Assembly (NCBI GenBank): GCA_042217585.1
Contig: JBDGSJ010000010.1
Location: forward strand, 1-24,365
Reading direction: 5' to 3'
DNA from: Candidatus Nanohaloarchaea archaeon
GTDB taxonomy: Archaea; Nanohalarchaeota; Nanosalinia; Nanosalinales; Nanosalinaceae
DNA length: 24,365 nucleotides
In this document: in pieces, positions 1-24,365 of the stretch
How positions within the stretch are numbered: the stretch's first letter is position 1
How the letters are laid out: each line of letters starts with the position of its first letter
Notes under the pieces: model-generated
The model's database searches: none
What the model was told of the DNA's origin: nothing
The model's input: only the letters and a program-made list of their open reading frames with translations
Translations under genes and position numbers: made by a program

Positions 1-339
1 TGGCCGGTCATAGAGGGTTACGCGGACCGGCCTGGGATGAAGCCTCCGGTCCTGATGTCCGGGAACAGTTCAACCTGGGCTCCGGCCGGCCTCGAGTACA
101 TGGGTGGAAGCCTTTACTGGGGTGGTCTCAGGGGTGAAAGCCTGTACGAGGCGGAGATCTCGGGAGGAAAGATAAGGAACCTCACGGTCCATTACCGGAA
201 GGACTTCGGGAGGATTAGAGCGGTCGAGGAGGGACCGGAGGGAGACCTCTACATCACTACGAGCAACACCGACGGCAGAGGAGTCATCAGGCAGGGTGAC
301 GACAAGATAATTCTCATCAGGAAAGAGGCCCTGGACTAG
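1..339 (+). CDS. PQQ-dependent sugar (glucose/sorbosone) dehydrogenase family, C-terminal part; 5' end outside window
   Basis: Frame 1 is open from base 1 (WPVIEG...). Motifs TWAPAG, FGRIRAVEEGPEGDLYITTSNTDGRG and GDDKII are typical of GSDH beta-propellers. Confidence 0.88.
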   Translation, partial: WPVIEGYADRPGMKPPVLMSGNSSTWAPAGLEYMGGSLYWGGLRGESLYEAEISGGKIRNLTVHYRKDFGRIRAVEEGPEGDLYITTSNTDGRGVIRQGDDKIILIRKEALD

Positions 340-374
340 GAAAAGACTAAAAGCGGGAAAGGGAATACTTCCCT

Positions 375-1187
375 GTGGCAGAAGTAACAATAACGCAGTT
401 CACGGACCCGGCGTGCACCTGGTGCTGGGGCTCGGAACCAGTAATGCGGCGGATAAAGGAGGTCTACGCCGGGGAGGTCGAGATGGAGTTCGTGATGGGT
501 GGTCTTGTGGAGGACTTCGATTCCTTCGCTGATCCCGCGAATGGTATCGAGGAACCTGGGCAGGTCGCTTCCCACTGGAGGAAGGCGGCGGAGACCCACA
601 GGATGCCGGTGGACCCCTCGATATGGAGAGAAGATCCGCCGAGGTCCACCTACCCCGCGAACCGGGCTTACAGGGCCGCGGAGCTCCAGGGACAGGAAAA
701 GGCGGACCGTTTCCTCAGGAGGATGAGGGAGGCGGTGTGCGCCGAGGCGGAGAACATCGAGAGGGAGGAGGTCCTTGGCAGACTCGCGGAGGGCTGCGGA
801 CTTGACCGTGAAAGGCTGGTGGACGACATGGACAGCAGGACTGTTGAGGAGCTTTTCAGGGAGGACCTCGAGCTGGCGGAGAAGAAGGACGTCTCAGGTT
901 TCCCGACATTCTGGATAAGTTCCGGGGAGGAAGAGGTCTGGCTGAGAGGCTTCAACCGGTTCGAGACCTTCAGGGAGGCGATAGAGAAGGTTTCTGACGT
1001 GGAGCCCGGTGAAAACCCGGAGGTCACGGATTTCATCGAGAGGTACGGGAAGGTCGCGACGGCCGAGGTCTTCGAGGTATCGGACCTCGACGAGGCCGAG
1101 ACCCTCCAGAAGCTGAGGAGCCTTGAGAGGGAAGGCCGTGTCAGGTCTCTGAAGACAGGTAACGACTACTTCTGGATCAGTGAATAA
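375..1187 (+). CDS. DsbA-family thioredoxin-fold protein, YjbH/SpxH-like, with C-terminal winged-helix-like domain
   Basis: FTDPACTWCWG (CxxC), STYPANRAYRAAELQG, FLRRMREA and GFPT cis-Pro loop. The C-terminal ~55 aa end in GNDYFW, as in YjbH-type proteins. GTG start. Confidence 0.8.
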   Translation: MAEVTITQFTDPACTWCWGSEPVMRRIKEVYAGEVEMEFVMGGLVEDFDSFADPANGIEEPGQVASHWRKAAETHRMPVDPSIWREDPPRSTYPANRAYRAAELQGQEKADRFLRRMREAVCAEAENIEREEVLGRLAEGCGLDRERLVDDMDSRTVEELFREDLELAEKKDVSGFPTFWISSGEEEVWLRGFNRFETFREAIEKVSDVEPGENPEVTDFIERYGKVATAEVFEVSDLDEAETLQKLRSLEREGRVRSLKTGNDYFWISE

Positions 1188-1236
1188 CCACCTTTTTTAT
1201 CGATGGTAGTTCAACTTTGTACTGAAGGTTGTTCAG

Positions 1237-1521
1237 GTGGCAACTGAAGAAGAAGTTATAGAGGCGGCGATCGAGAAGGAGGCGGACACTCTGGGAGAGG
1301 GCACCGCGTACAAGTACGCCAGGGAGGTCGAGGGCCTTGAGATCGATGAAGATGGGAACGTCACGTCTATAGACGGCGATACCCAGCAGATACTTGCCAA
1401 CCTGGTCCTCAAGTACGTTGACTATGCCGGAGATATCTCAGCGACGCTTATAGCCCATGAGCTCTCGGAGACGGACACGGAAGGTGTGGATCTGCCGCCG
1501 ATGATCAAGAACAAGATGTGA
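1237..1521 (+). CDS. Small acidic hypothetical protein; one copy of a domain repeated twice in 2473-3432
   Basis: 94-aa ORF with upstream TATA-like element. The pattern EEVIE..IE....LG.GT...Y..E..GLE...DG...LV..Y...G...VDLP recurs in the downstream gene. Confidence 0.8.
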   Translation: MATEEEVIEAAIEKEADTLGEGTAYKYAREVEGLEIDEDGNVTSIDGDTQQILANLVLKYVDYAGDISATLIAHELSETDTEGVDLPPMIKNKM

Positions 1522-1573
1522 CCTCCATCACCTTTATATCCGATTTAAATAAACTTTCTGATACGGTGATAAA

Positions 1574-1978
1574 ATGGCACTTCATCTAGAGAAAACTGAC
1601 AAGCAGGTGATGGCAGGAGGACTCCTGGCTGTTATACTGCTTGCCGTGCTGTCTCACGTGATGCAGTGGCCCCGTGTGGTAGAACTGATCTTCGACGGTT
1701 TCTCAGCCATCTTCGGTATCGCCGCGGGTTACTTCGTCTACAAGGGATCTGATGCCCTTGGCGGTAACTTCGGCAGGTACCTCACGGTCATAGGGATCGG
1801 AGTGGCGTACTACACCGTCACAGCGATACCACACATCGTAGGCCACATCGTCGGATTCCAGGGTATAGGACCGATCAGCGGTCTCGCCATCTTCATGGCG
1901 CAGCATATCCTGGTATTCTGGATGTTCGTGATGATAGCTTACGGGTTCTACCTCTTCTACAGGGGTGGTGAAGCATGA
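1574..1978 (+). CDS. 4-TM membrane protein, paralog of 1975-2382
   Basis: Four hydrophobic segments. Motifs GGNFGRYL, IPH and IAYGFYLF are shared with the next gene. GGTGA SD upstream. Confidence 0.82.
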   Translation: MALHLEKTDKQVMAGGLLAVILLAVLSHVMQWPRVVELIFDGFSAIFGIAAGYFVYKGSDALGGNFGRYLTVIGIGVAYYTVTAIPHIVGHIVGFQGIGPISGLAIFMAQHILVFWMFVMIAYGFYLFYRGGEA

Positions 1979-2382
1979 TGCTGGAAGCAAGGGACAAGAA
2001 GCTGTTCCTCGTGGGTATAATCCTCTCGCTTATCGCGGGAGCGGCAGCCCAGCTTGGATACCTTGGCCTGAGGCACGAGCTCCTGGCGGGATACCTGCCT
2101 GGAGTCACGATCCCCTTCGCGATCTACTTCGCCTACAGGGCGAGAGACATCTGGGGAGGCCAGATCACGAGGTACCTTGAGATCATCATAGCGGGGCTTG
2201 TAGCCCAGTTCGTGATCTACATACCTCACCTCTACTGGCACTTCCAGGCGATAGGACCGAAGGCAAGCCTGCCCGCATGGGGAGCAAGTACCAACTTCTG
2301 GTACGTGTTCTTCCACGGGCTAAGCGCCTACTCGTTCCTGCTCATCGCCTACGGCTTCTACAGGTTCTGGAAGTCGGCGTAG
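1975..2382 (+). CDS. 4-TM membrane protein, paralog of 1574-1978
   Basis: ATGA overlap with the previous gene plus GGTGA SD. Motifs GGQITRYL, IPH and IAYGFYRF. Confidence 0.82.
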   Translation: MMLEARDKKLFLVGIILSLIAGAAAQLGYLGLRHELLAGYLPGVTIPFAIYFAYRARDIWGGQITRYLEIIIAGLVAQFVIYIPHLYWHFQAIGPKASLPAWGASTNFWYVFFHGLSAYSFLLIAYGFYRFWKSA

Positions 2383-2397
2383 AGAAAACACCCCTCC

Positions 2398-2415
2398 GTT
2401 CTCTTTTTCTCTTTT
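2398..2415 (+). terminator. Oligo-T/pyrimidine archaeal terminator after the 4-TM gene pair
   Basis: GTTCTCTTTTTCTCTTTT just downstream of the stop at 2382. Confidence 0.5.
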
Positions 2416-2438
2416 ATCCGGAGATCGGCGAATCGTTA

Positions 2439-2448
2439 CACCTTTATT
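2439..2448 (+). promoter_or_regulatory. Archaeal BRE/TATA-like promoter of 2473-3432
   Basis: CACCTTTATT ~30 nt before ATG; similar elements at 1189 and 1529. Confidence 0.55.
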
Positions 2449-2472
2449 CCTGTGGCGGGAACCTCAAACAGG

Positions 2473-3432
2473 ATGAACCAGAACGGCGAAATCCTCGAGG
2501 AAGTCATAAAGAACGCTAAAAGGGATCTGGAACCCGGAAAGGTCTCCGAGATACTCGAGGAGCTGGACGGTCTGGAGACCTCTGATGGAGGTATCGAACG
2601 GATGACCCGGGACCCGTCGGACGTCTTCCAGGACCTCACCGACGCCCTTGTGTCGGAGTTCGGGGCCGATGCGAGGGAGACCGTCAGGGAGGCGCTCGAG
2701 GGAGCAGAGACCTCTGAGATCGACCTCCCAGCGTTCGCCAGGGAGACGACTCACAGGCTGGTAATCGAGGAGATAATCGAAAGGGAGCGAGAGGTCATAC
2801 AGGGTGGGTCCGGAACAGGCTTCCAGATAGTGTCCCAGATCGACCGTTCGGACAAGCAGGAGAACCTTCCGGCTATAACCACTTCCACGCTCGGAACAGC
2901 GGAGAGGGCGGCTGAACGCCTCGCGCTGGGGGATTTCCAGGACCTCTTCATAAGGACCGACGAGGGAAAGGTCGTGATCGTGAACGCGGGACGCGGAGAG
3001 GCCATGACCGTGCTGATGGACCAGGACGTGGAGGACGGCCTGGTCAGGACCGGGATACAGGAGACCGTTGACAGGATAAAGGACCACCAGTCCCGTGGAG
3101 AGATGGAGGAAGTGAGGGAGGAGGTCGAGGAGCTCCGGAAGAGCTACGACGGCATAAGAGGGGTCAGCCTTGTCAACTTCGACGTCAACGATTACGTTTC
3201 AGAGCTCCACTTCGTGGAGGAGACCGGTGAAGGCGTAAAGGTCTCGGAGGGCGTCGGGAGAAATGAGGTCGAGGAACTGGTCGACCATTTCCTCCAGTTA
3301 CAGGGGGACGGCGCCTACGGTATCGCGAGAGGGGTCCTTGACAGTATAATGAGCCCCGAGGATGACATCGATCTACCTGCCGAGATAGTGCCGCGTCGTA
3401 TCAAGGAAGAGAGGTTCGTCAGCAACTTCTGA
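2473..3432 (+). CDS. Multidomain protein: two copies of the 1237-type domain, the second interrupted by a circularly permuted Roadblock/LC7 (MglB-like) domain
   Basis: AITTSTLGTAERAAERLALGDFQDLFIRTDEGKVVIVNAG...TVL......GLVR is the Roadblock core. The Roadblock N-terminal helix and strand (MEEVREEVEELRKSYDGIRGVSLVNFD) follow it instead of preceding it. ATG 2473 lies ~30 nt after TTTATT at 2443. Confidence 0.8.
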   Translation: MNQNGEILEEVIKNAKRDLEPGKVSEILEELDGLETSDGGIERMTRDPSDVFQDLTDALVSEFGADARETVREALEGAETSEIDLPAFARETTHRLVIEEIIEREREVIQGGSGTGFQIVSQIDRSDKQENLPAITTSTLGTAERAAERLALGDFQDLFIRTDEGKVVIVNAGRGEAMTVLMDQDVEDGLVRTGIQETVDRIKDHQSRGEMEEVREEVEELRKSYDGIRGVSLVNFDVNDYVSELHFVEETGEGVKVSEGVGRNEVEELVDHFLQLQGDGAYGIARGVLDSIMSPEDDIDLPAEIVPRRIKEERFVSNF

Positions 3433-3472
3433 CCCCGCCAGTATTTAAACAGGGTTCGGTAAACTCTCCTTG

Positions 3473-4177
3473 ATGGGTTTCGAGGCCTACACCCCTCTGC
3501 TCGACGGAACTATAGCTCTCCTGTGCTTCCTGAGGCTGTGGACCGTCTACAGGAGGGAGGGGGCCGAGTCACACCGGTACTTCGCGAAGTTCTTCCTCTT
3601 CTACGGCCTGTTCTTCATTACGATAGCCCTCCCTGCTTACATCGGGGGGCTGAGGAACTTCGGTGTGGCGGATGCGGCCTGGACCACGTTCTCTACCGAC
3701 TCCCTTCTGCTGTTCTTCATAGCGGGCCAGGGATTCTTCCTGGCAGCCCTTGCGTACTTCTCGCAGGTCCCGCTCCACATAATCAGGCCGGAGTGGAAGG
3801 AAAAGGTCTTCAGGCTGAACCTCGGGATGATCTTCGTCATCCTCCCGGTCAACCTGCTGTTCTTCAGCATGCCGGCGGAGGAGGGATTCGCGGCCATCTC
3901 CACTCTCTCACTTCCGATGGCCCCGGTTTTCGGTCTTCTCCTGCTGGGACAGATGGTCCCGGGCATCCTTCTGTTCGGAAAGATGGCGTACGACAGGTCC
4001 GGCACCGACCGTATGAAGATGGCCCTGCTGTCGGTAGGACTGCTGATACTGACGGTGTCCGGACCAATGCACAGCATCGTTTCGGAACCCGGCCTGTTCA
4101 TACTCGCCAGCGGGTTCACGATAACGGGCACTCTGACGACCTTCGCGGGAGTCTACCTGAACCGCGTGATGGAGTGA
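3473..4177 (+). CDS. 7-TM membrane protein, putative sensor domain (HisKA_7TM-like topology) without fused output domain
   Basis: Seven hydrophobic segments counted by eye. TTTAAA at 3444-3449 suggests a leaderless start. No Lys in helix 7, so not a rhodopsin. Confidence 0.7.
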   Translation: MGFEAYTPLLDGTIALLCFLRLWTVYRREGAESHRYFAKFFLFYGLFFITIALPAYIGGLRNFGVADAAWTTFSTDSLLLFFIAGQGFFLAALAYFSQVPLHIIRPEWKEKVFRLNLGMIFVILPVNLLFFSMPAEEGFAAISTLSLPMAPVFGLLLLGQMVPGILLFGKMAYDRSGTDRMKMALLSVGLLILTVSGPMHSIVSEPGLFILASGFTITGTLTTFAGVYLNRVME

Positions 4178-4218
4178 CCCCGGAAAGTTTTATTCAGGAC
4201 CTCACACAGTTTCCACAT

Positions 4219-4542
4219 ATGTCCAATCCTATAGACGACGAGCACAGGCACGCCGCGGGCGAGTTCAAGGAGGCCTCGGGCGGCATGGGAGAGAAGTACC
4301 AGGACTGGCAGCAGGAGATAAAGGACGAATCCGTCTTCGACGACGTCACGACCGAGCTGATAATGCTTTCAGCGGCCGCGGCGGCGCAGTGCAAGTTCTG
4401 CGTCCATTCCCACGGTCAGAAAGCCATAAGGCACGGTGCGTCGAAGGAGGAAGTGGCGCAGGTGGTCCAGATGGCGGCCGAGGTTAAGGCCGGGGCGACC
4501 ATCTCGTACGGTCTTGAAGCGCTTGAACATTTCGAGGACTAG
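4219..4542 (+). CDS. Carboxymuconolactone decarboxylase / AhpD-like protein
   Basis: ELIMLSAAAAAQCKFCVHSHGQKAIRHGASKEEV (CxxC-xx-H motif). ATG at 4219 follows a TTTTATT promoter-like element. Confidence 0.88.
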   Translation: MSNPIDDEHRHAAGEFKEASGGMGEKYQDWQQEIKDESVFDDVTTELIMLSAAAAAQCKFCVHSHGQKAIRHGASKEEVAQVVQMAAEVKAGATISYGLEALEHFED

Positions 4543-5144
4543 AGAAGCTCCTCTATGTAGCGGGAGCCGACATCTATCCCCAGCTTCCGGTCCATCTCCT
4601 CCAGCAGTTCTTCTCTTTCCCTCCCTTTTTCGATCGCCGCCTCGATGTGTTCGCGGTCCGGCCTCGGGACGTACAGGACCAGTTCGAGGTACTCCTCGCC
4701 CCCGATCTCCATCCCGTCGAGCTTCTCCCTGAGTTCCATGCCCGGCGGTTCCTCTGATCCGGTGTAGTAACTGACCGCGTCCTCCGGGTAACCGAGGAAC
4801 CTGCCCCGGGTCTCCGCCGAGACCTCCTCTCCCTCGAGCATCTCCATCCTGTCCCCGTCCGAGATGTACGCCGTCGGCCTGAAGAACTTCTCCCTTCCCA
4901 GCATCCTGTCCACGATGCCCTGGTCCTCCCCGCCGTGCTCGGCGTAGCTGTAATCGAAGTCCTCACAGAACCTCTTCAGCGCCTCCCTCTGTTTCTCATC
5001 CACGCCCAGGATGCACGCACCGGGCTTCTCACCCAGGACCAGGAGAAGAAGCGAGTAGGCTCTCTCCCAGTCCATCTTCTGCGGGAGCTCGTAAAGGAAG
5101 TAGGACTCGATCAGCCGGGGATCCGGGTTTTTCGAGGACCTCAT
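4539..5144 (-). CDS. Hypothetical protein with GRFLGYP motif
   Basis: 201-aa acidic ORF with host-like codon usage. LGEKPG and GRFLGYPEDAV resemble a halophile hypothetical family. Start uncertain. Confidence 0.7.
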   Translation of the reverse strand: MRSSKNPDPRLIESYFLYELPQKMDWERAYSLLLLVLGEKPGACILGVDEKQREALKRFCEDFDYSYAEHGGEDQGIVDRMLGREKFFRPTAYISDGDRMEMLEGEEVSAETRGRFLGYPEDAVSYYTGSEEPPGMELREKLDGMEIGGEEYLELVLYVPRPDREHIEAAIEKGREREELLEEMDRKLGIDVGSRYIEELL

Positions 5145-5204
5145 GACCTGAAATCGGTTTTCCCACGGTTTGACTTAAAAGCGTTCATGCGGTACATTGG
5201 TAAC

Positions 5205-5831
5205 ATGTCACTGAAAATCCTGGTCACCAGCGACTTCCACGCCCGGGAGGACCTTAAGGAGGCCGCGATAGAGGAGGCGAACTCGGGCGACTACGACCTG
5301 TTCGTTAACCTCGGGGATTACATGGACGAGGATTACGCGGAGGACCTTTTCGACCGTATCGAGATCGCGGGGATCGGATGCACCGGCAACCGTGACATGT
5401 TCTTCGACGGGGAGTTCATGGAGGGCGATACTCCGGTCTACAACTTCGCGGAGGCGCCGATCGACGACGAGTACCTCGTGGTGCTTGTCGGAGGTGACTT
5501 CCCGGACGACGTCAAGGACCAGATAGTGGAGAGCATCGAGGATTTCGGCAACCCGGACAAGACTATAATCGGGACGCATTACCCGCCGCTGAGAGTCGGC
5601 GACAGGGTCCACTCCGGGAAGCGGATAGGGTTCGAACAGTTCAGGGAGATAATCCTGAGGCACAAGCCCGCTCTCTGGATGAACGGTCACGTCCACGAGG
5701 ACTTCGGCGAGAGAGAACTCATGGGCACCAAGGTACTCAATGCAGCCGCCGAGGACACGGGGAAGGCGTTCTCCGTCACCATCGGGGACGAGGGCGGAGT
5801 TGAGGAAGTAGAAGAAATCGAACTCGTGTAG
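5205..5831 (+). CDS. Calcineurin-like metallophosphoesterase
   Basis: Motifs SDFH, LGD, GNRD, THYPP and GHVHE. ATG at 5205. Confidence 0.9.
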   Translation: MSLKILVTSDFHAREDLKEAAIEEANSGDYDLFVNLGDYMDEDYAEDLFDRIEIAGIGCTGNRDMFFDGEFMEGDTPVYNFAEAPIDDEYLVVLVGGDFPDDVKDQIVESIEDFGNPDKTIIGTHYPPLRVGDRVHSGKRIGFEQFREIILRHKPALWMNGHVHEDFGERELMGTKVLNAAAEDTGKAFSVTIGDEGGVEEVEEIELV

Positions 5832-5877
5832 TTCGAAAATCGCAACCTATTTATCCTTTCCCGGAGAACTTTTCTAC

Positions 5878-6279
5878 ATGGATGAGACAGACCGTGAAAT
5901 ACTCCGGATACTTGAAGAAAACGGCAGGAAGTCGTACACCGAGATATCTGAACAGGTCGGGGTATCAGAGGGCACGGTCCGGAACAGGGTCCAGGACCTG
6001 AAGGACCGCGGCGTCATTGAGAAGTTCACGGTGGAGGTCCGGGAAGAGGAGGAGATGTCCGCGTTCGTCGCCGTCGAGATAGGAACGGAGTCCGACCCCT
6101 CGGAGATATACGACGAGATCTCGGACGACTTCGAGGTGTTCGAGGTCGCCGGACCGCTGGACGCCTTTGTCAGGGTCCGGGGAGAGAACTCCGCGGAGAT
6201 CAACCGGGCGGTGGACAGGATAAGAGCGGTTGACGGGGTCAGCTCCACGGAGACCTACATGGTCCTCAACCGGCGGTAG
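5878..6279 (+). CDS. Lrp/AsnC family transcriptional regulator
   Basis: MDETDREILRILEENGRKSYTEISEQVGVSEGTVRNRV HTH, plus C-terminal RAM domain (EVAGPLD). Confidence 0.95.
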   Translation: MDETDREILRILEENGRKSYTEISEQVGVSEGTVRNRVQDLKDRGVIEKFTVEVREEEEMSAFVAVEIGTESDPSEIYDEISDDFEVFEVAGPLDAFVRVRGENSAEINRAVDRIRAVDGVSSTETYMVLNRR

Positions 6280-7420
6280 TCCAGATCTCGTCTCTCTCGT
6301 TCAGGTAGAGTTCCATCGACTGGCGGGCGGTCCACGTCGCGCCACGCCTCAGGTTGTGGCTGAGGGTCTTCATCGATACTTTTCTGGGCGTCAGCTGCCT
6401 TATATCCGAGACAGCTATCGCCATCCCCTCGCCCTCGAAGACGTGTTCCCGGGGCTCCACCGTCTCGTCAAGGACCACGAACAGCTCATCGGGGGTGGAG
6501 GGCAGTTCCCGGACCTGTTCCGGTACACTGTAGTTCTCCAGGCTTTCCCGGACCTGTTCCGCGGACGTCTGTTCTTCGAACTCCAGGGTGACGCATTCAA
6601 GGTGGCCGTACTGCGTGGCGATCCGGTTGGTCTGCGAGAACACCGGGGTTATGGAATCCGGTTCCCTTCCTTTCCTCAGGCCGCGGTATTGGTCCACCGC
6701 CTCCTCTCTCGATTTCACGTTGCCGAGTATCTTCTGCGGCTCTGTCTCCGACTTCACTTCCTCGCCGTTCGGGGTCTCCGGGCCCCAGTCATCCCTCGCG
6801 TTTCCTACTATCCGTTCACGGTAGCTCTCCTCGGCGATCCTGTCGCCCTTCCCTGAGATCGCCTGGAGAGTGGTCAGCCGGACCTCCCGCACCCCGTCGA
6901 CAGCGTCAAGGACCGGGGTAAACCCCGCTGTTGTGCAGTTCGGGTTGTTGGCCTGGACCCCGGGAGTGTCCTGCGCCTCCATCCTTTCGACGTGTCCTGG
7001 GTTCACCTCGGGTATGAATAGCGGCACGTTTTCCTCCCACCGGAACTCCGAGGCATTGGAGAACACGTTGACGCCGCGCTCCCGGAGCTCCGGCTCGATC
7101 TCCCTGGCCGCTGAGCTGGGGACCGCACATATCACGCAGTCGACCCGTTCCGCGATGACCCCGGGGTCCGGTTCGACGAGTTCCATACCGGCGTACTCTT
7201 CCGGACATTCCCTGGGCTCCCAGAAGCTGTAGGCCTCCGAGAGGTCCTCCTCCTTTTCATTGAAGACCTCTCCAAGCTCTCTGCCCGCGGAGCCGGGCGA
7301 ACCCGCCACGAGTTCAAGGTCCGCGTAGCTGTGCCCGTTTTCCTCCAGGATTTTCTGGTGTATCACGGCCGATCTCCCGGCCATACCTGTCGCACCGATT
7401 ATACCGAGCTTTATTCCCAT
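6266..7420 (-). CDS. asd: Aspartate-semialdehyde dehydrogenase (divergent, archaeal-type)
   Basis: GIIGATGMAG, SNASEFR, VPLFIPEVNPGH, catalytic NPNCTT, QAISG, GH and HNLRRGA. Confidence 0.92.
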   Translation of the reverse strand: MGIKLGIIGATGMAGRSAVIHQKILEENGHSYADLELVAGSPGSAGRELGEVFNEKEEDLSEAYSFWEPRECPEEYAGMELVEPDPGVIAERVDCVICAVPSSAAREIEPELRERGVNVFSNASEFRWEENVPLFIPEVNPGHVERMEAQDTPGVQANNPNCTTAGFTPVLDAVDGVREVRLTTLQAISGKGDRIAEESYRERIVGNARDDWGPETPNGEEVKSETEPQKILGNVKSREEAVDQYRGLRKGREPDSITPVFSQTNRIATQYGHLECVTLEFEEQTSAEQVRESLENYSVPEQVRELPSTPDELFVVLDETVEPREHVFEGEGMAIAVSDIRQLTPRKVSMKTLSHNLRRGATWTARQSMELYLNERDEIWTTAG

Positions 7421-7429
7421 AGTACCGTT

Positions 7430-8602
7430 TCAGAAGTTCTCCTGCAGCACCTCGAGCGCCTCTTCTCTGTCACTCCAGTCCACGAAAAGGGCGACGCTGC
7501 TGGCGCTGGTTATGATTTCGTGAAGCTCGACCCCTCTCTCCCCGAGATGTCCAAGTATGTCCTCGAGTTCCGAGACGTCCGACGGCAGTTCCGGCGTGAC
7601 AACCCTCAGGACCGCTATACCTTCCTCGACGGTCACGCTGGACAGCGGGTCGTTTTCCACGACCACACTGTGGAGCGCCCTCTTCGCCTCCTCGCTGGCC
7701 TCTTCATCGACGTAGAACGTGACGCTGTCCATCCCGGTCGAGGTCGAGTCGATGTTTATCCCGCGGTCCGCAAGGGCGGTGGACAGGTCCGAGAGTATCC
7801 CTTCCCTCATCTTGAGTGCCCGGCCCGCAAGCGTCAGGCAGGCGAGAGGCTGCTCCCTCATGTCGATAAGGGATTCGAACCGGCCCTCGACCGCAGTCCC
7901 GGTCCTGAGCAGGTCCCCGTGCTGGTGGTGGACCACCTTCACGTCAAGGTCCTCGCTCTCGTACTCGAGCGCGGCGGGCGCGACCACCTCCGCACCCCGG
8001 AGTGAAAGCTCCCTGAGCTCCTCCACCGTTATGCTGTCAAGGTTCTCGGCGTCGTCCACCACCGCAGGATTCCCGGTCATGATACCTTCAACGTCCGTAA
8101 CTATGGCTGTCTGGTCAGCGTCCATGTAGTTCCCGAGCATCACGGCCGTGGTGTCGCTCCCCCCGCGGTCCAGCGTGGCAACGGAGCCGTCCTCCACCCC
8201 GATGAAACCGGGAAGGACAAGGACGCGCTCCTCAAGCTCTTCCTCCAGTTCAGCTGCTTTCCGCCGGGTCTTCTCCCGGTCCACGTCTCCGTCCTCGATC
8301 ACCACGGGCCAGTCCGGGTCTCCCGGCTCCACGAAACGGGAATCAACGTCCAGAGAGTGCAGCGCGGCGTTCAGCATCCTTATACTGGTCCTCTCGCCCA
8401 TCCCGAGTATCTCGTCACGGTCGGTCTCGCCGGCGTCGAACTCCATCTCCTCCAAGAGTTCGTCGGTAGTATCACCCATCGCGGAAGCGACCACGGCGAC
8501 CTCGTGTCCCTCCTCCACCGCATCCCTAACTGCTCTCGCGGCTCTCATCACCCTCCTGCCGTTTCCGAGGCTGGTTCCCCCGAACTTCGCGACGATCCTC
8601 AT
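7430..8602 (-). CDS. lysC: Aspartate kinase with two ACT domains
   Basis: MRIVAKFGGTS, SAMGDTTD, TLDRGGSDTTA, TDVEG. True start at 8602 overlaps the lysA stop (ATGA); the ORF-track extension to 8830 lies inside lysA. Confidence 0.95.
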   Translation of the reverse strand: MRIVAKFGGTSLGNGRRVMRAARAVRDAVEEGHEVAVVASAMGDTTDELLEEMEFDAGETDRDEILGMGERTSIRMLNAALHSLDVDSRFVEPGDPDWPVVIEDGDVDREKTRRKAAELEEELEERVLVLPGFIGVEDGSVATLDRGGSDTTAVMLGNYMDADQTAIVTDVEGIMTGNPAVVDDAENLDSITVEELRELSLRGAEVVAPAALEYESEDLDVKVVHHQHGDLLRTGTAVEGRFESLIDMREQPLACLTLAGRALKMREGILSDLSTALADRGINIDSTSTGMDSVTFYVDEEASEEAKRALHSVVVENDPLSSVTVEEGIAVLRVVTPELPSDVSELEDILGHLGERGVELHEIITSASSVALFVDWSDREEALEVLQENF

Positions 8603-9840
8603 GTTTCTCCCTCCAGGTCCGTGCCGTGGAAAAGGTCCTCGACCTCCTGCCTTTCCCGGATCAGTCTGTGGTTGCCGCTGTCCACTATCACCTCGGCGGG
8701 AAGCCTCCGCGTGTTCCAGTTGGACGCCATCGAGAATCCGTAGGCCCCGGTCTTTTCGATAGCCAGTATATCGCCCTGCTCGAGCCGTGGAAGCTCCCGG
8801 TCCTCCGCCAGAACATCCTCGCTGGAGCATACCGGTCCGACCACGGTCTTCTCCCCTCCATGCTCTCTTTCATCGCTGACAAGCGAGACAGGGTGGTATG
8901 CGTCGTGGAGCGCGGGTCTTATCAGGTGGTTCATGCCTGTGTCCACGCCGACAAAGGTCTTTCCCGACTCCTTCACACCGGTCACCCGTGTCAGGAGGTA
9001 GCCGGCCTCCGCTACGAGGTACCTGCCCGGCTCGATCCGGAGCTCCGGCTCGCCGATACCGGTCTCCTCCACGTACTCCTTCAGGACCGAGGTCACGCCC
9101 TCGGCTACTCTCTCCACGTCTAGGCGTTCCTGCTCCGGCCGGTAAGGTATTCCCAGTCCTCCCCCGATATCGATGAAGGAGAACTCTATCCCGAGTTCCC
9201 GGGAGACCTCCGCGGCAATGTCCAGCAGTTTTTCAGTTATCTGTTCAAAGTACTCCGCGTCCCTTATGTTGGAGCCGGTCATCATGTGGATGCCGAACTC
9301 CTCGACCCCCCGGTCCTTTGCCTTCCTGTAGGCCTCGACCACGCGGTCCTCCGGGACGCCGAACTGCGAGTTATCTCCAGCGAGGACCAGTCCGAACTCT
9401 CCACGGCCCTGGCCGGGGTTCACCCTGAAGGAGAGCTTCTCCGGGACCTCATCCATCTTTTCAAGAAGATAGGCGGAGTTCAGGTTAATGGTCACGTGGT
9501 GTTCACGCGCCGCCTCAAGCTCGTCCTCCCGGTTGAAGAGCCCGGTGTACAGGACCCGGTCCGTGGCTTCCAGCTCCTCTGCAAGCCTCAGCTCCGGGAT
9601 GCTGGCGCAGTCAAGATGGGCTCCGATATCGAGCATGGTCCGGACTATCTCGGGGTTCGAGTTCGCCTTCACCGCGTAATGTACGCTGAAATCCGGGTAG
9701 CGGGAGTCGAAAGCCTCCTCAAGCTCTGTAAACCTCTCCTGGATAACATCCCTGTCGTAAACGTACAGAGGTGTGTCGTATTCCTCGACGAGTTCAGATA
9801 CCGGGACGCCGCCGATGTATTTTTCGCCGTCTACTCTCAC
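8599..9840 (-). CDS. lysA: Diaminopimelate decarboxylase
   Basis: TPLYVYD, YAVKAN (PLP Lys), DIGGG, EPGRYLV, GPVCSSED and GAYGFSMASNWN. Confidence 0.95.
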   Translation of the reverse strand: MRVDGEKYIGGVPVSELVEEYDTPLYVYDRDVIQERFTELEEAFDSRYPDFSVHYAVKANSNPEIVRTMLDIGAHLDCASIPELRLAEELEATDRVLYTGLFNREDELEAAREHHVTINLNSAYLLEKMDEVPEKLSFRVNPGQGRGEFGLVLAGDNSQFGVPEDRVVEAYRKAKDRGVEEFGIHMMTGSNIRDAEYFEQITEKLLDIAAEVSRELGIEFSFIDIGGGLGIPYRPEQERLDVERVAEGVTSVLKEYVEETGIGEPELRIEPGRYLVAEAGYLLTRVTGVKESGKTFVGVDTGMNHLIRPALHDAYHPVSLVSDEREHGGEKTVVGPVCSSEDVLAEDRELPRLEQGDILAIEKTGAYGFSMASNWNTRRLPAEVIVDSGNHRLIRERQEVEDLFHGTDLEGET

Positions 9841-10580
9841 TGTTCAAAAACCTCATCGAACGTGTAAAAACCTGTTCCCCGGTCCTGAAGCCACTCCGCG
9901 GCCTCGACCGCTCCTGCGGCGAAGACGTTCCGGGACTCGGACCTGTGCCGCAGGGTGAGGACCTCGTGGTTCCCCGCCAGCAGGACCTCGTGCTCACCTC
10001 TCACGTCGCCGGCTCTCCGGGCATGGACCCCGATCTCTCCCTCCTCACGGGGCTGTTCCCCCTCCCTTCCGTGCGTCCTTCCCGACGTCTCGATCTCTTC
10101 CTCGATATCCCTGACTATCTCGAGTGCAGTCCCGCTCGGCGCATCCGTCTTCCCGTTGTGGTGCGTCTCCGTCACCTCGACGTCGTAGCCCGGGACCGAA
10201 CTCACCGCCTCCCTGACCGCGTTCCTCAGCGCCTGTATCCCGGGTGCAAAGTTAGAGGCCTTCAGGACAGGGACAGATTCCGCCGCTCCCTCAAGCACGC
10301 TTGCCTGTTCATCGTCCAGTCCTGTCGTCCCGGTCACGAACGGGACTCCGGCCTCTGAACAGGTCCTGGCGAACTCGACGGTCGCTGAGGGAGCCGTGAA
10401 ATCTATCAGAGCGTCCGGGTCCTCTTCCTGGAGGAGTTCCCGGAGTCGGTCCACATCTTCCACTTCTGGTTCCTCCGGTTCGACGTCCACGGCGAAGGCA
10501 AGTCCGTGCTCACTCTTCTCGATCTCCTCACGGACCTTCCTTCCCATCCGGCCCTCCGCTCCTGTCACAGCGATCTCCAT
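9837..10580 (-). CDS. dapB: 4-hydroxy-tetrahydrodipicolinate reductase
   Basis: GAEGRMG, IDFT, GTTG, ETHHNGKTDAPSGTA and GEHEV. Confidence 0.96.
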   Translation of the reverse strand: MEIAVTGAEGRMGRKVREEIEKSEHGLAFAVDVEPEEPEVEDVDRLRELLQEEDPDALIDFTAPSATVEFARTCSEAGVPFVTGTTGLDDEQASVLEGAAESVPVLKASNFAPGIQALRNAVREAVSSVPGYDVEVTETHHNGKTDAPSGTALEIVRDIEEEIETSGRTHGREGEQPREEGEIGVHARRAGDVRGEHEVLLAGNHEVLTLRHRSESRNVFAAGAVEAAEWLQDRGTGFYTFDEVFEQ

Positions 10581-10585
10581 TCTAA

Positions 10586-11527
10586 CTACCTCAGCCCGTA
10601 CCTGTCAAGTACATGTTCGAGTTCTTCACGGTTACGGTACTCTCCGTCCTGCCTCGGCCTCCTGTCCAGTGGCGCTCTCGGCGTTCCGAAGTCGAAGCCC
10701 ATCAGGTTCAGGGCGTACTGGACAGATATCGGGTTCTTCTCTCCCGGCTGGAACATCGCCTCGTGGAGGTCCATGAGCTCACGGTTCCTCTCGTAGGCGG
10801 CCTGGTGATCCCCGTTCACGTACCCCTTCTCCCAGACCTCCACGGTCCCGGAGGGGTGGACGTTGCCGGAGACGCTGATAGCGAAGCTCCCGCCCTGTGA
10901 AAACACGAAATGGTTCGCGGAGTCGTCTCCTGAACCGAGCCTGAAATCCAGGTCACGGGAACGGAGCCTCCTGCCGATCTCGTGTATCTGCTCGTAGTCC
11001 AGCGAAGCCTCCTTCAGGCCCGCGACGCCGTCGATCTCGGCGATCCGGAGCGCGGTATCCGGCTCGATATTCCTGCCGGTCCTGCCCGGCACATTGTACG
11101 CCACGATAGGCAGCTCAAGCTCCTCCGCCAGCCGGCGGTAATGCTCCACTATCAGGTCCTGCGGCGGACAGTTCTGGTACGGGGAGATCATCAGGTGGGC
11201 ATCGATGTCCGCCTCTTCCTCCACGCGGGACGCGAGCTCCAGGGTCTGGGCGGTCGAATTCATCCCGTCCCCTGCGATCACCGGGAGGTCCGTCATCCCT
11301 GCGAGGCGGGAGACGAACTCGACGTGCTCTCCGAGAGTGTCTCCGCGATCCCCAAGGGTCGCCGCGTGTCCGGTGCATCCAGCGGGGACTATCCCGTGGA
11401 CACCGTTCTCCTCCAGGTACCTGATATGTTCCTCCGCCGCGGCGTAATCTATCGACCCGTCCCCGTCGATCGGCGTGGGGAGGGCCGGGAATATTCCCTC
11501 GAGCTCGAACCCGGGCATCTCTCTCAC
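10586..11527 (-). CDS. dapA: 4-hydroxy-tetrahydrodipicolinate synthase
   Basis: PALPTP, GCTGH, YNVPGRTG, Schiff-base Lys in GLKEAS, SGDD and NPI; adjacent to dapB. Start may be GTG 11527 or the ATG three codons later. Confidence 0.88.
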   Translation of the reverse strand: MREMPGFELEGIFPALPTPIDGDGSIDYAAAEEHIRYLEENGVHGIVPAGCTGHAATLGDRGDTLGEHVEFVSRLAGMTDLPVIAGDGMNSTAQTLELASRVEEEADIDAHLMISPYQNCPPQDLIVEHYRRLAEELELPIVAYNVPGRTGRNIEPDTALRIAEIDGVAGLKEASLDYEQIHEIGRRLRSRDLDFRLGSGDDSANHFVFSQGGSFAISVSGNVHPSGTVEVWEKGYVNGDHQAAYERNRELMDLHEAMFQPGEKNPISVQYALNLMGFDFGTPRAPLDRRPRQDGEYRNREELEHVLDRYGLR

Positions 11528-11844
11528 CTCGCCCCTGCTTCCCGGATCTCGGGTCCTGATTCAGGAACCGAGCTCTCGTGTATGGGGTTTACGGCCTGCC
11601 TGACCAGTTCGTCCATCGAGAACGATTCCATCTCGGTCTCCACCTCTGCGGAGAAGTGCCTTGGGTCGAGGTCTTCCTCGTCTTCCACTGTCGAGGCCCT
11701 CGCCAGTCGGTCCCCGGAGCCCTCGACCTCCAGGACCGCGTAGGTGCCTCCGGGGGTCTCTATCCTCCACATCCTTCTCCGGACAGGTTCTCCAGTTCTT
11801 CGAACAAACTGTGTTTTCTCCAGTCGTGCTACGAAATCTATCAT
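11524..11844 (-). CDS. Hypothetical protein, first gene of the lysine operon
   Basis: 106-aa ORF whose stop overlaps the dapA GTG (GTGA). AT-rich TATA-like sequence 20-35 nt upstream. Confidence 0.65.
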   Translation of the reverse strand: MIDFVARLEKTQFVRRTGEPVRRRMWRIETPGGTYAVLEVEGSGDRLARASTVEDEEDLDPRHFSAEVETEMESFSMDELVRQAVNPIHESSVPESGPEIREAGAR

Positions 11845-11980
11845 AAAACTACGATAATCGTTAAAACTTTTTAAATCCTTCTCCGAATCTCTGGAAAGAT
11901 GTCCTCGGTGGCGGTCCGCCAGTAGGGGGTCCGGGGGAGGATGCGAATTTTATAATTAACCTCCGAACAGTTCCCTGTGA

Positions 11981-12054
11981 GGGCCGGTAGTTCAGCCTGG
12001 CAGAACGCTTCCTTGGCATGGAAGAGGCCCTGGGTTCAAATCCCAGCCGGTCCA
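11981..12054 (+). tRNA. tRNA-Ala(GGC)
   Basis: Acceptor GGGCCGG/CCGGTCC with G3:U70, anticodon arm CTTCC-TTGGCAT-GGAAG, T arm GGTTCAAATCC. Promoter TTTTATAA at ~11948. No encoded CCA. Confidence 0.97.
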
Positions 12055-12215
12055 TCTCCTTCCTCGCGAATGGGAAAGGGTAAAGATGGTCTTCACCTAC
12101 CGCCTGGCCCCATTCTTTTTTATTTCCGGCTGTCGCTCCAATGTGGTATGGGGTTCAGATCTGCCCGGAGAGGTCCGGGAACGGAACGACTGGTTGTCGC
12201 GGGTGAGTGTATCCC

Positions 12216-14174
12216 ATGACCTGTTCCTACTCGTTCGATCCGAGCGAACATCCCGACGCGGGAATCGATGTCAAGTGGGACTGCCCTCATGAGCCGGTCG
12301 AGGGCGCGGACCGCTGTATCTTCCACATGGACGAGGAGACGAGGAGGAACCACGGTATATCCAACGAGGACATCCAGAGGAAGATAATCGAAAACCTGAG
12401 CAACGGTGAGGAGGAGAACGAGTACGTCGGTGCTAAGATACCCAAACTGGTTTTCAACTACGAGACGGTGGAGGGGTCGACGACCCACCCTATCAACTTT
12501 CAGCACGCCGAGATAGGTGAGTTACAGCTCCAGAAGTCTCAGGTGGAGCAGGGTGTGGACCTCACCCACGCCAGGGTGGGGAAGATGATAATAAGGAAGG
12601 CGGAGCTGAACGGAACTTTCCGCCTGAACTACGCCACGGTAGAGGGGAAGATCGACGCCTTCGAGACCTCGTTTAACAATTCCTTCCGGGCGAGGAACGC
12701 CGAGTTCAGGGATAAGGTGAGCTTTGATGAGGCGTTCTTCAACGAAGAGCTGAACCTCCAGAACGCGGAGTTCCACGGTGAGGCGAGCTTCCAGGTGGCG
12801 GAGTTCTCGGGAAGAAGCCACAGGACCGACGACAACAGTGATTTCACGTCCGCGGTCTTCAGGGACCAGGTCCTTTTCGACGAGGCGGAGATGAAGCACT
12901 CCGATTTCACGGATGTCGAGTTCAGGGGTGAGGCGAGCTTCGAGGAGACCGTCATAGAGGGGGACGTGCTTTTCAGCGGGGCCGAGTTCAGGGCTAAGGC
13001 GGATTTCTTCCGGACCCGTTTCAGGGAGAGGACCGAGTTCGAGGCTGTCTTCTCAGAGTTGGCGAGGTTCCAGGAGGCGAGGTTCTACAGCGATGCGGAG
13101 TTCGACGGGACGGTGTTCGAGGACCACGCCGATTTCGACGAGGCCCGTTTCTACGAGGATACGAGTTTCAGGGAGGTAAAGTTCACTACGGCGGAGTTCC
13201 GTGGTGCCGAGTTCCAGGGTGAGAACAAGCACCTGGAGGACTCCGCGGTCTTCGACCAGTCGACCTTCGCGGGGAAGGCGGATTTCGACAACGTCGAGTT
13301 CACCTCCGCAAGTTTCCAGGATGTCCGGTTCGGGGATACGGTGGATTTCCGGAAATGCAGTTTTGACCGAGCGGATTTCGAGGTCTATCCGATAGACACC
13401 GACATCTACGTCGATATGACGGGTGCGAAGATCTTGGACGGTGTGATAAAGCAGACCGCGAAAGGTATCGTGCCCTACGACTTCACACGTGCTACGCTTG
13501 GCGATGTCAGACTGACCGGTGAGACCAACCGCCTGGAGCTCCTGGACCATTTCAGGTTCTGCCTGACTGAGTTCGACGGTTTCGATTTCGCGGAGCACCA
13601 CGACTACCTGGAGCGGAACGACTGGAAGATACACGAGTTCGTCGAGAACCAGGCCGAGATAGAGTACAGCGAGCACATGACGCCGGAGGTCACGGAGAGG
13701 ACCTACCTAAAGGCTCAGAACTCTGCGCAGGAGAAAGGCGACAAGACCGCCACTGCGGCCTTCGAGCTGAAGAGGAACAGGTACAACAGGAGGAAGAACA
13801 GGATGATGGCTCTGGATACCAGTGAGCCTCTCTCGCTGGTGACACGCGCCAAGAAGATGGGGGGTGTGATCGGCAACCAGTTCATGGACTGGACCTGCGG
13901 TTACGGCACAAAGCTCTTCAGGATCACAGCTCTGACGTTCGTGACCCCGATATTCTTCGCCCTGCTTTACCTCCAGCGGGGAGTATTCAGGACCCATGCC
14001 AAGGGTTTCGGGGACGCCCTTTACTACAGCTACATAACTTTCAGCTCGGTCGGCTACGGCGACATCTCTCCGCTCGCACCGGGCTCCAAGGTCCTCGCTT
14101 CGGCCGAGGGAATGCTCGGAGGGCTTTTCATAGCACTGTTCATCTACACGCTCAGCAAGAGGGTGGATTACTGA
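12216..14174 (+). CDS. Pentapeptide-repeat protein with C-terminal potassium-channel (Ion_trans_2) domain
   Basis: N-terminal C..CPH..CIFH motif, long A(E/D/S)F pentapeptide array, and pore signature YYSYITFSSVGYGDISP between TM helices. GGGTGA SD before ATG 12216. Confidence 0.9.
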   Translation: MTCSYSFDPSEHPDAGIDVKWDCPHEPVEGADRCIFHMDEETRRNHGISNEDIQRKIIENLSNGEEENEYVGAKIPKLVFNYETVEGSTTHPINFQHAEIGELQLQKSQVEQGVDLTHARVGKMIIRKAELNGTFRLNYATVEGKIDAFETSFNNSFRARNAEFRDKVSFDEAFFNEELNLQNAEFHGEASFQVAEFSGRSHRTDDNSDFTSAVFRDQVLFDEAEMKHSDFTDVEFRGEASFEETVIEGDVLFSGAEFRAKADFFRTRFRERTEFEAVFSELARFQEARFYSDAEFDGTVFEDHADFDEARFYEDTSFREVKFTTAEFRGAEFQGENKHLEDSAVFDQSTFAGKADFDNVEFTSASFQDVRFGDTVDFRKCSFDRADFEVYPIDTDIYVDMTGAKILDGVIKQTAKGIVPYDFTRATLGDVRLTGETNRLELLDHFRFCLTEFDGFDFAEHHDYLERNDWKIHEFVENQAEIEYSEHMTPEVTERTYLKAQNSAQEKGDKTATAAFELKRNRYNRRKNRMMALDTSEPLSLVTRAKKMGGVIGNQFMDWTCGYGTKLFRITALTFVTPIFFALLYLQRGVFRTHAKGFGDALYYSYITFSSVGYGDISPLAPGSKVLASAEGMLGGLFIALFIYTLSKRVDY

Positions 14175-14244
14175 CCCTGTTAACCATCATTTCCCCTCCT
14201 CATGAGGCCCAACAGTTTTAGTTGGAGGAAACGCAGTTTTTTTC

Positions 14245-15036
14245 ATGGGTTTTTTCTCCAGCGCAGAGGAGATGCTGAACGCCGGTGAATCGGTGAAGAA
14301 GAAGACCCATCCCTCCAGACTGGACAGTCACCACATCAAGCTTTTCTCACTGGTCTACACCACGGGAGGAGTTCTCGTGCTCGCGCTTCTTTACACTCTT
14401 GTCGCGTCATCGCCGGTCCCACCGTTTATACTGGGATTTCTGCTCGTAATCCCTCTTGCCCTCGGTATCTACTCAGAGGTGATGCGGAGGGAGACTACTT
14501 ACTACTTCACGGACCGCAAGATAATAGAGGAGAACGGCCTGATCGACAAGAACTACAAGACGATCGATTACGACAGGATACAGAACGTCACCCTGGACGA
14601 GGACATAGAGGAGAGGATATTCAGCGTCGGCGACATAGTGGTCAACACGGCGGGTACGGACCGGGCCGAGCAGAGGCTCAACGGTCTAAAGAAACCGGAG
14701 AATTACAGGAGACTCATCGGTGAAAGGATGGAGTCAGGGGACAGCGGTTCTTCAGGCGGAGTCGATGATTTCTCGCAGGAGGGATCACCGGATGAGGACC
14801 TCGGTCTGGACGGGGAGTTCGGGGAAGGCGGTCTTCAGGACGGTTCTCAGGGAGGAGAACAGCTTCAGGAAAGCAGCCGGGCCGGTGGAGACCTGCGTTC
14901 AAGGCTGGACCGCGTCAACACGAGGCTCGACGAGCTTGACAGGAAGAGGTCCTCGACAGGGCTGACAGACCGGGAGAGAAAGGAGTGGTACAGGCTTGAG
15001 GGCAAGAGAGATCTTCTCAGGGATCTGACATCCTGA
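14245..15036 (+). CDS. Membrane protein with bacterial PH (bPH_2) domain and acidic linker/coiled-coil tail
   Basis: Two TM helices, then YYFTDRKIIEENGL...IDYDRIQNV...ERIFSVGDIVVNTAG. Confidence 0.85.
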   Translation: MGFFSSAEEMLNAGESVKKKTHPSRLDSHHIKLFSLVYTTGGVLVLALLYTLVASSPVPPFILGFLLVIPLALGIYSEVMRRETTYYFTDRKIIEENGLIDKNYKTIDYDRIQNVTLDEDIEERIFSVGDIVVNTAGTDRAEQRLNGLKKPENYRRLIGERMESGDSGSSGGVDDFSQEGSPDEDLGLDGEFGEGGLQDGSQGGEQLQESSRAGGDLRSRLDRVNTRLDELDRKRSSTGLTDRERKEWYRLEGKRDLLRDLTS

Positions 15037-15055
15037 GACCGTCAGGAAGTCCGAT

Positions 15056-15454
15056 TCACCACCTGCTGTCCCTTTCCTCCTCAATCACGTCCCTGAGGTC
15101 GTTGTTCAGGTGGAGCGCGACCTCTGCCTCGACCTCCTCCGCGTACCTCTCCAGCGCAAGGTCGGTCACCATGTGGTCCACAGATCTGTACTCCTCCGCG
15201 TCGACGTCGTCCCTCTCCTTCAGTATCTTCCCTATAGAGTCCCTTCCGTCGAGCGCTGAGTATATCCGGTCGAAGAAAGGCTGGTCGACGTGCTCCAGCC
15301 GCGGCTCGCCGTACAACCTCAGGTCGGCCTGGAGGTCAGCGTATCTCACCGCGTCCACCTCGGGGACCCCTCTCGATTCGAGGTCCTGTATCATGCCGTT
15401 GTACCAGGGGTCCTGCGTCCTGGTGTCCATGTATGTGTCGGGTGCCGCGCTCAT
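15056..15454 (-). CDS. Hypothetical acidic protein
   Basis: 132-aa ORF, GAGGAG SD before ATG, host-like acidic composition. Confidence 0.72.
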   Translation of the reverse strand: MSAAPDTYMDTRTQDPWYNGMIQDLESRGVPEVDAVRYADLQADLRLYGEPRLEHVDQPFFDRIYSALDGRDSIGKILKERDDVDAEEYRSVDHMVTDLALERYAEEVEAEVALHLNNDLRDVIEEERDSRW

Positions 15455-15571
15455 CTCCTCAACAGGTACTGATAGGGTTCAGGTAATAAAAAACTGGTTT
15501 TCCTGCCGGTATTCATCCTCTCTGGAGGTCGAATATCCATCTGCAGTGCGGGTTTAGCGACCTCTTCCGGT

Positions 15572-15904
15572 TTAACTGTAACGGTCATCGGCGTACTCGA
15601 AGAACGCCACGTCCTCCGGGCTCAGGATATCATCCAGTTCATTCCTGATTTCGCCGTACTCCGTTCCCCCCAGTTCGTCCACCTCGAACCTGTCGACGAT
15701 CTCCGATGCGTACTCATCGACAAGTTCCTCTACCGCCTCGGTCCTGCTCTCGCCAGGACCCCTGTAAAGGGCGAACGATTTCTCCCCGTTGAACACGGTC
15801 TCCAGCTGGTCCCGCATCCAGTACTCGACCCTTTCCTCATCTTCAAGGCCCGTGAACGGGGGCAGGACCTCGCGGGCCCTCCCGAGGACGTCGTCGATAT
15901 CCAT
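15572..15904 (-). CDS. Hypothetical acidic protein
   Basis: 110-aa ORF with AT-rich upstream region shared with the divergent protease gene. Confidence 0.72.
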   Translation of the reverse strand: MDIDDVLGRAREVLPPFTGLEDEERVEYWMRDQLETVFNGEKSFALYRGPGESRTEAVEELVDEYASEIVDRFEVDELGGTEYGEIRNELDDILSPEDVAFFEYADDRYS

Positions 15905-15963
15905 AACGATATTTTATCAATTTGAATTTTTGATTCTTGTGCCACGGCGAACAGGTGATAAAG

Positions 15964-16509
15964 ATGGATGTCCATCCTCTTGACATGAAGTTCAGGGAGA
16001 TACGGGACCTCCTCGCCGCCTGGATCGTGCTGGGTGTGGCGTTTGCGAACCTCTATCAGGCCCTGACGCCGGCTTTCCTGCTGATTTCGATGCTCACCGC
16101 CGGTATCGGTTTCCTGCTCCACGAGCTGGCCCACAAGGTGGTGGCGATGAGGTTTGGTTTTCCCGCGGAGTTCCGGGCGGATTACCAGATGCTGGGAGTG
16201 GCATTTCTGACCTCGTTCCTCGGACTCCTGTTCGCCGCTCCCGGGGCTGTCATGGTTCGCGGACTCCGTGACCGCAGGAAGGACGCGCTTATATCTCTCG
16301 CCGGTCCAGCGACCAATATCGTCCTCGCGCTCGGTTTCACGGCGGTCCCCGGCGTCATGGGTAGTTACGGGACCTCTATAAACTCGTGGCTCGCGCTCTT
16401 CAACATGATACCCGCAGGAGGGCTGGACGGGGAGTCGGTCTACAGGTACAGCAGGCCTCTCTACGGTGCGACCGTTCTGGTCTCCGGTTATCTGGTGTTC
16501 TTTCTCTAG
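15964..16509 (+). CDS. Site-2 (M50 family) membrane metalloprotease
   Basis: HELAH, APGAV, SLAGPATN and FNMIPAGGLDG. AGGTGA SD before ATG 15964; alternative start 15985. Confidence 0.92.
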   Translation: MDVHPLDMKFREIRDLLAAWIVLGVAFANLYQALTPAFLLISMLTAGIGFLLHELAHKVVAMRFGFPAEFRADYQMLGVAFLTSFLGLLFAAPGAVMVRGLRDRRKDALISLAGPATNIVLALGFTAVPGVMGSYGTSINSWLALFNMIPAGGLDGESVYRYSRPLYGATVLVSGYLVFFL

Positions 16510-16949
16510 ATCATGTTCATCCTTTTTTCGAGCCTGTATATGTGCTCGGTCAGGGAATCCTCCACCAGCAGCATTATGTTGTAGGTGACGGTGGCGTTGA
16601 ATCCGACCGTGAGGAAAACTGCCACTGCGGGCAGTATCGGTGCCAGGAGGAATATCATCGCCTGGCTTATCAGGACGTTGCCGAAGGAGGCGAACAGGTG
16701 TATGGTTGAGCCTACGACTATCTGGCGCTCCGGCAGGTTCTGTATCCGGTCGAAAAGCCTGTCGAACGCGAGGACCGAGAGGAAGCCGAAGCCGATGACA
16801 GCCCCGAGGATGTATGCCATTATCCTCAGGTTGGTGAGAAGGCCGTAGTGCTTGATCAGAAAGGTGCCTGAACCCCATATGGAGAGGGTGTAGCCATAGG
16901 CTATGGACTCGTCTGTCAGGTTCCTCTTCAGCTTGTGGAGCGACTGCAC
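16506..16949 (-). CDS. Conserved-looking hypothetical membrane protein
   Basis: About four TM segments; ESIAYGYTLSIWGSG motif; GTG start. Confidence 0.75.
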   Translation of the reverse strand: MQSLHKLKRNLTDESIAYGYTLSIWGSGTFLIKHYGLLTNLRIMAYILGAVIGFGFLSVLAFDRLFDRIQNLPERQIVVGSTIHLFASFGNVLISQAMIFLLAPILPAVAVFLTVGFNATVTYNIMLLVEDSLTEHIYRLEKRMNMI

Positions 16950-17076
16950 GTTAACCGTTCCGGCTAACTAGTTTATTAATCCAGCGACCTCTCAGGTTGG
17001 AAAAACATACCAGAACGGATTATAACCGCGCGCAGGGAAAAAATCCTGTGGAACTGAGACACGCGGTGAAAGAAAG

Positions 17077-17520
17077 ATGATATGCGTACTCGCTCTCCTT
17101 ACATTCGGGATACTCGGGATCTTCTCGGCAACTCACAGGAAGACGGCGATGGAGGCCCTGGAATGCATAAGGAGCAGGGTGAGAAGGGAGCCATGTGAGA
17201 CCGGTCTCGACGAGAGACTCCAGGCATCCATCGTCGGAAGGGTGCTGGACAGGAGTCCGCTCGCGGCGAAGTACCTCAACAGGTACTTCGAGGTAATCAC
17301 CTGGCTGATGGTGATTGCACTTCTGATTTCCGGCATATTTGCAGGACTTGGGCTGTACAACTGGGCCGTCCACGGGAACTGTCACGGACCCGAATCAGAG
17401 AAAGGATGCACCCTTGAAAAACTGAAAGACCGCGCTACAGGCTCGAATTCGTCCGAGACATCGATGGAGAGGCACGCTCCCGGTTTCCTCAGGGATGCGG
17501 AGGTGGCCTCAAGTGCGTAG
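17077..17520 (+). CDS. Cys-containing hypothetical membrane protein
   Basis: MIC N-terminus, EALEC..RV..EPCETG, one or two TM segments, GNCHGP....C. Overlaps the sufS start. Confidence 0.75.
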   Translation: MICVLALLTFGILGIFSATHRKTAMEALECIRSRVRREPCETGLDERLQASIVGRVLDRSPLAAKYLNRYFEVITWLMVIALLISGIFAGLGLYNWAVHGNCHGPESEKGCTLEKLKDRATGSNSSETSMERHAPGFLRDAEVASSA

Positions 17521-18643
17521 CCAGGACTTCCCTGACCTCGACGTCACATACCTCGATAGTGCCTGTATGTCCCTGAGGCCGCGGAGAGTGATACAGAAGA
17601 TAGAGGAGTACTACAGGGAATACCCGGTGTGCACCGGCAGGAGCGCCCACAGCCTGGCGGAGAGAGCCTCAGAGGAGCTCGAAACGGCGAGAAACAGGAC
17701 CGCGGACCTGATAGATGCCGAACCCGGGGACCTGATGTTCACCTCTGGGACAACAGAGGGGATCAACACCGTGGCCCGGGGAACATGTTTCGAGAAAGTT
17801 GTGGTCAGCGACAGGGAGCACAACTCCAACCTGGTGCCGTGGCAGCGGAGGGACGTCGAACTTTCCACGGTCTCCACCCGAGAGGGTCTGGACCTCGCCG
17901 AGCTGGAGTCAGAGGTGTCGGAGGATGTCCTCGTCTCGATGGTCCACGTCTCGAACATTGACGGCTACGAGCTCCCGATGGCGGAGATTTCCCGAGTAGT
18001 TCACGAGAACGGGGGCTACCTGATGATAGACGCCGCCCAGAGCATCCCGCACCAGCCGTTCTCCGTGGAAGAGCTCCGGCCCGACGCCGTGGCTTTCTCG
18101 GGCCACAAGATGTGCGGTCCCTCCGGCACCGGCGGACTATACCTCTCCGACAGGATGAAGGAGAAGGTGTCGCCGCTGACCACGGGGGGTGGAGCGGTCC
18201 GAAGCTCGACTTACAGCTCGGCGGACCGCCGCGAGTTCCCGCACGGCATGGAGGCCGGGCTCCCGGACGTCGCCGGATTCATCGGGATGGGAGAGGCCGC
18301 GGCGTACCTGGAAGAGATCGGCATGGAGAAGATACAGGACCACGAGGAAGAACTCACGGAAGAGATGAGGTCCGGACTGGAGGGTATAGACGGCGTCGAG
18401 ACGGTCGGTCTCGAGGGGACCGGCATCGTCTCCTTCAAGGTGAGCGGGGTGGATAACAACCAGGTGGCGGCGATGCTGGACCGGAAGGACGTGGCGGTCC
18501 GTTCAGGCATGCACTGCGTCCACTCATGGTTCAACTCCCGGGAGGAAAAAGGTTCCGTGAGGGCGTCCCTGCACCTCTACAACGATGAAGAGGACGTCCA
18601 GAAACTTCTCACTGAGGTCCGGAGGATCGCTCAGCTCTCGTAG
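17513..18643 (+). CDS. sufS: Cysteine desulfurase, SufS-type (class V PLP enzyme)
   Basis: YLDSAC, EHNSN, DAAQS, FSGHKMCGPSG (PLP Lys), VRSGMHC (group II catalytic Cys) and RASLHLYN. GGAGGT SD before GTG 17513. Confidence 0.88.
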   Translation: MRSQDFPDLDVTYLDSACMSLRPRRVIQKIEEYYREYPVCTGRSAHSLAERASEELETARNRTADLIDAEPGDLMFTSGTTEGINTVARGTCFEKVVVSDREHNSNLVPWQRRDVELSTVSTREGLDLAELESEVSEDVLVSMVHVSNIDGYELPMAEISRVVHENGGYLMIDAAQSIPHQPFSVEELRPDAVAFSGHKMCGPSGTGGLYLSDRMKEKVSPLTTGGGAVRSSTYSSADRREFPHGMEAGLPDVAGFIGMGEAAAYLEEIGMEKIQDHEEELTEEMRSGLEGIDGVETVGLEGTGIVSFKVSGVDNNQVAAMLDRKDVAVRSGMHCVHSWFNSREEKGSVRASLHLYNDEEDVQKLLTEVRRIAQLS

Positions 18644-19422
18644 AGCGGCATCCCTATCACGAACCCCATGCCGAGGTCCTCAAGGTCCGCTCCCTCGAGA
18701 TCTTCCGCGTCCAGACCGTAGCCTGTGGGTGAGCTGGAGATCAGCTCGCCGTCTTCTTCCCGGTAGGCGGCGATCTCCCCGTCCATGGCCTCCACCGCGA
18801 TGCATGCCATGTTCAGTCCGAAGCCGGAGTTGCCGTACTCTGAACTGTACTCGCCTTCCTCCCAGATCTCATCCATCTCCATGTCCTCGGCCAGTCCCGG
18901 TCCGTCATCGAACATCTCCACGATGTAGTGTTCGCCGTCTTCCCTCTCATCGAGGTAGAGGTTCGGTCCGCCGTGGTCCCTGCAGTTCTTCGCGACCGTG
19001 TTCAGCGGAAGCCTCCAGGACCGGTTGCCCTCCACCGGTGTTTCCCGGTTCTCGGGTTCAAGGCCGTGGTAGCCGAGGACCTTTGTTGCCTCTCCCGCCG
19101 GGATCGACTGTCCTCGCCTGTACCCCTGGTTGAGGTCCAGTATCGCCTCCGTTATGTCATATAGGTTCCTTGCGGCGTCGTGAGGCCTCATACCCGTTTC
19201 TTCCTGTAGTGATTCCAGCCTTTCCTCGTTCTCGTCGAGGTGGTCCAGAAGCTCCTCGAGTTCCCCGGCGTCGAACTCCTCCGAGTTCCTTATCTCCCTG
19301 TAGAAATCGCTGAAATTTTCCTCGCCGTGGACCTCCTCCGCGCCGTATATCTTCTGTGCGTGGTTCCCTGTCTCGTGGCGCCAGGCCCGGAAAAGCATCT
19401 CGTCGTCGATTTGTTTCTTCAT
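18631..19422 (-). CDS. Cytoplasmic histidine kinase without sensor domain
   Basis: H-box-like WRHETGN, N-box TVAKNCRDHG, G1 DDGPG, G2 GNSGFGL. Probable ATG at 19422 after an AT-rich divergent promoter region. Confidence 0.78.
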   Translation of the reverse strand: MKKQIDDEMLFRAWRHETGNHAQKIYGAEEVHGEENFSDFYREIRNSEEFDAGELEELLDHLDENEERLESLQEETGMRPHDAARNLYDITEAILDLNQGYRRGQSIPAGEATKVLGYHGLEPENRETPVEGNRSWRLPLNTVAKNCRDHGGPNLYLDEREDGEHYIVEMFDDGPGLAEDMEMDEIWEEGEYSSEYGNSGFGLNMACIAVEAMDGEIAAYREEDGELISSSPTGYGLDAEDLEGADLEDLGMGFVIGMPLYES

Positions 19423-19510
19423 GGTAAAAAATGCGATACAAAATTTTTTAAGTTGAGGATTCTCCGGAGAAGATTTATCACTTGACAGGACCCTTTGAAT
19501 TCCGGTAGCC

Positions 19511-20332
19511 TTGACCGGATACATCTACCCCGTTTTCACCGCCTCCATGCTGGCCGCTTCCCTGCTCTGCGGCTGGAACGCCTACCGCTCAGGCGACACG
19601 GTCTTCTACATCTCATCCCTCATCTACGGCCTCATACTAGAGAAGGCAGCGATACTGGCGTTCGGCGACTACAGCTACCCGGTCCAGGAGTACATCCTTT
19701 CCGCGGGCGGCGTCCCGCTGGCGATAGGACTCGGCTGGTCAGCGGTCATCTACGTATCATGGACCATGGGAAGAGAACTCGGTATCCCCGGAAAGGTATT
19801 ACCGGTCTTCACAGGACTGTTCGCTCTCCACTTCGACCTCGCGGGAGATCCTGTCGCGGTCCAGAACCTCCTCTGGATATGGGAACCCGCCGGGCCCTTG
19901 CTCGGGGTCCCGATCTCCAACTTCCTCGCATGGCTCACCGTGCCGATGATATTCGTCGTGGCGCACCGGGAACTCGAGGACCGGACCGGGAACTGGCTCA
20001 CCCGTATCCCCGGCACCGTGGTCCTCTCGACCGCCGGACTGGTCCTCCTTCTGAAGGCCTGGGAGCTCGTGACGCCCGGGGCACTGGCGGAGATGATCCT
20101 TTTCTCGGCGATAGCCTTTTCCTCGCTCCTCGTCGTGGTCCGTGAGACAGGGGGGCTGAGTCCCGGGAAGATAGCCCTCCCTGTCGTCGCAGCCGGGCTT
20201 CTGCTCAGCCTCTTCTTCCTCTCCGCGGCTGTATGGACCGGTTCCGGTCCCGCAGTCGTGACGCTGAACGTGCTGATGACCGCGGTCACCGCACTCGTGA
20301 TGCTTTCAGGGAGGACGGACTGGACCTCCTGA
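19511..20332 (+). CDS. Carotenoid-biosynthesis membrane protein, CruF/DUF422-like
   Basis: GLILE...I.FGDYSY, GVPLAIGLGW, FDLAGDPVA, WIW and GVPISNFLAW. TTG start. Confidence 0.78.
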   Translation: MTGYIYPVFTASMLAASLLCGWNAYRSGDTVFYISSLIYGLILEKAAILAFGDYSYPVQEYILSAGGVPLAIGLGWSAVIYVSWTMGRELGIPGKVLPVFTGLFALHFDLAGDPVAVQNLLWIWEPAGPLLGVPISNFLAWLTVPMIFVVAHRELEDRTGNWLTRIPGTVVLSTAGLVLLLKAWELVTPGALAEMILFSAIAFSSLLVVVRETGGLSPGKIALPVVAAGLLLSLFFLSAAVWTGSGPAVVTLNVLMTAVTALVMLSGRTDWTS

Positions 20333-20373
20333 AGAGCCACCAATAAAAAATTTGCTTGGGTCCTACTTTCCGT

Positions 20374-20512
20374 GGGCTCGTAGTTCAGTGGGAGAACGTC
20401 CGCTTCGCAACACCTTCTTCCCGAGGGGAGAGGGTTCGAGAAAACCTCCTGTCACGGAGGTCCTTCGACGCGGAACAGCGGAAGGCCCCGGGTTCAAATC
20501 CCGGCGAGTCCA
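20374..20512 (+). tRNA. tRNA-Ala(CGC) with 67-nt intron at canonical 37/38 (20410-20476)
   Basis: Acceptor GGGCTCG/CGAGTCC with G3:U70; anticodon arm TCCGC-TTCGCA|A-GCGGA; BHB central helix UUCG:CGGA; T arm GGTTCAAATCC. Confidence 0.93.
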
Positions 20513-20524
20513 AGCTGACTTCTT

Positions 20525-20998
20525 ATGGAGACCACCCGGCACTTCACGACAAAGGTTTTCATCGTGGAAGACGGTGCGACCGCGCTACACTACCATCCGA
20601 AGCTCGAGATATACCTTCCCCCGGGCGGACACGTCGAGAGGGACGAACTTCCCCACAGGTCCGGGATAAGGGAGGTGAGGGAGGAGACCGGTCTTGAACC
20701 GGAGCTTCACAGGGACTCCGCGGATATGGATGTCCCGGGCGGCAGACCTCTTCCTGAACCCGAGTACCACATCCTCTACGACGTGGACACGGGTCCTGAC
20801 GGAGAGGTAGCCCACCAGCATATAGACCTGATATACTTCGCAGAGGTCGACTCACGCGAGATAGATCCGGAGGAAAACGAGGTCCCGGCGGAGGAGTGGG
20901 AGTGGTTCGACAGGGAGGACCTGGAAAACGGGGATTTCGACCCTGACACGAGAAGGATGGCGATCGAGGCGATAGAGACGTTCAGCGACCGGAACTGA
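20525..20998 (+). CDS. NUDIX hydrolase
   Basis: Nudix box GGHVERDELPHRSGIREVREETGL; HQHIDLIYFA. Confidence 0.93.
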   Translation: METTRHFTTKVFIVEDGATALHYHPKLEIYLPPGGHVERDELPHRSGIREVREETGLEPELHRDSADMDVPGGRPLPEPEYHILYDVDTGPDGEVAHQHIDLIYFAEVDSREIDPEENEVPAEEWEWFDREDLENGDFDPDTRRMAIEAIETFSDRN

Positions 20999-21626
20999 AC
21001 CTGATGCTCCGGACCTCTCTCCTGGCGAAGCTCTCGGGGTAACCGGATGTGCTTGAGACAGTGACCACAACCTGACGGTTCTCTGGCATGTAAAACGCGT
21101 AGAGCACGTAGTAGACGGTCTCGCCGCGGACTTTCTTCCTGATCTTTGCGGTGTGGAACTCCCTTCCCTGTATGGATCTCCTCCTCTCCGGGGTCCTGTT
21201 GACAAGTTCCCCCGCACCGCTGCTGGCAATGTTCACAAGTGTCCTGTACTCTGAGTACTGGTCGCGTTCTATCCTTATCGGGTAGGTCCGGAACATAACC
21301 GTGTGGGTTTTGTTGGTGTACGTGACATCGGCAGCGGTCCCGGTCAGCTCGCTGAACCCTTCGGGCGGGGTGTAGTTGAAGTAGCCGGTGGTGTAGACCT
21401 GCGCCGGTTCACGGTCCGGAGAGACATACTCTGCCGCTGCAAGACCGCCCGCGGTCAGCGATAAAGCGGCGAGCGCCGAGCCCCAGAGCAGGGGATCGCC
21501 GACGGACCACTCCCGTTTCTCTCCGGTCCATTTCTTCGTGAGGTAGGAGGTCATCCTGTAAATACCGGCGGACAGTGATACCGCGGAGAAAAAAGTTATC
21601 AAGACCAGGCCGGGTGTCCACTCCAT
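20982..21626 (-). CDS. Hypothetical membrane-anchored protein (2 TM plus extracytoplasmic domain)
   Basis: 214-aa ORF with two N-terminal hydrophobic segments. Confidence 0.7.
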   Translation of the reverse strand: MEWTPGLVLITFFSAVSLSAGIYRMTSYLTKKWTGEKREWSVGDPLLWGSALAALSLTAGGLAAAEYVSPDREPAQVYTTGYFNYTPPEGFSELTGTAADVTYTNKTHTVMFRTYPIRIERDQYSEYRTLVNIASSGAGELVNRTPERRRSIQGREFHTAKIRKKVRGETVYYVLYAFYMPENRQVVVTVSSTSGYPESFARREVRSIRFSSGR

Positions 21627-21667
21627 GACTGGGACTGGTCCCCGGTTCCGTAAAAAGTCTTCTCCGG

Positions 21668-21988
21668 TCAGTAAATACTGGATTCAGATTCCTCCTCAAG
21701 CCTCTCTTCAAGCTCCTCTCCCAGCTTTCCCAGTGAGACAGCCAGTCTTTCCCTACTTTCTGGCTCCTCCAGCATCCTGTCTATCATGTGGATTTCGGGG
21801 TCCCTCCGCCTCCAGATCCTCTGCGTCTCGGTCTGCCTGTATCTTCTCTTCTTGAGAACCCTCCTGCCTGCCCTGGTTTCCTCCATTATCTCCCTCCCCT
21901 CCGGGCTTTCCTCTTCCAGGCGTTCCTCTTCCCTGGTTTCCCACCAGTCCTCGAAGTCCTCATTTTCACTGCGGTACCGGCACCCCAT
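21668..21988 (-). CDS. Hypothetical highly charged (E/R-rich) protein
   Basis: 106-aa ORF filling the gap between genes; purine-rich coding bias on the minus strand. Confidence 0.6.
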   Translation of the reverse strand: MGCRYRSENEDFEDWWETREEERLEEESPEGREIMEETRAGRRVLKKRRYRQTETQRIWRRRDPEIHMIDRMLEEPESRERLAVSLGKLGEELEERLEEESESSIY

Positions 21989-22063
21989 GTGCGTCTTTGC
22001 GGTCCTTTCCTATTTCAGCTCATGGGGAAAGGACTATTAAGTGCGGGAGCCGAATCCCGTCCC

Positions 22064-22288
22064 ATGAACATCGTTTCGCTCGGTATCGGTGTCGTGATCG
22101 GTCTTGTCGGAGGTTCGCTCCTGACGATGCTCTATATCCAGTGGAAGATGAGAAAACAGGTATCAGCTCTCGAGCAGAACCTGGGCGACCTTATGGACGT
22201 CACCGAGGAGATGGAGGAGGGAGAGATGGAGATGCCCATGATGGATGAAGAAGTCCCTGAAAAAGGTCCTGAAGAGGAGAAGGACTGA
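22064..22288 (+). CDS. Small single-TM protein with acidic tail
   Basis: MNIVSLGIGVVIGLVGGSLL...; TATTAA ~28 nt upstream of ATG 22064. Confidence 0.75.
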   Translation: MNIVSLGIGVVIGLVGGSLLTMLYIQWKMRKQVSALEQNLGDLMDVTEEMEEGEMEMPMMDEEVPEKGPEEEKD

Positions 22289-22528
22289 TCACTGGTCCTC
22301 GTAGAGTTCGTAGCCGAAGTATACCTGATAGAGGCCCGCGAGACCAACGATCACGTAGAAACCTGATTCTATCGCTCCCGTGCCGGCCGCCTGACTGATC
22401 AGGTAGACGAGGTTGTAAGCGTTTCTTCCCTCGCCTGAAAGCTGTCCGAGGGCGACGAGACCCCAGTTGAGCGCTCCTGCGACTACGAGTGCAAGGGAGG
22501 ACCATTCAAGATAGTTAACTTCGGACAT
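22289..22528 (-). CDS. DUF378 family small membrane protein
   Basis: LVVAGALNWGLVAL...YNLV...FYVIVGLAGLY; ATG at 22528. Confidence 0.88.
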   Translation of the reverse strand: MSEVNYLEWSSLALVVAGALNWGLVALGQLSGEGRNAYNLVYLISQAAGTGAIESGFYVIVGLAGLYQVYFGYELYEDQ

Positions 22529-22584
22529 CGGTTGAACCCTGTGAATTGTTTCTCTGCTCCGTACTAAAAAAGAAGGGGTGGAGG

Positions 22585-22941
22585 TCATTCCTCCAGTCGG
22601 TCCGCGGTCTCCTCCATCTCCTCGGCGATTCCGCGGAGCTGGTCGATGAACGCCTGGGTCCTTGCCTCGTACTGTTCCTCTATCTCCACGTTCCTGAGCG
22701 CCACCCTGAGGTGGGACTCCTTGACCCGGGCCATCATCTCTCCCTCTTCCGCCGTTTTATCGATTATCTCCTCCAGCAGACGGGAGAGGACGCAGTTTAT
22801 GACGTGGGGGACATCGCCGTCAAGGGTCTGTTCCTCGTCCATCTCTTCCCTCATCAGTCTCCTGATCCTGCCCTCCGAGAGCGGCAGGTCGCTGTTCTCG
22901 AGCTGTCCGTAGTCGTCCGGTATAAGCTTCTCCAGGTTCAT
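22585..22941 (-). CDS. Histone-fold protein (NFYB/HMf-like) with C-terminal coiled-coil extension
   Basis: LPLSEGRIRRLMRE (alpha1), long VPHVINCVLSRLLEEIIDKTAE (alpha2), RVKESHLRVAL (L2/alpha3), then a ~30-aa heptad helix. Confidence 0.7.
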   Translation of the reverse strand: MNLEKLIPDDYGQLENSDLPLSEGRIRRLMREEMDEEQTLDGDVPHVINCVLSRLLEEIIDKTAEEGEMMARVKESHLRVALRNVEIEEQYEARTQAFIDQLRGIAEEMEETADRLEE

Positions 22942-22992
22942 GGATTAAGGAGCGGTTACAAGTTTCAAAAACCTATCTTCAGGACCCAGAAG

Positions 22993-24162
22993 TTATTCCT
23001 CGGTAAATACCTGCGTCACCATGGTCTGGTTGTGGACTCCGCATTCCTCGCTCGGAAGAGCTATCTCTCCGTATGTGTACCATCCGATTACTGGTGTGTC
23101 CTCGCCGACGACCTCCCGGACCGCCTCTATCTCCTTCTGCCTCATCTCGTATATCTCTAGGCAGTTCCACCGGCAGACGCAGTCGTGCAGTATGACGGCG
23201 CTGATCTCGTCTTCATCCGGGTTGCCTGCGGCCTCGACCGCGCTCCTCGCGGACTCTCTCGCGGCCTCTATGATCGATTCCCTGGGGCTGTCCATAACTG
23301 TCACCGTCTCTCCCTCCGTGACCTCTCCCGCGAACGCTATGCTGTCTCCGTTGAGCGAGAGAGGGTTTCTCAGCCTCATCGATCCATCGCTCAGTTCCAT
23401 GCCGAGCGGCTTTGTCATCAGGAACTCCGGCCTCTTGATTTCATCTCCGAAAAGCTCCCTGTATATCTCTGCGGCAGGCCTTCCGTCAAGCTCGTGAACG
23501 ATGTTGCCTGAGGAGTTCGTCACAACGTGTCTCTGCCTCGAGGGCTCGAGGCCGTGCCGCACCCCGTGTCCGATTCTGCTTCCGGTCCTTATACCTACAA
23601 CGGAAACCGCGTCCGAAAGGAGTTCATCTCCATCAATCACGTAGCTTTCCTCCATCTTCCAGTCGTCCCCGGCGAGACCTCCACAGCCCTCAGCCTCCCT
23701 GCCGATCACCTCCTGGACTCCTCTCATGACCTCGGAGCTGTTGCCGGTCATGCTGGTGGAGAAAACCGTGTAGTATATCCTTTCGTCGGCTTCACCCAGT
23801 TCCTCATGCAGTCTCCGGGACGCGGTCCTCCCGGCTTCCCTGGGGTCTCGGGATATCTTCTTCCCGACGCCTCTACCTACCTCAAGGTCCTCACCAGAGA
23901 AGCCAGCCATCACCACGCTGTTCCTCTGGATTCCCTCTACACTCGATATCTCGCCTCCGGTTGAGCATCCTGCGACGACAGCATCTTCGATCTCTTGGTT
24001 TATGCCCCGAAGGAGATCTTCATCAGTCCTGTTCGAACCTGAGAAGACAAAAACCAGTTCGGGGGAACCGATATCATCCTTGATGCTTGAAGATACCTCT
24101 TTTCCCGCGGTGAAGCTATCTTCAGATTTCGAGTGAGCCACAGAAGAGTCCAGCCGTCCCAT
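22993..24162 (-). CDS. Stand-alone FIST (FIST_N + FIST_C) sensory protein
   Basis: GCSTGGEI, GGLAGDD, VTNSSGNIVHELDGRPA, DCVCR, GWYTYGEI and HNQT. Confidence 0.93.
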   Translation of the reverse strand: MGRLDSSVAHSKSEDSFTAGKEVSSSIKDDIGSPELVFVFSGSNRTDEDLLRGINQEIEDAVVAGCSTGGEISSVEGIQRNSVVMAGFSGEDLEVGRGVGKKISRDPREAGRTASRRLHEELGEADERIYYTVFSTSMTGNSSEVMRGVQEVIGREAEGCGGLAGDDWKMEESYVIDGDELLSDAVSVVGIRTGSRIGHGVRHGLEPSRQRHVVTNSSGNIVHELDGRPAAEIYRELFGDEIKRPEFLMTKPLGMELSDGSMRLRNPLSLNGDSIAFAGEVTEGETVTVMDSPRESIIEAARESARSAVEAAGNPDEDEISAVILHDCVCRWNCLEIYEMRQKEIEAVREVVGEDTPVIGWYTYGEIALPSEECGVHNQTMVTQVFTEE

Positions 24163-24249
24163 AACCAGATCTTTGTGCTCCAGATATTTTAAGTTCAGCC
24201 GAGATCCGCACCTGATTTAAAAAATTTCCCGGACCTAATCCTTACAGAC

Positions 24250-24324
24250 GCCCGAATAGTGTAGTCTGGCCAATCATCTCACCCTCTCGAGGTGAAGACC
24301 CGGGTTCAAATCCCGGTTCGGGCA
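24250..24324 (+). tRNA. tRNA-Glu(CTC)
   Basis: Acceptor GCCCGAA/TTCGGGC, anticodon arm TCACC-CTCTCGA-GGTGA, T arm GGTTCAAATCC. Promoter TTTAAAAA at ~24216. Confidence 0.96.
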
Positions 24325-24365
24325 TCTTTAGCTCTCAGAAACCTGTTATTTTCCTGCAAGATTCT

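Follow-up and report, generated by a model that had tools for sequence, protein, structure and literature searches.

Roadblock/LC7 domains generally serve as dimerising platforms for partners such as small GTPases. In Streptomyces, conservon operons combine a membrane sensor, the Roadblock protein CvnB, a DUF742 protein and a small GTPase. Circularly permuted domains inserted into other proteins also form engineered switches, e.g. cpGFP-based sensors. Longin and Roadblock domains are mutual circular permutations in which one helix has changed ends (PMC3747258). Domain insertion and permutation can co-occur, with a median distance between the termini of inserted domains of 14.3 Å against a comparison value of 29.8 Å (PMC13114784), and PDZ is the most commonly inserted domain, with four permuted forms (PMC13552848). 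The literature found treats the longin/Roadblock relation and describes no permuted or inserted Roadblock; the word ‘roadblock’ is absent from PMC13552848 and PMC13114784, and ‘longin’ from the former. The combination of insertion and permutation is already known as a general phenomenon, of which the Roadblock case reported here is a rare natural example.

The window, i.e. the whole 24,365-nt stretch of DNA analysed (contig JBDGSJ010000010.1, assembly GCA_042217585.1), comes from Candidatus Nanohaloarchaea archaeon, a small archaeon of a salt lake, and contains an ORF of 326 codons (Table 1; a public gene call takes ATG 2473 as the start of the same ORF, for a product of 319 aa). The ORF encodes an N-terminal small acidic domain (A-type), followed by a second domain (H) that is interrupted by a Roadblock domain. 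The inserted block comprises nt 2818–3183 (residues 123–244), in frame with the host and with no stop in its 122 codons. It begins with GGC TTC CAG at nt 2818, finishes with AAC TTC GAC at nt 3183 and has an internal ATG at 3103, corresponding to residue M218 of the 326-aa ORF. This layout had been read from the sequence in a first-pass annotation, and all of its details were reproduced.

Table 1. Coordinates of the chimeric gene, its domains and the neighbouring genes.
Feature	Position (nt)	Strand	Description and basis
Whole ORF	2452..3432	+	326 aa from GTG 2452; A-type domain, then H domain interrupted by permuted Roadblock
N-terminal A-type small acidic domain	2476..2736	+	Residues 9–95; A-type HMM 34.4 bits, model positions 2–88
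Host H domain, first helix and glycine turn	2740..2817	+	Residues 97–122; H HMM positions 3–25 after block removal
Roadblock core, β2 to α3, canonical order	2818..3090	+	Residues 123–213; Pfam Robl_LC7, PDB sequence matches, AlphaFold, VIA
Displaced Roadblock α1 and β1	3091..3183	+	Residues 214–244; about +18 bits when placed before the core; model helix 96–109, strand 113–120
Host H domain, remainder	3184..3429	+	Residues 245–326; H HMM 26–103; free-standing P0005–P0014 from residue ~23
Downstream multi-pass membrane protein M	3470..4177	+	235 aa; commonly adjacent to H or fused with it
Free-standing A-type paralog	1237..1521	+	94 aa; H profile E 4.3e-7; row of A-type alignment
Two small membrane-protein ORFs after the A-type paralog	1574-1978 and 1975-2382

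The block shares the fold, sequence family and glycine positions of free-standing, MglB-like Roadblock/LC7 proteins (PF03259; 9jue, 7f8m, 7yh1, 3kye and 6hjm), but whereas these stand alone and are linear, the block is rotated at the β1/β2 turn and nested in another domain. It differs from longin domains in its cut point, being opened between β1 and β2 with β1 last, and its sequence similarity is to Roadblock, not longin; the first strand lies at the C-terminal end, and longin chains cover residues 1–111 only of the structural model of the block. PDZ forms and the insertional domains of RNA polymerase are likewise inserted and permuted, but differ in fold, host and lineage. Engineered permuted switches follow the same logic of ends placed side by side and may couple conformations, whereas the block is natural. 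The conservons resemble the locus in combining, at the operon level, a membrane protein, a Roadblock and a small uncharacterised protein, and the cvnB5 structure (3leq_A) is among the PDB sequence and VIA matches of the block. Unlike the locus, they have DUF742, whereas H has no Pfam match, and an adjacent GTPase, whereas no GTPase gene was found among the 21 window ORFs scanned; in addition, M has no histidine kinase match.

Pfam Robl_LC7 matches the protein at 29.1 bits and the block at 32.1 bits (gathering cut-off 23), with the match covering profile positions 28–90 of 91 only. PDB Roadblocks align from residue ~28 on, 7f8m_A from its residue 28, indicating that the core is not preceded by the first helix and strand. 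Instead of the canonical order α1-β1-β2-α2-β3-β4-β5(-α3), profile positions 1–27 follow the core, so that the chain runs β2-α2-β3-β4-β5-α3-α1-β1, opened at the β1/β2 hairpin turn. We re-ordered the block by setting residues 215–244 before residues 123–214 and scored it with a Roadblock HMM built in this analysis. The native order scores 76.1 bits and the core alone 75.5 bits, while the re-ordered block reaches 93.8 bits (+17.7) as one domain over model positions 6–118, a score attained by none of 500 shuffled tails (mean 77.0, sd 2.0, max 84.8), and the best of the 122 rotations of the block starts at residue 214. A second HMM, built from six distant Roadblocks only, rises from 80.8 to 98.4 bits on re-ordering, with 0/500 shuffles reaching that value and the best rotation at residue 213. 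In the first-pass annotation, the re-joined block had been expected to outscore the core alone, and a D-G β1–β2 turn had been said to be recreated exactly at the junction; both expectations held, with D244–G123 aligned gaplessly in the HMM alignment at the hairpin turn.

In the same register, residue 214 occupies model position 1 and residue 213 the last position, indicating a head-to-tail α3–α1 join without a linker. β1 alone accounts for 12–14 bits of the gain and the tail helix, taken as α1, for 5–6 bits, whereas helix 99–116 in its place would give 3–4 bits; by these scores, the assignment of helices to domains appears less certain than the displacement of the strand. The tail alone has no Roadblock match against Pfam. 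The invariant glycines and one alanine of the Roadblock alignment (A3) are retained in the block. Taken together, the block is a permuted variant of the Roadblock/LC7 family.

AlphaFold modelled the block alone with a pLDDT of 86.4 and a pTM of 0.79, from an input alignment that covered the core only. The core elements of the model are E4–8, H12–34, E42–46, E51–56, E61–67 and H73–92, and the tail, although without alignment cover, is predicted as helix 96–109 and strand 113–120 with a pLDDT of 90–95. The model has a Roadblock-like α/β sandwich fold, and its best Foldseek matches are Asgard Roadblocks. VIA superimposes model residues 2–93 on 9jue_D with a Z of 11.4 and an rmsd of 1.4 Å across 92 residues, followed by 3kye_A (Z 10.5), MglB 6hjm_A (Z 10.0) and 7f8m_A (Z 9.9), the rmsd of the Roadblock matches being 1.4–2.0 Å. 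These matches span model residues 2 to ~93 against chains from residue ~30–40. Longin chains align onward through the tail helix to model residues 111–112 (Z 7.5–8.2), which puts the tail helix where longins have their final helix, the counterpart of Roadblock α1. The tail strand would presumably pair between β2 and β5. Whole-protein models were poor (single-sequence AlphaFold, pLDDT 39; ESM Atlas, 319-aa form, pTM 0.37).

H is a ~100-aa family made up of nanohaloarchaeal hypothetical proteins only; a profile search yielded 18 H proteins, all annotated as hypothetical. Against Pfam at E up to 1 the family gives scattered sub-threshold noise only, with DUF742 among the misses, and against PDB sequences at E up to 10 it has no relative. 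The ESM Atlas neighbours of one H protein are hypothetical proteins with a TM of ~0.7 and HNOB or V4R clusters with a TM of ~0.6, all below the bar for naming and a lead only. Once the block is taken out, the H HMM aligns the joined flanks as a single domain at 86.9 bits, up from 78.9 bits with the C-terminal part by itself, and no shuffle out of 500 did as well. The joined flanks cover H model positions 3–103 with the motifs aligned, whereas the native DNA matches positions 26–103 only; the conserved motifs G-x-G-A-x-G-I-A-R and D-L-P lie in residues 245–326. Deletion borders from 117/244 to 122/247 all give ~89–90 bits. An independent HMM of the A-type family, built from 25 sequences, scores the joined flanks at 30.6 bits and the pieces in the native chain at 2.6 and 17.7 bits, with its positions 5–20 falling on residues 102–117. 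The profile scores thus support flanks 100–122 and 245–326 forming one domain, as had been proposed in the first-pass annotation. Its further claim that both products are restored with no spare residues stands for the Roadblock side, which is gapless, but not for the host side, where the HMM alignment contains a 4-residue insertion and one deletion. The glycine/serine-rich end of residues 97–122 probably acts as a linker.

The N-terminal domain is a complete copy of the A-type family, which includes the ORF at 1237. That ORF had been called a paralog, and the relationship is real but distant: BLASTP of the protein against it is not significant (E 7.5), the H profile detects it at E 4.3e-7, and the A-type HMM hits the N-terminal domain and also the joined flanks. 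Small acidic H/A domains occur in at least seven copies per genome.

In related genomes, Roadblock, H and M each have their own gene, lying side by side, and the Roadblock gene abuts or overlaps the gene for H. Uninterrupted H proteins are represented, among 16 hits, by seven free-standing proteins (71–107 aa) and one M–H fusion, and the fused Roadblock–H form was found in 0/40 related genomes. Eight full-length, high-scoring H loci were selected from seven genomes among 69 others in the order; none of these loci carries the insert, and three have a separate Roadblock gene abutting H upstream. The insert is therefore absent from all H homologs found, the comparison with orthologs that had been put forward at the outset. 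The neighbourhood of the H family, which consists of M plus a Roadblock gene in some genomes, recurs here, with M directly downstream at 3470–4177. Homologs of M (118.6 and 113.8 bits) flank the Roadblock–H pair in genome G035, and M–H fusions are represented by P0009, whose match to DUF981 is weak (27.6 bits, under the cut-off of 29), and by an ORF of L017. A complex prediction for a relative's Roadblock and its neighbouring H scored 0.14 against a mark of 0.32, which speaks neither for nor against an interaction.

The block is deeply diverged. Its identity to the three Roadblocks of 121 aa encoded in the same genome is only ~33%, whereas these are 59–84% identical to the Roadblocks of relatives, and the core is at most ~33% identical to any Roadblock. 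In a tree of Roadblock cores, the block lies outside the local Roadblock clade on a branch of 3.4 changes/site, and its grouping with P0018 is weak (82/72). The fused form is restricted to one genome lineage: its cluster in the protein collection has one member on a single contig, and word-index searches returned nothing but the protein itself at near length and no match among shorter proteins.

From these results, the locus very probably encodes a fixed, translated protein architecture, a permuted Roadblock nested in H, rather than a mobile element. A rotated Roadblock, a split host domain, H homologs free of the insert and an integrated form in the contigs of two samples are its observed components. 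The most conservative of the three models in the first-pass annotation had been a fixed insertion of a Roadblock domain in circularly permuted form, and two Roadblock HMMs, two host HMMs, the block model with its fold matches and the uninterrupted homologs all agree with it; the two Roadblock HMMs (~+18 bits, 0/500 shuffles), the confident block model and the fold matches likewise bear out the permuted order itself.

The alternative that survives best, though it is improbable, is a linear read-through fusion of Roadblock to H, in which helix 100–117 would be Roadblock α1, helix 218–231 the first helix of H, and only β1 (~234–244) moved, leaving the domains interleaved twice. The gene order of relatives, Roadblock then H and abutting, is what such a fusion would start from, and helix 99–116 joined to β1 and the core scores 91.8 bits, 2 under the true tail (94.0 vs 98.4 with the distant HMM). 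MAFFT with H sequences alone also puts the first H helix on residues 215–236; in every input set tried, MAFFT wrongly aligned Roadblock with H sequences, and hhalign finds the two families unrelated (probability 3.3%). Against the fusion, helix 215–233 adds nothing to the H HMM (78.8 bits vs 78.9 without it), while residues 97–122 add 8 bits, and the A-type HMM also sets the first helix at 102–117. Summed scores are 170.6 bits for the fusion and 180.7 for the nested model, the native stretch 97–214 brings no gain with either Roadblock HMM (75.2 and 80.7 bits), and no simple series of mutations would remove a strand and put it back 100 residues further along the chain.

Still less credible is a chimera produced by metagenome misassembly, or a decaying, non-functional fusion. 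The single cluster member on one contig and the origin of the genome from a 38-contig bin, 89.7% complete, would fit such an artefact. Failure to span the borders had been named beforehand as the mark of a misassembly, but contig records of a second sample bridge both (2044–2880 crossing border 2817/2818 and 3052–3214 crossing border 3183/3184); a third run (X3) contains short, unlike pieces only. Furthermore, the ORF stays open through 326 codons with a coding-like GC3 of 0.75, the fold-determining positions of both domains (glycines and one alanine; the H motifs) are kept despite the deep divergence, and a misjoin would not give a domain-precise, in-frame nesting.

The least tenable explanation is a dynamic element, in which the 366-nt block would either leave the DNA as a circle or be spliced out as a circular RNA, with an intact H gene remaining. 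The topology of an integrated circle speaks for it (one-gene length including the stop, linker-free internal join, gapless hairpin junction), as does a frame that stays open after block removal. These two models of the first-pass annotation nonetheless find no support: no empty-site or circle joints occur in the contigs of three runs, a level that would miss rare forms, and in two samples the assembled contigs contain the block in place. In addition, no Roadblock is more than ~33% identical to the core, indicating that the event is old, and the GC and GC3 of the block are like those of the rest of the gene, with no composition shift. Named element classes fared no better. An archaeal bulge-helix-bulge (BHB) intron is likewise unsupported, with at most 4/8 helix pairs forming and a junction-to-junction pairing of −11.6, weaker than 261/261 controls. 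An intein was rejected, since Pfam and NCBIfam searches for intein/Hint domains give only Robl_LC7 in the block, which begins with Gly and ends with Phe-Asp before Val, residues other than those usual at intein junctions. A transposable or integrative element was rejected, with no direct or inverted repeats bracketing the borders beyond chance-size matches and no recombinase family in the ORFs scanned.

Under the nested architecture, H is interrupted just past the conserved glycine turn after its first helix, with a complete Roadblock/LC7 domain seated there. The cut in the hairpin sets the new N- and C-terminal ends side by side, as needed for a seat in the loop of another domain, and Roadblock and H are hard-wired into one chain beside M in this genome. 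The chimera may act as a membrane-proximal adaptor, in which H would dock to M and the Roadblock part would offer a dimerising platform to a small GTPase or another partner. The H turn is joined straight to the Roadblock hairpin, a connection that could link the conformations of the two domains.

The length of the block suggests an origin for it. Its 366 nt equal the length of a free-standing Roadblock gene including the stop codon, and this exact match to one gene length hints that the block derives from a head-to-tail Roadblock unit, tandem or circular. A bolder reading, which we regard as unlikely though not negligible, is a one-step capture of a 366-nt head-to-tail Roadblock period into the first loop of H, with the resulting chimera working as an allosteric switch that ties M to the Roadblock platform. 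Either a circularised gene or adjoining tandem copies whose stop codon had turned into a sense codon could have supplied the captured unit, and circular permutation and domain insertion would have occurred in the same event. The exact gene length, the linker-free α3–α1 join and the gapless hairpin junction would fit such a capture, and are less expected from two independent truncations.

The nested architecture at this locus offers a natural example of a rule used by engineers, that a domain fits the loop of another if its ends are close, with permutation at a hairpin bringing the ends together. The separate, translationally coupled neighbouring genes of relatives and the fused gene form a before-and-after pair for the origin of a nested architecture and for the effects of a Roadblock fusion. 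The locus also points to a nanohaloarchaeal module of M, H/A domains and Roadblock, a possible system for signalling or for trafficking-like functions in these reduced symbionts.

The open reading frame at 2452–3432 carries an in-frame 366-nt block encoding a Roadblock/LC7 domain in rotated order, with the core (β2–α3) first and the tail (α1–β1) last. The sequence agrees with the first-pass annotation on both block ends (first codons GGC TTC CAG, last codons AAC TTC GAC), on the lack of stops and on an ATG at 3103, which is M218 of the 326-residue product. By eye, an A/T-rich TTTATT-like stretch lies 5′ of the frame at 2425–2445, ~30 nt before ATG 2473, and would be consistent with an archaeal promoter and with the shorter start.

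Features, HMM scores and structural matches
Feature	Location	Strand	Result
Whole ORF	2452–3432	+	326 aa from GTG
Public gene call of same ORF	start ATG 2473	+	319 aa
Block	2818–3183 (residues 123–244)	+	122 codons, no stop
655-aa protein	12207–14174	+	pentapeptide repeats (6 stretches, E 1.7e-36); C-terminal ion-channel pore domain Ion_trans_2 (E 3.2e-12)
FIST N+C domain protein	22996–24162	−	E 1.5e-40
Core alone	residues 123–214		Roadblock HMM 75.5 bits
Native block	residues 123–244		Roadblock HMM 76.1 bits
Tail put ahead of core	residues 215–244, then core		Roadblock HMM 93.8 bits, one domain, model positions 6–118
Shuffled tails ahead of core (n=500)			mean 77.0, sd 2.0, max 84.8; 0/500 reach 93.8
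Other 30-residue pieces of protein ahead of core			Roadblock HMM max 86.4
C-terminal flank alone	residues 245–326		H HMM 78.9 bits
Joined flanks	residues 97–122 + 245–326		H HMM 86.9 bits, one domain, positions 3–103; A-type HMM 30.6 bits, one domain
Shuffled first-helix pieces + flank (n=500)			mean 79.4, max 86.0; 0/500 reach 86.9
Flanks in native chain			A-type HMM pieces only, 2.6 + 17.7 bits
N-terminal domain	residues 9–95		A-type HMM 34.4 bits
9jue_D			VIA Z 11.4, rmsd 1.4 Å over 92 residues
3kye_A			VIA Z 10.5
MglB 6hjm_A			VIA Z 10.0
7f8m_A			VIA Z 9.9

The protein matches Pfam Robl_LC7 above the cut-off of 23 (protein 29.1 bits, block 32.1 bits), but only over positions 28–90 (or 35–90) of 91, leaving the N-terminal part of the profile uncovered; a relative's free-standing Roadblock matches positions 6–91 with 68.6 bits. 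PDB Roadblock sequences match residues 120–210, beginning at about residue 28 of their chains (7f8m_A, E 1.8e-5). Because Pfam and solved Roadblocks align only from about there, α1 and β1 are absent ahead of the core. The tail by itself has no Pfam match. Our first Roadblock HMM drew on 19 free-standing sequences, of which 16 belong to this genome or its relatives and the other 3 come from outside this group. Placing the tail ahead of the core raises the score well above that of the native block, beyond every shuffled tail and every other piece of the protein. Of the 122 rotations, that starting at residue 214 scores highest (94.1 bits), and the one beginning one residue before M218, where the first-pass annotation had begun the domain, scores 93.5 bits. 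A second, independent HMM, built from six distant Roadblocks only, rises from 80.8 to 98.4 bits upon re-ordering, a gain matched by 0/500 shuffles, with the best rotation start at residue 213. The claim of a circularly permuted Roadblock is thus borne out.

Since whole-protein models are poor (single-sequence pLDDT 39; Atlas pTM 0.37) and MAFFT could not align the Roadblock and host families to the whole protein together, the block was modelled alone. The input contained 18 Roadblock rows over the first ~92 residues only, so that the tail was modelled from sequence without alignment information. The model (pLDDT 86.4, pTM 0.79) contains elements E4–8, H12–34, E42–46, E51–56, E61–67, H73–92, H96–109 and E113–120, with tail pLDDT of 93, 95 and 90 per ten-residue block. 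In a VIA-align comparison with 48,161 chains, Roadblocks head the ranking, and Foldseek concurs. The four Roadblock chains in the table each pair model residues 2 to ~93 with their own residue ~30–40 onward, while longin domains, related to Roadblocks by a circular permutation that shifts one helix from end to end (PMC3747258), match a longer span (residues 1–111 or 1–112, Z 7.5–8.2). As the longin alignment runs further into the model, the tail helix (218–231) is predicted to sit in the α1 position; the last strand, judged from its strand state and the high model confidence, probably pairs within the Roadblock sheet.

The block splits a host domain, H, of ~100 residues. An all-against-all HMMER search gave 16 proteins at E ≤ 0.001, and in 7 of these (71–107 aa) the part from residue ~23 onward matches residues ~246–326 here; one protein of 330 aa carries H behind a membrane domain resembling the multi-pass membrane protein M encoded at 3470–4177. 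An H profile of ten sequences retrieved 18 proteins, none with a Pfam domain, and those with a name are annotated as hypothetical proteins from Candidatus Nanohaloarchaea or Nanohalobium. Joining the flanks raises the H score above that of the C-terminal flank alone and of all shuffled first-helix pieces, and optimal deletion borders spread from 117/244 to 122/247, all at ~89–90 bits. A separate HMM of 25 sequences for the related A-type subfamily likewise recovers one domain from the joined flanks. The first-pass annotation had both products restored with no spare residues. On the Roadblock side, the D244-to-G123 junction is gapless in the HMM alignment of the re-ordered block. On the host side, the junction shows four surplus residues and one deletion in the alignment, and restoration is thus not residue-exact; the short glycine/serine stretch there looks like a linker. 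The open reading frame at 1237, proposed as a paralog of the host, is indeed an A-type member (H profile E 4.3e-7), though BLASTP alone is not significant.

Relatives' order, Roadblock before H, could instead have been kept with β1 alone moved, residues 100–117 being Roadblock α1 and 218–231 the first H helix. We consider this very improbable. MAFFT with H rows only favours it, as no 122-residue gap is needed, but helix 97–122 gives the H HMM 8 bits whereas helix 215–233 gives none, the A-type HMM concurs on 97–122 as the host helix, and the summed HMM scores are 170.6 bits against 180.7 bits for a permuted Roadblock nested inside H. For the Roadblock HMMs, β1 alone is worth 12–14 bits; as α1, the tail helix adds another 5–6 bits and helix 99–116 would give 3–4. 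β1 lies behind the core under either arrangement.

The small acidic A/H-type domains constitute a family present in many copies: this genome has 7 matches at E ≤ 1e-5, its relatives have numerous ones, and Pfam has no family for them. Those examined, such as 1237–1521 in the window and 1486–1764 (−) and 1486–1758 (+) on stretches L005 and L006, each adjoin a small membrane-protein ORF. M is fused to a C-terminal H domain in protein P0009 (330 aa) and in an ORF of stretch L017 (1165–1734 in minus-strand numbering, equal to L043 1495–2064), fusions that support a putative functional M–H link; the M part weakly matches DUF981 (27.6 bits, below the cut-off of 29). For P0020, a free-standing H protein, the ESM Atlas model is fairly confident (pTM 0.77), and its structural neighbours, ~92-aa Saccharimonadota hypothetical proteins (TM ~0.7) and HNOB or V4R domain clusters (TM ~0.6), all fall under the Atlas bar for naming a family.

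Of 70 genomes from the order, among them this one (0.98 Mb, 38 contigs), 18 match the H profile. A group of 8 loci from 7 genomes was separated off, each with at least 94.8 bits over nearly the whole profile, a split chosen after the scores were seen; the copy studied here scores 75.6 bits (positions 26–103), and the next class at most 50 bits. The insert is absent from all eight loci, and flanks and block were matched in one frame in 0/40 related genomes; as far as collections show, the nested form is confined to one lineage. Three of the eight loci (genomes G035, G052 and G006) have a gene for a 121-aa Roadblock immediately upstream of H, abutting or overlapping by 4 nt, and in G035 M homologs stand on either side of the pair. 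Elsewhere in this genome there are three free-standing Roadblocks, with no H gene beside any of them, and no second high-scoring H copy was found in its bin (89.7% complete). One free-standing Roadblock, on L003 (genome G000, contig 22), neighbours a 388-aa ORF (1909–3075, −) with a Walker-type P-loop stretch, seen by eye, in its C-terminal half, which may be a candidate GTPase-like partner; on L004, a 438-aa ORF (291–1607, +) overlaps the start of another.

Contigs of run X1, possibly the origin of the window DNA, span the stretch whole. Contigs covering 2044–2880 and 3052–3214 from X2, another sample of the same study, therefore bridge both block borders, the right one by exactly 31 letters. 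With H uninterrupted in relatives and the HMM evidence, this upholds a fixed domain insertion, and the block is a fixed protein architecture. Excision as a DNA circle and splicing to a circular RNA, also put forward in the first pass, are unsupported: no empty-site or circle joints are reported in contigs, which cannot reveal rare variants, no repeat pair brackets the borders, and junction-to-junction pairing is weaker than in 261/261 control windows. The BHB helix forms 4/8 pairs at best. Block GC (0.60) and GC3 (0.80) resemble the rest of the gene, and no family besides Robl_LC7 was found in the block. The core shares ~33% identity with any Roadblock found, and in the tree it falls outside the local Roadblock clade with a branch length of 3.4 changes per site, suggesting an old insertion or fast change afterwards.

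In the HMM register, residue 213 is the last Roadblock position and 214 the first, coinciding with the rotation optimum, which places the Roadblock C- and N-terminus head to tail with no linker. The block has exactly the length of free-standing Roadblock genes including the stop (L010 1016–1381, L003 1489–1854 and L004 1597–1962). One rotated gene period would be the expected product of tandem abutting genes or of a circular copy, and it would be unexpected for two separate truncations to end at one point; none of the genomes searched showed a tandem Roadblock pair. Simple read-through fusion does not account for the arrangement, because the nested order is not a rotation of the relatives' Roadblock–H order.

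Elsewhere in the window, a lysine/aspartate-pathway run (6266–11527, −) encodes aspartate-semialdehyde dehydrogenase, aspartate kinase with ACT domains, DapB and DapA, notable for a ~1-Mb genome, as the nanohaloarchaeal lineage is thought to be metabolically reduced.

Natural insertion combined with permutation is already known: passages of PMC13114784 describe both together in RNA polymerase insertional domains and note that inserted domains have termini close together, and part of PMC13552848 reports four permuted forms of PDZ. A search of the Roadblock/longin permutation literature gave no account of a Roadblock whose chain is opened at the β1/β2 turn or that is nested in another domain. 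Roadblock domains are presented in part of PMC3747258 as dimeric platforms for small GTPases; no GTPase gene was found among the 21 window ORFs scanned. H is linked to M through neighbourhood and fusion. The chimera would most likely act as an adaptor close to the membrane, with H touching M and the Roadblock part recruiting or regulating a partner; nesting would keep the two domains joined and may couple the conformation of one to that of the other.
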